A stretch of 64,000 nucleotides of DNA. It comes from Gemmatimonadota bacterium (GTDB taxonomy: Bacteria; JAAXHH01). This document shows positions 1-64,000 of the stretch, one piece after another. The stretch is taken from NCBI GenBank assembly GCA_026702745.1, contig JAPPBT010000005.1:15387-79386 (forward strand), read 5' to 3'. The position numbers and the translations under genes are program-made. A model generated the notes under the pieces. The model was not told the origin of the DNA and searched no databases. It saw nothing but the letters and a program-made list of their open reading frames with translations. Each line of letters begins with the position of its first letter. Positions within the stretch are counted from its first letter, which is position 1.

Positions 1-441
1 GGTGGATCGGACGACGCCCTCGACGTTACGCAGGAAGCCTTTGTCAAGGCCTACACCACGCTCACCGGAAAGTACGACGCGGAGCGCTGCCGGACGCTCG
101 AAGTCCGTCCCTGGCTGTACCGCATCGTCCGGAACCTGGCGCTGAACAGGCTGAGGTCGCGCAAACGAAGAGACGACGCACTGGTCAGCATGAAGGGCAA
201 CTTGCCTGCACAGGTTGTCGACACCGGAAACGAACGGTCACGGACGAGCACGATCCGGGCGGCCCTCGCTGTGCTGGGAAGGGAAAGCCGGGAACTGATC
301 ATCCTGCGCTTCATCGAGCAGTACACGTACGCGGAAATCGCGACGGTCACCGGCTCTTCGGAATCGGCGCTGCGGGGCAAGGTATACCGGGCGCTGCGTA
401 AACTTCGCAAGATCATGGAGGATGACCCTGGTGGATATTAA
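1..441 (+). CDS. ECF-type RNA polymerase sigma-70 factor (5' end lies outside the window)
   Basis: Frame 1 is open from base 1 (DALDVTQEAFVKAY...PWLYRIVRNLALNRLR, region 2) into ORF 190..441 (RELIILRFIEQYTYAEIATVTGSSESALRGKVYRALRKLR, region 4.2). Confidence 0.9.
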   Translation, partial: GGSDDALDVTQEAFVKAYTTLTGKYDAERCRTLEVRPWLYRIVRNLALNRLRSRKRRDDALVSMKGNLPAQVVDTGNERSRTSTIRAALAVLGRESRELIILRFIEQYTYAEIATVTGSSESALRGKVYRALRKLRKIMEDDPGGY

Positions 442-1321
442 CGAAGCGAGACAGTACCTGGATCGAATCAGGACCGGCGAGGCGGACGACGAGGCCAGCC
501 AGTCCGTGGCGAAACACCTGGAAAGGTGCGCGGATTTGCGCGAAGAGGCCGCTTTTCTGGAAGAACTTGCCGTGGATTCTCCCAAACTGAAAATGACCGC
601 TCCCGCAGGGATCGAGGAGGAAGTGATGATCAGGATTGCAGACCGATACGATGTGATCGACACGGATTTCGGATCGGCACACGTTGGGTTCACACCCAAA
701 GGCATTTCAGCGGTTAAACTCGACGTGGAAGAGGACGGCGCCTTCGAATCCTACTACAAAGACAGATTGGGGCGGCCTGCGGTCAGAGGTTCGCTCCCCG
801 AAGCGTATGCCGAAGCGGTCAGGCGGGCCATAAGAGGAGAGAAGATCGCCAAGCCACCGGTCACGCTGGAAGGGTTGACCGATTTTGAACAGACCGTGCT
901 CGAGCACCTGGCCAGGATTCCGACGGGCGAGGTACGACCCTATGCCTGGCTGGCCCGGGAAGTGGGCCGGCCGAAGGCTATCCGGGCCGTCGGGACCGTC
1001 ATGGCTCGCAATCCCGTTCCCTTCCTGATGCCCTGCCACCGTCTCGTTCCTACGACAGGAGGCGTCGGGAACTACTACTACGGACCGGAAATGAAATGGA
1101 CGCTGCTGGAGCGGGAAGGGATTCCACGGGAAGACCTGGCGAACTGGAAGCAGCGCGGGGTTCGCTTCATCGGCAGCCGGACGACCGGCATCTACTGCTA
1201 TCCGACCTGCCGCGACGCCCGGCGCGTTCAGCCGCGGCACCGGCTGGAATTCAGCTGTACGGAGGAAGCGGTGGACAGCGGATACCGGCCGTGCAAACAC
1301 TGCAGGCCGCTGGGGATGTAG
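422..1321 (+). CDS. Methylated-DNA--protein-cysteine methyltransferase fusion: anti-sigma-like N-terminus, Ogt domain and C-terminal Ada zinc-binding domain
   Basis: PCHR active site (NPVPFLMPCHRLV); C-terminal GIYCYPTC...GYRPCKHCRP matches the Ada metal-binding domain; N-terminal HLERCADL resembles a degenerate zf-HC2; overlaps the sigma gene by 20 bp. Confidence 0.9.
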   Translation: MTLVDINEARQYLDRIRTGEADDEASQSVAKHLERCADLREEAAFLEELAVDSPKLKMTAPAGIEEEVMIRIADRYDVIDTDFGSAHVGFTPKGISAVKLDVEEDGAFESYYKDRLGRPAVRGSLPEAYAEAVRRAIRGEKIAKPPVTLEGLTDFEQTVLEHLARIPTGEVRPYAWLAREVGRPKAIRAVGTVMARNPVPFLMPCHRLVPTTGGVGNYYYGPEMKWTLLEREGIPREDLANWKQRGVRFIGSRTTGIYCYPTCRDARRVQPRHRLEFSCTEEAVDSGYRPCKHCRPLGM

Positions 1322-1350
1322 ATACGGGGATGTAGATACAATGTAGATAC
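1312..1350. repeat. Short tandem duplication (GGGGATGTAGATAC x2 plus a partial copy) that includes the stop codon of the Ogt/Ada gene
   Basis: Read directly from the sequence. Confidence 0.85.
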
Positions 1351-2183
1351 TACCGATTACGCGGAGGAATCCGGTCGCCAACCGGCCTGGGAATGGGCCT
1401 CCAGTAACCCGAGGGATCACTGCCCCGGCAGATTACGGCCCGGTGGTATTCCGGGTAGCGGCCCCGCACGTCCGGCGGCAGGTACCGGATCGTCAGGCCG
1501 CAACGCCGACGGTCGGATACGTTCGGTTCGGAACCGTGCAGCAGCAGGTCGGTGTGCATGGAGATCTGCCCCGCCTTCATGACGAAGGGCACGGGATCTC
1601 CGCCCCACCTAAGCGGGTCCGTTACGGTCTGGCCCAGCACGTTCCGTTCGGCCTTCGTACTGTTCTCGAAGGGGATCTGCCCGTGCAGGTGGGAACCGGG
1701 GATGACCGTCATGGGCCCGTTTTCTTCGTCCACGTCGTCGATGGCCAGCCAGATCGTCACCACCTTGCTCGGGGTCAGGGGCCAGTAGGACGCGTCCTGG
1801 TGCCAGCTCACCCGCTGCACGTCGCCCGGCATCTTGCAGAAATAGTGGGTCATCTCGCAGATCAGCGTCTCCCCGACCAGGTCTTCCGCGTAGGCCAGTA
1901 TCCGCTCGTTCATGGTAAGATTGTAGATCCCCTCGCAATGCCGCTGCCATCCGTTGATCGAGTAGCTGTTGTATCCTTCCTGATCGGCGCGGGCCATAAG
2001 GTCTTCGAAATACAGGCGGTTCTCTTCGGCCTCCTGCGGGGTAAAGACATCGAGGGGGCAGAGATACCCGTTCGCGTTGAAGAAGTCGACCTGTTCGCGG
2101 GAAAGTGTTTTGGGGTGCTCGTTTCTTGCCGGGAAAAACCGCAGTTCCCGCTTCATTTCGGGCAAAGCATCGGTGATGGGCAT
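1350..2183 (-). CDS. Phytanoyl-CoA dioxygenase (PhyH) family Fe(II)/2OG dioxygenase
   Basis: FFNANGYL N-terminus, WHQD and LLHGS iron triad, TIWLAIDDVDEENGPM. Confidence 0.9.
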   Translation of the reverse strand: MPITDALPEMKRELRFFPARNEHPKTLSREQVDFFNANGYLCPLDVFTPQEAEENRLYFEDLMARADQEGYNSYSINGWQRHCEGIYNLTMNERILAYAEDLVGETLICEMTHYFCKMPGDVQRVSWHQDASYWPLTPSKVVTIWLAIDDVDEENGPMTVIPGSHLHGQIPFENSTKAERNVLGQTVTDPLRWGGDPVPFVMKAGQISMHTDLLLHGSEPNVSDRRRCGLTIRYLPPDVRGRYPEYHRAVICRGSDPSGYWRPIPRPVGDRIPPRNR

Positions 2184-2412
2184 GGGTGGGTCCCCACTGA
2201 AAGTACCGACGGGCGAATTCTGTAAGCTACCGCTGTTTCGATGGAGAATATAGCGACATGGGGGGTGGTAGACAACACTGATTGCAACATGGATACACCT
2301 GGAATAGAGCGGACATCTTTATTCCAAAGTAAATGTCATCAATTTGACCACACACGTCACATCATCCGGTTTTTGCCTCAACCGGTTATCTGACTGAAAG
2401 GAGCATCCAACC

Positions 2413-3840
2413 TTGAAACGCGGCACAGCCTCCCTTCTCAGGACCACCACGGAACACGCCCTGAAATGGATCGACGGTCTCGACCACCGGCCAGTCGCGG
2501 CGTTGACCACAATTGATGAGTTACGTCAACGTCTGGACGGACCGATTCCCAATGGTCCTTCGGACGACGAATCCGTCATCAACGAACTTGTATCCCACAC
2601 CGATGGGGGACTGATCGGATGTCCCGGTGGACGATTCTTCGGTTGGGTCATCGGTGGTACGCATCCAGCCGCGCTGGCGGCGGACTGGCTTGTGTCGACC
2701 TGGGACCAGAACGCCGCGTTGGCGGCCTGCTCTCCCGCGGAAGCCGTTATCGAAGAGACCGCCGGACGATGGCTAATCGAGTTGCTTGGCCTGCCCGGCG
2801 ACTCGTCCTTCGCGTTCACATCGGGTTGCCAACTCGCCCATTTGACGGCACTCGCAGCCGCCCGACGTCATTTGCTGGTGGGGTGCGGACACGATCCGGA
2901 ACGAGACGGACTCGCCGGCGGACCCCGCATGCATGTAGTATCGGGCACGCATGGCCATCACTCCGTGGAAAGGGCCGTTCGCCTACTGGGCATTGGATCT
3001 CGGCATCTGCACTTGGTACCCACCACCGATGGCTGCATAGATCCGCTTGCCCTGGGTGCACAACTGGATGCGTTGGGCGATGCGCCCGTTGCGGTGTGTC
3101 TGTCAGCCGGCGACATCAATACGGGCAACTTCGATGACTTCCGCACCGTGATTCCCCTGTGTCGCGTGCGCGACAACACGTGGGTACATGTGGACGGTGC
3201 CTTCGGCCTGTGGGCCAGGGTGTCAGCGCGTTTTTCTCATCTGCTCGACGCAGTGGAAACGGCCGATTCGTGGGCAACCGATGGACACAAGTGGCTCAAT
3301 ACGCCGTTCGACATTGGATTCGTGGCCGTTCGCCATCCCGAGTCCCATCGCGACGCGATAAGCATACGGGCCTCGTACCTGACCCATGGCTCTGCGCGAG
3401 ACCAGCTCGACTGGAACCCGGAATGGTCGCGGCGTGGCCGCGGCGTTCCCGTGTATGCGGTCGTCAAAGCCCTCGGCCGGCAGGGCATCGCCGACATAGT
3501 GAACCGGTGTTGCGACGCGGCGGCGGGTTTGGTTGAGGGGATCGGGTCGCTTCCCGGTGCCGAAATACTCTCCCCGGCGGTCATCAACCAGGGACTGGTG
3601 CGTTTCCTGGACCCAGCAGGTACAGACCACGACCGATTCACTGACCAGGTAATTAACCGTATTCAGTCGGAGGGAACCGCGTGGTTCGGAGGTACCGACT
3701 GGTGTGGGATGCGCGCGATGCGGATCAGCGTCTGTTCCTGGGCTACCCTGGCCTCCGATGTTGAAAAAACCGTGGATGCCGTGCGTCGGATCCTGGACGC
3801 CATGCACAGTGCCGTTGACTCAGATACGTATAAGCCGTAA
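2413..3840 (+). CDS. PLP-dependent group II amino acid decarboxylase family protein
   Basis: WVHVDGAFG and WATDGHKWLN (PLP lysine); TTG start with GAAAGGAG ribosome-binding site. Confidence 0.88.
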   Translation: MKRGTASLLRTTTEHALKWIDGLDHRPVAALTTIDELRQRLDGPIPNGPSDDESVINELVSHTDGGLIGCPGGRFFGWVIGGTHPAALAADWLVSTWDQNAALAACSPAEAVIEETAGRWLIELLGLPGDSSFAFTSGCQLAHLTALAAARRHLLVGCGHDPERDGLAGGPRMHVVSGTHGHHSVERAVRLLGIGSRHLHLVPTTDGCIDPLALGAQLDALGDAPVAVCLSAGDINTGNFDDFRTVIPLCRVRDNTWVHVDGAFGLWARVSARFSHLLDAVETADSWATDGHKWLNTPFDIGFVAVRHPESHRDAISIRASYLTHGSARDQLDWNPEWSRRGRGVPVYAVVKALGRQGIADIVNRCCDAAAGLVEGIGSLPGAEILSPAVINQGLVRFLDPAGTDHDRFTDQVINRIQSEGTAWFGGTDWCGMRAMRISVCSWATLASDVEKTVDAVRRILDAMHSAVDSDTYKP

Positions 3841-3850
3841 ATAACCATGT

Positions 3851-4663
3851 ATGGACGATACCACGAACAGGGCACTTCACTCGCTTGATCTCGCTCCGGG
3901 CGCGTCGCTGGATGACGTGAAGAAATCGTACCGGGAACTGGCGCTGATCTGGCATCCGGACAAAGTGCCCGAACGGGTGAAAGACCGGGCTACCGCCAAG
4001 TTTACGGAGATCAACGAGGCATACCAGTGGCTCGTTCGAAATCCGGAGAACCTGCGGATGTATTCGACTCACAGGTCAACTTCGCAGCGGCAGTCTCCTC
4101 CTCACTATCGTTCTTCCTCGCAATCTTCCCGTACACGAACGGAGTATTCCCGGTCCGGCGCGTCAGGTCGAGCCTCACAGTCTGGTGCCTCCTGGACCGA
4201 CGCCTCCAGCGGCACGGGATCCGGGTCGTCGTCCGATCCTGCTGTTCAGCGTGTCCGACAGGCCGCTCGTGGCATCTTGACCGATGCCAGGGCCGGCCTG
4301 TACGTCTACCCCGATATCGACCCCGACCGGGCGGCGAACTTCGTCGTTTCGCTGCAGCGTGACATACGTTTCAGCGGTGTGGCCGCGACAGTGAACGACC
4401 TGCTGGTGTTTTACGATATCGACGGTTCCGGCGAGGAAGGCATGGCCATCACCCGGTCGAACCACCTGGTCAACAACAACACCGGGACCCTCTATGACAT
4501 CGGCGAGCTGGTGGAAGTCCGTTTGAAGGAAGGGTTCTTCTTCTGGAGCGAGATCGTGGTGCGCAGACTGGGAAGCAGGAAGTTCGAACTCGCGGGTTAT
4601 GCGGAAAATGGACCGGGACGGGCGCTGGTGAGTATTCTCGGAAACCTGATAGGAAATGACTGA
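3851..4663 (+). CDS. J-domain (DnaJ-type) protein with a Ser-rich linker and an uncharacterised C-terminal domain
   Basis: DVKKSYRELALIWHPDK (HPD motif) and FTEINEAYQWL. Confidence 0.85.
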   Translation: MDDTTNRALHSLDLAPGASLDDVKKSYRELALIWHPDKVPERVKDRATAKFTEINEAYQWLVRNPENLRMYSTHRSTSQRQSPPHYRSSSQSSRTRTEYSRSGASGRASQSGASWTDASSGTGSGSSSDPAVQRVRQAARGILTDARAGLYVYPDIDPDRAANFVVSLQRDIRFSGVAATVNDLLVFYDIDGSGEEGMAITRSNHLVNNNTGTLYDIGELVEVRLKEGFFFWSEIVVRRLGSRKFELAGYAENGPGRALVSILGNLIGND

Positions 4664-4864
4664 TCGTAGAGCAAGCTATGTACGCTCAATGTCCGAACCG
4701 AACGTTCGGTCAAGGTCCTCCGGTGGTGGATTAGAGGAGGGCATTTTGCCCTGTGCCTGTATCGCCTGAATACGATTGGAACGCATAACGGCCTCTATTA
4801 CGCCCCCATAACGCTTTGTCGCGCCCCTATCGCGCTCCTGTCGCCCCCCCCCCTATCGCGCCCC

Positions 4865-5060
4865 CCTGCTTGAGTACCCAGCGTGTCGCCGGTCCGCGAT
4901 TCCTGGTCTCGACCAGCCGTTTGTCTCTCAACTCCTCCAGAGGTCTGCGCACCTGGCGTTCGCTGACGCCAGAACCTGAGCGAGCGTGAAGATCGCGGCG
5001 CGTCAGCCCTCCTCTTCGCGATTATGCAAAACGAGAACCTCAGCATACCAGTTTGTGGAA
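4865..5060 (-). pseudogene. Probable remnant of a C-terminal winged-helix domain
   Basis: My minus-strand translation gives GLTRRDLHARSGSGVSERQVRRPLEELRDKRLVETRNRGPATRWVLK. There is no in-frame start, an upstream in-frame stop, and the frame runs into a low-complexity C-rich repeat. Confidence 0.45.
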
Positions 5061-5111
5061 CGACCTCGGCGATCACCCGATTCCGGCACGAACTGCCCGG
5101 GTTAAATAACG

Positions 5112-7280
5112 CTATTCCATCAGCACATTCCTGAACCGGGCAATCGTCTCCTCGTCCAGGTCTTCGATCTGCACTTTGCCGGTTTCGAGCTCATACAGTA
5201 GATTATCCAGATGCCGGTCGCGGTTCTTGAGGCGCTTAAAATCGGCCGTGGTCATATCCCTGTGGATGAGTCGCAGCTGCTCCCGCTGCTCCGAAGTCGG
5301 ATAGGTAAACCGCAACTCGAAACGCCGCGCTTTCAGTTTTTCGTACTCAGATTTCAACATGGCCATGGATTCGCCGAAACCAAGCACGCGAACCCACGCT
5401 TTGCTCCGCGTTATCGCCGTAAACAGGCCGATTCGTACACTCGCCAGATTACGTACCGCTGAATGGCAGTCCTGGGCATTGATGATATAGACCATGCCGG
5501 CTTCGTTGCCCTTGGCGCGGTGAACCCCGGTCAGGGTCACCGATGCTTTGCCCGGTCGAAAGAAGGTATTCGGATCCGTGTCGACTCCGGCGAGATGGGA
5601 TCTGATGCCCATTTCCTTCAAACGTCTGCGTATCGGCTCGACGGTCAGGCGTGTCGAAAGAGGATCGGGGTTGATGACCATGATGTCGTCGTGTCGCAGT
5701 TCGTCTTTACCGAGGTTTTCGGCGATGGCCTCCGTCAGCCATTCCGTCTGTTCGTCTGCGTTCCTGAAGGTGATAAAACAGATCAGGTCATCGGGATCGG
5801 AATGGACTTCCAGAAACCCAGGACTTGTGTCCTCCGTACGGTCAAGCGTAACGGCCGAACCGTCGCGCAATGCACCGGCCCGCACCCTGTAACCGATATC
5901 CTCCCAGATATGTGCCCGATCGAACATCTGGACCAGGCCGGTTTTCGTCCCATGGGACGGTTTCCGGTATACCCCGAATCCGAGGGCAAAAGCCGTGGCT
6001 AAAACCTGCTTCGAATTGCGGTAACATTTCGACAGCATGATATCACGCTGCGGTTCGGGATGACCGGTGTCGTCAAATCGCACTTTGGGCGATCCATTCT
6101 CGTTCTTCCCGAAAATCTCCTCTGGAGAAGGCAGGGAACTGCCTCGAAGACTCTGCAGTTCGTCATAGGCGTACACCAGTCTCCCGGGGTGTTTGAGCAG
6201 TTTGTAGCAAAGCCTCAGAAACATGGGCGGTAAATCCTGCGCTTCGTCGACAAATATCGCGTCGTAGACCGGTTCGCGTTCTTGTGCATAAGCAAGGGCG
6301 TATTCGCACGCCCCTTCGAACTCCCTGCCGGGTCCGAATTTGCTGCGCGCCCTTCCGAAATCGAGGAATGCCATGCCGTGCAGTCGACAGAACTCGTGGT
6401 AGATCCCCTCGTGGTCTTTACCCCGCCAGGAACCCCAGGCGTTTACAATACGCAGCCTGTCCCAGTCAGGCTCTTCGCCGGTCTGGTCTATGAAGAAATG
6501 GTTGGTCAGGCGACGAAAATGATCCTTGAGGGAACGTGAATTGAAGGTGACTGCGATGCGCCAGTCAGGATGATGCACGTGGAGATTGGCCGCTTTCAGC
6601 GCCAGTACGATGGTTTTGCCCGAACCCGCCAGACCACGAATGCGTTGTACGCCCTCGACCGTTTCTATGACAGTTTGACTTTGGATGTTGTCCAGTGTCG
6701 CGATCGATTTCTCGAGTTTTTCCAGCTTCGCGCCGCGCGAGTCCTCCTCCGTTACGCTCCGGCCGATTCCGCTTTTACGAACCGTGGCAATGTGCTCGAT
6801 TGCCGACAGCACCTTCTCACACATATCCTGCATATCCTGGCCATGGGGACCTGACCAGGTGAACCGGTTTAACGCCTCTATGAGTGAGGAAGCGTTCGCG
6901 AGCGGGTAATCGTCGATTCGGCATGAATCCGGGTTCCTCAATGCGGGGGCGAATGAGATGGTATGGATGGGAACCATGAGGTCCCGTCGCTGCATCAGTT
7001 CCTTGTGTACCTTAAGCCGGGCTTCGAGCTTGTTTGCCGCATCGTCCTGCCGCGCTCCGTAATCACCCGTATCGTGTCCCTCGATGAGATCGAAAACGAC
7101 CACACCCATATCTGCCGAAACCAGCAGGGCGTCAATCATCCTGAGTCCTTCGGACGTGCTGTAAATCGGATATCCGATGAACAGTCGCCCCGACCAAGTG
7201 GTCTGCTGGGAAACGATCTCTACCAGGGCATCGCTTGAGACGGGCTTCTGGCTGGTACCTCGAACGATATCCACACTCAT
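5112..7280 (-). CDS. Superfamily I DNA/RNA helicase (UvrD-like) with an N-terminal nuclease-related domain
   Basis: Walker A GLAGSGKT, Walker B FVDEAQD, YDELQSL, KCYRNS, VHRAKGNE, LFTAITRSK. Confidence 0.88.
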   Translation of the reverse strand: MSVDIVRGTSQKPVSSDALVEIVSQQTTWSGRLFIGYPIYSTSEGLRMIDALLVSADMGVVVFDLIEGHDTGDYGARQDDAANKLEARLKVHKELMQRRDLMVPIHTISFAPALRNPDSCRIDDYPLANASSLIEALNRFTWSGPHGQDMQDMCEKVLSAIEHIATVRKSGIGRSVTEEDSRGAKLEKLEKSIATLDNIQSQTVIETVEGVQRIRGLAGSGKTIVLALKAANLHVHHPDWRIAVTFNSRSLKDHFRRLTNHFFIDQTGEEPDWDRLRIVNAWGSWRGKDHEGIYHEFCRLHGMAFLDFGRARSKFGPGREFEGACEYALAYAQEREPVYDAIFVDEAQDLPPMFLRLCYKLLKHPGRLVYAYDELQSLRGSSLPSPEEIFGKNENGSPKVRFDDTGHPEPQRDIMLSKCYRNSKQVLATAFALGFGVYRKPSHGTKTGLVQMFDRAHIWEDIGYRVRAGALRDGSAVTLDRTEDTSPGFLEVHSDPDDLICFITFRNADEQTEWLTEAIAENLGKDELRHDDIMVINPDPLSTRLTVEPIRRRLKEMGIRSHLAGVDTDPNTFFRPGKASVTLTGVHRAKGNEAGMVYIINAQDCHSAVRNLASVRIGLFTAITRSKAWVRVLGFGESMAMLKSEYEKLKARRFELRFTYPTSEQREQLRLIHRDMTTADFKRLKNRDRHLDNLLYELETGKVQIEDLDEETIARFRNVLME

Positions 7281-7312
7281 GACGATTCCTTCCGGTTGGT
7301 CGCTTACACAGT

Positions 7313-7356
7313 CGCACTACGCACGCACTACGCACGCACTACGCACGCATTACCCA
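7313..7356. repeat. 11-bp tandem repeat CGCACTACGCA (3 exact copies plus 1 degenerate) upstream of the helicase
   Basis: Read directly from the sequence. Confidence 0.9.
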
Positions 7357-7612
7357 CTCGCCATGCACGCGTTTTCAGCGGTCCGCAAGCGACGGTTCTT
7401 ACGCAGTCCGCTGCAGCGAGGCCGGGCCTGGCCGGCTGTCCGTACAGACTGCGTTCTCAGGGTTGTGTAATTGATTAGTAGGGAAAAACGGGGGATTCTT
7501 GTAAGAAAAGACCAGCTGGTGGGATGTTTTCAGTTATCCTGTTGCTGTCTATGAGGTAGCCGGGCATGAAGGCTGTGCAGGTGGGTTGGGGTATCGCGCT
7601 CGGTGAGCGAGG

Positions 7613-8032
7613 TCACGGCGTCTTCCACGGATTTACCGTATCGACACCGAGGTCATCGAAGTGCCTGTCGTTCCGGGTGACGACCGCAAGGCTGTGCGCT
7701 TTGGCGGTACCCGCGACGAGTGCATCGCCGAGATCCAGATTACGTCCGGCTTTGCGGGCTCGTGCCCTGAGCTCGGCCGACCACTCCGCTCCCAATCTAT
7801 CCAAGGGCAATATGCGGTCTTCGTAGATCCGCACTACCGCCGCCAGCATCTCAGTCAAACGTTCCCGACGGCGACCTTGCGGGAGTAGCCGGACTCCGTA
7901 CTCGATCTCATGTATAAGGATTGTTGACAACCAGAAGTCTTCGTTTTCTGACAGAAACGCCACCACGCCTTTGTCAGGAGCGGCCCTCGTCAGTTCCGAA
8001 ACGACATTTGTATCCAGCAGGTACCCGCTCAT
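7613..8032 (-). CDS. vapC: Type II TA toxin, PIN-domain VapC family
   Basis: YLLDTNVVSEL...HEIEYG...DALVAGTA...VVTRNDRHF; 4-bp overlap with the antitoxin gene. Confidence 0.92.
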   Translation of the reverse strand: MSGYLLDTNVVSELTRAAPDKGVVAFLSENEDFWLSTILIHEIEYGVRLLPQGRRRERLTEMLAAVVRIYEDRILPLDRLGAEWSAELRARARKAGRNLDLGDALVAGTAKAHSLAVVTRNDRHFDDLGVDTVNPWKTP

Positions 8033-8313
8033 GCTTCATCGTCGTCAGCGAATGGCGTCTTGCGATTGGTGCTGCGGTCCGGTAGGGTCAGTTTGGCGCC
8101 GCGCGGAATGTTTTCCAACAGCCACTGACCGAGCGCTTTCCGCGGACCTTCCTCACGCCCTCGCCAGACACGTTCCGGAATCACGACGAACGGTCTGCGC
8201 GTTCCGATGCGCTGCGGGCCCTCTTCTTCCGACAAACGCAGAATCTCGGACAGCCGCGCCTTGGCCTCGGATACCTTCCAGACTCGTGAAGGTTTAGCTT
8301 CGTACTGATTCAA
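8029..8313 (-). CDS. Phd/YefM family antitoxin
   Basis: WKVSEAKARLSEILR...GPQRI; TTG at 8313 is preferred over 8343 because it has an upstream AAGGGTGG and fits the promoter position. Confidence 0.85.
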   Translation of the reverse strand: MNQYEAKPSRVWKVSEAKARLSEILRLSEEEGPQRIGTRRPFVVIPERVWRGREEGPRKALGQWLLENIPRGAKLTLPDRSTNRKTPFADDDEA

Positions 8314-8342
8314 AGTACCACCCTTTATGTTCGTACCGGACA

Positions 8343-8391
8343 ATTATGGACCATTATGGACTATAATATTAAAACCTATTGCATATGTCAA
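8343..8391 (-). promoter_or_regulatory. Sigma-70 promoter (TTGACA-17-TATTAT) with two ATTATGGAC direct repeats as a likely TA operator
   Basis: -35 at 8386-8391, -10 at 8363-8368, repeats at 8343-8351 and 8353-8361. Confidence 0.7.
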
Positions 8392-8583
8392 GGGAAGTAA
8401 GTTCGATCATAAACCTTGAGGTTATCTAGCTGGCGGGGCCACCTTCAACCTGACTGTTAGGGTTCCAGTGCCGCCCGTCTCATGAGTGTATCCCCGTATT
8501 CACGGCGATCCTGTTCACGGAAGTCAGCGCCTGCGTCAGGTTGTCGTAACCGTTCTGTTAATTCCTGAACACCAAGTCTGCGT

Positions 8584-9267
8584 TCACACCGGCCACTGTT
8601 CCTTCCGATATCCCATGTCCCAGAACATCCACTCGTACCGGCTGGTCGTGACGTAATGCCCCAGCATGGCCTCGCGGTCCTCTAAGGGAAGCCCGTGCGC
8701 GACGCGGTTCGTGATCTCGAGAACGGCGACGACACACTCGGCGAACTGCTCGCCGGCGTAGGTGTCGATCCACTGCTGGTACATGGGATCCGGCGATCCC
8801 TTCTCGGCCAGCGCCTTGCCCACTTCCCAGTAGATCCAGTAGCAGGGGAGCACCACGGCCACGACCTCGTGGAAAGGCCGGCCGTAGGCCACGGAAAGCA
8901 GGTAGCTCGTGTAGGCCTGGCATACCGGCGCCTTGGGCGTGGCCCAGACCTCTTCCGACGACAGCCCGAAGACGTCGAAGAAGTTCTCCTGCATGGCCCG
9001 TTCTTCCACGAGACATCCCTTGGCGTGCTCGTTGAAGAGGATGATGGTGTCCTCGTCCGGGGCCTTCACCGCGGCGAGGCTCAGGGCCCGGGCGTAGTCC
9101 TTGAGATACAGCGCGTCCTGGACGGTGTAGAATTCGAAAGCCGAACGGTCCAGGTCGCCAGAGGTAAGTCCCTTGATGAAGGGGTGGGCGAGTATGGCGT
9201 CGTAGATCGATACCGTCTCCGACCACATGAGATCGGTGATGGATCCTGTCGCCGATGCGGTCGTCAT
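8584..9267 (-). CDS. tenA: Thiaminase II / TenA family protein
   Basis: HPFIKGLTSGDL, YTVQDALYL, VLPCYWIYWEVG (catalytic Cys), YEWMFWD. Confidence 0.92.
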   Translation of the reverse strand: MTTASATGSITDLMWSETVSIYDAILAHPFIKGLTSGDLDRSAFEFYTVQDALYLKDYARALSLAAVKAPDEDTIILFNEHAKGCLVEERAMQENFFDVFGLSSEEVWATPKAPVCQAYTSYLLSVAYGRPFHEVVAVVLPCYWIYWEVGKALAEKGSPDPMYQQWIDTYAGEQFAECVVAVLEITNRVAHGLPLEDREAMLGHYVTTSRYEWMFWDMGYRKEQWPV

Positions 9268-9464
9268 CTAAATGCTCTCTGATTACTTACATCGCAGTAG
9301 GACATATGAAACCTACTGATTTGTAGTCCTGGTGTATGATCCTACAATCTCTTAAAAATACATGTTTCGTATAATGTAATCAAACCCAAAGCGGACTCAT
9401 GGCAATTCAAGTGGACTCATAGCATTTCAAGCGCATCTGACGGACGAATGCTTACCGAGGCGAG

Positions 9465-9532
9465 TGCAATTTCAAGGCAATATACAAAACATATTGAATA
9501 TTGCACAAAAACATTGCATATTTAAAATTGCA
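9465..9532 (+). promoter_or_regulatory. AT-rich promoter/operator region with three ATTGCA direct repeats and an inverted TGCAAT
   Basis: ATTGCA at 9500, 9513 and 9527; TGCAAT at 9465; TTGCAC-16-TAAAAT promoter-like motif; inner inverted repeat CAATAT-N7-ATATTG. Confidence 0.55.
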
Positions 9533-9559
9533 AGACATTTCATTCGCGGGAGGTTATTG

Positions 9560-10666
9560 ATGACGACAGGGCTTATCGGCAGGCGAATCAAGGCGTTGCG
9601 CGAGGAACGCGGGTTATCGCAGGAAAATGTAGCGAAAATCTTCGGGTTCAGTGATCGGCAGACGGTATCGGCTATCGAGACGGGCGCGAGACGCGTGACG
9701 GCGGAGGAACTGCTGCTCGCCGTCGAAAGACTGGGCGCACCGCTTGAGTACTTTACCGACCCGTTCCTGCTGGCGGGAGAAGGACGCTTCTCCTGGCGCC
9801 AGACCGGCGTCGAAATTGAACGGCTTGAGGCCTGTGAACAATGCGCCGGTCGCTGGATCGGCGCGTACCGCACGCTCGCGCCACAGGTCGGATACGAAAC
9901 GCCGCTGATGCGTCGGGCGTTCGGTCTTACCCGCCACGCGCGTTTCGAGGACGCCATGGCACTCGGCGAGCGGTTCGTCACCGAGTTGGATCTAGGTGAA
10001 GTCCCTGCCGTGCGCCTCATGGAAGTCATGGAACGCGAACTCGGTATCCTGGTGCTCATGATGGACGCCGAGCGCGGTATCTCCGGCGCGGCGTGCCGCT
10101 TGCCCGAACTCGACGCGGTGCTGATTGCGCGACATGAAGTCGTCGGACGCCGCCACTTCGATCTCGCCCATGAGTTGTTTCACCTCCTGACCTGGGATGC
10201 GATGCCACCCGAACACTCCGAGGATGCGTTGGAGACCGGAGGCAACCGCACCGAGCAACTCACCAACAACTTCGCGGCGGCGGTTCTGATGCCGGCCGCC
10301 ACCCTGGCAAGGTTCGGAAGCTGGTCTGGCCTCGCAGAAGATAAGTTGATCCGGAAACTACATGCGGTGGCGAACGAGTTGCGCGTGACGGCCTCAGCAC
10401 TGAGATGGCGGCTGGTCGCACTAGGCGAACTGAAACCCGCGGTCGCGCGGTCCGTACCTGATGCAGCATTGCGCAACAATAGCACAGAAATGGCCGAGAA
10501 CGGCCTGCCTGCCCTGTTCTCGAGACCGTTCATGGTGGTACTCAGCCTTGCGATCGAAAGGGGCTACATCTCGGTGCGAAGCATTGCCAGCTTGCTTGAC
10601 CTTGACGTCGAGGACCTCGTAGATCTCTTCGCTGCACATGACGTCCAGTGCGCAATTGAGCTGTGA
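9560..10666 (+). CDS. XRE-family HTH fused to an ImmA/IrrE (peptidase M78) metallopeptidase
   Basis: IKALREERGLSQENVAKIFG HTH; RRHFDLAHELFH (HExxH); ATG at 9560 after GGAGG. Confidence 0.9.
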   Translation: MTTGLIGRRIKALREERGLSQENVAKIFGFSDRQTVSAIETGARRVTAEELLLAVERLGAPLEYFTDPFLLAGEGRFSWRQTGVEIERLEACEQCAGRWIGAYRTLAPQVGYETPLMRRAFGLTRHARFEDAMALGERFVTELDLGEVPAVRLMEVMERELGILVLMMDAERGISGAACRLPELDAVLIARHEVVGRRHFDLAHELFHLLTWDAMPPEHSEDALETGGNRTEQLTNNFAAAVLMPAATLARFGSWSGLAEDKLIRKLHAVANELRVTASALRWRLVALGELKPAVARSVPDAALRNNSTEMAENGLPALFSRPFMVVLSLAIERGYISVRSIASLLDLDVEDLVDLFAAHDVQCAIEL

Positions 10667-10672
10667 GGTGTC

Positions 10673-11188
10673 ATGGCCCGGGATCGAGGTACCGTGTTGG
10701 TTGATACTAACGTCATACTGGAGTCCTATCGGTCAGGCTCGTGGCGAGCGTTGGCCGGTGGTTATCCGGTGGAATCCGTTGAAGAATGCGTCGATGAAAC
10801 GCAGCCGTGTTTTCAGCGTCGCAGGGCGGCGATTCGAGTTAGCGAAGGCGAATTGCGAGATTCCGTGAAAGCGGTCCATTCGGTCGGTAACCCCGAACAC
10901 GCAGGATTGGCCGTTCGAATCCACAATATCGCTTTGGATCGGGGAGAGGCTTCGCTTTGGGCGCATGCACTGAGCAGGACCGACGCATGGGTCTTGTGCG
11001 GACCGGACCGAGCCAGTCTTCGATGCGGTGTCCGGCTTGGGTTCCGACGGCGACTGGTGTCCCTCGAGGAACTCCTCAATGGTGTCGGTTACCGGTCAAG
11101 AATCAACCTTCGCCCGCAGTACACGAAGCGTTGGCATGAGAGCGTGCTTGGTGAAATACTTCTTACGGAAGAAGATCAAATCACATAA
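10673..11188 (+). CDS. PIN-like domain protein, partner of the XRE-ImmA gene
   Basis: VLVDTNVILE, LDRGEASL and CGPDRAS acidic PIN-type residues; 6 bp downstream of the ImmA gene. Confidence 0.75.
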   Translation: MARDRGTVLVDTNVILESYRSGSWRALAGGYPVESVEECVDETQPCFQRRRAAIRVSEGELRDSVKAVHSVGNPEHAGLAVRIHNIALDRGEASLWAHALSRTDAWVLCGPDRASLRCGVRLGFRRRLVSLEELLNGVGYRSRINLRPQYTKRWHESVLGEILLTEEDQIT

Positions 11189-11213
11189 GAACGCTTGGTA
11201 GGACGAAGTGACA

Positions 11214-12020
11214 TTACTCTTCGCTACGTACGGCAATCCCGCCTTGCGTCACACCGTCCTTCCGCCGGTCGACCGCACGCACGTGCTCCGTGTAGTCGTC
11301 GCTGCGAAAGTAGGCGCTGTCCAGGTTGTCCGTTTCGGACGTGACCGATGCGGTGACCCAGTGCGTCGCGTAGCCGCGCCGCCAGCGGTCCGATGTATTG
11401 CGGCGCGAGGAATGGAGCGTTTCCGAGTGGTGGAAGACCACACCGCCCTTGCGCACCGGCGCGGAGGCTTCCATCTCCCAGTCGATCAGGTTGTCCGGGG
11501 GCGCCAGGTTGTAGGGCTGGCCGGGGACCTCCACGTGGTCGATAATCCCCTTCCTGTACGAACCGGAGATGTACCTGAGACAGCCGTTTTCCTCGTCCAC
11601 GTCGTCGAGGGCGATCCATGCCGTGATCACGTGGCCGCCCGGCGTGCACCGGAAATAGAAGTTGTCCTGGTGGTAGGGCTTCTCCGACCCAAAACGTGGC
11701 GGTTTCATGAAGAGTTGGTCGCTCTTGAGCAGGGGTTCTTCACCAGTGAGCTGACGGAGGATGTCCCGAAGCCGGTCATCTATTGCGAAATCGCGGAACG
11801 TCGGGTGGCGCAAATACGGACTGTCGATCTTGCGCGGAGCGGTCTCGCCTGATTCGGAACGATCCAGCAGATAACCCTCCATGGATTCCTCTACGTCCAT
11901 GGCATCCGCCGTTTCCACGGCCAATCGGGCGACTTCGTCCGCTTCATCGGGAGAATAGACGCCCTCGACCACAAGCCATCCACGCTCGTGGAATATCCGG
12001 ACCTGTTCTTCGCTGATCAT
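11214..12020 (-). CDS. PhyH family dioxygenase
   Basis: Start reassigned to MISEEQVRIFHERGWL; YHQD and TLHSS triad. Confidence 0.9.
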   Translation of the reverse strand: MISEEQVRIFHERGWLVVEGVYSPDEADEVARLAVETADAMDVEESMEGYLLDRSESGETAPRKIDSPYLRHPTFRDFAIDDRLRDILRQLTGEEPLLKSDQLFMKPPRFGSEKPYHQDNFYFRCTPGGHVITAWIALDDVDEENGCLRYISGSYRKGIIDHVEVPGQPYNLAPPDNLIDWEMEASAPVRKGGVVFHHSETLHSSRRNTSDRWRRGYATHWVTASVTSETDNLDSAYFRSDDYTEHVRAVDRRKDGVTQGGIAVRSEE

Positions 12021-12054
12021 TCCGTCATCCTTCCCGGTCGCCGCCAATCGTCCG

Positions 12055-12819
12055 TCATCCGTTCCGCAGTGCGTCCAGGTTGTCCTGCAGGACGCGCATT
12101 CCGTAGCCCATTGGGCTTCCGACGTTGATGTACCGATAGCCCCAGTCGATCTTTTCTCGGATCTCCTCCATACCGTCCAGGGTGGTGCCCGCCATGATGC
12201 CTGAACCATCCAGGCGCTTCGGAACATCCCGCATAATCGACTGTACCTCCCTGGAATCCGTCTGGGTGATCACGCCCAGGGTGGCGGACAGGTCCGTGGG
12301 ACCGACGAAGAGCACGTCGATCCCATCGACCTGCATGATCTCGTCGAGGTTCTCGTAGGCTTCCAGGCTTTCGATCTGGAGCACGAGGACGGTCTCTTCA
12401 TTAGCCGTCCGGACCACATGGTTGAAATCCAGTCCCGCCAACATGGCCCAGTAAGGTGAAATACCCCGGTTTCCTTCCGGAGCGTACCGGGCATACTGAA
12501 CGGCGCGCTCCGCCTCTTCGGCGGTGTTGACCTGGGGTATCATGACGGCCACTGCACCGATGTCGTAAGCCTTCTTGACGAGGGCGGGATCGTTCCAGGC
12601 GACGCGGATCATGGGCGCCACGTCTCTCTGGCGCGCGATCACCGGCACCATGTCCAGGTCTTCCACGGCGCTCGCGGAATGCTCGGTGTCGATCCAGAGG
12701 AAATCAACGTCGGAACGGCATACCACCGAGGCCGTGAACGAATCGTGGGCGGGCAGGACCGTGCCCAGCAGCAACTCGCCGTCCCGGATGCGCTGTTTCA
12801 GCGGGTTCGGGTACTTCAT
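12055..12819 (-). CDS. HpcH/HpaI aldolase family protein
   Basis: WIDTEHS, LQIESLEA and LFVGPTDLS motifs. Confidence 0.9.
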   Translation of the reverse strand: MKYPNPLKQRIRDGELLLGTVLPAHDSFTASVVCRSDVDFLWIDTEHSASAVEDLDMVPVIARQRDVAPMIRVAWNDPALVKKAYDIGAVAVMIPQVNTAEEAERAVQYARYAPEGNRGISPYWAMLAGLDFNHVVRTANEETVLVLQIESLEAYENLDEIMQVDGIDVLFVGPTDLSATLGVITQTDSREVQSIMRDVPKRLDGSGIMAGTTLDGMEEIREKIDWGYRYINVGSPMGYGMRVLQDNLDALRNG

Positions 12820-12928
12820 CTAGACCCTGCACCTTTCTGACACGCCGAAACGCGCGCCTTGTTGTCCTGCCGACAGCTGAGACGCCACGGGCTTAAAACG
12901 CACCGCGCACCTGCAACGCACCACACGC

Positions 12929-14089
12929 CTATAACGCGCTGCGTTCCCGCTTGAAGGCGGAGATGAAGGCCTCGTTCTCCCTGGGCAGGCCGACGGATAT
13001 GCGCATGAAGCCTTCCATGTCGAAGGCCTGCCGGACGTAGACCTTCTTCTCCCACAGGCGGTCGATCAGCGTGTTCACGTTGGGACCGACTTCCACGGTG
13101 ACGAAGATCGTCTGCGTACGGATGGGGCTGTACCCCATGGCCTCGAGTTCCGCGTACAGATATGCCTTGCCCCGGCGCGTGGATTCCACCGACCGGCGGA
13201 CATGCTCCTGGTCGTCCAGCGCCGCGAGGGCGGCCACGGTGGACAGGGTATTCTTGTTGAGCATGCCGATGCTGAACCACGCCATGCGGTCAAGTAGCGC
13301 GGGATGGGCGATACCGTAACCGACCCGCATGCCACCCAGTCCGTAGGCCTTCGAGAAGGTCCTGGAAACCAGCAGGTTTTCCACTTCCTTGGTCAGGGAA
13401 ATCATGGATGAATAGTCGGGATCGTCCACGAACTGGATGTAGGCCTCGTCCACACAGACGATGACGTCCTTCGGCATGGCCCGGATCGTCCGTTCCAGTT
13501 CGGCCGGATCGAGTATCTGGCCGGTGGGATTGTTTGGATTGCAGATGCTGATGATCCGGGTATCCCCGTCCACGGCTGCCGCCATGGCGTCCAGGTCCAT
13601 CTGCCAGTCCCCGGTCAGCGGCACTTTCTTGACGGCCTGTCCGAGTTCCTCCGCCGTTCTCGGTATGGACCGGTAGGACGGGAAGGCCGTGACCGCGTTT
13701 CCCGGATTTTCCCAGAAGGCTGCCAGCGTAGCCGTGAGCAGGATCTCCGACGAGCCCACGCCCAGGACAACGGATTCGACGTCGACGTCGTGATGGGCTG
13801 CGAGGGCTTCCTCGAGCCGGTCGTGCATGGTATACCGGTTCATGCCGAACATCTTGCCGGCCACCGCCTCGATGGCCCGTTGCGAGGCGCCCAGGGGATT
13901 CTCGTTGATGCTGAGCTGGACCAGCGTGGGATCGTCGAGTCCGACGCCGTTCACCTCCTGCATCGTGGTTCCGCTGACCATCTGGGCGGCCGCCTCCCAG
14001 ACCGGCGTGCCGATGAGCGAAACGCCCGCGCCTCCCAGCGCCGTGTTTCGCAAGAAACTACGCCGGTTCATGCCTTGTTCGTCAGCCAT
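12929..14089 (-). CDS. HisC-like class II PLP aminotransferase with a Tat signal peptide
   Basis: MNRRSFL twin-arginine motif; CNPNNPTG, VDEAYI, SRTFSKAYGLGGMRVGY. Confidence 0.88.
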   Translation of the reverse strand: MADEQGMNRRSFLRNTALGGAGVSLIGTPVWEAAAQMVSGTTMQEVNGVGLDDPTLVQLSINENPLGASQRAIEAVAGKMFGMNRYTMHDRLEEALAAHHDVDVESVVLGVGSSEILLTATLAAFWENPGNAVTAFPSYRSIPRTAEELGQAVKKVPLTGDWQMDLDAMAAAVDGDTRIISICNPNNPTGQILDPAELERTIRAMPKDVIVCVDEAYIQFVDDPDYSSMISLTKEVENLLVSRTFSKAYGLGGMRVGYGIAHPALLDRMAWFSIGMLNKNTLSTVAALAALDDQEHVRRSVESTRRGKAYLYAELEAMGYSPIRTQTIFVTVEVGPNVNTLIDRLWEKKVYVRQAFDMEGFMRISVGLPRENEAFISAFKRERSAL

Positions 14090-14288
14090 GATAACCTCCG
14101 TACTAGTTGGTAATCTAATTGCATGTTATCTCGGGGGAAATGTGCGTCCCGAATGATGGAAAGTCAAAGTTTCTTTTGGCCTTGAAAAGGGTGCGCGATA
14201 TGGGTACACTGGAGGCGGTGCCGCGTTCGCTGCAACGCCGTTTTATTTGCAGCGCCTTTCAGCTACCCAGCCATCGCGAGGAGTTTTC

Positions 14289-15296
14289 ATGAACGTACCA
14301 GACTATCAGGATTTCGATCGGAGCTTCTGGGACGAGGAACTGGCCGGTTTCGTGCCGGATACCGTCTACGACATGCACGTGCACATGTGGTCGGAACGGC
14401 ACCGGGGCAAGCTGCCCCCGGACCCCACCGGGCTCCGGGTGGAGATCGACTACCAGGACCACCTGGCCTGGGCGGAGAAACTGTATCCGGGCCGCAGGAT
14501 ACATTACCTGGTTCTGGGCACGCCGATCCCCGGCGGGATCGACACGGAAGGCCACAACGACTGGATGGCCGAGGAGATGAAGCAGGACCCCGAATCGGCG
14601 ATCAACATGATGGTCACGCCCGACATGTCGCCGGAATATGTTGCAACGCAGGTCAAGCGACACGGGTTCCTGGGCCTGAAACCCTACCGGACCTTCGCGC
14701 CGGACCCCACCCACTGCCGCATCCGGGACTTCCTGCCCGAGTCCTTCATCGAGGTGGCCCACGACCTGGGCCTCGCCATCACCATGCACATGTCCAAGCC
14801 CGAAGGGCCGGCGGACGCGGACAACCAGCAGGATCTGGCGGACTACACGAAGCGTTATCCCCGCGCCCAGTGGATCCTCGCCCATTGCGCCCGGGCCTTC
14901 AACTGCTTCATGATGGAGCGCGCCATCCACTTTCTCACGGACCTGCCCAATATCTGGTACGACACGTCGGCCGTGAACGACCTCTACTCCCAGTACCTGC
15001 TGATGAAACACGAGGACCGCTCGCGCGTCATGTTCGGTTCGGACAACGTGGTGGCGGGCTGCGCCCGGGGCAAGTACGTCACCTACGGGCGGGCGTGGAC
15101 CTACTACGAGGGCACGACGGAGACGACGCCCCACTGCGATTCGCGGGCGACGCTGGTCATCTACGAGCAGCTGCGGCAGGAGAAACAGGTGGCGGACATG
15201 CTGGGCCTGACGTCGCAGGAGATCGAAGACCATTTCTCCGGCAACGCCCGGCGGTTCCTGCAGCAGGTCCGCGGGCAACAGGACTGGCGGCGGTAA
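14289..15296 (+). CDS. Amidohydrolase family protein (TIM barrel)
   Basis: DMHVH, TMHM, ILAHCAR, YDTSA, MFGSD; ATG at 14289 after GAGGAG. Confidence 0.85.
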   Translation: MNVPDYQDFDRSFWDEELAGFVPDTVYDMHVHMWSERHRGKLPPDPTGLRVEIDYQDHLAWAEKLYPGRRIHYLVLGTPIPGGIDTEGHNDWMAEEMKQDPESAINMMVTPDMSPEYVATQVKRHGFLGLKPYRTFAPDPTHCRIRDFLPESFIEVAHDLGLAITMHMSKPEGPADADNQQDLADYTKRYPRAQWILAHCARAFNCFMMERAIHFLTDLPNIWYDTSAVNDLYSQYLLMKHEDRSRVMFGSDNVVAGCARGKYVTYGRAWTYYEGTTETTPHCDSRATLVIYEQLRQEKQVADMLGLTSQEIEDHFSGNARRFLQQVRGQQDWRR

Positions 15297-15327
15297 GTCG
15301 GCAGGCCGCCCCATAAGCGATCGCATC

Positions 15328-16179
15328 CTACCCCCTCGACGGCTCCTCCATCCTCAGCCTGGCCTTGCGGACTTCCTCCACGAGATGATCCTGGTGGGCC
15401 AGGGGTTGTTCCAGGTGCTTCATGCGCGCCGGACCGGCCGTTTCCAGCATGGCTTCCCCGTAGATGCTGTCGAGCCAGAAACGGGCGGCAGCGGCGATCT
15501 CGTTCTTCAGCAAATGTACATCCTTTTCGCTGAACCGGGCCGTGCAGTTGATCGTGAACATCCTGCGCCGGTCGCTCCCGCCCCATGCGCTGTGCTTGGT
15601 GTTCTGGTTGAAAACGACGATGTCCCCCGGCTGCGTCTCGAGGGCCACAGCCGGTACCTCCCAGCCTCCAATACCCCAGTTTTCACCCGATTTCCTGATC
15701 TGGGATTCAAGCGAATCGGCATATGCATCGCCCCACCGGTGACTGCCCGGAATGACCCGCAGCGCGCCCGTTTCCCGCGTAAGTGGGTCGAGGTAGAGGG
15801 CCATTTTGAAATAGATGCGGGGTGGGGCACCACGCTTCTTGCCGGACCAGTCCGTGTCGGAATGCCAGTTGGTATCGCTGACATAGAAGTTGCCGTCGCT
15901 GCCCAGGTAGACAAAGTCATCCCCCAGGAGGCTGCCAAAAATGCCGTTGACGCGGGGGTCGTCGATGAGCGAGGACAGCACGGGATGCTGGTCGATGAAG
16001 GGCACGATACAGGACCGCGCCGTCCCGTCGTGGGGCTTGCCGTCATGGCCGCCGCCGCGCTCGTCCCATACGGCCTCGAAGGCGCCCGTGATCTCTTCGA
16101 TACGGTCCTTCAGCAACCCGGGAAAACCGAGGTAGCCGAAGGTGTCCATGAACGCGAGTTGCTCTTTCGTCAGTCGCAT
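15328..16179 (-). CDS. PhyH family dioxygenase
   Basis: LTKEQLAFMDTFGYL, WHSD, TKHSA. Confidence 0.88.
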   Translation of the reverse strand: MRLTKEQLAFMDTFGYLGFPGLLKDRIEEITGAFEAVWDERGGGHDGKPHDGTARSCIVPFIDQHPVLSSLIDDPRVNGIFGSLLGDDFVYLGSDGNFYVSDTNWHSDTDWSGKKRGAPPRIYFKMALYLDPLTRETGALRVIPGSHRWGDAYADSLESQIRKSGENWGIGGWEVPAVALETQPGDIVVFNQNTKHSAWGGSDRRRMFTINCTARFSEKDVHLLKNEIAAAARFWLDSIYGEAMLETAGPARMKHLEQPLAHQDHLVEEVRKARLRMEEPSRG

Positions 16180-16194
16180 GGGATGTTCTCCGCG

Positions 16195-16278
16195 CCGGAC
16201 CGATGCAAGCACCGGACCGCTACAGGTGCCGGACCGCTACAGGTGCCGGACCGTTGCAAGCACCGGACCGCTGCCAGG
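16195..16278. repeat. 17-bp tandem repeat with CCGGACCG core (5 units in an A-B-B-A'-B' pattern) in a divergent intergenic region
   Basis: CCGGACCGATGCAAGCA, CCGGACCGCTACAGGTG x2, CCGGACCGTTGCAAGCA, CCGGACCGCTGCCAGG. Confidence 0.85.
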
Positions 16279-16444
16279 GTCAGGTTTAGGGCTTGTAAGG
16301 CTTCGGTGGATCGAATACGTTCCTGAATATAACGCGCCTATGCCGCAAGGCGATAGAAAACACCCCGGAAATCGTAACAATATCACAATCGCACTCACAG
16401 TTAAAACCGTTTGGCCAGGTTGGACCCAAAGGAAGGAGCGTTCC

Positions 16445-17377
16445 ATGCGCCGGTTTACCCGCACCCCCTATCTCTCCGGACCGGACGATCCGGCATTCAA
16501 GGAGATCCGCGGCGTCCTCGAACCCGGTGAGACGGTCCAGGTCGAGACCTACGGCGGGCACGACCAGGACTATCTTGCCAAGAAGGACCTGCGGGCCGGG
16601 GCGGTCATGGACGTGGATCCCTACCGGTATTCACGGCCGTGCGGACCCTTCCACATCGAGGGGATCGAGGCCGGGGACTGGGTGTCCGTGGAGATCCTCG
16701 ACATGGAGGTCGGTCCCTACGGCTTCTACCGCAACGGCGGCCCCCACTGGGGCAGTCTGCGCCTGATCGCGCCGGTGCGGGACGGCCTGGTCCATTTCCC
16801 GCCCGATTTCGTGGTGCCGGTCCGGCCCATGATCGGCGTCGTCATGCTGGAATCGGTCGCCCTCCACCAGATCGATACGGGCGGCAACATGGACTTCAAC
16901 GCGATCCAACCGGGCAGCACGGTCCACATTTGTGCCCAGAAACCGGGTGGACTGCTGTCCCTGGGCGACGTGCACGCCCGGATGGGGGACGGCGAGCTGA
17001 CGGGGACAGGCGTGGAGATCGATTCGACGATCACGATGCGCGTGGACCGGTCGCCCGGGTTTCCGTGCAGCGCTCCGGTCGTAGAGAAGACCCGCATCGT
17101 GGAGTCGCAGGAGGAGTATCTGACCAGCGGGCAGGGCTACAATTGGGAAGAGGCCGTCAAGATCGCCTGGAGCGAGATGAACGCCCTGATCGCGGAACGG
17201 TACGATACCACCGTGGAGTACGCCAACCTCATCGTCGGCACCATCGCCGACGCCCGTCCGGGCTACGCCGCCGGCCTGCTGAACCGCCGCGGCAACGTGG
17301 ACGCCCAGGCCTACGTGACCTGCCAGATGGCGGTGACGAAGGACCTGCGGCGAACAGGGACGCCCTACGTGCCCTAA
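16445..17377 (+). CDS. Acetamidase/formamidase family protein
   Basis: GGNMD and LSLGDVHARMGDGE metal-binding motifs; ATG at 16445 after AAGGAG. Confidence 0.88.
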   Translation: MRRFTRTPYLSGPDDPAFKEIRGVLEPGETVQVETYGGHDQDYLAKKDLRAGAVMDVDPYRYSRPCGPFHIEGIEAGDWVSVEILDMEVGPYGFYRNGGPHWGSLRLIAPVRDGLVHFPPDFVVPVRPMIGVVMLESVALHQIDTGGNMDFNAIQPGSTVHICAQKPGGLLSLGDVHARMGDGELTGTGVEIDSTITMRVDRSPGFPCSAPVVEKTRIVESQEEYLTSGQGYNWEEAVKIAWSEMNALIAERYDTTVEYANLIVGTIADARPGYAAGLLNRRGNVDAQAYVTCQMAVTKDLRRTGTPYVP

Positions 17378-17446
17378 GCAGGATAGAGCGTCGGAAGGCG
17401 GCATCGCCCACGCGGCCATGCCCGACGAGACCGTCAACTACGTGCC

Positions 17447-19552
17447 CTAGTCGTGGTACATCCGCCGGAAGGCGTTCAAGTCCCCGGGATCGCCGATGAC
17501 GGTCAGCAGATCGCCCGACTTGATCACGGTGTCGCCCGAGGGGACGATCACCTCGTCGAACTGGCGTATCCACACGATCCGGCATCCCCCCGGGATTTCC
17601 ATTTCCGAAACAGGCACTCCAATCAGGCCGCTCGCGGGCGACTGGGGAAGGACCGGGACGGTCAGGTACCGGTCACTTCGCAGGAAGATGTCGCGAAGGG
17701 CGTGTTCGTCGACCGCGGCGATCCACACCAGGCCGAAGTTTACGTCGTCGGTCCGTTCCGCGATCCGGGCCAGCATGCGCAAATGCAGTGAGGTGTGCTC
17801 CGCGGGGCTGACCAGGAAGAAAAACGCGTGGATTTCGTCGGAATTCAATTTGCCGGTCACGGGGTTTACATAGTCTACCTGCACGCCCTCGAATGCGCGG
17901 ACGAGTACCAGTTCCGGCAGGGCGATACCCGGCATGCGAAAATGGCGCAACATCACGCCGTCGGCAACCGGTGTCCCGCCCGCAGGTGTCCCGCCCGCAG
18001 GTGTCCCGCCCGCATCGGTCTTCTGCATAAATCTGTCTTTGATTTCACCCATTGAAAGCCCCACCCGTGGCGACAGCTTTTCCGATGCGACGGCGAGCAC
18101 CCGATCGAAATCGACTTCCTCTTCGAAATCGACCGGCTGGCACCGGGTGATCATGTCTTCAAAGGGGTCTTCGTCCCGAAGCCCTTTTTCCTTCAGGATC
18201 CCGCGCAGTTCCCGGTCCAGCCCCTGGTAGCGCGACCGGCCGAGCCGTTCGAATATGTGGTAGATCGCGCCGTTGCGGTCCGCCCTGAACCGTGCGTAGT
18301 AGAAGTACCACAGGGTCCCGGCGGCGATGAAGCCGACGATGAACAGGATGGCGGGCCAACCCATCTGCCAGATCACCAGGAAGGGCAGTATCATGCCCGC
18401 GATGTGCATCCAGGGGTACCAGGGCGAGCGGTATCCCGGGTCGTACTCGGCGATGCGGCTTTCGCGCATCACGACGACTGCGAGGCACACGACGGCGAAT
18501 ACGACGAGTTGAAAGGCGCTTGCCAGCTTGGCAATGCCCACGGGGTCGAGGGTCAGCAGGATGAAGAGGATGCTGCCCACGGTAACGATCAGCGAGCGGA
18601 CGGGAACGCCCTTGGCGGTTACCTGGCTCATTCCGACGGGCAGCAGGCGGTCCCGGCTCATGGCCAGCGGATAGCGGGAAGCGCTCAGGATGCCCGCGTT
18701 CGCCACGGAGACGAAGGCGAGCAGGGCCGCCACGGAGAGGAGTACATTCCCCCACCAGCCGTACAGGATGCCGGCCGCCGTCGCCGCCGGAGTCAGGTCA
18801 CCCGCCAGGCGTTCGATGGGAATGACACCTACCATGACTGTCGTACCGAGCGCGTACACTGCGATGGCAGTGGCCAGGGCCAGGAATACGCCCCGGGGTA
18901 GCGTCTTTTCCGGTTTCTCGATCTCTTCCGCGAGACTCGCGACCTTGGTCACACCTACGTAGCTGATGTAGACCAGTCCCGCCGTCCCCATGAGCGTGGT
19001 AATCTCGACGTCGAAAAGGCCCTCGAACGCGACGGCATCCAGCGCCGGGACCCCGCCGCCGATAAAACCGGCCAGCAGCAGGAGCAGGGCCATCACCAGG
19101 TAGATCTGCAGGCGGCCGCTCTTCGCGGTGCCGAAGAAGTTCACCGCGCCGAGACCCGCCGCCAGCGCCAGGGCCACGGGCAGCTGGGGCAGGCCCGGGA
19201 AGAAAAGGGCGATGTAGGCGCCCATGCCCACCAGCGCGAAGGTGACCTTGAGGATAAGCGCCAGCCAGGTCCCGATCCCCGTGATCAGCCCGGCGAAAGG
19301 TCCGAGGGACCGGTCGACGAAGTAGTACACGCCGCCTGCGCGGGGCATGGCGGTGGCCAGTTCCACGACGCAGAGCATGGCCGGTATGAGGGGAAGGGTC
19401 GCCAGCAGGTAGGCCAGCACCAGGGAAGGACCGGCCTCCATCGCCGCAAGGCCCGGCAGTAGAAAGAAGCCCGCGCTAAGCGTCGTTCCCGTCGCGACGG
19501 CATAGACTTCGAAGAACCGAAGTTCCTTCCGCAAGCGCTGTTGTTTCGCCAT
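17447..19552 (-). CDS. APC-family amino acid permease fused to a PTS EIIA-like domain and an RCK_C (TrkA-C) domain
   Basis: Multi-TM N-terminus (SAGFFLLPG, SYVGVTKVASLAEE); C-terminal HLRMLARIA EIIA-like segment; IVPSGDTVIKSGDLLTVIG TrkA-C; in-frame 15-bp repeat encoding AGGTP x3. Confidence 0.85.
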   Translation of the reverse strand: MAKQQRLRKELRFFEVYAVATGTTLSAGFFLLPGLAAMEAGPSLVLAYLLATLPLIPAMLCVVELATAMPRAGGVYYFVDRSLGPFAGLITGIGTWLALILKVTFALVGMGAYIALFFPGLPQLPVALALAAGLGAVNFFGTAKSGRLQIYLVMALLLLLAGFIGGGVPALDAVAFEGLFDVEITTLMGTAGLVYISYVGVTKVASLAEEIEKPEKTLPRGVFLALATAIAVYALGTTVMVGVIPIERLAGDLTPAATAAGILYGWWGNVLLSVAALLAFVSVANAGILSASRYPLAMSRDRLLPVGMSQVTAKGVPVRSLIVTVGSILFILLTLDPVGIAKLASAFQLVVFAVVCLAVVVMRESRIAEYDPGYRSPWYPWMHIAGMILPFLVIWQMGWPAILFIVGFIAAGTLWYFYYARFRADRNGAIYHIFERLGRSRYQGLDRELRGILKEKGLRDEDPFEDMITRCQPVDFEEEVDFDRVLAVASEKLSPRVGLSMGEIKDRFMQKTDAGGTPAGGTPAGGTPVADGVMLRHFRMPGIALPELVLVRAFEGVQVDYVNPVTGKLNSDEIHAFFFLVSPAEHTSLHLRMLARIAERTDDVNFGLVWIAAVDEHALRDIFLRSDRYLTVPVLPQSPASGLIGVPVSEMEIPGGCRIVWIRQFDEVIVPSGDTVIKSGDLLTVIGDPGDLNAFRRMYHD

Positions 19553-19564
19553 GTCGGTGCCGAT

Positions 19565-19634
19565 CTACTGCAGGGGTGTTTACTGCAGGGCATTCTACTG
19601 CAGGGCATTCTACTGCAGGGCATTCTACTGCAGC
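19565..19634. repeat. 15-bp tandem repeat (CTACTGCAGGGCATT-like, about 5 units) derived from the 3' end and stop codon of the NIPSNAP gene
   Basis: Read directly; the unit at 19625 carries the TAG stop on the minus strand. Confidence 0.9.
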
Positions 19635-19951
19635 GGTGAGAAGGGAACCGGCGTCAGGATCCGGTTGGCCACCTCGGCGACCAGCGCGCCGTTCCTTTCG
19701 CTTTCGGCCTTGGCCTTGATCCATGCGGGGTCGGCCATGAAAGCCGCCCAGGCCCGATCGCGGTGGTTCGCGTCATCAAAGGCCAGCAGGTAGGTGAGCT
19801 CGTGGTTGCTCGGGCCCACCGCGGTCTGCCAGAAACCGACCAGCTTCATGCCGTGTTTCTCGAAGAGGGGCACGGCGTGGTTCGTGAACCGGTCCAGGAC
19901 ATCCGGCACGCGGCCGGGCATGATTTTGTAAATCCGTTCTTCGTAGATCAT
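19625..19951 (-). CDS. NIPSNAP family protein
   Basis: MIYEERIYKIMPGR...LVGFWQTAVG...RDRAWAAFMADPAW; start reassigned to 19951. Confidence 0.9.
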   Translation of the reverse strand: MIYEERIYKIMPGRVPDVLDRFTNHAVPLFEKHGMKLVGFWQTAVGPSNHELTYLLAFDDANHRDRAWAAFMADPAWIKAKAESERNGALVAEVANRILTPVPFSPLQ

Positions 19952-20034
19952 ATTGGGGTCTCCCACGGCGGCGACTCGACGTGCCTGCCCGATCATTCAG
20001 TGCCGGGCGGTCAGGGGTCGGGCGAACTGCGGTT

Positions 20035-21180
20035 TCAGTCCAGGCCGGCCAGGCACGCGCCGCGCGCCACGTCGAATCCCTGGCGGCGCAGGTACTGTTC
20101 CAGGCCGACGAGGAAGGGCGTCACGGCCTCCAGGTTGGCGTTGTGCGCCATGTGGCCCACGCGTACAGAACGGTTCACGTAGTCGCCCAGGCCCAGGCCG
20201 ACATGCATGCCGTATTCGGCCTTCATGAAATCGGAGAAGGCGGTGGGCTTGAACCGGTCTTCCGACAGGATGACCGTCATGTTGACACAGGCGGCCCGTT
20301 CCTCGGCCATGACCTTGAGGCCCATCGCGCGCACGCCTTCCCGCACCACGCGGGAGACCTTGCGGTGCCGGGTCCAGCAGGCCTCGAGTCCCTCTTCCAG
20401 GATGTCGTCCGTGCTGCGGATCAGCGCGACGAAGTTGTTGACGGGCATGGTGCCGGGATGGGGATGGACGTCGGCCTGGGTCTCGGCGAAGTGGCGCAGG
20501 TTCTGCAGGTCGGTCATGAACCCGCGGGGCTCCCGCCGGTCCTTCATGGCGTCCCAGGCCCGGTCGCTCACGGCCACGAGGGCCAGGCCCGGTGGCGCGC
20601 CCAGGGCCTTCTGGGAGGCGCAAACCGTGACGTCGATGTCCCAGGCGTCCATCAGATACTGCTCGCCGCCCAGGGACGCGATGGTGTCCACCAGGACGAG
20701 CATCCCGTGTTCCCGGGCGGCGGCGGCCAGTTCGTGTACCGGGTTGGCCACGCCCGTCGACGTTTCCCCGTGCACCATGAAGACCGCCTTCAGGCCTGGA
20801 TTCGCCGCGGCGGCCTCGTGGATGTCCGCAGCCTCGAAGGGCACGCCCCATGGCTTTTCCAATACCACCGAATCCAGCCCGAAAGCCCTGGCGAGGTCGT
20901 CCAGGCGCTTACCGAAGAGCCCATTGTCGAGTGTCAGGATCCGGTCGCCCGGATTGAACAGGCTGTTCATGACCACGTCGTTGGCCGTGTGGCCCGACCC
21001 CACGAGCGGAAAAACATCGCCTTCCGTCCCGATCACGCGCTGGAGATTGGATACGGTCTTCCGCCAGGTTTCAACCCATCGGTCGCCGTAGTGGGCGGTG
21101 AGGGGATCGCTCATGTGGGCGAGCACGTCGGGGCTGACTTCGATGGGGCCGGGGATCATCAGACGGTAGTGTTTGCGCAT
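20035..21180 (-). CDS. Alanine--glyoxylate aminotransferase-like class V PLP enzyme
   Basis: LMIPGP, VHGETSTGV, VDTIASLGG, ASQKALGAPPG. Confidence 0.9.
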   Translation of the reverse strand: MRKHYRLMIPGPIEVSPDVLAHMSDPLTAHYGDRWVETWRKTVSNLQRVIGTEGDVFPLVGSGHTANDVVMNSLFNPGDRILTLDNGLFGKRLDDLARAFGLDSVVLEKPWGVPFEAADIHEAAAANPGLKAVFMVHGETSTGVANPVHELAAAAREHGMLVLVDTIASLGGEQYLMDAWDIDVTVCASQKALGAPPGLALVAVSDRAWDAMKDRREPRGFMTDLQNLRHFAETQADVHPHPGTMPVNNFVALIRSTDDILEEGLEACWTRHRKVSRVVREGVRAMGLKVMAEERAACVNMTVILSEDRFKPTAFSDFMKAEYGMHVGLGLGDYVNRSVRVGHMAHNANLEAVTPFLVGLEQYLRRQGFDVARGACLAGLD

Positions 21181-21467
21181 GGAGGTTACCTGTGGATATG
21201 GAGCATCAAATGAGTTCAGTCGTCGTTTCCTGATTCGTTTCCTGGCGGTCGAAATATCGTTCGAATATACGGCAACACGACAGGTGGATCAACAGAGAAA
21301 AACTGAAGGCAAACGGGGTGTCCGCCGTATCTTAAAATAGTGTGTTTTGTGACCTTTCGCAGGTTGCCGGATATACATTGGCCTTGACGCGGACGGGATG
21401 CTCACCTTTATTACTTCAGTCTGTACCTACTAGCGGTATCGCCCCCATAAGCATGAGGTTTCGATAA

Positions 21468-23240
21468 ATGAACCATCGATTCAAAACCCTGGTCGTTCTG
21501 TGCGGCTTCATTCTGCTGTCCACCACCGTTCAAACTTCCCATGCGGCCTCGCGCAAGCCTGTGGTCGGCGAGAAGGGCATGGCGGTGGCCGTCGAACCCC
21601 TGGCCACGCAGATCGCCGCGGACATCCTCAAGAAGGGCGGTAACGCGGTGGACGCGGCCGTGGGACTGGGGCTGGCCCTGGCGGTGACCCATCCTTCCGC
21701 CGGCAACATCGGCGGCGGGGGCTTCATGGTCATCCGTCTGGCGGACGGAACGGCCGTTGCCGTCGACTATCGGGAGAAGGCACCCGGGAAGGCCCATGCC
21801 GGGATGTACCTGGATCCGGACGGCAACCGGGCCGTGAACCCTAACATCGTCCTCACCCGTGGCGACGGCACCCCCTACCATCCCTTTACCAACCGGATCC
21901 ACCACCTGGCCATCGGCGTGCCGGGCACCGTCGCGGGATTCGCCCTGGCCCTCGAGAAGTACGGCACCATGTCTATGGCTGAGGTCGTCCAACCCGCCAT
22001 CGATCTCGCCGAGAACGGTTTTATCCTGACCGAACGCATCGCCCGGGGATTGAACGGCCGCAAGGTAATCTTCGACCAGATCCCCGCGAGCAAGGCAGCC
22101 ATGCTCCGCAGCGACGGCGAGGCCTGGAAGGAAGGCGACCGCTGGATCCAGAAAGACCTGGCGGAGACCCTGAAGCTTATCGCACAACACGGTCACGATG
22201 GCTTTTACAAGGGCAGGACCGCCGAGCTGATCGAGAAGGACATGATGGCCGGCGGCGGCATGATCGACCGGACCGACCTGGCCAACTACCAGGCGATCGT
22301 CAGGGAACCCATACGCAACACCTACCGCGGGGAATACGAGATCATCTCCATGCCCCCGCCGAGTTCGGGCGGCATCACCATGTCGCTGATGCTCAATATA
22401 CTCGAAGGGTACGACGTGAGCCGGATGGGGCACAACGCCTCCAACACCCTTCATGTCATGACCGAAGCCATGCGCCGGGCCTACGCCGACCGCGCCCGGC
22501 ACCTGGGAGACGCGGACTTCGTCGAGATTCCGGGACATCTCACGACGAAGGAGTACGCCGCGAAGCTTCGGGCCACGATCGATCCCTACTTCGCCACGCC
22601 CAGCGAGGAAGTGGGACCGGAACTGACCATGGCAGAGGAGCCCATGGAAACAACCCATTATTCCGTTGTTGACCAGTGGGGCAATGCCGTATCGAACACC
22701 TACACGCTTGAAGGCGGGTACGGCTCCCACATCGTCATCGCGGGAACAGGCATGATCACGAACAACGAGATGGGCGATTTCAATTACCAACCGGGGGTCA
22801 CCAGAAATACCGGACAGATCGGCACGCCGCCGAATCTCATCGAACCGAACAAGCGGATGCTGAGTTCGATGTCGCCGACCATCGTTACGCGCAACGGCGA
22901 ACTGTACCTGGTAGTGGGCAGCCCCGGGGGACGCACGATCATCAATACGACCATGCAGCTGATCCTGAATGTCGTCGATCACGGCATGAATATACAGGAA
23001 GCAGTCGACGCGCCGCGCATCCACCACCAGTGGTTCCCGGACTTCCTACGCGTGGAAGGCGGAGTGGGGACCGACGTCGTCGACGCCCTGAAGACGAAGG
23101 GGCACAGTCTCAGCAGTCGCGGATGGGGAGGCGGTTCATACCGCCAGGGAGATGGCCACAGCATCATGGTGGACCCCGATACCGGCGATCGCCTGGGCGC
23201 CCCGGACCCAAGGATCGAAGGCGCTGCATTCGGACATTAG
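21468..23240 (+). CDS. ggt: Gamma-glutamyltransferase with a signal peptide
   Basis: GGNAVDAAV, GNIGGGGFM, ETTHYSVVD (autocleavage Thr), RMLSSMSPT, GSPGG. Confidence 0.95.
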   Translation: MNHRFKTLVVLCGFILLSTTVQTSHAASRKPVVGEKGMAVAVEPLATQIAADILKKGGNAVDAAVGLGLALAVTHPSAGNIGGGGFMVIRLADGTAVAVDYREKAPGKAHAGMYLDPDGNRAVNPNIVLTRGDGTPYHPFTNRIHHLAIGVPGTVAGFALALEKYGTMSMAEVVQPAIDLAENGFILTERIARGLNGRKVIFDQIPASKAAMLRSDGEAWKEGDRWIQKDLAETLKLIAQHGHDGFYKGRTAELIEKDMMAGGGMIDRTDLANYQAIVREPIRNTYRGEYEIISMPPPSSGGITMSLMLNILEGYDVSRMGHNASNTLHVMTEAMRRAYADRARHLGDADFVEIPGHLTTKEYAAKLRATIDPYFATPSEEVGPELTMAEEPMETTHYSVVDQWGNAVSNTYTLEGGYGSHIVIAGTGMITNNEMGDFNYQPGVTRNTGQIGTPPNLIEPNKRMLSSMSPTIVTRNGELYLVVGSPGGRTIINTTMQLILNVVDHGMNIQEAVDAPRIHHQWFPDFLRVEGGVGTDVVDALKTKGHSLSSRGWGGGSYRQGDGHSIMVDPDTGDRLGAPDPRIEGAAFGH

Positions 23241-23315
23241 GCGAACGCGCCGGATGATTCCCGCTGGGATGATTCCCGTGGGAAACCCGGCCTCTCGCCT
23301 GCTGGAGCAGCCATA

Positions 23316-24335
23316 TTGAAGTTGTACGACCGTGACGCCGCGCAGGAACTGCGTCACCTTCTGGGCAGGTTCACCCGAGCGCCGGTGGCCCACCTGCCCA
23401 CTCCGCTACAGGACTGTCCTCGCCTCGGGGAGGCCCTCGGGGGCCCCCGCATATTCATCAAACGCGATGACATGACCGGACTGGCCATGGGCGGAAACAA
23501 GGCCCGCCAGTTCACCTACTCGCTGGGTCCCGCCCTCGAGACCGGGTGCGACTACCTGGTCCACGGCTCCGATTCCCAGTCCAACCAGTCCGCGCAGACC
23601 GCCGCAGCCGCCGCCCGGCTGGGCATGAAGTCCATCGTGGTCATCCCGCGGGACCACCGATCCTATCCCGTTTCCGGCAACCTGCTGCTCAACCACCTCA
23701 TGGCGGACCAGATCAAGTACGTCTTTCCGCTGACCGTGAAGGACGAGTTGAGGAAGCAGATCGAGGAACTGGAGTCGAAGGGATCGAAGGCATACGACAC
23801 GAGCAGCGACGGTGCGATCCTGCGTGCCGTGGCCTACGTCGATGCCGTTCTCGAACTGTGCGAACAACTCGCGCAGCGGAGCATTACGCCAAGGGCCATC
23901 TATACGAGTTCCATGACCCATACCATCGTCGGTCTGGTGGTCGGACTGCGCGCCGTCTCCGCCAGCTTCAAGGCCGTCGGGCTCAACTACTGGGTGGGAG
24001 ACGACCGGGAGATGCAGGAACGTCTCGCGCCCGTGGCCAACGAATGCGCCTCGGTCATCGGACTGAAACACACTTTCACACCGGACGATTTCGATGTCTC
24101 CTGCACGTTCGCCAAACCGGATTTCGGCGAACCGTCGCGAACCAGCCTCGAGACCATGCGCCTGGTGGCGCAGACCGAGGGCATCGTACTCGACCCGGTA
24201 TACACGGCCAAGGCCATGGACGGCCTGGCCATACACATCCGCGAGGGGCGGTTCCAGACGGACGAATCCGTCGTATTCCTTCACACGGGAGGAACGCCCG
24301 CCGTATTCGCTTATGGAGACGAGCTCTTCGGTTGA
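23316..24335 (+). CDS. D-cysteine desulfhydrase / ACC deaminase family PLP enzyme
   Basis: PTPL, IKRDDMTGLAMGGNKAR, LDPVYTAKA, FLHTGG; TTG start. Confidence 0.88.
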   Translation: MKLYDRDAAQELRHLLGRFTRAPVAHLPTPLQDCPRLGEALGGPRIFIKRDDMTGLAMGGNKARQFTYSLGPALETGCDYLVHGSDSQSNQSAQTAAAAARLGMKSIVVIPRDHRSYPVSGNLLLNHLMADQIKYVFPLTVKDELRKQIEELESKGSKAYDTSSDGAILRAVAYVDAVLELCEQLAQRSITPRAIYTSSMTHTIVGLVVGLRAVSASFKAVGLNYWVGDDREMQERLAPVANECASVIGLKHTFTPDDFDVSCTFAKPDFGEPSRTSLETMRLVAQTEGIVLDPVYTAKAMDGLAIHIREGRFQTDESVVFLHTGGTPAVFAYGDELFG

Positions 24336-24447
24336 GCCGCTCCGGTTGGATCCACCAACCCATTCACGAGAGGTTATATCTATTTTGTTTCGCAGATCAT
24401 CCAGGACGTCACGAACGTCCAAGACAGGCAGCAAGGAGCAGGCCGTC

Positions 24448-26274
24448 CTGACCAGACGGGTTACCAGAGACCGGATACACCAGGTATTCGGGCCGAACGT
24501 CTCGCCGGCCATTACGGTGAGCCGCGGCGAAACCGTCGTAGTGGAAACGCAGGACTGCTACCGGGGCCTCCTTACGAAAGAACCCCGAACCGATGGAGAG
24601 GACGGCCGGTCCGGGGGTATACCCGTAACCGGTCCGATCTACGTGGAAGAAGCCAGCATCGGCGATGTACTGTCGATCCAGGTCAAGCAGATCGAGACGG
24701 CCGGTACCGGCGTGTTCGCCGTGCGGCCGGAGACGGGCGTTCCCGGTCAGGATATCAAGAAACCGGAGGTGCGCGTCCTCGAAGTCAACGAGAACCAGGT
24801 CCACCTGGACGACCGGCTCAAGCTGCCGCTTCACCCGGTGATCGGGAGCATGGGCGTGGCGGCCAAGCACGGGGAAATCGATACCGTCTACCCGGGCCGG
24901 CACGGCGGAAACATGGACACCCTGGAAATCACGACCGGGTCCCGAGTCTACCTCCCCGTGCAGGTCAACGGCGCCCTGTTGTCGCTGGGCGATGTGAAGG
25001 CCTGCGTGGGAGACGGACAGATCGCCGGTTCCGGCGTGGAAGTTGAAGCGGAGGTCACCCTGCGGGTGGACACGCTGCCGGGCGGCCGGTTCTCCTGGCC
25101 CCGGGTCGAATCGAAGGGCGAATGGATCACCATCACGTCCGCGTCCACGGTAGACCAGGCGGCGCGGTTGGCGATCACGGAAATGGTAAAGTGGATCTCG
25201 CAGGACAAGGGGCTCGACTTCGATACGGCCTACGCGCTGGTCAGCCTGGGTGGCAGCCTGCGTGTCAGCCAGTGGGGGAATCCGCTCACTACCGCGCGCA
25301 TGGTCTTTCCCAAGCGCCTGATCAACAAGCTCAAATCGGTGCCCGCCGCATCCGGCCGACTGAATTACCGGGTGCTGCCGCCCGCGGCCAATGGCGACGC
25401 CGCGTCTGATACCGTGGCGGCCGAAGCGGAACAACCCGCGGCCCGTTCATCCCGCAAATCCGGTTCAGGACGTTCGCAGCGAGGATCGGGCAGGTCCCGG
25501 CAATCCGGCGGCCGTCGGGGAACGCGTCAGAAGTCAAACGGGACGCCGGCTCCCGCGAGCGGCGAAAACGATCAGCAGGTCGCAGCCAAAGACGACCGGA
25601 AGGATGCCGCCCAGGAGGACCAGCAGGTCACAGCCGGGGACGACCAGCAGGTCACAGCCAAAGACGACCGGAAGGACGTAGCCGGGGACGATCAGCAGAC
25701 CGCGGCCGAGGTAGCCAGGAAGGACACGGTCAAAGTGGACCGGAAGGACGGTACCAAAGAGAGCCGACGAGCTACGGCCGAGGGCGAGGGGAAGGTCGAC
25801 GCGCAGGTAGACCAGCAAGTCGAGGCTACAGAAGGTCCAAAGGACGCGGACGGGGACGACAGGCAAGCGGCGGCCCAGGACGGCCCTGAGGACGCGGCCA
25901 GGGACGATCAGCAGGTCGCGGCTACAGAAAAACGGCCGGGTTCGGCCAGAAGAAAGCGTGGCGGAAAGGCAAGCCCGGGTGCCGCGCGAGGCAATGGTCA
26001 CCGGCGGACCCGGGGCAGATCCGCCAAAAAAGACGAAACGGACTCACAAAAGGATCCATCACCGGCGCAATCGGACGCCGGATCCGTCCCGGTGGAACCC
26101 GCTACGGCGGCCCGCGACGGAAAGGATGCCGTAACGGAATCGGCGGAAAACCCCGCGAAAGCCACGGATTCCCGCAAGGAGACGCAGCAGGCCGCAGACG
26201 AGACCGCTCAGGATACCGCTCCCCCCAAGCCCACGTTCGGAAGGAGGCAGCGTCGAGCGGTCCGCCGCTCGTAA
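24448..26274 (+). CDS. Acetamidase/formamidase-like domain with a long low-complexity C-terminal tail (start codon uncertain)
   Basis: HGGNMD and LSLGDVKACVGDGQ; roughly 280-aa tail with DDQQV/DDRKD repeats; AAGGAG at 24433 precedes an in-frame CTG at 24448. Confidence 0.75.
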   Translation: MTRRVTRDRIHQVFGPNVSPAITVSRGETVVVETQDCYRGLLTKEPRTDGEDGRSGGIPVTGPIYVEEASIGDVLSIQVKQIETAGTGVFAVRPETGVPGQDIKKPEVRVLEVNENQVHLDDRLKLPLHPVIGSMGVAAKHGEIDTVYPGRHGGNMDTLEITTGSRVYLPVQVNGALLSLGDVKACVGDGQIAGSGVEVEAEVTLRVDTLPGGRFSWPRVESKGEWITITSASTVDQAARLAITEMVKWISQDKGLDFDTAYALVSLGGSLRVSQWGNPLTTARMVFPKRLINKLKSVPAASGRLNYRVLPPAANGDAASDTVAAEAEQPAARSSRKSGSGRSQRGSGRSRQSGGRRGTRQKSNGTPAPASGENDQQVAAKDDRKDAAQEDQQVTAGDDQQVTAKDDRKDVAGDDQQTAAEVARKDTVKVDRKDGTKESRRATAEGEGKVDAQVDQQVEATEGPKDADGDDRQAAAQDGPEDAARDDQQVAATEKRPGSARRKRGGKASPGAARGNGHRRTRGRSAKKDETDSQKDPSPAQSDAGSVPVEPATAARDGKDAVTESAENPAKATDSRKETQQAADETAQDTAPPKPTFGRRQRRAVRRS

Positions 26275-26276
26275 GA

Positions 26277-26666
26277 TCAGGGGCGTTTCGATTCGACGTC
26301 GATCCGGATTTCTGTCTCGAAAGCGGTGCTGAAATCGAAAACCTCGTCGAAGTCTTCGATGGAGTCTTCCTCGGTCTTGCGCAGTAGTCCCTCGTTGACG
26401 AGATTGAATACGATATCGCCGAAGTGCCGGGTTTTCGAGATGTTCCACTCGTCGAAGACCAGCTTCGCCGCGATGCCGAACCGCTCGAGGGCCAGATCCC
26501 GGATTCCGAGGGAGAGTTCCTTGCCCGTGATGTGCCTGCGGACGGTCAGTTTTTCCACGGTGAAGGAAACCGCCTCCATGACGAAGAGGTAAGCCCGCCG
26601 GGGATATCGGACGTCCTTTTCCAGGATGCAGTCGAGTACTTCCTGGGGATCTTTCTCTTCCGACAC
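26277..26666 (-). CDS. Minf_1886-like conserved hypothetical protein
   Basis: RYPRRAYLFVMEAV, HITGKELS, FGDIVFNLVNEGLL, EEDSIEDFDEVFDF resemble this PVC-type family (recognised from memory). Confidence 0.7.
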   Translation of the reverse strand: MSEEKDPQEVLDCILEKDVRYPRRAYLFVMEAVSFTVEKLTVRRHITGKELSLGIRDLALERFGIAAKLVFDEWNISKTRHFGDIVFNLVNEGLLRKTEEDSIEDFDEVFDFSTAFETEIRIDVESKRP

Positions 26667-26709
26667 GTCACACCTCCGTCAATCGTACCTCGTCACCTGT
26701 ACCGTTCGG

Positions 26710-28701
26710 TTACCAGTTCTGTACGGGATGTCCGGCCCGTGGGAACCAGGTGACGTCCGCCACGTAGGACAGAAACACGCCCAGCACGAAGGCCACGAGC
26801 ATGCCCATCACCGCGGGTATGGCCTGCCGGTAGAGCTGGATGCCGCCGATCTTCAGCAGCAGGGCCTTCACGCACCAGACCAGGAACAGGGTGAAGGCCG
26901 AACTGGCCATGCCCGGCGTCAGGACCACGGTGAACCCGATGGGATGCAGCGACCACCACGTGAACCGGTGGTGAGCCTGGATCAAAAGGGCGGTGATCAA
27001 ACCGCCGAACATCATGAACCAGAACTCGGTGCCTGTGATCGCCTCCCTGTTATTGATCCATTTAACCAGATTATCGTAAGGTAGCTTGGTCCCGTTGTTG
27101 AACGCAGGCTCGAAGAACTGCGAAGCCCCTCCGTGGTTGTATCCCAAATACAGCGTGAAGATCAGCGCCACCACGATACTCATCGCGAGGACGGCGGTGA
27201 TCGTCTTGAAAGAACCCTTTCCGGTGCCGCCCAGTTCATCGTCCACCTTCGCGATGTGCCCCATGGAGCACATGCCGAGGGTTCGCCAGTTCCGGGCGTA
27301 GGAATTCGCGATGGCCAGGTTGGTCAGGTCCCGCGTGCTGATGCTCCCGGACCCGATGACGGCCACGGTGAAATCGTGGGTCTCGAATGGCAGGTCCAGG
27401 AAAACGATGCCCGTCTCCGCCACGATACGGGTAACGCCCACGAACATGATCAGGAGAGAGCCCATCATGAAGGCGATGATGCCGAGGGACATGCCCGACG
27501 CGTACAGCCAGCAGACGATGTACGAAATGCCCCCCAGCACGCCCAGCACGGCCATTCGGTAAGAGAAGAACTCCCTGGAGTCGTCCACGTGGGGCGCCTT
27601 GCCCAGTGCCTTCATCACGACGTCCTTCAGGTGCCGTCTTGCGGACCACAGCGCGAAAAGGGTAAACACGAGAAAACCACCGGAATGCTGCGATTTGACG
27701 ACGGCAAAGGCCCCGGGCACGCCGAGGCGCGTCATGATGCCCTGCTGAATCGTCATGATGACGAAAAACACCCAGATGCTGAACAGGACGTTCAGGTTGG
27801 TAAAGTATCCGACACCCGCGACCAGGAAATTGAATTTCACGGGAATGGCGGGAAACGACCGCGCCAGCACAAGGTTGAAAAAATGCAGTGGACCGAGGGG
27901 GATCGGACTGACCCAGTTGAAGAAACCGACGATGTTCCAGAGGAAAATGAACAGCGTAATGCCGAAGGCGTACCAGAACAGCTTGGATTGCATCACGGCG
28001 GGCAGCGCCCGGCCCTTTTGCTCCTCGATCATGATCAGCGGGATCTGGGCGAGGGGAAAGGTCAGCCGCTCGTGTTCCACCCACTGCTTGCGGAGCATGA
28101 CCATGGCCGATGCGCCGACCACGAAGATGGCGAGGAAGAAGGTGATCCACCAGACCATCGGAACCGTCCAGGCAGCGCGGATCATACCGAGTACCGGAGG
28201 GCGGCTGTCCGGGATGCCCTCGAAAAACCATGTGAGGGCTTGCTGTTCGTCCTGGACGATGAGCCAGGAGGGCAGGTACTGGAAGAACAGTTCCGCCCAC
28301 TGGTTCTCCGTGGTGGCGTTGTAGTATGGTCCCGTGATGCCGCCGATCCAATAGGAACTGAAGGGCCACGCCGGAATGGTCGAAGCAGTGAAAACCAGGA
28401 AGAAGACGATGATCAGTTCGTTCCGGTTAAGCACCCTGGACGGCCAGAAGCGTTTCAGCAGGGGATTGAGCCCCAGCACCACCAGCAGGAAGGGGAACAG
28501 CGCGGAAACGGGCAGGTGAGTCAGACTGATAAAGGACGACTGGGAGATATAGCCCGCGTGGATCGTCCAGATGTTCAGAAGAATGGACAGAAAGACGCCG
28601 ATCAGCAGCGCCCTTCGAGTGAGCCCGGTGGTCAATGTGGTTGCCAGGCCCCCGCTTCCGGACTCGCCGGTACGTGGGGTGGTCTCGCTGGTCTGGGACA
28701 T
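26710..28701 (-). CDS. Large polytopic membrane protein, DUF6785/DUF6784-like putative transporter
   Basis: Many TM segments; QWVEHERLTFPL, YARNWRT, WWSLHPIGF; paralogous to 32646..34628. Confidence 0.75.
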   Translation of the reverse strand: MSQTSETTPRTGESGSGGLATTLTTGLTRRALLIGVFLSILLNIWTIHAGYISQSSFISLTHLPVSALFPFLLVVLGLNPLLKRFWPSRVLNRNELIIVFFLVFTASTIPAWPFSSYWIGGITGPYYNATTENQWAELFFQYLPSWLIVQDEQQALTWFFEGIPDSRPPVLGMIRAAWTVPMVWWITFFLAIFVVGASAMVMLRKQWVEHERLTFPLAQIPLIMIEEQKGRALPAVMQSKLFWYAFGITLFIFLWNIVGFFNWVSPIPLGPLHFFNLVLARSFPAIPVKFNFLVAGVGYFTNLNVLFSIWVFFVIMTIQQGIMTRLGVPGAFAVVKSQHSGGFLVFTLFALWSARRHLKDVVMKALGKAPHVDDSREFFSYRMAVLGVLGGISYIVCWLYASGMSLGIIAFMMGSLLIMFVGVTRIVAETGIVFLDLPFETHDFTVAVIGSGSISTRDLTNLAIANSYARNWRTLGMCSMGHIAKVDDELGGTGKGSFKTITAVLAMSIVVALIFTLYLGYNHGGASQFFEPAFNNGTKLPYDNLVKWINNREAITGTEFWFMMFGGLITALLIQAHHRFTWWSLHPIGFTVVLTPGMASSAFTLFLVWCVKALLLKIGGIQLYRQAIPAVMGMLVAFVLGVFLSYVADVTWFPRAGHPVQNW

Positions 28702-28760
28702 GTAAGCTTCAGTTTCCGTTGTTGTTCAGGCACGGCCGCCGGGGCCGGAGCCGGCGCGGT

Positions 28761-30131
28761 TCAATCCCAGGTGTTTAGTCCTTCTCTGCCGAATGCCGGA
28801 AGAAGGACGAAGTGATCATCGGTTTCCTTCATCCGCTGCCGAAGCAGGTCGTGGTGCCGCGTGACCTCCGCCCGGTACGCCGGATCCTCCACGAGATTCC
28901 GCTGTTCCCATGGGTCCGCTGCAAGGTCGAAGAACTGCCAGGGCGTGCCGCCGTGGTTGTCGCCGCGTACGGTGTACTTATACCGGGCGGTACGGAACCC
29001 GCGCCATACCCAGTCGTGGAAGGCCACGCCTTTCCGCTGCTCCGCCACAAATTCCAGCATTACGCCTTCCCGGTCCAGCCTGCTGACGCCGCCGTGTATC
29101 AGCGGAGCCAGGTTATCGCCGGGCAGGGCGTCTCGCGGCTTCAGGCCGGCCAGGCCCAGTATAGTGGGTAACAGGTCCTCGGTGGAGACCGGGTCCCCGA
29201 TCACGGCGCCGGCCCGGTCCGGGTGGCGGGGGTCCGCCACGATGAGGGGAATCCCCGCGGACTCTTCGTAGGGCCACTGCTTTCCCCGAAGACCATGGGC
29301 GCCGCCGAGCTCTCCATGGTCCGCCATAAACAGCACAACGGTCTCGCCGTGCAGTCCGGTGCGCAAAAGGAATGCGCCCAGGCGGCCCATGTTCCAGTCC
29401 AGGTTCTCGACCATGGCGTAGTACAGCTTCCGGTTGAGCATGACCCGTTCCATGGCCTCGGCGTCGGCCGCTTCCACGTTAGGCGGCAGCACGATGTCCA
29501 TCGCCTCCCAGCTGCGCTGCAGGGCTTCCGGCGCCTCGAAGGGGTCGTGGGGCGGTTCGACGGAGATCACCATGCAGAAGGGACGGGACGGGTCCCGGTG
29601 CTCGAGGTAGTCCATGGCGAGGTCGAAGAGTCCGTCGGTCTGATATCCTTCGACCGGCCTGGGGACCGGGTCGTCATCCTCGAAATAGTAGGTGTCGAAG
29701 GGTCCGTTCCTGAGTTCGAAGCCCATCCATTTCCGCCACCGGCCCCGGTACGCCTTCTTTACGGCCGTCCTCCCGCACTGGACTGCGGACCCCATGCGTC
29801 CGTGTCCGCCGTCGAGATGCCATTTCCCCGTGTAGATCGTCTCGTAGCCCGCTTCGTTGAACTCATCGGCCAGGGTCCGTTCAGCCGGAGACATCCTGTA
29901 CTCGATCGCGGGAACCTTCCGGTCGTGGGCGTACAGTCCCGTCATGAGGGTAAAGCGGAAGGGGACGCAGATGGGGCAGGTCGAACTGGCGTGCTCGAAA
30001 CGCACGCCCCGTCCGGCCAGCGCGTCGACGTGGGGTGTGACGATGTTCGGGTCCCCGTAGGTGGACAGGGCCTGCCGCCGCAGTTGGTCACTCAGGACGA
30101 TCAGCACATTGGGTGGTGATGGTGCCTTCAT
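28761..30131 (-). CDS. Sulfatase
   Basis: PNVLIVLSDQLR, CVPFR (CxPxR formylglycine motif), GKWHL, ADHG. Confidence 0.92.
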   Translation of the reverse strand: MKAPSPPNVLIVLSDQLRRQALSTYGDPNIVTPHVDALAGRGVRFEHASSTCPICVPFRFTLMTGLYAHDRKVPAIEYRMSPAERTLADEFNEAGYETIYTGKWHLDGGHGRMGSAVQCGRTAVKKAYRGRWRKWMGFELRNGPFDTYYFEDDDPVPRPVEGYQTDGLFDLAMDYLEHRDPSRPFCMVISVEPPHDPFEAPEALQRSWEAMDIVLPPNVEAADAEAMERVMLNRKLYYAMVENLDWNMGRLGAFLLRTGLHGETVVLFMADHGELGGAHGLRGKQWPYEESAGIPLIVADPRHPDRAGAVIGDPVSTEDLLPTILGLAGLKPRDALPGDNLAPLIHGGVSRLDREGVMLEFVAEQRKGVAFHDWVWRGFRTARYKYTVRGDNHGGTPWQFFDLAADPWEQRNLVEDPAYRAEVTRHHDLLRQRMKETDDHFVLLPAFGREGLNTWD

Positions 30132-30161
30132 TCAAATCGCCTCGTCCGGTCTTCTGAAGAC

Positions 30162-30207
30162 GAAAAAACAACGAAAAACCCGGTCGGCGGCGCCGGCTGA
30201 ACCGGGT
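30162..30207 (-). terminator. Terminator-like hairpin with a U-tract upstream of the sulfatase start
   Basis: Minus strand ACCCGG...CCGGGT stem followed by TTTTTCGTTGTTTTTT. Confidence 0.35.
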
Positions 30208-30312
30208 CAATTAGGTTGTGTTACGACGACGGGTCTGCTATATTGCCGCACAAGAGAATAACGAATAAACGGTCGTAAATCAACCCGATTCCCCTGGAGG
30301 CGACGCCACCCT

Positions 30313-31158
30313 ATGACCAGACCGGACGACCTGGACATCTACCTGTTCGACCTGCAGGGCTTCCTCCGCCTGGAGCAGGCCCTGACAAAGGCCGAGGTGG
30401 CGGAACTGAACGCCTGCCTGGACGCGATCCCGTCCCTGTCTCCCGGTGAATGGCACGGTTACGTCCACGCCCACACCTACGGCACCGTGGACGGCCTGAA
30501 CCTGCAGCAGATCTACGAAGCGGGCGCCCCTTTCGAGGCGCTGATCGACCATCCATCCTGGATCGACAGGATCAAGCACTTCGTGGGCGGGGAGGGTACC
30601 TTCGACTATGCCCACGGCCCCCTGTTCATCGATGAGAACTTCGCCAATTTCCGGGAACCGGGCGAGGCGATCGGACTGCACTCCGGCGGATATCCGCCCA
30701 TCATGCGCAACGGATTCCGCTACCACGGCGGCCGGTTCATGTGCGGCCAGATCAACGTGCTGATGGCGCTGACCGATATCGGACCCGGCGACGGCGCCAC
30801 CATGGTCATCCCCGGCAGCCACAAGTCCAACTTCACCCATCCCGATTTCGCCCGGCACGCCATGAAGCCGAAGGGCGCCTCGGTGGAAGGCATCGCCGCG
30901 TCGGTCGAACTTTTCATGGAAGCCGGCGACGCGCTGCTCTTCGTGGACGGTATCTCCCATGGTTCGGCCATGCGGCGGAACGCGGGCACCCGCCGTATCG
31001 TGGTCTACCGGTACGGACCGTCATGGGGTAACTTCCGCCACGGCTACCAGCCGTCTCCCGATCTGCTGGATCGCCTTACTCCGGAACAGCGGCAAATCGT
31101 CTCACCGCAAAAGGCCTCGCCCGAAGGCGCGCCCTACGACGGGCCCGGCCTGGACTAG
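30313..31158 (+). CDS. PhyH family Fe(II)/2OG enzyme with HxG in place of HxD
   Basis: YLFDLQGFL, IGLHSGG, VLMALTDIGPGDGATMVIPGSH, ISHGS. Confidence 0.85.
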   Translation: MTRPDDLDIYLFDLQGFLRLEQALTKAEVAELNACLDAIPSLSPGEWHGYVHAHTYGTVDGLNLQQIYEAGAPFEALIDHPSWIDRIKHFVGGEGTFDYAHGPLFIDENFANFREPGEAIGLHSGGYPPIMRNGFRYHGGRFMCGQINVLMALTDIGPGDGATMVIPGSHKSNFTHPDFARHAMKPKGASVEGIAASVELFMEAGDALLFVDGISHGSAMRRNAGTRRIVVYRYGPSWGNFRHGYQPSPDLLDRLTPEQRQIVSPQKASPEGAPYDGPGLD

Positions 31159-31167
31159 GCGGCAGCG

Positions 31168-32589
31168 TCACGGCGGGAAGTGAAATCGCCGGCGCAGCCG
31201 CCTCCGCAGCGCCGCGACCATTTCCAGCTGTTCGTCCGCCACGTTATCTAACTCGTCCGGATCGCTTACCAGATCATACAGTTCGACCTCGCCCGTGTGA
31301 TGCGCCACCAGCTTGTGTTCCGCGGTCCGGATCAGCCTGAACTCCCGCAGTGCACTGGCCGCTTCCTCCCGATGCGTCGTCCGTTCCCCCGCGAGCACGG
31401 GGCCCAGGTCTCGCGCATCGAGGCCTTCCTGGGCGGGCAGGCCCGCCAGTGAACACAGCGTGGGATTGACATCGATCAGTTCCACGAGGGCGTCGGACGT
31501 ACGTCCGCCCGGTATGCCCGGCCCGGCGGCGATCAGGGGCACCCGCAGGGCCGCCTCGTAGGGCACAGACTTGGTGTACAGCCCGTGATCGCCCAGCATC
31601 TCGCCGTGGTCGCTGGCGAAGACGACCACGGTGTTCTCCCCCATGCCCCTCCGTTCAATCGCTTCAATGATCCGGCCCACCTGGTCGTCGATCAGTTCGA
31701 TGGCCGCGCAGTACTGACGGCGGGTTACGGCAATCTCCTCGGCGGAAAGATCGCGGCGCCGGGCCTTGACCCAGTCCGGCTTTCCCTCGCGGTCTCCGTC
31801 TTCGCGACTGCCACCCTCGCAGCCATCATCCCCGTGCCCGCCACCCTCGTGCCCACTGTGCACGGCCGGCGGCACCGCCGCATCCCGGTAACGGTCGGCG
31901 TATTCGGCGGGCGGATCGAAGGGGTCATGGGGCCCCACAAAGCTGACGAAGAGGTGCCACGGGTAGTCGTCCGGCACGGCGTCGATCCATTCGGCGGCGC
32001 GGCGGCCGATGTAGACGTCCTCGAAGGCTTCGGCGGGCAGTACCGAATCGTGGGAAGCGCCTTCGATCCATCCCCGTGCCTGGCGGGCCGCGTAATCCGT
32101 ACGGAATGCTTCGAACAGTCCCTGCTCCTGCAGCCAGAAGCCGTAGGGTCCCCGCGGTTCGTCCGCCATGCCCGCGTGCATCTTGCCCTCGCATTCCACG
32201 GGATGGGTGAAGCCCCAGCCGAAGACCCGGGGCCGGTCGCCGCGGCGGCCGTTGTAGGGGTCCGGCTTGGCCAGGTCGAGCTTGCCCACGCCACCGACCC
32301 GGTACCCCGCGTCCCGCAGGCGGGCGTAATAGGGCGTGATATGCCGGGGCAGGTAGCAGTTGTTGTCGAGGCACCCCAGCCGCGCGGGCTGGAGTCCGCT
32401 GGCCAGGCCGATGCGCGCAGGGGCGCAGACCGGGGCGTTGGTGATGCATTGCGTGAAACGGATCCCGCGTCTCGCCAGGCGGTCCAGGTTCGGCGTATTC
32501 AGGAACGACGCGCCCGCGGCCGACAGGTAGTCGTGGCGGTGCTGGTCGTCCATGATGAAGAGCAGATTGGGGCGTTTGGATTCGGCCAT
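31168..32589 (-). CDS. Sulfatase
   Basis: RPNLLFIMDDQHR, CAPAR motif, GPHDPF, SDHGEMLGDH. Confidence 0.92.
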   Translation of the reverse strand: MAESKRPNLLFIMDDQHRHDYLSAAGASFLNTPNLDRLARRGIRFTQCITNAPVCAPARIGLASGLQPARLGCLDNNCYLPRHITPYYARLRDAGYRVGGVGKLDLAKPDPYNGRRGDRPRVFGWGFTHPVECEGKMHAGMADEPRGPYGFWLQEQGLFEAFRTDYAARQARGWIEGASHDSVLPAEAFEDVYIGRRAAEWIDAVPDDYPWHLFVSFVGPHDPFDPPAEYADRYRDAAVPPAVHSGHEGGGHGDDGCEGGSREDGDREGKPDWVKARRRDLSAEEIAVTRRQYCAAIELIDDQVGRIIEAIERRGMGENTVVVFASDHGEMLGDHGLYTKSVPYEAALRVPLIAAGPGIPGGRTSDALVELIDVNPTLCSLAGLPAQEGLDARDLGPVLAGERTTHREEAASALREFRLIRTAEHKLVAHHTGEVELYDLVSDPDELDNVADEQLEMVAALRRRLRRRFHFPP

Positions 32590-32645
32590 GTCTGGGTCCT
32601 TGTCGAGTTAGGGGCGCCAATCAACACGGTTCCCCCGAGAGCAGC

Positions 32646-34628
32646 TTAGTTTATGAACGACTCGAACTGGTGCGGCGCCGCCGGAAACCACATGCTGTCC
32701 ACGAGGAACGAGAGCGCCATGCCGAGGACATACCCCACCAGGATGCCGAGGAACAGCGGCTGGGCCCTGCGGTAAAGCGCCCCTCCGCCCAAACGCAGCA
32801 GGATCACCTGGATGAGCCATGCCAGGAAGAAAGGCAGGAACATGAACCGCACGGTGTCCGCGGCCACGGCGACCAGCCCGATGGGATGGAGCGGCCACCA
32901 GAGGAACAGGAATCGACCGAGGATCATCAGCATGTACAGGACGATGCCGTTCCCGAAGAAGATCAATTCCAGGTCCGAGACGCTGCTTACGCTGCTGTTC
33001 CACGTCATGATCGTGTTGTAGAAGAAGGGCACGAGGTCGCCGGGCTTGGAAAGGAGATTGTCGGCGCCGACGGCGTATCCCGCGCTGATGTAATAGTAGA
33101 GAGAAGTCACCACGCTGACGGCGAAAGCCAGACAGATCCAGAGGAATAGATGCCGGGTGGCCGGCGTTACCCAGCGCTGCAGGAAGGCGGCGTGGGACAG
33201 CCCGATCATCGTGAAGGTCCGCCAGTTCCGGGCGAAAGCGTTCGTCATGCCGAGGGCGGTGATCGTGGACGGGTCCAGGTTGTCGGCGCCGATGATGCCC
33301 GCGGTGAAGTTGTTGGCGTTCACCGGCAGGTCCATGGCGACCAGTCCCGCCTCTGCGACGATCCGGGCCATGCCGAGGTAGATGGTGAAGAGGACCGCCA
33401 GGAGGATCAGGCTGACCGGCAGGGACATGCCGATGCTGTACAGCCAGGCCAGCAGGTAGAACACGCCGAAAATCAAACCAAAAACCGCCACCCGGTACGA
33501 GAAGAACTCGCCGCTGTCATCCACCGACGGATCCTTGCCGAAGGCCCGCCGGGCCACAGAGGCCAGGTGCCGGCGCGCCATCCACAGTCCCCACACCACC
33601 AGGGCGATCAGGGCGCCGATGGACTGGGTGCCCACGAGACCGGTCGGCGACATGGTCGTCGCCGCCGTAATTCCAAGCATGTTCAACAGCCCTCGCTGCA
33701 GCGTGGTGAACAGCAGGAAGAAACACAGGCTGAACAGGATTTCGGCATTGATGAAGAAGGCGAAGCAGAATACGAAGACATTCAGCCGGATGGGAAGGTC
33801 CGGGATCGACGGATGGACCTGTAATTGCAGCAGGTCCGGTCCCATGATGGGGACGGGCGTAACAATGTCCCAGTAGGAGGCGATGTTCCAGCACACGACG
33901 GCCAGCGACAGACCGGCGCCGATCCGGAAGGCGGTCGTGCGGACCATGGGCGGTTCGTCCCGGTCCTTCCCTACGCCCATCAGGTTGAGTGCCACCTCCC
34001 CCAGGGGAAAGCGCAGCCGTTCGTGGCTCACCCACTGCTTCCTCAGGATGACCACGATGCATGCGCCCGTCCACATCAGGGCGCCGAAACACGACATCCA
34101 CCACAGCAGCGGCGAAATCCAGGCCATCCAGGGGATCCGGTAGCCCGGCACGGCGCCCTCGTAGAAAACACGTACCGCGTCGGTCTTTCCGCTGATTACC
34201 AGCCACGTGGGCAGCGTGTCGAAAAACGTCTCCGCCCAACGGTTTTCGGGACTCGCATGGTAGAAGGGTCCGGTGATGATGGAGACCAGGTACCGGGTCA
34301 TGCCCCAGTCGGGCACCATGGATCCGATCATGCCCATGGCGAAGACCACGATCAGTTCGGACTTAGTCAGGGCGTACCCGGGCGCCAGCCTCTTGAGCAG
34401 GACGTGGGGACCCAGAATGAGGACCAGGAAGGGGATCAACAGCGCCGCGGGGAGATGGGCGTAAGTGGAGTAGTTGTATCCGGCGTGATCGGCGGAGAAC
34501 TGGCCCCAGAAGGCGACCACGGCGGAGAGCGCGAGCCCGATGATCCCGGCCCGCAGGGTTATGGCCGAAGCGCCCCGGGACCTGGGAGGTTCAGGGGACA
34601 TGGCGTTCATCCGATCCGATTGCGGCAC
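32646..34628 (-). CDS. Large polytopic membrane protein, DUF6785/DUF6784-like putative transporter
   Basis: QWVSHERLRFPL, FARNWRT, WWPLHPIGL; paralogous to 26710..28701. Confidence 0.75.
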   Translation of the reverse strand: MPQSDRMNAMSPEPPRSRGASAITLRAGIIGLALSAVVAFWGQFSADHAGYNYSTYAHLPAALLIPFLVLILGPHVLLKRLAPGYALTKSELIVVFAMGMIGSMVPDWGMTRYLVSIITGPFYHASPENRWAETFFDTLPTWLVISGKTDAVRVFYEGAVPGYRIPWMAWISPLLWWMSCFGALMWTGACIVVILRKQWVSHERLRFPLGEVALNLMGVGKDRDEPPMVRTTAFRIGAGLSLAVVCWNIASYWDIVTPVPIMGPDLLQLQVHPSIPDLPIRLNVFVFCFAFFINAEILFSLCFFLLFTTLQRGLLNMLGITAATTMSPTGLVGTQSIGALIALVVWGLWMARRHLASVARRAFGKDPSVDDSGEFFSYRVAVFGLIFGVFYLLAWLYSIGMSLPVSLILLAVLFTIYLGMARIVAEAGLVAMDLPVNANNFTAGIIGADNLDPSTITALGMTNAFARNWRTFTMIGLSHAAFLQRWVTPATRHLFLWICLAFAVSVVTSLYYYISAGYAVGADNLLSKPGDLVPFFYNTIMTWNSSVSSVSDLELIFFGNGIVLYMLMILGRFLFLWWPLHPIGLVAVAADTVRFMFLPFFLAWLIQVILLRLGGGALYRRAQPLFLGILVGYVLGMALSFLVDSMWFPAAPHQFESFIN

Positions 34629-34634
34629 TTGAAG

Positions 34635-35486
34635 TTACCCGATCCAGGGATCGAGGCGGAACAGTTTGCGGCCCAGCGGGGTCAGCGCGTCCAGGGCGTC
34701 CGGACTCAGGGGCCGGTCGGGACCAGGCGCCTGGCGGGCTTCTTCTTCGGACAGGGCCTGCAGGCGGGTGAACTGGGCGATCCTGGGCGAGGCATTATGA
34801 TTGGCGCTGGCGGAGTGCGGCATCAGGTGGTGCATGAGCACATAGTCGCCGGCATCGCCCGTAACCTCCCTGGACGACTCGAAATCGACGATCTTGCCCC
34901 AGCCGTCGTTGCGCGCAAGCCCATCCGGCTCGCTTAACATGATCTCCCGCACCCGGTTCGGCGCGCCAGGCACCACGTGGATGCCGCCGCCATTGTCTTC
35001 CACGCGGTTCAGGTAATAGCATCCACCGATGCCGATGCCCGTGCGCAGGAAACCCTCGTTCAGTTCCTCCGGACCCTTCGGCACGGCGTCGAGATGGAGG
35101 TTCTGGAGCCGCCCTTCCATGGCACGGTTCCGGAGGGTGATCCCTGCCGAGCCGTCCCACACCTGGATAAACTCGGTCTCCAGGATATCCACCGCAGCAC
35201 CGTACAGCCCCTCGTTCTGCAGCAGGGGCAGCATGGCTGGCTCAAAAAAACTGCCGTTACCGTCCGGATTGTGGGGTTTGAACCGGGCGTGGTTCGCGTG
35301 ATAATGGTCCGGGATGACCAGGTCCCGCGGGATCAGGTCCAGTAGGAAGTCACGGGCCGTCCTGACGACGTTGTCATCCAGCGTGCCCTTCAGGACGAGG
35401 TAGCCATCGGACCAGAATTGTTCCAGTCGCTCTGCGGTCAGGTAACGGGGGGATGGGGTCATGGAGTTACTGGATTTCGACTGCAA
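34635..35486 (-). CDS. PhyH family dioxygenase
   Basis: QFWSDGYL, LHLD, MPHSA; the start may be at 35462. Confidence 0.82.
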   Translation of the reverse strand: MQSKSSNSMTPSPRYLTAERLEQFWSDGYLVLKGTLDDNVVRTARDFLLDLIPRDLVIPDHYHANHARFKPHNPDGNGSFFEPAMLPLLQNEGLYGAAVDILETEFIQVWDGSAGITLRNRAMEGRLQNLHLDAVPKGPEELNEGFLRTGIGIGGCYYLNRVEDNGGGIHVVPGAPNRVREIMLSEPDGLARNDGWGKIVDFESSREVTGDAGDYVLMHHLMPHSASANHNASPRIAQFTRLQALSEEEARQAPGPDRPLSPDALDALTPLGRKLFRLDPWIG

Positions 35487-35556
35487 CGTAAATCGGATCG
35501 CTATTGAATGGACCGTTACGCAAACCTACGCAAACCGGTTCCAGGGATCCGCCAGC

Positions 35557-36306
35557 TCAGATCGCCCAATACTTCCACAGGTCCTCCGGAATCTCGTATC
35601 TGAAGTCCTGCTCCAGGTGTTTCTCGTGGTTCCAGCGGGCAAAAAGGGCGAAGCGCGGCGAGTGGCTCGTGTTCTCCGATCCGTTGTGGGTCAGGTACGA
35701 ATGCCAGAGCACCACGTCGCCGGCGTTCGCGGTGAATTCCCGGCCGCCGGTGGTCGGGTTATCGCAGAAAACATCCCAGGAAAAACCTTCGATCTCCAGG
35801 AAACTCCCGTCGACATGCGAGGGATACTCCAGGAAATACCGGTGGGCGGCATGGTGGCTTCCCGGCCAGTAGATCAGGGCGCCGCCGCCGGGTTCCACGT
35901 CGTACAGATAGGTCGTCGCGCCGATCATGAAGGGCAGCCAGCGTCCCCCGTAGGCGTCGATATGGCCCGTTTGGGGGATTTCGAATGTCCGCTCCGGCTC
36001 AGGCCAGCGAATGATGGGGATGCCGTCGCCCGCGACGAAGTGTCCCCCGCTGAGCTGGTCGATGATCGACATCATGTTCGGATGGTGCACGAGGGCCGAA
36101 TTGGGTGGATCGTATTCGTATCCGTCGAGACCACTCGTCTCCCGTGGCCAGGTCGCGGGATCCTCCAGGCTGCCATCGAGCGCCCGCCAGATCTGCCGCC
36201 GCCATGCTTCCAGGGTCGCCTCGTCGAACACGTTCTTCAGCACCAGGTAGCCGTTCAGCTTGAAGTGGGCGATCTGCTGGGCGTTCAAGGGTTGTGCGTT
36301 GGACAT
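35557..36306 (-). CDS. PhyH family dioxygenase
   Basis: Start reassigned to MSNAQPLNAQQIAHFKLNGYL; GHID and LTHNG. Confidence 0.85.
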   Translation of the reverse strand: MSNAQPLNAQQIAHFKLNGYLVLKNVFDEATLEAWRRQIWRALDGSLEDPATWPRETSGLDGYEYDPPNSALVHHPNMMSIIDQLSGGHFVAGDGIPIIRWPEPERTFEIPQTGHIDAYGGRWLPFMIGATTYLYDVEPGGGALIYWPGSHHAAHRYFLEYPSHVDGSFLEIEGFSWDVFCDNPTTGGREFTANAGDVVLWHSYLTHNGSENTSHSPRFALFARWNHEKHLEQDFRYEIPEDLWKYWAI

Positions 36307-36313
36307 AGGCGTG

Positions 36314-36495
36314 AACTTAAGCGGCGCGCCGGATGCTGTCAAGACCCGCGATTTGAACGGCGAAAGTGACTCGAACGGGATGGATTGTTCCTGCTTGACA
36401 CGATGCACATAATCCGTGTAACATTGCAGAAAGATTTTCGTTCCCACAGTGCTGATCATTCGCAATACATATACATTGTATCTGCAGTGTTACAC
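36314..36495. promoter_or_regulatory. Divergent sigma-70 promoters with a pair of inverted operator-like sites
   Basis: Minus strand TTGACA-17-TAAGTT; plus strand TTGACA (36395-36400)-18-TAACAT; 15-bp inverted arms at 36416-36430 and 36481-36495 match at 14 of 15 positions. Confidence 0.6.
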
Positions 36496-36533
36496 AGTCC
36501 GCGACGTAGTAGCGGCAGACGGGACATCACCAA

Positions 36534-36896
36534 ATGCAATCTGATATCAGAAAGTGGATCGCCGAAAGCAGAGTTAAACTGGACGGGAAGGGGCTGGATG
36601 ACAGGGACCTGGATCGGCTGGAGGCGCTCCTTGACGGCAAGTCCCGCCCGAAGATCATGTACCTGACGGCCCGGTCGATTAATATGCGATCCGGGATCGC
36701 CGGTTGGGCGGTTTTCGTACCGGGCGAGGGACCGGAGCTCAAGTTGCCGAGTGACGAGCCGCCTTACGAATCCGTACTGGATGCGGTTGCCGACGGGTGG
36801 CGCGTGGTGCAGTACCCCATAAATAAGCTTTACGAATACAAGGACCTCGAAAACGACTACGTGGGTTTCGATTTCATACTCGAGAAGTGGAACTGA
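36534..36896 (+). CDS. Hypothetical 120-aa protein, first gene of a PhyH/cupin/enolase operon
   Basis: Clean ORF with host-like codon usage; EPPYESVLDAVADGWRVVQYP motif; 12 bp before the PhyH gene. Confidence 0.75.
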   Translation: MQSDIRKWIAESRVKLDGKGLDDRDLDRLEALLDGKSRPKIMYLTARSINMRSGIAGWAVFVPGEGPELKLPSDEPPYESVLDAVADGWRVVQYPINKLYEYKDLENDYVGFDFILEKWN

Positions 36897-36908
36897 GGAG
36901 GCGTTGCC

Positions 36909-37712
36909 ATGGCGGAGATCAGACCGACGATGACCGATGACGACGTGATGGATTTCGTGGCCAATGGATACGTCGTGCTCGACGAGATGGTGGGTGCCGA
37001 TTTCAACGAGCGGTGCAGGAACCTGAAGCAAGGCCCCGCGAAGGAAACGGTCGGCTCGCACGATTTCATCCGCGAAGTACTGCTCCATCCCCGGTTGGCC
37101 GGCGTGATCCGATCGTTGCTCGGTCCGAACTTCCTGATGCCGACGGGGGGCCATCACCATCTCATCGACCAGCCGGTCTCGGGCCAGGATTGGCATTCGG
37201 ATGGCATTTCCGGCCTCGGATACGAGATCAACGAACTGCAGTGCTACTATTATCCTCAGGACGTGAACATCGAAGACGGTCCGACCATGATCCTGCCCGG
37301 TTCCCACTGCCGGGCGGTCAACCGCGACGCCCTGGCCCACTACGGCGATCTTGCCGGTCAGCTTTCACTCGTTGTGAAGGCCGGCACCGTGGCCATTACC
37401 CGGTACGGCATCTGGCACCGGGCCGGCCCCAAGCTCAATCACAAGCCCCGCAGCATGATCAAGTTCTCCTACTTCCGCAATTCGGATCCGCGACGGCGTG
37501 ACTGGCTGATCGATTCGGAAGAAATCCCTGCGTATCGGGATCGCCCGGCCGCGCCCTACACGAGCGGGGTGGAATCCTACCGGGACCTGAGGCGCCGCAT
37601 CCACACCTGGAACTGGCTGTGCGGGCTGAGCGAGGAAGAGTCCATGGCCCACGACCGGTGGCGGCCCGCCTACGAGACCGGCACGCAGCCCGTCGAGGAA
37701 GTGGCCCTTTGA
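36909..37712 (+). CDS. PhyH family dioxygenase
   Basis: DFVANGYV, WHSD, IWHRA. Confidence 0.87.
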   Translation: MAEIRPTMTDDDVMDFVANGYVVLDEMVGADFNERCRNLKQGPAKETVGSHDFIREVLLHPRLAGVIRSLLGPNFLMPTGGHHHLIDQPVSGQDWHSDGISGLGYEINELQCYYYPQDVNIEDGPTMILPGSHCRAVNRDALAHYGDLAGQLSLVVKAGTVAITRYGIWHRAGPKLNHKPRSMIKFSYFRNSDPRRRDWLIDSEEIPAYRDRPAAPYTSGVESYRDLRRRIHTWNWLCGLSEEESMAHDRWRPAYETGTQPVEEVAL

Positions 37713-37762
37713 GGTTGATACCCCTTGAGGTAGATGCCCCTTGAGGTAGATGCCCCTTGAAG
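37705..37762. repeat. 16-bp tandem repeat (CCCCTTGAGGTAGATG-like) beginning at the PhyH stop codon
   Basis: Read directly from the sequence. Confidence 0.85.
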
Positions 37763-37819
37763 TTCCTGCAGGCTCACACCCCCGGATGAGGATATCGCCG
37801 GGAGCCCGGAGCGGCCAGC

Positions 37820-38635
37820 ATGCGGATTACCCATACCAGGCGTGAAGAGATGCACCTGGGCGTTAGCCACGGCGGCGCCGCGGCAAGCTACTTCAACCCA
37901 GGCTTCAGCGAACGTGACTTCGAGTCGCCGTGGACGTTCATCCACTCGGTGATCTTCCCGCCCGGCAGCGGCATAGGACAACACAGCCACACCCACGCGG
38001 AAGAAATCTTCGTTACCATCGACAACGCCGCGCAATTCACCCACAACGGCCGCACGGCCGAAGTCGTCGGCGGCGCCGCGGTGCCCCTGCGCTCGGGCGA
38101 GTCCCACGGCATCTACAACCACACGGACCGGGACACCTGGTTCTTCAATTTTCACTGCGTGGATACGGTCCGCGAACCGAAGCACGAGGATTTCGACGAC
38201 CCGCGCATCGGGGTCGAGCTGGAGTCCACGGACCGCCTGCCCGTGGGGCGTTTCGACCGCGCCCTGCTGAAACCTCGACGGCACCACGGCGGCAAGGGCG
38301 AAGTGTTTTTTCGGGAGGTATGGGGCAGCCGGGATTTCCAGACGAATTTCGAGTATCTCTGCCATATACTGCTGCCGCCAGGCACTTCCGTAGGTTACCA
38401 CCGGCACGTGATCGTCGACGAGGCCTATATGATCATGAACGGCAGCGGCCGGATGACGGTCGACGACGAGACGGAAGAGGTCGTCCGCGGGGACGCTATC
38501 CCGAATAACATGGGAGGGGCGCACGGTATCTACAACCATACGGATGAGGACCTGGAACTTTTTGTCGTCGGCGTGAGCCTGGAAAAGGGCAAGGTGGACG
38601 CGACCGACCTGGGCGACGACCTGGCAGGACGATGA
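37820..38635 (+). CDS. Bicupin (double cupin domain) protein
   Basis: GQHSHTHAEE...ESHGIYNH and GYHRHVIVDE...GAHGIYNH. Confidence 0.85.
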   Translation: MRITHTRREEMHLGVSHGGAAASYFNPGFSERDFESPWTFIHSVIFPPGSGIGQHSHTHAEEIFVTIDNAAQFTHNGRTAEVVGGAAVPLRSGESHGIYNHTDRDTWFFNFHCVDTVREPKHEDFDDPRIGVELESTDRLPVGRFDRALLKPRRHHGGKGEVFFREVWGSRDFQTNFEYLCHILLPPGTSVGYHRHVIVDEAYMIMNGSGRMTVDDETEEVVRGDAIPNNMGGAHGIYNHTDEDLELFVVGVSLEKGKVDATDLGDDLAGR

Positions 38636-38669
38636 CGGCCAGGCACCCCGTGGAAGCCGAATCTATACC

Positions 38670-39473
38670 ATGACAGACGAATCCTTTCAAGCCCACGTAC
38701 TGGACCTCAAGGTCGAAGGCTACACCATCCTGACGGGCCAGTTGACGGCGGAGGAGTGCGCCGAGGCGCGCAGGGAACTGGAAGCCCGTTACCCCGACCG
38801 GGAACAGGGCAGTTTCGAGTGGCTGTTCAACAAGGCGCGGGTCTTCGAGCGGTTCTACCAGCTGCCCGACCTGCTGCGGCTGGTCCGCCACTTCCTGGGT
38901 TCCGACGCGCTCCTGAGCGCGGTGTACGGTTCGGTGGTGATACCCGGTGAAGGCGGCCACGGCCTGCATTCCGACAGCGGCATCACGGGACACAACCGCG
39001 AGGCGTCCATGCCCGATGCCGACGAAGGACGCCGGATCACCAGCCATTCGATCGCGCTGAACGTGATCTTCTGCCTGAGCCCTTTCACCGAGACCAACGG
39101 CGCCACCGAGTTCGTCCCCGGAAGCCACCGATACGAGTACCTGGACGTGCCCGATTCGGCCTACGGCAACGCCCGGACCGCCGTCGCCCCGGAAGGGTCG
39201 CTGGTGCTCTTCGACGTGAATACCTGGCACGGCACGACGAAGAACCAGACCGATGCGCCGCGCTACGCGGTATTGAGCCCGTGGCGGAGGCGCTGGACGA
39301 AATGCGAATACGAGATGGCCCGCGTGGTCAAGCCCGACGTACTCGAGCGGGCAGGCGAGGACGGACCGGTCATCTTCGGGTTCCAGGCCCAGTCCCCCTA
39401 CACGGAACTCTGGCAATGGGACCGGGAAGAAGGCGGTCCGAAACCGGAGTTCAATCACCTGCGGCGGGACTGA
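38670..39473 (+). CDS. PhyH family dioxygenase
   Basis: LKVEGYTI, GLHSD, FTETNGATEFVPGSH, TWHGT. Confidence 0.88.
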   Translation: MTDESFQAHVLDLKVEGYTILTGQLTAEECAEARRELEARYPDREQGSFEWLFNKARVFERFYQLPDLLRLVRHFLGSDALLSAVYGSVVIPGEGGHGLHSDSGITGHNREASMPDADEGRRITSHSIALNVIFCLSPFTETNGATEFVPGSHRYEYLDVPDSAYGNARTAVAPEGSLVLFDVNTWHGTTKNQTDAPRYAVLSPWRRRWTKCEYEMARVVKPDVLERAGEDGPVIFGFQAQSPYTELWQWDREEGGPKPEFNHLRRD

Positions 39474-39574
39474 GGGCGTAGAGTCTTCAAACGGTCCTGG
39501 CCACCGGCAGCAGTTGTCGGCGACCGAAAGACTGCAGGCAACCACGCGGCCGAGATGACGTCCGGAGGAAACCG

Positions 39575-40696
39575 TTGAAAATCACCGATGTGAAAGTTCA
39601 CCTGGTAGAGTCCTGGCGCAAAACCCGGGACATCGGATCGCCGTGGATCTTCGTCCAGGTCCATACCGACGAGGGCGTCGTGGGCCTGGGGGACGCCACG
39701 AACTGGCCGGGCGGTACGATCATCGCCCAATCCGTGGAGGAACTGGGCAAGCTCATCATCGGCGAGAATCCCTTCCACATCGAGTACCTGTACCATCGCA
39801 TGTACTACGCCCTGGAGCAGATCGGGCAGACCGGCGCGGTCATCGCGGCCGTCAGCGGCATCGAGATCGCCCTGTGGGACATCGTGGGCAAGGTCACCGG
39901 GCAACCTATTTACAACCTCATCGGCGGACCGTGCCGCGACCGCATCCGGTTCTACAGCCACGCCTCCAACCCGGAAGAATGCGCAGCGCTGGCCGAGAAG
40001 GGCGTTACCGCCATCAAGGCGTACTTCCCCGCCGACCCGATGGTCAAAGGTGAACGCATTGACTCACCCAGGTCCGTCACGCTGCGGGAAGAGAAGCTCG
40101 CCCTGGAACACATGCGCCGGTGCCGCGAGGCGGTCGGCGACGAGGTGGACCTCTGCACCGACGTGGGATGCCGGTACACCACGAGTGCCGCGATCCGCAT
40201 TGGCAACCGGCTGGAGGAGATCGGCCTGCTGTTCTACGAGGAGCCCGTCCACCCGGAGAACATCGATGCCCTGGCCCGGGTGACGGCGTCTGTCAACGTG
40301 CCCGTGTGCGTGGGGGAGCGCCGGTACACGCGCTTCGGCTTCCGGGACCTGATCGCCGCCCAGGCCGTCGACATGATCATGCCCGACGTGGTGCGCACGG
40401 GCGGCATCATGGAGACCAAGAAAATCGCCGCCATGGCCGAAAGCTACTACATGCAGGTCTCGCCCCACAATCCGAACAGCGCCCTGTCGACGACAGCGAG
40501 CCTCCACGTTATGGCCAACATCCCGAACGCCCTGGTCCTCGAGTTCGTGGACGAAAAATGGGACGCACCCTGGCGCGACGATCTGCTGACCGATCCGCCG
40601 GTCGTGGAAAGCGGCTATTTCCGGCTGCCCGAGAAACCCGGGCTGGGGACGGAGCTGAACATGGACGTCGTGGAGAAGTATCGATTCGAAGGTTGA
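39575..40696 (+). CDS. Mandelate racemase/muconate lactonizing enzyme family (galactonate dehydratase-like)
   Basis: GIEIALWDIVGK, FYEEP, CVGER, PHNP; TTG start after GGAGG. Confidence 0.9.
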   Translation: MKITDVKVHLVESWRKTRDIGSPWIFVQVHTDEGVVGLGDATNWPGGTIIAQSVEELGKLIIGENPFHIEYLYHRMYYALEQIGQTGAVIAAVSGIEIALWDIVGKVTGQPIYNLIGGPCRDRIRFYSHASNPEECAALAEKGVTAIKAYFPADPMVKGERIDSPRSVTLREEKLALEHMRRCREAVGDEVDLCTDVGCRYTTSAAIRIGNRLEEIGLLFYEEPVHPENIDALARVTASVNVPVCVGERRYTRFGFRDLIAAQAVDMIMPDVVRTGGIMETKKIAAMAESYYMQVSPHNPNSALSTTASLHVMANIPNALVLEFVDEKWDAPWRDDLLTDPPVVESGYFRLPEKPGLGTELNMDVVEKYRFEG

Positions 40697-40708
40697 AGGA
40701 GCAGGCCA

Positions 40709-41863
40709 ATGCAGTTACATGACGACAAACAATCCAACCGCGCGGACAATATCCAGGGCGCCGAGATCCGGCTGCCGTCCGAGGACCTGACCGCGGACCT
40801 GGCCTTCTTCATGAAGACCCTCGGGTTCCGCATGGACAAGATCTACCCCGCCGACTACCCGACGATCTCCGTACTGTCGGGTCATGGACTGACCATCCGG
40901 CTGGAGCAGGGCGCGCCCGAGCCGCCCGGGACGCTGCGGATCCTGTGCCGCGATCCGGCAGTCCTGGCGGGCGGCGAGACCGAACTCACCGCGCCGAACG
41001 GCACTCGTGTCGAAATCGTACAGGCCGATCCGCCGCTGGAGATTCCGCCGACGCAGCACGCCTTCCTCGTGCGGCGCCTCAAGGACAACACGCCCTGGGT
41101 GATCGGCCGCGCGGGCATGCACTACCGCGACCTGGTGCCCGGACGCCTGGGTGGAAGCATTATCGCCTCCCACATCCGGATCCCCGATGCGGGTCCCGTA
41201 CCCGACGTCGTGCACTACCACACCGTGGGATTCCAGTTGATCTTCGCCTACCGGGGCGAGGTGAAGCTCGTCTACGAGGACCAGGGACCGCCCTTCATGC
41301 TGAAGGCCGGGGACTGCGTCATCCAGCCCCCGGAGATCCGGCACCGGGTGCTCGAATCGTCCGAGAACCTGCAGGTGATCGAGATCGGCGTTCCGGCAGA
41401 CCACGTGACCACTATCGATCACGAGGTCGAGTTGCCGACCGGGGTGCTGAATCCCGCTCGCGTCTTCGGCGGTCAAACGTTCTGCCGCCACCAGCTCAAG
41501 GACGCGGAGTGGGAACCGTGGAGACTGGCGGGATTCGAGGCACGGGAAACGGGCATTGGAAAGGCGACGGGCGGTGTGGCCTCGGTGCAGGTTGCCCGCG
41601 CGACGACGGGCACGGATGGCGCGGACGGCCGCTCCTCTGACGGCGGCGAACAGGTCACGAGCCACACGGGCGATATCCTCTTCACCTTCGTGATGGAAGG
41701 GGAGGTGACGCTGAACGGGGAAAACCAGGTCGCCCACAGGCTCGAGGCGGGGGACGCCTACGTCATTCCGCCCCACACGAAGACCTCACTCACGGACCGC
41801 TCGGCCGACCTCGAACTCCTCGAGGTGGCGCTGCCCGCGCAGTTCGAGACCATCGTGCACTAA
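40709..41863 (+). CDS. VOC-fold plus cupin fusion protein
   Basis: N-terminal DLAFFMKTLGFR glyoxalase-like segment; VHYH...PEIRHRV cupin; a second cupin-like segment at the C-terminus. Confidence 0.78.
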   Translation: MQLHDDKQSNRADNIQGAEIRLPSEDLTADLAFFMKTLGFRMDKIYPADYPTISVLSGHGLTIRLEQGAPEPPGTLRILCRDPAVLAGGETELTAPNGTRVEIVQADPPLEIPPTQHAFLVRRLKDNTPWVIGRAGMHYRDLVPGRLGGSIIASHIRIPDAGPVPDVVHYHTVGFQLIFAYRGEVKLVYEDQGPPFMLKAGDCVIQPPEIRHRVLESSENLQVIEIGVPADHVTTIDHEVELPTGVLNPARVFGGQTFCRHQLKDAEWEPWRLAGFEARETGIGKATGGVASVQVARATTGTDGADGRSSDGGEQVTSHTGDILFTFVMEGEVTLNGENQVAHRLEAGDAYVIPPHTKTSLTDRSADLELLEVALPAQFETIVH

Positions 41864-41913
41864 TCCACTAAGCACACCCGGTCGATATCGGGGCTGGGGC
41901 GCAGTCTGTTACG

Positions 41914-42711
41914 TCACACGCCCAGCACCCCGCGCAACCGGTCGGACGCCCGGGACAGCACCGTGGGCGGCACGGGTACGTGGTTATAATCGGAAAATCG
42001 CCGGTGGGCCCAGTGGGCGGCATACTGGGACTGGAAGACGTAGCGCATCCGGTCGGACGTGACCGGCGCTCCCCGGTGCCAGCACTGGTTGTTCTGAAGG
42101 TAGACGTCACCCGCCTTGCAGAAGACCGATACCGGTCCCCGGCCTTCGAACTCGGGGTGATCCTGGCTGTTGGGGTCCCTGCCGGAATAGTGGCTGCCGG
42201 GGACGAACTGCGTCGGGCCGTCCTCGACCGTGTCGATGTCGGTGAGCGCCATCTGGATGGTGAACCACTGCACCGGCATGCGGATGCGGGGGTCGTGGCG
42301 GGGCACGTCGTCCGGCAGCGGGAACTCCACCCGGTCGTCCACGTGCCACAGATCGATCGCCTGGCCCGGCGCGTTGCGGATCACGTTCTGACCGCAGAAC
42401 TTGCAGTCCTCTCCCACGACCGCCTCGGCCAGGCTCAGGATCGGCTCCCGGATCAGCATGTCCACGAACACCGCGTCCAGCTCCAGCGTGTTCCGCAACA
42501 CGAATCCGTCGCCCTGTCCGCTCACGTAGTCGGTGCCGGCCAGCACGGGATCGTTGAAGCAACGGTCCGTGACCTCGCGGAGTGCGTCGATTTCTTCCCG
42601 CGTCAGCACCCCGGGGATGAGGGTGACACCATTCCTGAAAAAGTCCTCGAGAATCACTTCCATTTGGGCGTCGTCGAGGCGCTCGCCGGGTAGTATGCGT
42701 TTTGAGATCAC
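41914..42711 (-). CDS. PhyH family dioxygenase
   Basis: FFRNGVT, WHVD, GPTQFVPGSH, CWHRG. Confidence 0.88.
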   Translation of the reverse strand: MISKRILPGERLDDAQMEVILEDFFRNGVTLIPGVLTREEIDALREVTDRCFNDPVLAGTDYVSGQGDGFVLRNTLELDAVFVDMLIREPILSLAEAVVGEDCKFCGQNVIRNAPGQAIDLWHVDDRVEFPLPDDVPRHDPRIRMPVQWFTIQMALTDIDTVEDGPTQFVPGSHYSGRDPNSQDHPEFEGRGPVSVFCKAGDVYLQNNQCWHRGAPVTSDRMRYVFQSQYAAHWAHRRFSDYNHVPVPPTVLSRASDRLRGVLGV

Positions 42712-42753
42712 GGTTCATCCTTCCGTTTACCAATCCCAGACAGTCGATATTCG

Positions 42754-43242
42754 CTAAACACTCGCCCTTTCAGCAGCAGTTCTCAAGACATCTACTATAC
42801 GTTGGGCTCGCTCACCTACTTGATTGAACCAACGCGAGTCCTCGGCCTCAATGGCAGCGAGGGCATAGTCACGCTTTTCTATGGCCACGATCGTTTTTTT
42901 GAACTTCCGAAACGTTGTCAGACCGAGGTTGAACATCATGTTCGATACTACCCGTTTAACATCATCAGGATGAGAATCGAAGTCGGTGAAGACGCCACGT
43001 GCTTCAATGTGGCATCGTTCGATATCGTTCTGACAAAGGTATTTCGCTTCTTTGTCAGTGATTCCGTCATCAACGTTACTCCGACCTAAATAGGCTGCTT
43101 CCTCCTCCGAAATACCTACGTCCTCAAGGTTTCGACCAATACCAATGGTCTTTTTGTTTGCCGGACACATGTAGGGTATAAGACGAACCCCTTCGTCTCT
43201 CTTCAAGTCTTCAAAAAGGCGGTCTTTCCAGTCCATTTTCAA
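42754..43242 (-). CDS. Phage T4-type lysozyme (glycoside hydrolase family 24)
   Basis: DEGVRLIPYMCPANKKTIGIGRNL (Glu/Cys/Thr at the catalytic positions), NMMFNLG, AEDSRWFNQVGERA; no signal peptide. Confidence 0.88.
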   Translation of the reverse strand: MKMDWKDRLFEDLKRDEGVRLIPYMCPANKKTIGIGRNLEDVGISEEEAAYLGRSNVDDGITDKEAKYLCQNDIERCHIEARGVFTDFDSHPDDVKRVVSNMMFNLGLTTFRKFKKTIVAIEKRDYALAAIEAEDSRWFNQVGERAQRIVDVLRTAAERASV

Positions 43243-43296
43243 AACTCCAAATTGTTCAACTGTATGGATATTACCAGTAGTTTCTACATCCCGTTT

Positions 43297-43854
43297 TTAG
43301 TTGTATGGATTCCTCCCGTGTCTACTAATCCGGTTTCTGCGAATGAATCGATGTAGTCCATCACCAGAATCCTTAATTATGAAACGGTGTTTTCGCGCCC
43401 ATTGGTCCTTTATCGCCGCCGCTTCATTTTCACTCAACAGATCCTGATCTATCATGGATTCGAGCAGATCTGGTGTTGTAATGACTTTAAGATTTTGGTT
43501 GATACTATGAGCATGCTTAATGGCACGGCGGTCATCCATTGCCAGGATGAGATTACGATGGACCGCAAGCGCGATGGCAGAACACTCACCACCACCCAGG
43601 ATCCTCGTTGCGATAAGTGATCCAAAAAGCTCCAGTTCATCAGTACTCTTTATGGTCATTTGCTGTAGCGTGCCGTCAGAAATGGAGTTTCGTAGTTGAA
43701 GCTTCTGTACCGCGTAATGATCGGTTATTTCTGACACGACATGATCCGTAACGATGTAATTAAGGGAATGTCGCCTTAATAGGTCCATACGAGCTATTCG
43801 CAGGAAATTGACAAGCACAGATGTATCCAGAGCGACTGAGGACATTTGCATCAC
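43297..43854 (-). CDS. PIN-domain protein (DUF3368-like)
   Basis: VALDTSVLVNF, LGGGECSAIALA, LAMDDRRA. Confidence 0.82.
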   Translation of the reverse strand: MMQMSSVALDTSVLVNFLRIARMDLLRRHSLNYIVTDHVVSEITDHYAVQKLQLRNSISDGTLQQMTIKSTDELELFGSLIATRILGGGECSAIALAVHRNLILAMDDRRAIKHAHSINQNLKVITTPDLLESMIDQDLLSENEAAAIKDQWARKHRFIIKDSGDGLHRFIRRNRISRHGRNPYN

Positions 43855-43863
43855 AATTACCCT

Positions 43864-45096
43864 TTAATCCCCTCGAGCTTTAGCAGCAAGGTCCAGGAAT
43901 CGTGGACCATCGATTTTAAGTACTTTACTAAGTTCGAGAAGTCGTCCCTGCGAAATCTCCTCCTGTCGATAGGCTTCAATGGCCAGATTTGCAACCTCGA
44001 AACGCAATTCACGCCCTGACCGTTGTATATTGTCTTTTCGTTCGACACTATCTGCGTCATTCAGCTCATTGAGTAGCTGTTTACCGAATCCCTCAAGTGA
44101 CTTTAGGCTGTCCGTCTCCTTATCAGTTAACAACTTAAGGCTTTTAAGTCTATATAGAGCCGCTTGATAGCTAACCCCGAAACGATGTGCAACTTGTGCC
44201 ACATCCTTGTATGAGATTGTTTTGGAACTTGACTCTTTACGTATTACTCCTTCAGAAGAACCACCGCTGGCAGCATCATAGACAGTCTGAATCCTGTGGT
44301 ACGGGGTTTTAAGTTCCAGATTCTGAAAAATCTCATAAACGCCATCGGCAGGTATCAAGAAAGACGCTGCAAAAGCATTGGCTCGTACTTCAACGAGTTC
44401 TGATGAATTATCACTACTCGAAACAGACAACTGTCCATTTCTATCCATTAAGGCATGCGCGTATTCATGAGCATACGAGAACTTCTTGCGTCCTCGAGAA
44501 TGGTTAGCATTGACTACAATGGCCAGACCGAATGAGATATGATTCAGAAAAAGACCAGAAACACCATTAGGCAGTTCTGCATCTGATGCCCAAACGCCTT
44601 GAGATACGATGAGTTCCGAGATTCCGCGAACCGGAGATTCGCTCAGACCCAGGCGACGGCGTTCTTCGACTGCCGCTTTGTTGCCTTGAGTAATGGCTTC
44701 TCCCTTCGTCCTGGGAGTTCTGAAATCATACGTGGGTAAACCGGTACGAGAATCCAGTCCAAGGACCTCCTTCAGGGCAACACCTTCTTGAAAAAGACTA
44801 AGGCACCCCCAGACCTGCTCACGCACAGTAGGATCCACATTTAATTCCGGCGCGACACGATACAAGGCAACGAAGATATCCTTTTCCTCGGCAGCCTCCT
44901 GAAAGAAGAAGCCTATCGGTCGTCGAAAGCATTCAGCAAGTCTTGCCAGTTCCATTGTCGAAACTGACCGGTTACCGGATTCCATCTGAGTTATTGCTGT
45001 TCTTGTCACCCCAATGGCATCCGCCGTCGCCTGTTGACTGAGCCCCCTGAACTCCCGCGCATAACGCAGTCTTTGTCCGAGCTCTCCGAGATCCAT
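43864..45096 (-). CDS. XRE-family HTH fused to an ImmA/IrrE metallopeptidase
   Basis: LRYAREFRGLSQQATADAIG HTH; RKKFSYAHEYAH (HExxH); EVRANAFAASFLIP. Confidence 0.9.
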   Translation of the reverse strand: MDLGELGQRLRYAREFRGLSQQATADAIGVTRTAITQMESGNRSVSTMELARLAECFRRPIGFFFQEAAEEKDIFVALYRVAPELNVDPTVREQVWGCLSLFQEGVALKEVLGLDSRTGLPTYDFRTPRTKGEAITQGNKAAVEERRRLGLSESPVRGISELIVSQGVWASDAELPNGVSGLFLNHISFGLAIVVNANHSRGRKKFSYAHEYAHALMDRNGQLSVSSSDNSSELVEVRANAFAASFLIPADGVYEIFQNLELKTPYHRIQTVYDAASGGSSEGVIRKESSSKTISYKDVAQVAHRFGVSYQAALYRLKSLKLLTDKETDSLKSLEGFGKQLLNELNDADSVERKDNIQRSGRELRFEVANLAIEAYRQEEISQGRLLELSKVLKIDGPRFLDLAAKARGD

Positions 45097-45144
45097 TACT
45101 CACCTCCCTCGCAGTGGTGGATCGGTTGGCGATACGTAATAGGA

Positions 45145-45173
45145 CATATACTCATTTCGAACATTAATGTCAA
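45145..45173 (-). promoter_or_regulatory. Sigma-70-like promoter (TTGACA-17-TATATG) with a perfect palindrome ACATTAATGT overlapping the -35
   Basis: -35 at 45168-45173, -10 at 45145-45150, palindrome at 45161-45170. Confidence 0.55.
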
Positions 45174-45286
45174 TATAGTTCCGTTATTGTTTGAAATTAA
45201 AACACACGTGGCAACGTATTTCGACAAGCTATTGCCGGTCAAATACCGATTAGATGGTTGAGTATATTCTGAAGAACCGGGTGGCC

Positions 45287-46273
45287 CTACCCCTCGTCCA
45301 TCACGGCCTGGATCATGGCCCGGATGTAGCCGAACTCGTAGGCGAAGGCCTGCCGGTAGCTGTCCGGATCCTTGTGACCCGGCGCGTGGTCGGGCACGCA
45401 CATGTGCGGGTAGCCAACCTCTTTGAGCGCCTGCATGTTGCGGTGCATGTTCATCACGCCCTCGTCGGGCCAGACCTCCTGGAACTTGTTGCGCCCGCCC
45501 ACGATGTTGCGGAAGTGGCAGAGGAAGATCTTCTTGCGCGAGCCGAGGTAGCGGATGATGTCCGGCACTTCGTTGAGGGGATCCAGCGAACTCTCCGCCA
45601 TGCAACCCAGGCAGAGGTTGACGCCGTGATAGGGGCTGGGACAGATCTCGATGAATTGCTTGAAACCATCGAAGCCACCGAGCACGCGGTCGACGCAGCG
45701 ATATCCGGGCGGGAGCCACGGGTCGCAGGGATGGCATGCCATGCGGACCTTGCATTCCGTTGCCACGGGGATCACCCGTTCCAGGAAGTAGGTGATGCGG
45801 GCCCAGTTCATCTCGGCCGTCACGGGCTCGTCGTACCTGGCCGGCCGGTCCTTCGCCTTCTCCAGGTCCCAGGTGCTGTAGATCGAACCGCCGCGTCCGG
45901 GCGGATCGCTCTCGGTGCGCTGGTTCTCCATCTCGCACAGGTAGTACTTGATCGCGGGGATGCCCGCTTCCGAGGCCTGGCGCACCATGTTGCAGACCAG
46001 CTCGATTTCCTTGTCGCCTTCTTCGTACTTGCCCAGCATGTAGTTGGGCACCTGGCCGCCGTCCACGTTCAGGTCGGCGATGGGCAGGGCCACCATTTCC
46101 ATTTCGATCCCGAAACGGGCGCACTTTTCCTTCTTGGCCGCCAGTTCCTCCACGTCCCAGCCGTACTCCCGGTGGAAGGTGATGTTGAGTTCGCTCTTGT
46201 TGAAGACGCCGTGACGGGCCAGGTATTCCAGGTCTTCGTCTGCCGTGCTGAACTGCTGGGTACCGACGTGCAT
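45287..46273 (-). CDS. uxuA: Mannonate dehydratase family protein
   Basis: FLERVIPVATECKVRMACHPCDP, NLCLGC, HFRNI, VPDHAP. Confidence 0.85.
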   Translation of the reverse strand: MHVGTQQFSTADEDLEYLARHGVFNKSELNITFHREYGWDVEELAAKKEKCARFGIEMEMVALPIADLNVDGGQVPNYMLGKYEEGDKEIELVCNMVRQASEAGIPAIKYYLCEMENQRTESDPPGRGGSIYSTWDLEKAKDRPARYDEPVTAEMNWARITYFLERVIPVATECKVRMACHPCDPWLPPGYRCVDRVLGGFDGFKQFIEICPSPYHGVNLCLGCMAESSLDPLNEVPDIIRYLGSRKKIFLCHFRNIVGGRNKFQEVWPDEGVMNMHRNMQALKEVGYPHMCVPDHAPGHKDPDSYRQAFAYEFGYIRAMIQAVMDEG

Positions 46274-46286
46274 GGGATCCTCCGTG

Positions 46287-47417
46287 TTATGTAAACTTGC
46301 GGGTGCTGGCGATGCCCAGGATGCGCGCGGCGGTACCGCCCATGATCGCGGCCAGGTCCGCCTCGCTCAAGAAATCCGCGTACTTCTCGATCCAGTCCCG
46401 GGACTGGCGGTAGGTGCAGAACCGGTTCTGGAAGGGCATGTCCGTGCCCCACAGTAACCGGTCCGCTCCAATGCGGCCCGCCATCTCCTCCAGCGCCGGC
46501 CAGGCCTCGCGGTAGGGATAATCGAATAGGTCGCCGATGCGCACGGGGAAGCAGACTTCCAGGCTGAGGTTGGGGTTATCGAACGGTCTCCACAGGCCAT
46601 CCGGCAACACGAGACGGTCTCCTTCGATAAACATGCGCCAGGGGAAACCGTGGGTGATGCTGCAGACCGTATCCGGGTAGCGGTCCATCCAGTCCATGAG
46701 CACGCCGAGCTCGCCTAAGTATCCCTGCGTGAGGTCGGCATGGTAGCCGAGGACGGGGCCGGCGCCCAGGGTGAAAAAAACAGGGACGTTCATCGCGGCC
46801 ACGGCGTCCCAGAACGGACGGTAGGCGCCGCCGCTCCACGGCTGCTCGCTTCCGCGGTAGGCCAGCGAGGCATTGAACTTGACGGCGTGCAGCCCGTGTT
46901 CCCGCACGGCCCGTTCGATCTCTTCGATTACCCGGTCCGGTTCCGCGGCGATGCGCCATTCGTCCACGGGCGCCATGGAATACAGGCGGCCGGGAAAGGC
47001 GGCGACGCATTCGGCCTGGAACGCGCTGTCGCGGCCCAGCATGGGATTGGTATGGAGCAGGGCGGCGTCCACGCCCGCGTAGTCCAACTCGGCGATCAGG
47101 TCGCAGGGCGTGTATTCGAGATTGCGCAGGTGGGGCGGGTAGAACTGCTTGGTGTAGTCTTCTCCGTCGATCGTCCACACCACGCGGCCGTGAGTTCGAT
47201 CGACGCGGAAATCCACGTCGGGGAGCGTGGACCAGTCTCCGGGGGCCTCAGGCGCGATCGCCTCAGACGAGGCGGGCGCCCGGTCCCGGACCCGCCAGGC
47301 CGGCTGGTGATGGACCGCGTGCTCGGCCTGCATCCATCTCAGGTGGTCCCGGGCGTCGGCGTACCCGGCCTTCGCGTCACCCGGCGGAAAGCAGTACGCG
47401 TGGGAATCGATGATCAT
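46287..47417 (-). CDS. Amidohydrolase family protein
   Basis: IIDSHAY, ITHGFP, RLLWGTDMP. Confidence 0.85.
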   Translation of the reverse strand: MIIDSHAYCFPPGDAKAGYADARDHLRWMQAEHAVHHQPAWRVRDRAPASSEAIAPEAPGDWSTLPDVDFRVDRTHGRVVWTIDGEDYTKQFYPPHLRNLEYTPCDLIAELDYAGVDAALLHTNPMLGRDSAFQAECVAAFPGRLYSMAPVDEWRIAAEPDRVIEEIERAVREHGLHAVKFNASLAYRGSEQPWSGGAYRPFWDAVAAMNVPVFFTLGAGPVLGYHADLTQGYLGELGVLMDWMDRYPDTVCSITHGFPWRMFIEGDRLVLPDGLWRPFDNPNLSLEVCFPVRIGDLFDYPYREAWPALEEMAGRIGADRLLWGTDMPFQNRFCTYRQSRDWIEKYADFLSEADLAAIMGGTAARILGIASTRKFT

Positions 47418-47435
47418 GGATCGGGAAACGGTTCC

Positions 47436-48617
47436 CTAGCTTTCGAAGGTCCGTATAGTGCGAGTTACCTGCCCGTTGCTCTCCCAGTAAGTCTTCTTGC
47501 CGGCCAGGTACGGGTCGTCCGGCGCCGGCTGCATCGTACCGGCCGTCGTTATGCCCCGCGACGTGATCGTATGCTCGCCGGGGGACGGGCGGTCCCAGTC
47601 CAGCCGCCAGAACTTCCAGGCGTACTCGGCGTCCTCGCCCTCGATGATCTCCGCCGTCTGCCACGGACCGTCGTCGATGCACACCTGCACCTCCCTGAGC
47701 GGTTCGCCCCAGACCGCGCCGTAGATCCGGTGCAGGGGACCGACCCGGGTGACCCGCGCCGTGACGGAGTTGATGCGGCCCTTGCCCACGGACTCCTGGC
47801 GCCACACGGTCTCTCCGTTGTGGGTCTCCTCGCGGATCGTGACGTAATCCCGCGAAATGAACCGCCCCATGTACCGCGTGGTGCGTACTTCGATGCGCTT
47901 CAGCCACTTCACCTGGGTAATCCCGTACCAACCGGGTACGATGAGGCGCAGGGGATAGCCGTGCTTCGGCGGCAGCGTCTGGCCGTTCACCTCGTAACAC
48001 AGCAGGATGTCCGGGTCCATGGCCTGCGCCATGGTGAGGGAACGGGCGAAGTTCTGCTTCATGGTCAGCGGTTCGCTCCGGCGGGGGGTGATGACCTCCT
48101 CCCCCTCGTCGTGCCCGAAGAAAACCACCTCCATGCCGTTGTCCCACATGCCCGCCCGCTCCAGGATCGGCGCCAGCGGCGTGCCGGTCCACCGGGCGTT
48201 GAACACGCCGCCGCGGAAGACGGGAACGCCCCGATTGCCCGAGCACTCGAGGGTGAAGTCCAGGTCTTTGCGCGGCATGGATTTGATCTCGTCCAGGCTC
48301 AGGTTGAGCCTCTGTCTCACCGCACCCGTGATTTCGAGACTGTAGGTATCTCCGTCGACAGTCGGCTCGGGATAGTGGCTGGCCGAAAAAAACTGGTCCA
48401 CGGGCGTAATCCATGACTCCAGGCCGTTCCAGTCCAGCAGCACGAAATCGGGGCTTCGCGGCGGCCCGAATTCGTCGATCCAGTTTACGGGGGTTTCGTC
48501 CCTTGCCAGCTGGTCCAACTGGGCCAGCACGTGGGACGGCAACAGCGTCATGCCGGCGGTCGCGATCCCTCCCTTGATCAGCACGTCTCTGCGGGACAGG
48601 TTAGATTTCCCGGCCAT
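47436..48617 (-). CDS. Sulfite oxidase family molybdopterin oxidoreductase with a Tat signal
   Basis: SRRDVL twin-arginine motif; LECSGNR (Mo-ligand Cys), HGYPLRLIVPGWYG, VKWL. Confidence 0.9.
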   Translation of the reverse strand: MAGKSNLSRRDVLIKGGIATAGMTLLPSHVLAQLDQLARDETPVNWIDEFGPPRSPDFVLLDWNGLESWITPVDQFFSASHYPEPTVDGDTYSLEITGAVRQRLNLSLDEIKSMPRKDLDFTLECSGNRGVPVFRGGVFNARWTGTPLAPILERAGMWDNGMEVVFFGHDEGEEVITPRRSEPLTMKQNFARSLTMAQAMDPDILLCYEVNGQTLPPKHGYPLRLIVPGWYGITQVKWLKRIEVRTTRYMGRFISRDYVTIREETHNGETVWRQESVGKGRINSVTARVTRVGPLHRIYGAVWGEPLREVQVCIDDGPWQTAEIIEGEDAEYAWKFWRLDWDRPSPGEHTITSRGITTAGTMQPAPDDPYLAGKKTYWESNGQVTRTIRTFES

Positions 48618-48851
48618 ATGCGTATCCTCCCGGCTCGCTCGGCTCGCTCGGTTCAGTTACTTAGATTCGGTCTCTTCCGATAAACTGATATGGGGGTTGT
48701 TGTGATCGGTTCTATGATACATTGGGTGGGCGGAACAGATCAAGGGCTATGTTCAGATCAAGGGCAATGTTGACAGGCCCTTCCTTACCCGGTAAAATCG
48801 ATTGTTCATCTCACACACCCGGCACTTTGACCCTCCAGGAGCTTTTGATCT

Positions 48852-50006
48852 ATGAACCGACTGCTCGCCGAAGATTACCTCGTTTTGGCTACTTCGCCCG
48901 ATCCGGAGAACGTGTACGCCGGTTCGCCCTCGATCGCCCGGATGGACTCCGGACGCCTGCTGGCCAGTTACGAGTGGTTTCGTCCGTCGCCGCTCAAGGA
49001 AGCCGTGCCGGACCAGACCGAGGTGCTGATCAGCGACGACGACGGCGCCACGTGGAGCCTGGCGGCCCGCCAGGATTTCATCTGGGCGACCATCTGGACC
49101 CACGAAGACGACGCCTACCTCATCGGCAACCGGCGGAAGAGCCGGGATATTGTCATCGGCCGATCCCGCGACGGTGGCGCCAACTGGGAGGGACCCGTCA
49201 CCCTATTCGAGGGCAGGCACCACTGCGCGCCCACGCCGGTATTGATCCACAACGGCTTCGCCTACCGTGCCTTCGAGACCTGCGACGCACCCAGCCGCTT
49301 CGACTGGAAGTCCCTGGTGGTCGCGGGCAACCTTTCACGCGATCTGCTGAATCAGGCGGCCTGGCGGATGTCGAATCACGTCCGGTTCCCGGGCATCCCT
49401 GACGTGCTTTCGCAACGCAGGTACCCGGAGAGCGCGACCCACAAAGTTCCGGCCGACAGTTTCCTGGAAGGCAACATCGTACGGGTGGACGGCGAGATCC
49501 GGATGATCATGCGCACGATCGTAGACGGCCACACGACGTCGAGCCTGGCTTCCATCGGCCGGGTCGAGGACGATGGCCAGACCCTGGACTACCGGTTCGT
49601 CCAGTTCCACCCCATGCCGGGCGCCCAGTGCAAGTTCCAGATCGTCCACGACGAGGAAGGCGGCCTGTACTGGACCACCGTGACCTTGTCCACCAACCCG
49701 TGGCAGGACCGGGAGCCCCTCCGACGCATGGGCTTCAGCGGTCCGCCGGGCAACGAGCGGCGCATCCTCATGCTCATGTACAGCGTGGACGCGCTGAACT
49801 GGTTCCAGGCCGGCTGCGTGGCCATGAGCAGGAGCATGATGGAGTCCTTCAGCTACGCCTCGCAGGTCATCTCCGGAGACGATCTCCTGGTCGTCGCCCG
49901 CACCGCCCGGGGCGGCAAGAACCAGCACGACACCAACCTGATCACCCTCCACCGGGTAAAGGACTTCCGCGATCTGGCCCTGGATCTGCGGCCGGTTGAT
50001 TTGTAA
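48852..50006 (+). CDS. BNR/Asp-box beta-propeller (sialidase-like) protein
   Basis: Asp-boxes SDDDGATW and SRDGGANW; YSVDALNW; FSYAS. Confidence 0.7.
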   Translation: MNRLLAEDYLVLATSPDPENVYAGSPSIARMDSGRLLASYEWFRPSPLKEAVPDQTEVLISDDDGATWSLAARQDFIWATIWTHEDDAYLIGNRRKSRDIVIGRSRDGGANWEGPVTLFEGRHHCAPTPVLIHNGFAYRAFETCDAPSRFDWKSLVVAGNLSRDLLNQAAWRMSNHVRFPGIPDVLSQRRYPESATHKVPADSFLEGNIVRVDGEIRMIMRTIVDGHTTSSLASIGRVEDDGQTLDYRFVQFHPMPGAQCKFQIVHDEEGGLYWTTVTLSTNPWQDREPLRRMGFSGPPGNERRILMLMYSVDALNWFQAGCVAMSRSMMESFSYASQVISGDDLLVVARTARGGKNQHDTNLITLHRVKDFRDLALDLRPVDL

Positions 50007-50065
50007 TGTTGATAACGTAAATTACTGTTAAATAGGTTTGCTACTACTGGCATGTAATTCCACTA

Positions 50066-50704
50066 TTGTGTAATGAAAAATACACTGGAGGTGTTCCAAT
50101 CAACCAGATTCGAAACGAAGTTGTACGTGATGCATTCAACACTGACCGTGATCTTCCTTATCAACTTCGTCTGATGGATTTCGAGTCAGCAATGCAGGAC
50201 GTTTACGATTTCTTTCACGATGTCAATTCCCACCTAGTAGCACGTGGACTGGAACGTCTTGACGATATGTTGCGACCAGCCATCATGTCCGGAGTCCTGT
50301 CTGACATGCTAACGGCAAGTCTTGCCAAACACTCACGCGTACTTACGGAGAACAACTATTTCAATGGGCATCCAGACCTGGTAGTTCAGGGAGTTTATCC
50401 TGGAAACTCGGTAAAGGCTGGAGATCAGGGGGTGGAGATAAAAACCACAAGGAAAAAAGGTGGCGCAGTCGATACACACGGGGCAAGAAATCAGTGGATG
50501 TGTGTATTTGTCTACAAGGTGGACAACAAAACTGAACCAGCTTCAGCAAGACGGCCAATGGTTTTCAAGGAGGTCTACTTATCTCATGTGACCTTGGAAG
50601 ACTTTCGACGGAATCCTCGTAGTGAACTAGGTACACGAACTGCAACGCTCGATCGATATGGCGTGGCGAGATTCCGCGAGAACTGGGTATACAAAGACTT
50701 GTAA
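50066..50704 (+). CDS. Putative type II restriction endonuclease, PD-(D/E)xK fold (start uncertain)
   Basis: NGHPDL...GVEIKTT catalytic-type motif; AT-rich; convergent with a DNA methyltransferase gene. Confidence 0.65.
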   Translation: MCNEKYTGGVPINQIRNEVVRDAFNTDRDLPYQLRLMDFESAMQDVYDFFHDVNSHLVARGLERLDDMLRPAIMSGVLSDMLTASLAKHSRVLTENNYFNGHPDLVVQGVYPGNSVKAGDQGVEIKTTRKKGGAVDTHGARNQWMCVFVYKVDNKTEPASARRPMVFKEVYLSHVTLEDFRRNPRSELGTRTATLDRYGVARFRENWVYKDL

Positions 50705-50728
50705 ATCCTTGTTATTTTGCGTGCACAA

Positions 50729-51859
50729 TCATAGTTCAGAAAGCGATTGGACTGCTTTTTTTGCCATATTGAAATACAGCGAGTCCTTCTCAATTCCAAC
50801 TGACTCATATCCCACTGCTTCCGCTGCAGCTAGCGTAGAACCGGCTCCTGCGAAAGTGTCAACTACTATACCCTGCCCAAGAGGAAGCACGCCTCTTACC
50901 AACATACGCATGAATGTTTGTGGCTTTAAGCTTGGATGTGGCGCGATAGCCCTTTCATTCTTCCTAGTCGGAGAAGATCGGATCACATCTCCAAAGGGTT
51001 TAAAGCTGTCCGGTCGACGAAAACCTCCAGTTCGCCATTTACGCAGATTATCCTGAACCCTTCCTTCGATAGGCCTACGAAATAGCAACCAGGGCTCCCA
51101 CATGGATCTTGGGAGTACACTGACCCCTTCGAATTCATCGTGCGCCGCCTTAGGCCGGTCGCCACCTCGCATTGTCATCACCAACCGTACAATTTCACCC
51201 CTCCTTTCAAGACCCGCGTCCGCAATGGCGCCTGAAACGATATGGGAAAGAAGAGGATTAGAAGCAACAACAACATTAGCGCCCGGTACCAGCTTGGGTA
51301 ACAGTAGCCGGGTCCAAATAAAGAAAAACTCGCGGAGATACAGCTTCTGTCCATCAGTTAGAGTAGTAAATCGGGGTAGTGGCGACCGGACGTTTCCGTC
51401 AAATGAAGGAGGTATTCTCCAGACTCCTCCCTTCCTGCTTCTGAGCTTCGACTGTTCTTTCCTCGAGTATTCCTGCAGACCGTAGGGTGGATCTGTGACT
51501 ATAGCATGTATTGAGCTATCTTCCCGAGCATCCAGCCAGTCTAAACAGTCACCGTGAATTAACGTGGCATTTCCAATTCTGTAAGGTGTCTCCAACTCAG
51601 TATTGCTAAGTATCGTTTGTTGCAAACTGCTGTCATAATCGTCTTTGAGTCGGTAAATTCCTCTTCTTTCCCTTACAAACATTGATGGAGTATTAAGGCG
51701 CAGATAGGATCTTATAGAAGACTCTGGCATGTGTCCTTCGACCTTCGCGACTCTTTCAGCAACTTGCTTCGCCGACAAAGCATCCGACGAAAGCCTCATT
51801 ACTCGTATTATGGCGTCCCTTACTTGCCCTGGAGCATATCGTTTATGATCATTTGCCAT
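50729..51859 (-). CDS. Beta-class N4-C/N6-A DNA methyltransferase with an N-terminal winged-helix extension
   Basis: Motif IV TDPPYG precedes HPSLKP and motif I VDTFAGAGST; the N-terminal ~70 aa (LSAKQVAERV...SSIRSYL...RERRGIYRL) are wHTH-like. Confidence 0.9.
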   Translation of the reverse strand: MANDHKRYAPGQVRDAIIRVMRLSSDALSAKQVAERVAKVEGHMPESSIRSYLRLNTPSMFVRERRGIYRLKDDYDSSLQQTILSNTELETPYRIGNATLIHGDCLDWLDAREDSSIHAIVTDPPYGLQEYSRKEQSKLRSRKGGVWRIPPSFDGNVRSPLPRFTTLTDGQKLYLREFFFIWTRLLLPKLVPGANVVVASNPLLSHIVSGAIADAGLERRGEIVRLVMTMRGGDRPKAAHDEFEGVSVLPRSMWEPWLLFRRPIEGRVQDNLRKWRTGGFRRPDSFKPFGDVIRSSPTRKNERAIAPHPSLKPQTFMRMLVRGVLPLGQGIVVDTFAGAGSTLAAAEAVGYESVGIEKDSLYFNMAKKAVQSLSEL

Positions 51860-51865
51860 AGTAGA

Positions 51866-51894
51866 ATTATAGACGTCGGGACGTCGAAAGTCAA
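51866..51894 (-). promoter_or_regulatory. MTase promoter TTGACT-17-TATAAT with two GACGTC palindromes in the spacer; predicted leaderless mRNA
   Basis: -35 at 51889-51894, -10 at 51866-51871, GACGTC at 51872-51877 and 51880-51885; the ATG is 6 nt after the -10. Confidence 0.75.
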
Positions 51895-51984
51895 CGGTTT
51901 AACCGCAAGAAGACTTAACTTTTTGACTGGAGAAATGACATACGGACAGATTAGGGATTTCCTCGAATGAGGCGATAAACTGAC

Positions 51985-52038
51985 TTGACATTTGCAGGAC
52001 GATGCCTTATATATGACCATAGACATGACTATAGTCAT
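51985..52038 (+). promoter_or_regulatory. TA promoter (TTGACA-17-TATATA) followed by tandem palindromic operators
   Basis: Perfect palindrome ATGACTATAGTCAT at 52025-52038 and imperfect ATGACCATAGACAT at 52013-52026. Confidence 0.75.
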
Positions 52039-52059
52039 TTTATACCAAACGAGGACCGC

Positions 52060-52290
52060 ATGCCGACGATTTCGAAAAGCAAGCTCAAAGCCAACATGCT
52101 CCAAGTTTTCAGGGAGATCGAGGAATCGGGCGAAGAACTGATCGTGACACACAACCGGCGTCCCGTGCTGCGCATTCGGCCCATTGGAACAAAGCAACCG
52201 GTTGACCGGGTATTCGAGAAGCTGCGTGGGAAAGTCGTCTACCGCGAGGACATCAACACGCCCACCACCGACGAATGGGATGAAGCGTAA
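52060..52290 (+). CDS. Phd/YefM family antitoxin
   Basis: ISKSKLKANMLQVFREIEESGEELIVTHNRRPV; ATG at 52060 after GAGG. Confidence 0.88.
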   Translation: MPTISKSKLKANMLQVFREIEESGEELIVTHNRRPVLRIRPIGTKQPVDRVFEKLRGKVVYREDINTPTTDEWDEA

Positions 52291-52670
52291 TGGTCGTACT
52301 GGATACGTCCTCACTGATATTCTGGACGCTCGACCCCGGCCGCCTGTCCGAGACCGCCGAAGAGACCATCGCACAGGCCGACCGCGTAGGCGTCAGTTCG
52401 ATATCGATCTGGGAGATCGGCATCAAAGTAGAACGGGGCAGGCTTGTACTGCCGCTTTCCGGCGCGGAATACCTGGAAAACCTGGAGCAAACCAGTCGGG
52501 TGGAAATATTGCCCGTGGATCTGAGTACCTGGATCAGGAACCTGCAACTGGATTGGAATCACCAGGATCCTGTCGACCGGACGATCGTCGCCACGGCTTC
52601 TCTACACAACTGCCCGCTTGTGACTTCGGACAACGTGCTCCGCAGTTTCTACGAGAAGGCTGTCTGGTAA
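52290..52670 (+). CDS. vapC: Type II TA toxin, PIN-domain VapC family
   Basis: VVLDTSSLIFW, SISIWEI, HQDPVDRTIVATA, LVTSD. Confidence 0.92.
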   Translation: MVVLDTSSLIFWTLDPGRLSETAEETIAQADRVGVSSISIWEIGIKVERGRLVLPLSGAEYLENLEQTSRVEILPVDLSTWIRNLQLDWNHQDPVDRTIVATASLHNCPLVTSDNVLRSFYEKAVW

Positions 52671-52700
52671 GGACCGCCCACCTGGCACCGCAGACACTCC

Positions 52701-53225
52701 TCACACCGGTGCCGGCGCCACGTGTTCCAGCCCGAACTCTTCCCGCAGGCGGTCCATTTCCACTTTCAGTACATCAGGATCGGACGTGTCGGCGGACATG
52801 CGCTCCAGCAGCTGATCGGACGCCTTGAAGAAGCGGTCAAGCCCCGCGGGCGTGCAGATCAGCATAACGTGCGCCGGATCGTCCCCTGTGTTCCAGAACG
52901 AATGGGGTTTCCATCCCGGCACCGTAACCATCTGGCCGGCCTCGAGCACGAAGGCGCTTTCGTTAAGGAATTGGAAGGTAAGCATGCCTTTGACAACCAG
53001 GAACATCTCGATGAAGGCGTGCCGGGTGAATACGGGCGGCGGGCTGTGGGGCGGTTCGACGGCCTCGATGACCGTGACGCGATCCTCCGTGGCGGAACCC
53101 GGGGTCATGACCCGTACGTTCTGGCCCATGAGCGTCCTGAGCCAGGGGCCTCCGAGGTCTCCGGGGCCTCCAAGGCCGCCAGGACCTCCAGGACCTCCAG
53201 GGCCTCCGTTGCTGTCGCCTTTCAT
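52701..53225 (-). CDS. Cupin domain protein
   Basis: FTRHAFIEMF...VPGWKPHSFWN; N-terminal GGP repeats; start reassigned to 53225. Confidence 0.8.
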   Translation of the reverse strand: MKGDSNGGPGGPGGPGGLGGPGDLGGPWLRTLMGQNVRVMTPGSATEDRVTVIEAVEPPHSPPPVFTRHAFIEMFLVVKGMLTFQFLNESAFVLEAGQMVTVPGWKPHSFWNTGDDPAHVMLICTPAGLDRFFKASDQLLERMSADTSDPDVLKVEMDRLREEFGLEHVAPAPV

Positions 53226-53260
53226 GGTTTCGCTCCAACAGTCTGACAACAGGCCCGCGC

Positions 53261-56200
53261 TCAAATCGCTCGCTCTCCCGCGTCTCTGGCGGGTTCCGCG
53301 ACCACTTCACCCGTCACTGCCGCGATCATCTCCCGGCCTTCGTCCGCGTAGACCTTCTTGACCTCCTGGTCCACGGTGCGCCATACCAGGAATTGCTTGC
53401 GCAGCACATTCAGGAAACGCCGGTTGAGCCGCTGCCATGAATCCACGTCGCCGCTCAGGCGGTAGATGTGCACCCACACCGCGTACAGGTCGTGTTCTTC
53501 CTCGGCGGGGGCCGCGTGGAGGGACACGCGTTGGCTGACCCCCGCGTCGTAGGGTGCCAGCCAGGTCTTCATGCTGATTTCGTAAGTGGACGCTTCCGGA
53601 ACAACATCGGACGCCCGCCCCTCGCCCGGAACGGCCGTGGCCGCCCCCCCGACTGCCGAAGCGAGTCCATTCTTCCCGGTCAGGACCACCTCGTCCGTCA
53701 AGAAATTCCCCAGCGTGCTTTCGCCGTGGGATTCGAAGAATCGCGTCAGGTAGGCGTAGAGGCCAAGCGTCTCCGTGCGGCTGATGGTGAAGGGGAACTC
53801 GAAACGCCAGTCGTCGCCCTCGGGCTCGGGGAAGGACCACTGCCGGTTGACGTCCGGCACGGCCATCTGGGAGGCCTTTCGTGCAGGATAGATCGTCGAC
53901 AGCATGACCACCGCCATGACCATGAACGTGGAGGCCACGGCGGAAAGGGACGAGTAGTTCAGGTTCAGCCCCGCGAGCAACTGGTACTCCGTGATCCCCC
54001 GGGCCAGGGTCTGGCCGATCAGGTAGCCGGACATGCCGCCGATGACGGCATACATAGCCGCCTCCGCCATGAATAGCGCGCCGATGTGGGCCGGTGCCAG
54101 GCCCACGGCGCTGTAAACCCCGATCTCGCTGAAGCGTTCGTAGACGGCGTTCATCATGGTGTTCAGGATGATGAGGGCGGCCACGACCATGGGAATGAAC
54201 AGATCGCCGAGTCCGGACAGCGAACTCAACGCCATGGCGCTGTATACCGCGACCTCTCCGTCCACGGACGCCACCACGGGGATCCCGAGACGCTGCATAA
54301 AGCGTTCGATCCGGTTGGCGGCCGCTTCGTCCGTGGGAAACCGGACCGCGACGGAGCGGAGGGTCCCGCCGAGATCATTCACATAGGCCTGCGGGGTCAG
54401 CAGGATGTTCGCGGCCGGCAGGTGCTCGAACGCAGCCATATCCACGGGCTCTTCGTCGTAGTCCATCAGGGCGAGTTCGGTCAGCAGATCCTGGCCCGTC
54501 GCCGTGTAGTCCACGGGTGTGAGCGGCTCGCCGTCCAGGTCGGTAATCCTCTCGAGATCGGCCGCGTCGAACACGCCGATCACCTCGAAGGGCTGTCCGA
54601 ACACGAGGACTTCGGATCCCACGATTTCATCCCCGGTCAAACCGAGCAGCTCCGCCATTTCGGCCGGGACGATGCATACTTCGCGCTCCCCGGGCTCGAA
54701 CCACCGGCCCGATTTCAGCGTGCGGTCCAGGCCGCTCACCTCCCCTTCTTCCGGCAGCAGGCCGAGGATGGCCGAGGCATAGGTGGAATGGTTCGTACCG
54801 TCCGGTCCCTCCCGGTCCATCCTGATGAAGGTCGTCTCGCCGGGGAACGTGCCGGAGTACCACGACCGGGATACGATGGTGATGCCCCGGTCTTCGGCCT
54901 CCGACGAACCGAATTCGGAATCCACGTACTGAAAGGTCTGTTTCTGGAGCGGTCCCCAGTTGGGGTTGCGGACGAGGAAGCCCGTGTAGGTGGGCTCCGT
55001 GTCCCGGCTCAGCGTCTGCAACCTGAGGAAGGTCTGCACGGAGGTGAAGGAAAGCACGGTGAACACCAGGAGCACCAGGGTGACGCAAGTCAGCAGGGTC
55101 CGGGCCTTGCGCTTCCGCATGTTGCCGATGCCCAGGGAGAAGGCCGTGGCCAGGGCGCTCGAGCGCCGCACGTCGGTGGACTGCACGGTACGGTTGTCCT
55201 GCCGGACCTCCCGCATGGTCTGGCTGAATCGTTGGGAAATGATCCAGATGACGACTGCGGCGAGAACGAAGGTCATGAAGGCGAGGAGCACGATGTCGGG
55301 CGCTGTGGTGATCTGGAAGGCCGGGTGGGTGAACCGCAGCAAACCGTATGCAGCCAGGAAGATGGCGACGGTAGTGGCGATCCGCTTGTACACGTTGGCG
55401 AATCCGAAGACCAACCGCTCCAGGGCGTATGCGAACGGGATAACGAGCACCATGTAGAACAGTACGCCCTTCACGACGTCGTTGGCCGTCCCGGTCGCGT
55501 CCGGATAGGCGCGGGACTCGTATCCCCACGCGGCCCGGGCGTGCTTGATGAACCGGTCCCACTGCAGGGCCTGCCGGGCCGCTTCGGCCAGGTCCAGCAG
55601 GCGGCCCGCCTCCCGGTGGAAGTCGTCCAGCCGGGTGTTGCTCACGCCGACGGACTTGAGCGCGCCGATCCGCGCTTCGTCCAGGTGCCACATGTCTTTC
55701 GCCACCTGGTAGGAGGTCAGGGGGATGGCGTCGATCCCCGCCTTGAACCCGATTCCCTCCGGGTTGTTCTCGTCCGCGTTGGTCAGGATGAGGCGGCGGC
55801 CGAACAGGCCGGTGGACATGGTGACCTTGAACCGGCTTTCCGGCGGCATGAAGAGGACGGCCGTGTCCTCCTCGTACGAAAAACCCGTGGTCCACCCGCC
55901 CTCCTGGAAGGTCATGCCCCATTCGAGGGGCGGATTGCCCGACTCGTCGAGCACCACGGCCTCGTTCAGCCGGGTCAGGAAGCGCGGATCCACCAGGTCG
56001 TAGATGTTGGTCGCCTCGGACCGGAAGACCACCGTGGGTTTTTCCTTGTCCACCCAGTCCATCTTGATCTCGAGGGGGTAGGCGCCTTCCCCGTAGGGAC
56101 CGCGGTCCGGCGCGTAGATGATTTCCCCCGTTTCGGGGTCCATCACGTAACCTTCCGTGGGGTAGGTGCGCCCTGCCTCCAGTTCGGTACTTTCGGCTAC

Positions 56201-57883
56201 CCCGGTGCTGTCCGCCACCACGAAGATCTCGTTCTTGACGCCGCTGATGGTCTTGTTGTAGCGGCGGAATCGGACTACGGCGCCGGGTTTGGGCTTGCTC
56301 GGGATGTAGTCCTCCCGGGGATCGAACTCAACGACCCGGATCCTGCCGTTCACGAAGCGGTCCTCGAGCTGCATCTTGAAGTCCGGGAACAGGCGGGGAT
56401 CGTTGACGCCGCGGCCGAAGAGCTCGGTCAGCAGCAGAGTCTGCGTGTACACGTTGCGGAAGTTGACCCGGTCGAGGTCGTCGATGGGCGTGTCCACGAA
56501 CTCTCGGACATCGAACACCGTGGCGAAGGACAGGGCCGGGATCCCCATCCAGAACATGAGTTCGGCTTCGAGGCCGATCTGGCCGGCGGGAAAGAAACCG
56601 GCGGTCCGGTGCCCCTGTGAGGGGGAGATCACGTTCACCAGGGCGTCGACCGGTATGGCGCCCCGCCGGATCACTTCGTCGGCGTAACCCATGAAGGTCC
56701 GGCCGAATGGCGTGAAGAACCGCTGTTTCTCGAAGGAATCCCCCCCGAAGAAGACGCCGGAGTAGATGACGCCGACCTGATCGCGCGCGCTGGACAGGTC
56801 GATACCGGCGAAGAGCTTGATGTTGATGGGGTCTTCCAGCTCGTCCGCGAAGTGACTGGAGATGCGCGCGTGGCGGTAGGAGAAGTCGTTTATCCCGCTG
56901 AGCGACATGAAGTGGCCCGATGTCGCGAGTATCAACACGGTGCGTGCGGGAGGATGGGCCGCGAAGTAGCGGGCCATTTCAAGGAGCGCGGCAACGCCCG
57001 ACGCCTGGTTCGCGCCGGGGGATACGGCCGGCACGGCGGAAATGGAGTCGTAGTAGGCGTTGAGGACGATGACCTCATCCTTCAGCACCGGATGCGTCCC
57101 CGGGATCTTACCGAAGACATTGTAGGCCGGCCGCCGTTTCCAGGTCATGCGTCCTCTTGCCCTGACGTTGATCGAACCGTTGGATTCGAGGTATTCGACC
57201 AGGGGCCGGGCCGCTGCCTTTTTCATCCAGAAACGGGGGAAGTCGAGGGGTACCTGGAGGTGCTTTTCCTCTCCGTCGACCCTCGTGGTGTGGTCGGGTT
57301 CCGCGAAGATCACGGCCCGGCCGCCGAGCTGGGCGGCCCGCTGCCAGTTTACGCCGGAATTGAAATCCATCAGGAAGACGGCGCCGGTGGGATCGATACC
57401 GTTGAAGTCCGCCCACTCGCCATTTCCGACGTAGTGAAGCATTCCCGTGATGCCGCCTGGCGGCGTCGTGGAGGTACGCACCAGGTTGGGCCACAGGGCG
57501 TAAAGGGGGATCGTCCGGGCCTCCAGGGTCGTGGCATCCAGGAGGGTCAGTTCGCCGCCTTCATCCAGGGGGATGGATGAGACGAATTCCTCCATCTCCA
57601 CGTCCTCGAGGCCGATTTCCCGCATGCGGCCGGCCAGGTAGTGAGCCGCTTCGGTGGCGCCCGGGTAACCGGCTACCCGCGAGCCGAAGGACACCAGGTC
57701 GGTAATGGTCTGCCGGATCCGCGCCGAATCGACCACGGCGGCCACCTGGCCGTCGCCGATGGGTTCGGCCAGGTACGCCACGCGATCGCGGACACCCGAC
57801 GTCTGGCACGCGGAGGCCGCGAATTGTACGAGCAGCAGGACCACGCCGGCAAGATTGCAGGCAATGTTTCGATTAAGGTGCAA
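53261..57883 (-). CDS. Very large membrane protein: M28/PA peptidase-like N-terminus plus two FtsX-like permease regions (start approximate)
   Basis: SRVAGYPG, AYYDSIS, GVAALLE, RRARTLL-like RKARTLLT, ERFSEIGVYSAVGL; the annotated 58039 start overlaps the next gene, so an in-frame TTG near 57883 is preferred. Confidence 0.8.
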   Translation of the reverse strand: MHLNRNIACNLAGVVLLLVQFAASACQTSGVRDRVAYLAEPIGDGQVAAVVDSARIRQTITDLVSFGSRVAGYPGATEAAHYLAGRMREIGLEDVEMEEFVSSIPLDEGGELTLLDATTLEARTIPLYALWPNLVRTSTTPPGGITGMLHYVGNGEWADFNGIDPTGAVFLMDFNSGVNWQRAAQLGGRAVIFAEPDHTTRVDGEEKHLQVPLDFPRFWMKKAAARPLVEYLESNGSINVRARGRMTWKRRPAYNVFGKIPGTHPVLKDEVIVLNAYYDSISAVPAVSPGANQASGVAALLEMARYFAAHPPARTVLILATSGHFMSLSGINDFSYRHARISSHFADELEDPINIKLFAGIDLSSARDQVGVIYSGVFFGGDSFEKQRFFTPFGRTFMGYADEVIRRGAIPVDALVNVISPSQGHRTAGFFPAGQIGLEAELMFWMGIPALSFATVFDVREFVDTPIDDLDRVNFRNVYTQTLLLTELFGRGVNDPRLFPDFKMQLEDRFVNGRIRVVEFDPREDYIPSKPKPGAVVRFRRYNKTISGVKNEIFVVADSTGVAESTELEAGRTYPTEGYVMDPETGEIIYAPDRGPYGEGAYPLEIKMDWVDKEKPTVVFRSEATNIYDLVDPRFLTRLNEAVVLDESGNPPLEWGMTFQEGGWTTGFSYEEDTAVLFMPPESRFKVTMSTGLFGRRLILTNADENNPEGIGFKAGIDAIPLTSYQVAKDMWHLDEARIGALKSVGVSNTRLDDFHREAGRLLDLAEAARQALQWDRFIKHARAAWGYESRAYPDATGTANDVVKGVLFYMVLVIPFAYALERLVFGFANVYKRIATTVAIFLAAYGLLRFTHPAFQITTAPDIVLLAFMTFVLAAVVIWIISQRFSQTMREVRQDNRTVQSTDVRRSSALATAFSLGIGNMRKRKARTLLTCVTLVLLVFTVLSFTSVQTFLRLQTLSRDTEPTYTGFLVRNPNWGPLQKQTFQYVDSEFGSSEAEDRGITIVSRSWYSGTFPGETTFIRMDREGPDGTNHSTYASAILGLLPEEGEVSGLDRTLKSGRWFEPGEREVCIVPAEMAELLGLTGDEIVGSEVLVFGQPFEVIGVFDAADLERITDLDGEPLTPVDYTATGQDLLTELALMDYDEEPVDMAAFEHLPAANILLTPQAYVNDLGGTLRSVAVRFPTDEAAANRIERFMQRLGIPVVASVDGEVAVYSAMALSSLSGLGDLFIPMVVAALIILNTMMNAVYERFSEIGVYSAVGLAPAHIGALFMAEAAMYAVIGGMSGYLIGQTLARGITEYQLLAGLNLNYSSLSAVASTFMVMAVVMLSTIYPARKASQMAVPDVNRQWSFPEPEGDDWRFEFPFTISRTETLGLYAYLTRFFESHGESTLGNFLTDEVVLTGKNGLASAVGGAATAVPGEGRASDVVPEASTYEISMKTWLAPYDAGVSQRVSLHAAPAEEEHDLYAVWVHIYRLSGDVDSWQRLNRRFLNVLRKQFLVWRTVDQEVKKVYADEGREMIAAVTGEVVAEPARDAGERAI

Positions 57884-57929
57884 GGCGTCTTCCCGCAGGT
57901 TGGGAGTGACGGCACATCCGCTCAACGCG

Positions 57930-58835
57930 CTAGACCTTCCACTTCCGCCGCATCTCTTCCATGGAAACGGTCTTCCCCTCGGTCCATGCGTAATGGGCGA
58001 CGGGGTTTTCGCCGATCCACCGGTGGTCGACGGGCTCACTGGCCAGTTGGTAGCGGGTATCTGTGCTGATGCGGAACCGGTTCGACGTGTTGTTGATGGA
58101 CCCGTGCATGGTGTACATGCCGAGGACGATCACGTCCCCCATGCTGAACTCGCTCGTCTGCCACTGGCCCCCGTACTGGTCGACCATCTCGATGGGCTCG
58201 TTGGTGAAGTGGCCCGTCACGTGGTCCCGGTCCACATCCATCTGTCCGTAGGTCTCCTTGACGGCCTCGAACTGGTGGGATCCGGCCAGGATGACCAGGG
58301 GTCCCATGTCGTAGGTCACGTCGTCCAGGGGCGTCCACACGGTATACAGGTTCGGCGTGCCCCGGCCCATGTAGACCATGTCGTAATGCGCCCCGGTATT
58401 GTCGCCCGGACCCACGGCCCGAAGCCACTTGTAGTCGAAAGTGAGGACGGGGCCGCCCAGGAACCGCTCGAAGAACCCCATGATTTCGGGAGAATTGACT
58501 ACGGAGAGGAACTCGTCGGTGTGGGTCACCCGCTTGGCGCCGCCGAAGAACGCGCCCCGCTTGCCCGGCGCAGCCACCCCCAGGTCGAGGGGATAGTCCG
58601 GATCGATCTGGTCGTTTGCCTGGAGATTCTCCAGCACGACCCTGCGCGCTTCCCGGACCTTATCCGGATCGTGGAGGCCGCGGATGAGCAGGTAGCCGTC
58701 TTCGGCCATGCGTTCCCGCAGGGCTTCCGCGTCGTCCAGCAGTTCGTTCGCTTCCCGGAGCGTGGACAGGTACTTCCCGTCCATCAGCAATTCGTCCTTG
58801 CCCATGACCAGGCTTGATGGTTCCCGGGTGGTCAT
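57930..58835 (-). CDS. PhyH family dioxygenase
   Basis: MAEDGYLL, AHYD, TMHGS, RISTDTRYQ; start reassigned to MTTREP. Confidence 0.88.
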   Translation of the reverse strand: MTTREPSSLVMGKDELLMDGKYLSTLREANELLDDAEALRERMAEDGYLLIRGLHDPDKVREARRVVLENLQANDQIDPDYPLDLGVAAPGKRGAFFGGAKRVTHTDEFLSVVNSPEIMGFFERFLGGPVLTFDYKWLRAVGPGDNTGAHYDMVYMGRGTPNLYTVWTPLDDVTYDMGPLVILAGSHQFEAVKETYGQMDVDRDHVTGHFTNEPIEMVDQYGGQWQTSEFSMGDVIVLGMYTMHGSINNTSNRFRISTDTRYQLASEPVDHRWIGENPVAHYAWTEGKTVSMEEMRRKWKV

Positions 58836-58857
58836 TGGTTCCTCCGTGGTTGGTCCT

Positions 58858-60090
58858 TCATGAAGCCCGCACGGCCGAGGCGTCGATGGCGGCATACACC
58901 GTATCCCCGACGGTGATGCCCATGCCCGCGAAAGACGTCCGCGCCACGTGGACGGTCAGTCGAAGGCCGGCGGCCGCGTCCGTGTGAGGGCAGGCGGCCG
59001 GTGGTGGGCCGGTGGCCGCGTCCGTGTGAGGGCAGGCGGCCGGTGGCGCGCCGATGTCCCGGCACGGTCCGGCGTCCACGTCCAGACGGATACGGTCTCC
59101 GTCCACCGCCGCCGCGGTCACGACGCCCACGAGCGTATTCGCGGCGTCTGCGAGCGTATTCGCGGCGTCTGCGAGCGTATTCGCGGCGTCTGGCGTACGC
59201 GTCGGCGTGCGCGGCGACCTCGCCAGCCGGATTTCCCGCGAAGAGATGACGATGTGGGCCGGTCCGCGCGCGGCCGTGTCCGATCGCAGGGTCACCCCGC
59301 CGTCCAGATAGACGACCGGTCCGTCGGCAGATTCCTCGATGCGTCCCTTGAAGACGTTCTCCGGTTCCTTCTCGAGCATCCGTCCGTCACGCATGATCAA
59401 CACTTCGTCGGCGATACGATAGGCCTGGTCGTACTGGTGCGTCGAGAGCACGACGGTCATGCGCCGCTGGCGGCAGGTCTCCGCGAGAATCGCCTCGATC
59501 TGCTTCCCGTGTGCCGCGTCCACGCTGGCCGTGGGCTCGTCGAGCAGCAGGACGTCGGGGGCCGTGACCAGGGCCCGGGCGAGTCCCGCGCGCTGCGCTT
59601 CTCCGCCCGACAGGCTGTGGGCGGGCCGGTGGGCGAACTGTCGGAGTCCCACCTTGTCCAGCATGCCGGTCACGCGTGCTTCGATGGCCTCTTTCGCCAT
59701 GCCGCGGAACCGCAGGCCGGAAGCCACGTTCTCGAATACGGTGGACCGGAACAGGTACACGTGCTGCATGAGCAGCGTGACGCGGCGGCGGTACTGCCGG
59801 CTGCGGCCCGGATCGGCCCCGTTCACGGGCCGCCCTTCGAAGAGGATCCGGCCCTCCTGCGGCAGGGTCAGCAGGGCGAGTATGTTCAAAAGCGTGGACT
59901 TGCCCGATCCGTTCGCCCCGTAGACGGCATAGGTCCTTCCGGCGTACAGGGCGAGGTTATCGACCTGTAAATGAAACCCGGGACCGTAACGGTGCGCCAG
60001 GTGCTCGCCCACGATGATCGGATCGGCCGTGTTCGGACCGGCGGTTTTCGGACCGTCCGCGACCGGATCGGCCGTGATCGGATCGGCCAT
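58858..60090 (-). CDS. tupC: Tungstate/molybdate ABC transporter ATP-binding subunit with a TOBE-like C-terminus
   Basis: GANGSGKST, LSGGE, LLLDEPT, LSTH; the ATG at 60090 overlaps the permease stop; internal NTLADAA and PPAACPHTDAA repeats. Confidence 0.8.
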   Translation of the reverse strand: MADPITADPVADGPKTAGPNTADPIIVGEHLAHRYGPGFHLQVDNLALYAGRTYAVYGANGSGKSTLLNILALLTLPQEGRILFEGRPVNGADPGRSRQYRRRVTLLMQHVYLFRSTVFENVASGLRFRGMAKEAIEARVTGMLDKVGLRQFAHRPAHSLSGGEAQRAGLARALVTAPDVLLLDEPTASVDAAHGKQIEAILAETCRQRRMTVVLSTHQYDQAYRIADEVLIMRDGRMLEKEPENVFKGRIEESADGPVVYLDGGVTLRSDTAARGPAHIVISSREIRLARSPRTPTRTPDAANTLADAANTLADAANTLVGVVTAAAVDGDRIRLDVDAGPCRDIGAPPAACPHTDAATGPPPAACPHTDAAAGLRLTVHVARTSFAGMGITVGDTVYAAIDASAVRAS

Positions 60091-60782
60091 CAGTCGTCGA
60101 ACCCCTGCAGCCAGTGAAAGAGAATGTTCGCGCCGAAAGCCGTGAGCAGAAGGATGATCCCGAGGGCGATGGCCAGGCCGAACTCCCCCTTGTTGCTCTC
60201 CAGGGCGATCGCCGTCGTCATGGTCCGCGTGCTTCCCTTGATGTTGCCGCCCAGCATCATGGCCGCGCCTACCTCGGCGATGACCCGTCCAAAGGCGGCC
60301 ACTACCGCCGCCATGATGCCGAACCGGGCCTCGGAAATGAGGGTGCGCGCGGTCTGGGCCGTCGTGGCGCCCAGCGTAAGGGCCGTCTCCGTGATCCGGG
60401 AATCCACGGCCCGAAACGCAGAAAGGGTGAAGGCCGCCACGATGGGCAGGGCGAGGAGCGTCTCGCCGATGATCATGGCGCTCGGTGTATACAGCAGTTC
60501 CATGAAGCCGAGGGGGCCGCGCCGGGAGATCAGGGCGTAGACGAAGAGGCCGATCACCACGGTCGGCATGGCCAGCATCGTATTGAGCACCGTGGTCACC
60601 AGCCGCTGGCCCCTGAACCGGTGGGTGGCGAGCAGGTAGCCCGCGGGCAGTCCCATCAAGGAGGCCAGCAGGATCGCGGACACCGCGACGAACACGGAAA
60701 CGCCGACGATGGTGTACACGCCGGATTCGCCCGTGACCAGCAGGCGGACCGCTTCCTGAAATCCATTGTACAGGTAATCCAT
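60090..60782 (-). CDS. tupB: Tungstate ABC transporter permease
   Basis: NTMLAMPTVVIGL, GPLG, FGRVIAEVGAAMMLGGNI, TRTMTTAIALE. Confidence 0.88.
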   Translation of the reverse strand: MDYLYNGFQEAVRLLVTGESGVYTIVGVSVFVAVSAILLASLMGLPAGYLLATHRFRGQRLVTTVLNTMLAMPTVVIGLFVYALISRRGPLGFMELLYTPSAMIIGETLLALPIVAAFTLSAFRAVDSRITETALTLGATTAQTARTLISEARFGIMAAVVAAFGRVIAEVGAAMMLGGNIKGSTRTMTTAIALESNKGEFGLAIALGIILLLTAFGANILFHWLQGFDD

Positions 60783-60853
60783 AACCCCTATGAAACAACA
60801 AAACGGCCCGGCGAATCAACAGGTTTTTGCCCCGTAGGATCGACCGAAATACG

Positions 60854-60913
60854 TTGACAGAATCCCCGGTGGACCTTAGGTTGTCTGGCATCCAGCGGAG
60901 CCGGACTCCGTTG
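60854..60913 (+). promoter_or_regulatory. Sigma-70-like promoter (TTGACA-17-TAGGTT) and a 5' leader hairpin upstream of the peptide permeases
   Basis: -35 at 60854-60859, -10 at 60877-60882; hairpin CAGCGGAG-CCGGA-CTCCGTTG at 60893-60913. Confidence 0.45.
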
Positions 60914-61020
60914 GCGCCGCGGCCAGTCGGACGGGCTCGCCCCACCAGGCAGTTTCCTCATCCCTCGAATCGCGGTTTCGCAAGTGATTCTCCAGTACAA
61001 GCAAAGGATCAGACGATCGG

Positions 61021-62331
61021 ATGCCCGTTATAGGGATCATTGGCGTCCTGTGGCTGCTGCTCGTCCTGGCCGCGGGATACTGGGGTAACCGGCGAAAACT
61101 GGACGCGACGTTCGTCAAGGGCGTCCAGACGCTGATCACCATCGTCGCCCTGGCCGTCGCGGCGCCGCAGCTCGGCGTGTTCAATACCGCCCTCGCGACG
61201 CTCTGGCTCCTGCTGTTCGTCGCTGCTTCCACCCTGTTGCGGCGCTTTCGCGTGCCGCACCTGGCCGCGCGGGCCATCGCACTGGCGGCCGTGAGCCTGG
61301 CGCTTTGGGGCACCGACTCCCAGAACGTCATGCTGATCCGCACGCTGATCATGCTTGCGGTCACCAGCATTTTCCTCCTCGGACTGAACCTGGGCTTCAG
61401 GTACCTGGTCCGACGCATCCTCTGGATCTTCCCCGTACTCTTCGCCGTCTCGGTCATCACCTTCTCCATCATGCACGCCGTGCCCGGCGGTCCATTCGAC
61501 GCGGGCGGCGAGACCGGCGGCATTCCGCTGACGCCCGAGGTCCGCGCCAACCTGATGCGCAAGTACAACCTCGACCAGCCGCTCCACATCCAGTACATCT
61601 CCTGGGTGAGCAACGTCATTCGGGGCGACTTCGGCTATTCCTTCCAGCACCAGAGCAAGACCTGCCAGGAGCTCATCGCCCAGGCCTGGCCCGTCTCCGT
61701 CCACCTGGGCAGCATGGCCCTGGTCGTGGCCCTTACCGGCGGCTTGTTGCTGGGCATTCTCGCGGCGGTATACCAGAACACCTGGATCGATTACGTCGCC
61801 TCGCTCACGGCGGTATTCAGCATCGTCACGCCCAGTTTCGTCGTCGCCGTCGGGTTGACCGTCGTCTTTTCCCTGTGGCTGCACCTCTTTGAAACGGGAG
61901 GCTGGAATTCGCCCAAGGACTGGGTCATGCCGGTGATTGCCCTGTCACTTGGGGACATGGCCGTGGTGGCAAGGTATACGCGGTCGAACATGATCGAGGC
62001 CATCCGGGCCGACTACGTGCGCACCGCCCGGGCCAAGGGCCTCACCGAGTTCTCGGTCGTGGTGGTGCACGTGTTCAAGAACGCCCTCATCCCCCTGCTG
62101 ACCATCGCGGGACCGATGATGGCCAACCTGATCACGGGGTCCTTCTTCATCGAGACGATCTTCCGGATCCCCGGCCTGGGGCGGTACTTCACCACGAGCG
62201 TGTTCGCCCGGGACTACCCCATGATCATGTCCACGGCCCTGCTCTGGTCGTCGCTCATCGTCGTGATCTACGTCATCACGGACCTCATGTACGCGCTGGT
62301 GGACCCCCGCATCCGGTATAGGAAGGATTAG
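61021..62331 (+). CDS. oppB: Peptide/nickel ABC transporter permease (OppB/DppB type) with an extra N-terminal membrane domain
   Basis: RYLVRRIL...VPGGPF, DYVRTARAKGL, FIETIFRIPGLG; about 125 extra hydrophobic residues at the N-terminus. Confidence 0.88.
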   Translation: MPVIGIIGVLWLLLVLAAGYWGNRRKLDATFVKGVQTLITIVALAVAAPQLGVFNTALATLWLLLFVAASTLLRRFRVPHLAARAIALAAVSLALWGTDSQNVMLIRTLIMLAVTSIFLLGLNLGFRYLVRRILWIFPVLFAVSVITFSIMHAVPGGPFDAGGETGGIPLTPEVRANLMRKYNLDQPLHIQYISWVSNVIRGDFGYSFQHQSKTCQELIAQAWPVSVHLGSMALVVALTGGLLLGILAAVYQNTWIDYVASLTAVFSIVTPSFVVAVGLTVVFSLWLHLFETGGWNSPKDWVMPVIALSLGDMAVVARYTRSNMIEAIRADYVRTARAKGLTEFSVVVVHVFKNALIPLLTIAGPMMANLITGSFFIETIFRIPGLGRYFTTSVFARDYPMIMSTALLWSSLIVVIYVITDLMYALVDPRIRYRKD

Positions 62332-62333
62332 GC

Positions 62334-63620
62334 ATGGATCCGATCGGCACAACGGGCGAAGTCGGCATCGTCTGGGTCCTCGGCGCGATCCTGGGATGGA
62401 GCTGGGACACCATGATCCTCGAGGTGGGACGGATCGCCCTGGCGATCCAGCTGGTGCTCTACCTGCCTCACATGTACCGCCTGGGACACAAGGACGAGAC
62501 CGGAAGATGGGCGTCCTTCTGCCACCGGGTGGTCCAGCGCAAGTCCTACTTCGCAGCCGCGGGCGTCGTCGCCCTGCTCGCGGCGTGGTGGCTGCTCGGT
62601 CCCTGGATGGATCAGTACCCCTACGGCACGGAGGATATCCCCGAAAGCCTGTCGGAATCCATGAGCTGGGACGGCCTCGAACCCTTCTTCTCCTGGGCGG
62701 GGCAGATCTTCCGCGTCGCGCTGGCCACGGAGTTCACCCTGCTCTGGCCGCGGGCCTACCGGTATTTCAAGAAACACGACAGCGGGCTGTGGGCGGACGC
62801 CACGCGGCGTTTCTCCCGCAACAAGCTCTCCCTTGTCGGTCTCTTTCTGGTGCTGCTGCTGAGCAACACGGCGCTGCTCGCGCCCTGGATCGCGCCCCTG
62901 CACTACACAAAGCAGAACTTCCTCGTCGCCTGGCAGGAACCGTCGTGGATGTTTCCCTTCGGCACGGACGGACTGGGCCGCGACCTCTTCAGCCGGGTCA
63001 TCTACGGTGCGGAGATCTCCATGACCGTGGGCGTCCTCGTGCAGGCCATCATCTTCGCCATCGGCGTGCCCCTGGGCTCCCTGGCGGGGTACGCCGGGGG
63101 CCGCGTGGACAGCGTCATCATGCGGGGTGTCGACATCATGTCGGCCTTCCCCGGTCTGCTCTTCATCATCCTGATCATGTCGTGGCTGGGCGCCGGGCTC
63201 TTCAACATCTTCGTCGCCATCGGAGTGACCGGATGGGTAGGGGTATGCCGTCTCCTGCGGGGGCAGATTCTGTCTTTGAAGGAGAAGGAATTCGTCCGGG
63301 CGGCCAAGGCCATGGGCGGCAGCCACCTGCGCATCGTCGTCACCCACATCCTTCCGAACAGCCTGACGCCGCTGATCGTGGCCCTGGCCCTGGGCATCCC
63401 GTCGGCCATCTTCGCGGAAGCCGGCCTGAGCTTCATCGGCATCGGCATCAGCCCGCCCACGCCGAGCTGGGGGCAGATGGTCGGCGAGAACGCCAACTAC
63501 ATCCGGTCCTACTGGCACCTGGCGACCTTTCCCGCCATCATGATCGCCCTCACCATGCTCGGATTCCAACTCATGGGCGACGGACTCCGGGACGCCCTCG
63601 ACCCCAAGATGAACGAGTAG
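62334..63620 (+). CDS. oppC: Peptide/nickel ABC transporter permease (OppC/DppC type) with an extra N-terminal membrane domain
   Basis: RRFSRNKL, FGTDGLGRDLFSR, KEFVRAAKAMG, GDGLRDALDP; about 155 extra residues at the N-terminus. Confidence 0.88.
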   Translation: MDPIGTTGEVGIVWVLGAILGWSWDTMILEVGRIALAIQLVLYLPHMYRLGHKDETGRWASFCHRVVQRKSYFAAAGVVALLAAWWLLGPWMDQYPYGTEDIPESLSESMSWDGLEPFFSWAGQIFRVALATEFTLLWPRAYRYFKKHDSGLWADATRRFSRNKLSLVGLFLVLLLSNTALLAPWIAPLHYTKQNFLVAWQEPSWMFPFGTDGLGRDLFSRVIYGAEISMTVGVLVQAIIFAIGVPLGSLAGYAGGRVDSVIMRGVDIMSAFPGLLFIILIMSWLGAGLFNIFVAIGVTGWVGVCRLLRGQILSLKEKEFVRAAKAMGGSHLRIVVTHILPNSLTPLIVALALGIPSAIFAEAGLSFIGIGISPPTPSWGQMVGENANYIRSYWHLATFPAIMIALTMLGFQLMGDGLRDALDPKMNE

Positions 63621-63679
63621 GCCGCGCCTCAGAAGGGCCCGGCGGCGATTGCGTTTACGAAAAAAAGTGGCCAAGGGAC

Positions 63680-63707
63680 TTGACAGCGCGACTTAAATCC
63701 GTATATT
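63680..63707 (+). promoter_or_regulatory. Sigma-70-like promoter (TTGACA-16-TATATT) for a gene beyond the window end
   Basis: Read directly; followed by about 270 nt with no convincing ORF. Confidence 0.45.
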
Positions 63708-64000
63708 TACCCGTGTCGCCCACTCGGCGGCAGCCCGAACCTTGCACGTTCCCCTGATTGATTCCTCATTGGAAAGCCGAATCTTCCTTAGATCAAGATT
63801 CATGACGGCCGGTACCGCATTCTACGGGATTACCCTATCACCAAGGCAAGTTGCGTTTGCCCGCACCCGCACCCTGATGGCATAACCAGAACCAATACAG
63901 CCGCGCGTCTCCAGACGCGGCACGCCCAGGCCCGACTATCGGAAACGACCCGTTCGCAAGCCGACGTTTCCGCCGCACACCATGTTCACAACCCAGTCTG

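Follow-up and report, generated by a model that had tools for sequence, protein, structure and literature searches.

The locus at positions 50066-51894 of the window (the whole 64,000-nucleotide stretch of Gemmatimonadota DNA analyzed here) is probably a 1.8-kb mobile Type II restriction-modification (R-M) module in which the methyltransferase (M) represses its own synthesis, its N-terminal winged helix-turn-helix domain (wHTH) acting at a GACGTC-YR-GACGTC operator in the M promoter. The evidence comes from the layout of this promoter, from the domain structure of M and from the distribution of the box pair among homologous loci.

The methylase promoter and its box pair

Read directly on the minus strand, positions 51894..51857 are TTGACT-TTC-GACGTC-CC-GACGTC-TATAAT-TCTACT-ATG. 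A preliminary description of this DNA had proposed a TTGACT-17-TATAAT promoter with GACGTC-N2-GACGTC in its spacer, and every element that it described is present. The -35 hexamer TTGACT (51889..51894) and the -10 hexamer TATAAT (51866..51871) enclose a 17-nt spacer occupied by the operator GACGTC-CC-GACGTC (51872..51885, boxes at 51872-51877 and 51880-51885), all on the minus strand. The M start codon ATG (51857..51859, minus strand) lies 6 nt past the -10 hexamer with no Shine-Dalgarno sequence before it, and the leaderless layout reported earlier is thus seen again. In a consensus scan of positions 49900-52100, this was the top-scoring promoter of the region, with 11/12 consensus matches. 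The same interval yielded no terminator-like site in a scan and contains neither an Xre-type C open reading frame nor a C-box, in line with the earlier claim that a separate C gene is lacking. Judged by its sequence, the M promoter is of the near-consensus sigma-70 type and should yield a leaderless mRNA; the sequencing runs matching the locus were sponge and marine DNA metagenomes only, with no RNA run containing it. Since the boxes lie in the spacer of a promoter that is already optimal (17 nt, 11/12), they would be expected to mediate repression rather than activation.

The preliminary description had suggested checking whether homologous promoters keep the sites, and in 74 non-redundant homologous promoters they prove near-invariant: conservation reaches 97-100% at each of the 12 positions in the boxes, and the positions beside the boxes are without a dominant base. 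At the operator centre, the first base is a pyrimidine in 97% of these promoters, and a YR step occurs in about 84%. Where operators vary, the changes always fall at outer positions of the boxes and never in ACGT. Homologues also keep TTGAC 3-4 nt 5' of the first box and a TAnnnT motif as the -10 hexamer, and in some 60 of the 77 loci the M start codon follows the operator end by 11-17 nt, a distance of 12-13 nt being commonest. In L092-L094, the operator is extended by a third box that keeps the 8-bp phase. As a single site, GACGTC is unremarkable in the window, with 30 sites against 32.5 expected; its two hot spots inside the endonuclease gene (R) correspond to conserved Asp-Val dipeptides.

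The methyltransferase and its winged helix

M (51859..50729, minus strand) comprises 376 amino acids and matches PF01555 with an E-value of 1e-13. Its catalytic part (residues ~92-376; 50729..51586, minus strand) is assigned to the beta-class N6A/N4C DNA methyltransferases by PF01555 and by PDB matches in both sequence and fold, which include CcrM, TTHA0409, M.BceJIV, M.MboIIA, M.RsrI and M.PvuII; Pfam and PDB sequence searches gave no C5-methyltransferase match. The DPPY motif (residues 123-126, 51482-51493) precedes FAGAGS (residues 336-341), which is the beta-class order, and both motifs are invariant in 32 homologues.

AlphaFold2 modeling bore out the N-terminal wHTH that had been recognized from the sequence, placing it at residues 10-71 (51647..51832, minus strand). 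The model has a helix-helix-helix-strand-strand order (helices 10-22, 30-41 and 46-55, strands 61-64 and 68-71) with pLDDT of about 80-88. The recognition helix reads SSIRSYLRLNT and the wing RGIYRL in the window M; among homologues, the helix is nearly invariant as SS[VI]RSYLRLNT, which matches the invariance of the operator. Five of ten domain sequences gave sub-threshold matches to the HARE-HTH family (PF05066; best E-value 2.6e-4, under the gathering score), and a profile of the domain found no homologue among PDB sequences. The family is narrow, with 632 clusters at 50% identity, and all inspected members are either stand-alone or fused to one methyltransferase family, that of M. The wing residue R70 was considered as a position covarying with operator variants in three loci, but 34 of the 72 perfect-operator loci carry a substitution there; covariation thus offers no proof of a contact between wHTH and operator.

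Distribution of the box pair among homologous loci

The layout TTGACw-N3/4-GACGTC-YR-GACGTC-TAnnnT-6/7 nt-ATG was found in about 72 of 78 homologous loci bearing the wHTH, with hosts among the Gemmatimonadota, Chloroflexota, Proteobacteria, Planctomycetota, Verrucomicrobiota, Nitrospirota and Actinomycetota as well as on enterobacterial ColE1 plasmids; the DNA flanking the layout and upstream of it is unrelated between loci. Wherever the wHTH is present (~78 loci), the box pair itself accompanies it. In Iamia, Mycobacterium and other Actinobacteria, the wHTH is encoded by a stand-alone gene of about 72 codons, and the box pair lies upstream of that gene. In Microvirga, it lies upstream of a wHTH-M fusion whose partner is an unrelated 356-aa ORF replacing R. 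Conversely, the box pair is missing in all six relatives without the wHTH (L033, L037, L076, L059, L071 and Acidiphilium pACMV5), the catalytic parts of which share 48-63% (M) and 34-74% (R) identity with those of the window. In the distant relative on pACMV5, a C gene of the classical Xre type is present together with GACT..AGTC C-boxes. Overall, the endonuclease partner changes three times, and the wHTH and operator stay with one methyltransferase family. Because the box pair follows the wHTH when fused, when split off and when combined with another endonuclease, and is absent without it, an operator for autorepression is the best reading; the fallback offered in the preliminary description, that the repeats of 8-bp period are wHTH operators, thereby gains comparative support.

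Two explanations that assign the boxes to something other than the wHTH of the module have to be weighed against this distribution. Methylation of a cognate site within the M promoter is known from CfrBI (bioRxiv 10.64898/2025.12.04.692298; review PMC3874152), and an effect of this type could operate here with no protein reader, methylation altering promoter use by RNA polymerase and the wHTH serving elsewhere, e.g., in target search. The sites, however, lie in the spacer and not in the -35 and -10 hexamers read by sigma, they vanish exactly with the loss of the wHTH, and they follow it when it is a separate gene. Their spacer position and joint loss with the wHTH disfavour such an effect, which we regard as very improbable.

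Equally improbable, in our judgement, is that a host factor binds the boxes in place of the module's wHTH. The example to consider is the enterobacterial MetJ-SAM repressor, whose met-box consensus AGACGTCT has the same core and the same 8-bp period as the operator. A TA-centred operator is literally two tandem met boxes, and the version on enterobacterial plasmids reads TGACGTCC-TGACGTCT. MetJ is not known outside the Gammaproteobacteria, whereas at least ten phyla keep the operator, which co-occurs strictly with the wHTH. At best, MetJ binding would add a further layer of control in enterobacterial hosts.

The endonuclease gene and the convergent gene ends

R (plus strand) was described earlier as a small convergent PD-(D/E)xK gene. 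Its orientation holds, and it has a PD-(D/E)xK-type motif: numbered from TTG 50066, this comprises D104 (50375-50377) and E124-x-K126 (50435-50443; E124-I-K126 in the window), invariant among more than 8000 homologues of 60-86% identity. The start of the gene needs correction: although the frame is open to TTG 50066, the coding sequence probably begins at ATC 50099, giving a gene at 50099..50704 and a protein of about 201 amino acids. This correction relies on a GGAGG Shine-Dalgarno sequence (50087..50091, plus strand) 7 nt 5' of the ATC, with AAGGAG or GGAGG lying 7-8 nt 5' of the ATC in the window and in loci L003-L006, and on in-frame stops 4-7 codons 5' of the ATC in L003-L006, with no canonical start codon between.

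R adjoins M in 80 of 80 loci. It gave no Pfam, NCBIfam or PDB sequence match, and neither did the 307-aa and 356-aa partner proteins found in its stead; the AlphaFold2 model of R is weakly nearest to NaeI and EcoRV at a TM-score of 0.37, with match probabilities of 0.98 for the former and 0.41 for the latter. No conserved promoter was found for the R genes of the homologous loci, the upstream regions of which vary and are without GACGTC. In the window, 24 nt (50705..50728) containing no terminator separate the convergent R and M stop codons. Overlap of the 3' ends prevails in the 81 loci compared, with a median of -4 nt and most values from -50 to +24; eight values of 148-640 nt may be artefacts of the coordinate walk.

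Proposed mechanism

Taken together, we propose that on entry into a naive cell the M promoter would be free and the methylase would be produced immediately. As methylase builds up, its wHTH would bind the 14-bp operator GACGTC-YR-GACGTC and block RNA polymerase, so that M would repress its own synthesis and the promoter would close down to a maintenance level. Since R is convergent with M, lacks a conserved promoter and abuts or overlaps M at the 3' end without a terminator, transcription of M would run antisense through R. Early strong M transcription could in this way hold R back until the M promoter is repressed, and R in the window's clade also seems to begin at the weak ATC codon. By analogy, the logic would be that of the "methylase as own repressor" of SsoII, EcoRII and MspI, executed with a beta-class amino-methyltransferase and a HARE-like winged helix. 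The third box in L092-L094 resembles cooperative repressor arrays. One feature counts against reading the boxes as sites of autorepression only: the half-site read by one wHTH is normally asymmetric, and a simple dimer model leaves unexplained why each box is a perfect 6-bp palindrome, as expected of a Type IIP site.

Could the boxes be cognate sites?

The preliminary description had taken GACGTC as a clue to the target of the system, which might recognise GACGTC or ACGT. GACGTC could be its own recognition site (G-m6A-CGTC, AatII/ZraI-type), bound by the wHTH or by the whole of M in a methylation-dependent manner; the boxes would then be methylated once M is active, and promoter activity would report the protection of the DNA. 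We consider such a self-sensing switch unlikely. The narrower version, in which both boxes of the operator are cognate G(m6A)CGTC sites bound by the HARE-like winged helix according to their methylation state, is likewise unlikely; the sign of the feedback would then depend on which state, methylated or unmethylated, the helix prefers.

The form of the boxes speaks for a cognate site, since a perfect 6-bp palindrome conserved at 97-100% is typical of Type IIP systems and is not needed by a dimeric HTH. Against this, the variants spare ACGT and alter the outer positions, a graded constraint that is seen more typically in operators. Tandem 6-bp palindromes can also serve purely as operators, as in the met boxes of MetJ. 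RptR provides another example (PMC12255303).

The association of wHTH and operator with a single methyltransferase family, maintained while the endonuclease changes three times, speaks for a sensing switch; this restriction is equally compatible with a tie to specificity and with a module inherited as a unit. However, the relatives with close M and R but without the wHTH have no sites in their promoters.

Properties of the enzymes offer further points of contact. M.AatII, an amino-methyltransferase that was ambiguous between m4C and m6A before SMRT sequencing, methylates the adenine of GACGTC (PMC3287169). The weak HARE-HTH matches of the wHTH are suggestive in that, for prokaryotic winged helices including HARE-HTH, recognition of modified DNA has been proposed or demonstrated (PMC11037411). 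The R model also weakly resembles the EcoRV/NaeI branch, blunt cutters like ZraI on GACGTC.

Site counts in the host DNA point the other way. The observed/expected ratio (O/E) of GACGTC is 0.84 in the 1.27 Mb of flanking DNA, where it is among the least avoided palindromes, and 0.97 (66 vs. 67.8) in five syntenic genomes in which the module is vertically inherited; there is thus no avoidance signal for this specificity. AAGCTT and CAGCTG, which had the lowest O/E (0.44), were rejected as targets because the deficit is diffuse over loci and absent in the window. The Prokka-style label 'M.HindIII' on one plasmid homologue was likewise discarded, being merely the nearest Swiss-Prot entry. A literature search found no report on the specificity of any family member, and for GACGTC methylomes its yield was limited to M.AatII, an m5C enzyme from haloarchaea and one mention in a metagenome. 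Autorepression through the wHTH remains the preferred reading.

Genomic context and spread

Divergently from M, the window encodes a Phd/YefM-like antitoxin (52060-52290, plus strand; PF02604, sub-threshold) and a PIN/VapC toxin (52290-52670, plus strand; PF01850), with the palindrome ATGACTATAGTCAT at 52025-52038 beside the pair. The toxin-antitoxin genes are outside the R-M mechanism, yet syntenic with the module in L003-L006. A search for flanking direct repeats as an insertion signature gave only chance-level repeats, and complete E. coli genomes held no near-identical copy of the module. In viral contigs, the operator pattern matched 39 times, never upstream of an M homologue; these matches fell in contigs resembling microviruses, in 8-bp repeat arrays of phages and in coding sequence.

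The module family spans at least ten phyla, with protein clusters numbering more than 8000 (60-90% identity), and includes ColE1-type plasmids of clinical Klebsiella and Citrobacter. No member was found in the literature searched, and the endonuclease is annotated as 'hypothetical'. If the proposal is true, "methylase as own repressor" would extend from C5- to amino-methyltransferases, and the module would contribute a new fold for DNA binding, a promoter of leaderless type and a control region of minimal size (40 bp). The occurrence of the regulator both as a fusion and as a separate gene represents a natural experiment on the origin of controller genes. Given the 1.8-kb size and the sigma-70 consensus promoter, the proposed steps are testable in E. 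coli K-12. Were the boxes cognate sites, the locus would be a clean case of a promoter reading the methylation mark of its own system; if sensing is true, it would place an epigenetic feedback loop inside an R-M family that ranks among the most widespread, and provide the first tractable HARE-type domain as a reader of methylated DNA.

Comparison with known systems

AatII and ZraI are comparable in that their recognition sequence is equal to the box. M.AatII is likewise an amino-methyltransferase, making G-m6A-CGTC (PMC3287169), although GACGTC is not avoided in the host DNA of the window module. RptR, the repressor of Type I R-M systems and defence islands, is similarly a small R-M-associated protein acting on short palindrome arrays that overlap a promoter: its 6-bp palindrome, TAGCTA, recurs as 9-bp direct repeats covering a -10 element, and at least two boxes are needed (PMC12255303). 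RptR, however, is an all-helical dimer with another palindrome and period, is associated with Type I systems and is never fused to a methylase, whereas the window regulator is a winged helix. The tandem AGACGTCT repeats of MetJ resemble the operator in the GACGTC core, the 8-bp period and the pyrimidine-purine step at the junction. MetJ itself is a ribbon-helix-helix protein with SAM as co-repressor that regulates methionine genes, and no ribbon-helix-helix protein of this kind is encoded at the window locus.

Among R-M systems, those with C proteins (PvuII, AhdI, Esp1396I) also use a small DNA-binding regulator to time M against R, and AhdI has convergent transcription units (PMC2275141). In formal terms, the wHTH gene that stands apart from M in Actinobacteria also counts as a small controller gene. 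C proteins are nevertheless Xre-type HTH activators/repressors cotranscribed with R, while the window regulator is a wHTH fused to or cotranscribed with M and has no C-box. CfrBI, a C-less Type II system, is comparable in having a short palindromic site inside the M promoter, and feedback from M activity onto M transcription is conceivable here too; its single site lies in a divergent promoter region shared by the genes and needs no DNA-binding domain, compared with two spacer sites, at most putatively cognate, that track the wHTH here.

The closest parallel in logic is offered by SsoII, Ecl18kI, EcoRII, MspI and ScrFI, whose methyltransferases also carry an N-terminal DNA-binding region of about 70 residues, with a palindromic operator overlapping the M promoter. 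In M.SsoII, residues 1-71 form the DNA-binding region fused to the methyltransferase of residues 72-379 (PMC3978073), and modification enzymes with an N-terminal HTH are autorepressed without a C protein (review PMC3874152). Self-repression by M in these systems corresponds to that predicted here from the sequence, and a C protein is absent from both. The components differ: the SsoII-type enzymes are C5-cytosine methyltransferases and the window M is a beta-class DPPY amino-methyltransferase, and their fold has no detectable similarity to the HARE-like winged helix. A single 15-bp inverted repeat serves as the operator of the former, as opposed to two 6-bp palindromes of 8-bp period inside the spacer. 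The SsoII-type genes are divergent and share a regulatory region, whereas the window genes are convergent and overlapping or abutting, so activation of R by promoter competition cannot work as it does there. The window system is further set apart by its predicted leaderless mRNA and by a regulatory domain that also occurs as a separate gene.

The methylase promoter and its winged helix

The methyltransferase M (376 aa; 51859..50729, −) matches PF01555 (N6/N4 DNA methylase, E 1e-13), and sequence and fold searches related it to solved beta-class enzymes, among them CcrM, M.BceJIV, M.MboIIA, M.RsrI and M.PvuII. Its DPPY motif (residues 123-126) lies ahead of FAGAGS (336-341), as is the order in the beta class. 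A consensus scan of 49900-52100 ranked the M promoter (51894..51857, −) first, with 11/12 matches and a 17-nt spacer; no terminator-like sites were found by scanning these 2.2 kb. The promoter reads TTGACT, the spacer TTC GACGTC CC GACGTC, TATAAT, TCTACT and the ATG, in agreement with the preliminary description of a near-consensus promoter with its spacer almost filled by two GACGTC boxes (51872-51885, −). AlphaFold2 modeling with 32 homologues predicted helices at 10-22, 30-41 and 46-55 and strands at 61-64 and 68-71 (pLDDT ~80-88), so that residues 10-71 are modeled as a winged helix-turn-helix (wHTH), the fold proposed earlier for this N-terminus; by sequence, the wHTH has no solved homologue. 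Also as described before, no separate C gene was found at the locus, and a small putative PD-(D/E)xK gene, R (50066/50099..50704, +), with invariant D104...E124-x-K126, is convergent to M. Searches of R against Pfam, NCBIfam and PDB sequences returned no match, and its predicted model was closest, weakly, to NaeI and EcoRV in a structure search.

Distribution and conservation of the operator

For M and R alike, homologous clusters at ~60-90% identity number more than 8000. A scan of representative genomes yielded 559 loci, and analysis of the best 80 of these placed them in Gemmatimonadota, Dehalococcoidia and other Chloroflexota, Gamma-, Beta- and Deltaproteobacteria, Latescibacterota, Planctomycetota, Verrucomicrobiota, Kiritimatiellia, Nitrospirota, Elusimicrobiota, Acidobacteriota and others. 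Homologues also reside on 4.9-kb ColE1-type plasmids of Klebsiella, Citrobacter and Raoultella, and on plasmids of Gordonia, Rhizobium, Ralstonia, Iamia, Mycobacterium and Microvirga.

Conservation was computed on the DNA 5' of the methylases in 74 non-redundant promoters. Homologous promoters do keep the GACGTC sites: each of the 12 box positions is 97-100% conserved. The operator centre begins with a pyrimidine in 97% and is a YR step (TG, CA or TA) in ~84%; TTGAC lies 3-4 nt 5' of the boxes and TAnnnT directly 3', and no base dominates at positions beyond the operator and promoter hexamers. The few variants of the operator (three with AACGTC, one with GACGTT and one reading AACGTG-TA-AACGTC) change outer positions only, leaving ACGT untouched. 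The M start codon lies 12-13 nt past the operator in 43/77 loci and 11-17 nt past it in ~60/77, a spacing which indicates that the leaderless layout is conserved in its own right; the enterobacterial plasmids, with a 44-nt leader, are the exception.

The boxes follow the winged helix

In Actinobacteria, the wHTH is a separate gene of ~72 aa, followed by a ~300-aa methylase whose start overlaps the wHTH stop, and GACGTC-NN-GACGTC lies 5' of the wHTH gene in Iamia, M. avium and nine more loci, with a third, partial box in 8-bp phase in some operators (L092-L094). The putative endonuclease varies as well. The wHTH-methylase fusion of Microvirga plasmid pMVF16-3, 67% identical in its catalytic part, retains the box pair and has as its tandem partner an unrelated 356-aa ORF (IGDID...AEVK; L134 3436-4506). 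Mycobacterial partner ORFs are 282-307 aa long and 36% identical to the R of the window, among them the 307-aa putative endonuclease of an M. avium plasmid (L084 2920-3843, 36%); no family match was found for the Microvirga and M. avium partners. At the actinobacterial locus L092 (5103-5324), the split wHTH and methylase stand beside an endonuclease reduced to its last ~74 codons (72% identical), a case of decay toward an orphan methylase still bearing the operator.

The box pair was absent (0/6) from six relatives whose methylases lack the wHTH, and none was found anywhere in the 8-20 kb around each of the five genome loci among them. Three of these are Dehalococcoidia (L033 10554-11947, L037 and L076), in which M starts 4 nt before a GNAT acetyltransferase gene ends and R is retained; their methylase has lost both wHTH and operator and is apparently expressed from a host operon. 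Two relatives carry M and R in tandem, and Acidiphilium pACMV5 is instead equipped with a classical C gene of the Xre type and a C-box, GACTCATAGTC. At the five genome loci R is 66-74% and M ~53-63% identical to the window, so these enzymes are as close to it as those of pair-bearing loci. A wHTH profile search of 1.84 billion representative proteins returned 632 clusters only; all those inspected were stand-alone or N-terminal to the same methylase family, and the recognition helix, SS[VI]RSYLRLNT, hardly varies. Taken together, these comparisons assign the boxes to the wHTH and not to the catalytic parts alone, which lends comparative support to the fallback reading of the preliminary description, that the boxes are candidate wHTH operators.

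GACGTC as a possible target

The other reading offered there, that GACGTC is the cognate site and the promoter senses its methylation, we consider improbable. In its favor, both boxes are perfect 6-bp palindromes, a symmetry not required by a simple dimeric HTH, and the regulator stays with a single methylase family across endonuclease swaps. M.AatII yields G-m6A-CGTC (PMC3287169), winged helices are able to read m6A (PMC11037411), and the wHTH weakly matches HARE-HTH (5/10 members, best E 2.6e-4, below threshold). However, in the 1.27 Mb of locus flanks to which the avoidance measurement was confined (best 80 of 559 loci), GACGTC is among the least avoided palindromes (O/E 0.84), and the window and its four syntenic genomes (L003-L006) hold 66 sites against 67.8 expected despite the long-resident module. 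A CfrBI-type effect without a protein reader is also unlikely, since the sites lie in the spacer and are lost together with the wHTH.

Moreover, tandem 6-bp palindromes are known as pure operators. The met boxes of MetJ, tandem 8-bp sites (AGACGTCT), share core, period and YR junction with the M operator; with a TA centre, the latter is exactly two tandem met boxes. RptR binds TAGCTA in 9-bp repeats over the -10 element (PMC12255303).

The most under-represented 6-bp palindromes in these flanks (1.27 Mb, L003-L082) were AAGCTT and CAGCTG, with O/E 0.44 each. The deficit was rejected as an R-M footprint: it extends across many phyla and the window itself does not show it, and so it looks like a general property.

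On the Klebsiella and Citrobacter ColE1-type plasmids, the methylase promoter carries TGACGTCC-TGACGTCT (L001 871-884), with a third GACGTC 16 bp upstream. Host MetJ-SAM might also bind there, which, if true, would tie a SAM-consuming enzyme to the SAM level. Five phage contigs (L103, L106, L112, L119 and L124) contain long, iteron-like arrays of 8-bp units, e.g., TAGACGTC, TAGATGGC and CAGATGGC, equal in period and partly in core to the M operator but unconnected with any methylase nearby.

Genomic setting and the start of R

The R-M pair sits in an islet of 42-51% GC within DNA of 62-68% GC, adjoined by a Phd/VapC-like toxin-antitoxin pair. Positions 47000-55000, covering both pairs, are syntenic with L003-L006 at 76-85% nucleotide identity, the five being related sponge-associated genomes; this synteny indicates vertical inheritance and long residence of the module in a Gemmatimonadota-like sponge-symbiont clade. 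The GC content of the module has not ameliorated despite this residence. Just 5' of the Phd-like antitoxin gene lies a perfect 14-bp palindrome, ATGACTATAGTCAT (52025-52038), the probable operator of the toxin-antitoxin pair.

Within this clade, R probably initiates at ATC (window 50099), a very weak start. The assignment follows from three features: L003-L006 have an in-frame stop 4-7 codons 5' of the ATC without an intervening ATG, GTG or TTG; AAGGAG or GGAGG (Shine-Dalgarno) precedes it by 7-8 nt in 5/5 genomes (window 50087-50101); and purifying selection acts on the 25 codons from ATC to the first ATG, the LPYQLR codons mostly differing between genomes, all synonymously. N17, F24, N25, L30, P31, L34 and R35, invariant family-wide, fall within this stretch. 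Most other family members start R with ATG-CCN-ATC. The ATC start is likely a second, translational brake on a toxic R.

Proposed control and relation to known systems

A conserved 14-bp element fills the spacer of an optimal promoter, and a DNA-binding domain is invariably inherited along with it. Most likely, the wHTH binds this element and thereby blocks RNA polymerase, which would make M negatively autoregulated. Being near-consensus and leaderless, the promoter is expected to supply M immediately in a naive host. The sequences 5' of R bear no relation to one another across loci, and many continue directly from a host gene; R and M meet or overlap at their stop codons (median -4 nt, mostly -50 to +24; window +24). 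Given these features and the lack of a detected terminator, we propose that unrepressed M transcription would run antisense through R and delay it, and that M autorepression would then release R. AhdI and EcoRI have convergent and antisense circuits that are comparable in spirit (PMC2275141, PMC3141266).

No description of this module was found in the literature searched. Negative autoregulation by the methylase is recognised as the second class of control in R-M systems (PMC3874152), and in M.SsoII residues 1-71 regulate transcription and 72-379 methylate (PMC3978073). By analogy, the module would function like SsoII, EcoRII, MspI and ScrFI, yet it lies outside that group: its catalytic domain is a beta-class amino-methyltransferase, its DNA-binding fold an uncharacterised HARE-like winged helix, and its operator a tandem of 6-bp palindromes within the spacer. 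It further differs from these systems in a predicted leaderless mRNA, in convergent and overlapping M and R genes, and in a regulator that also occurs as a free-standing gene.
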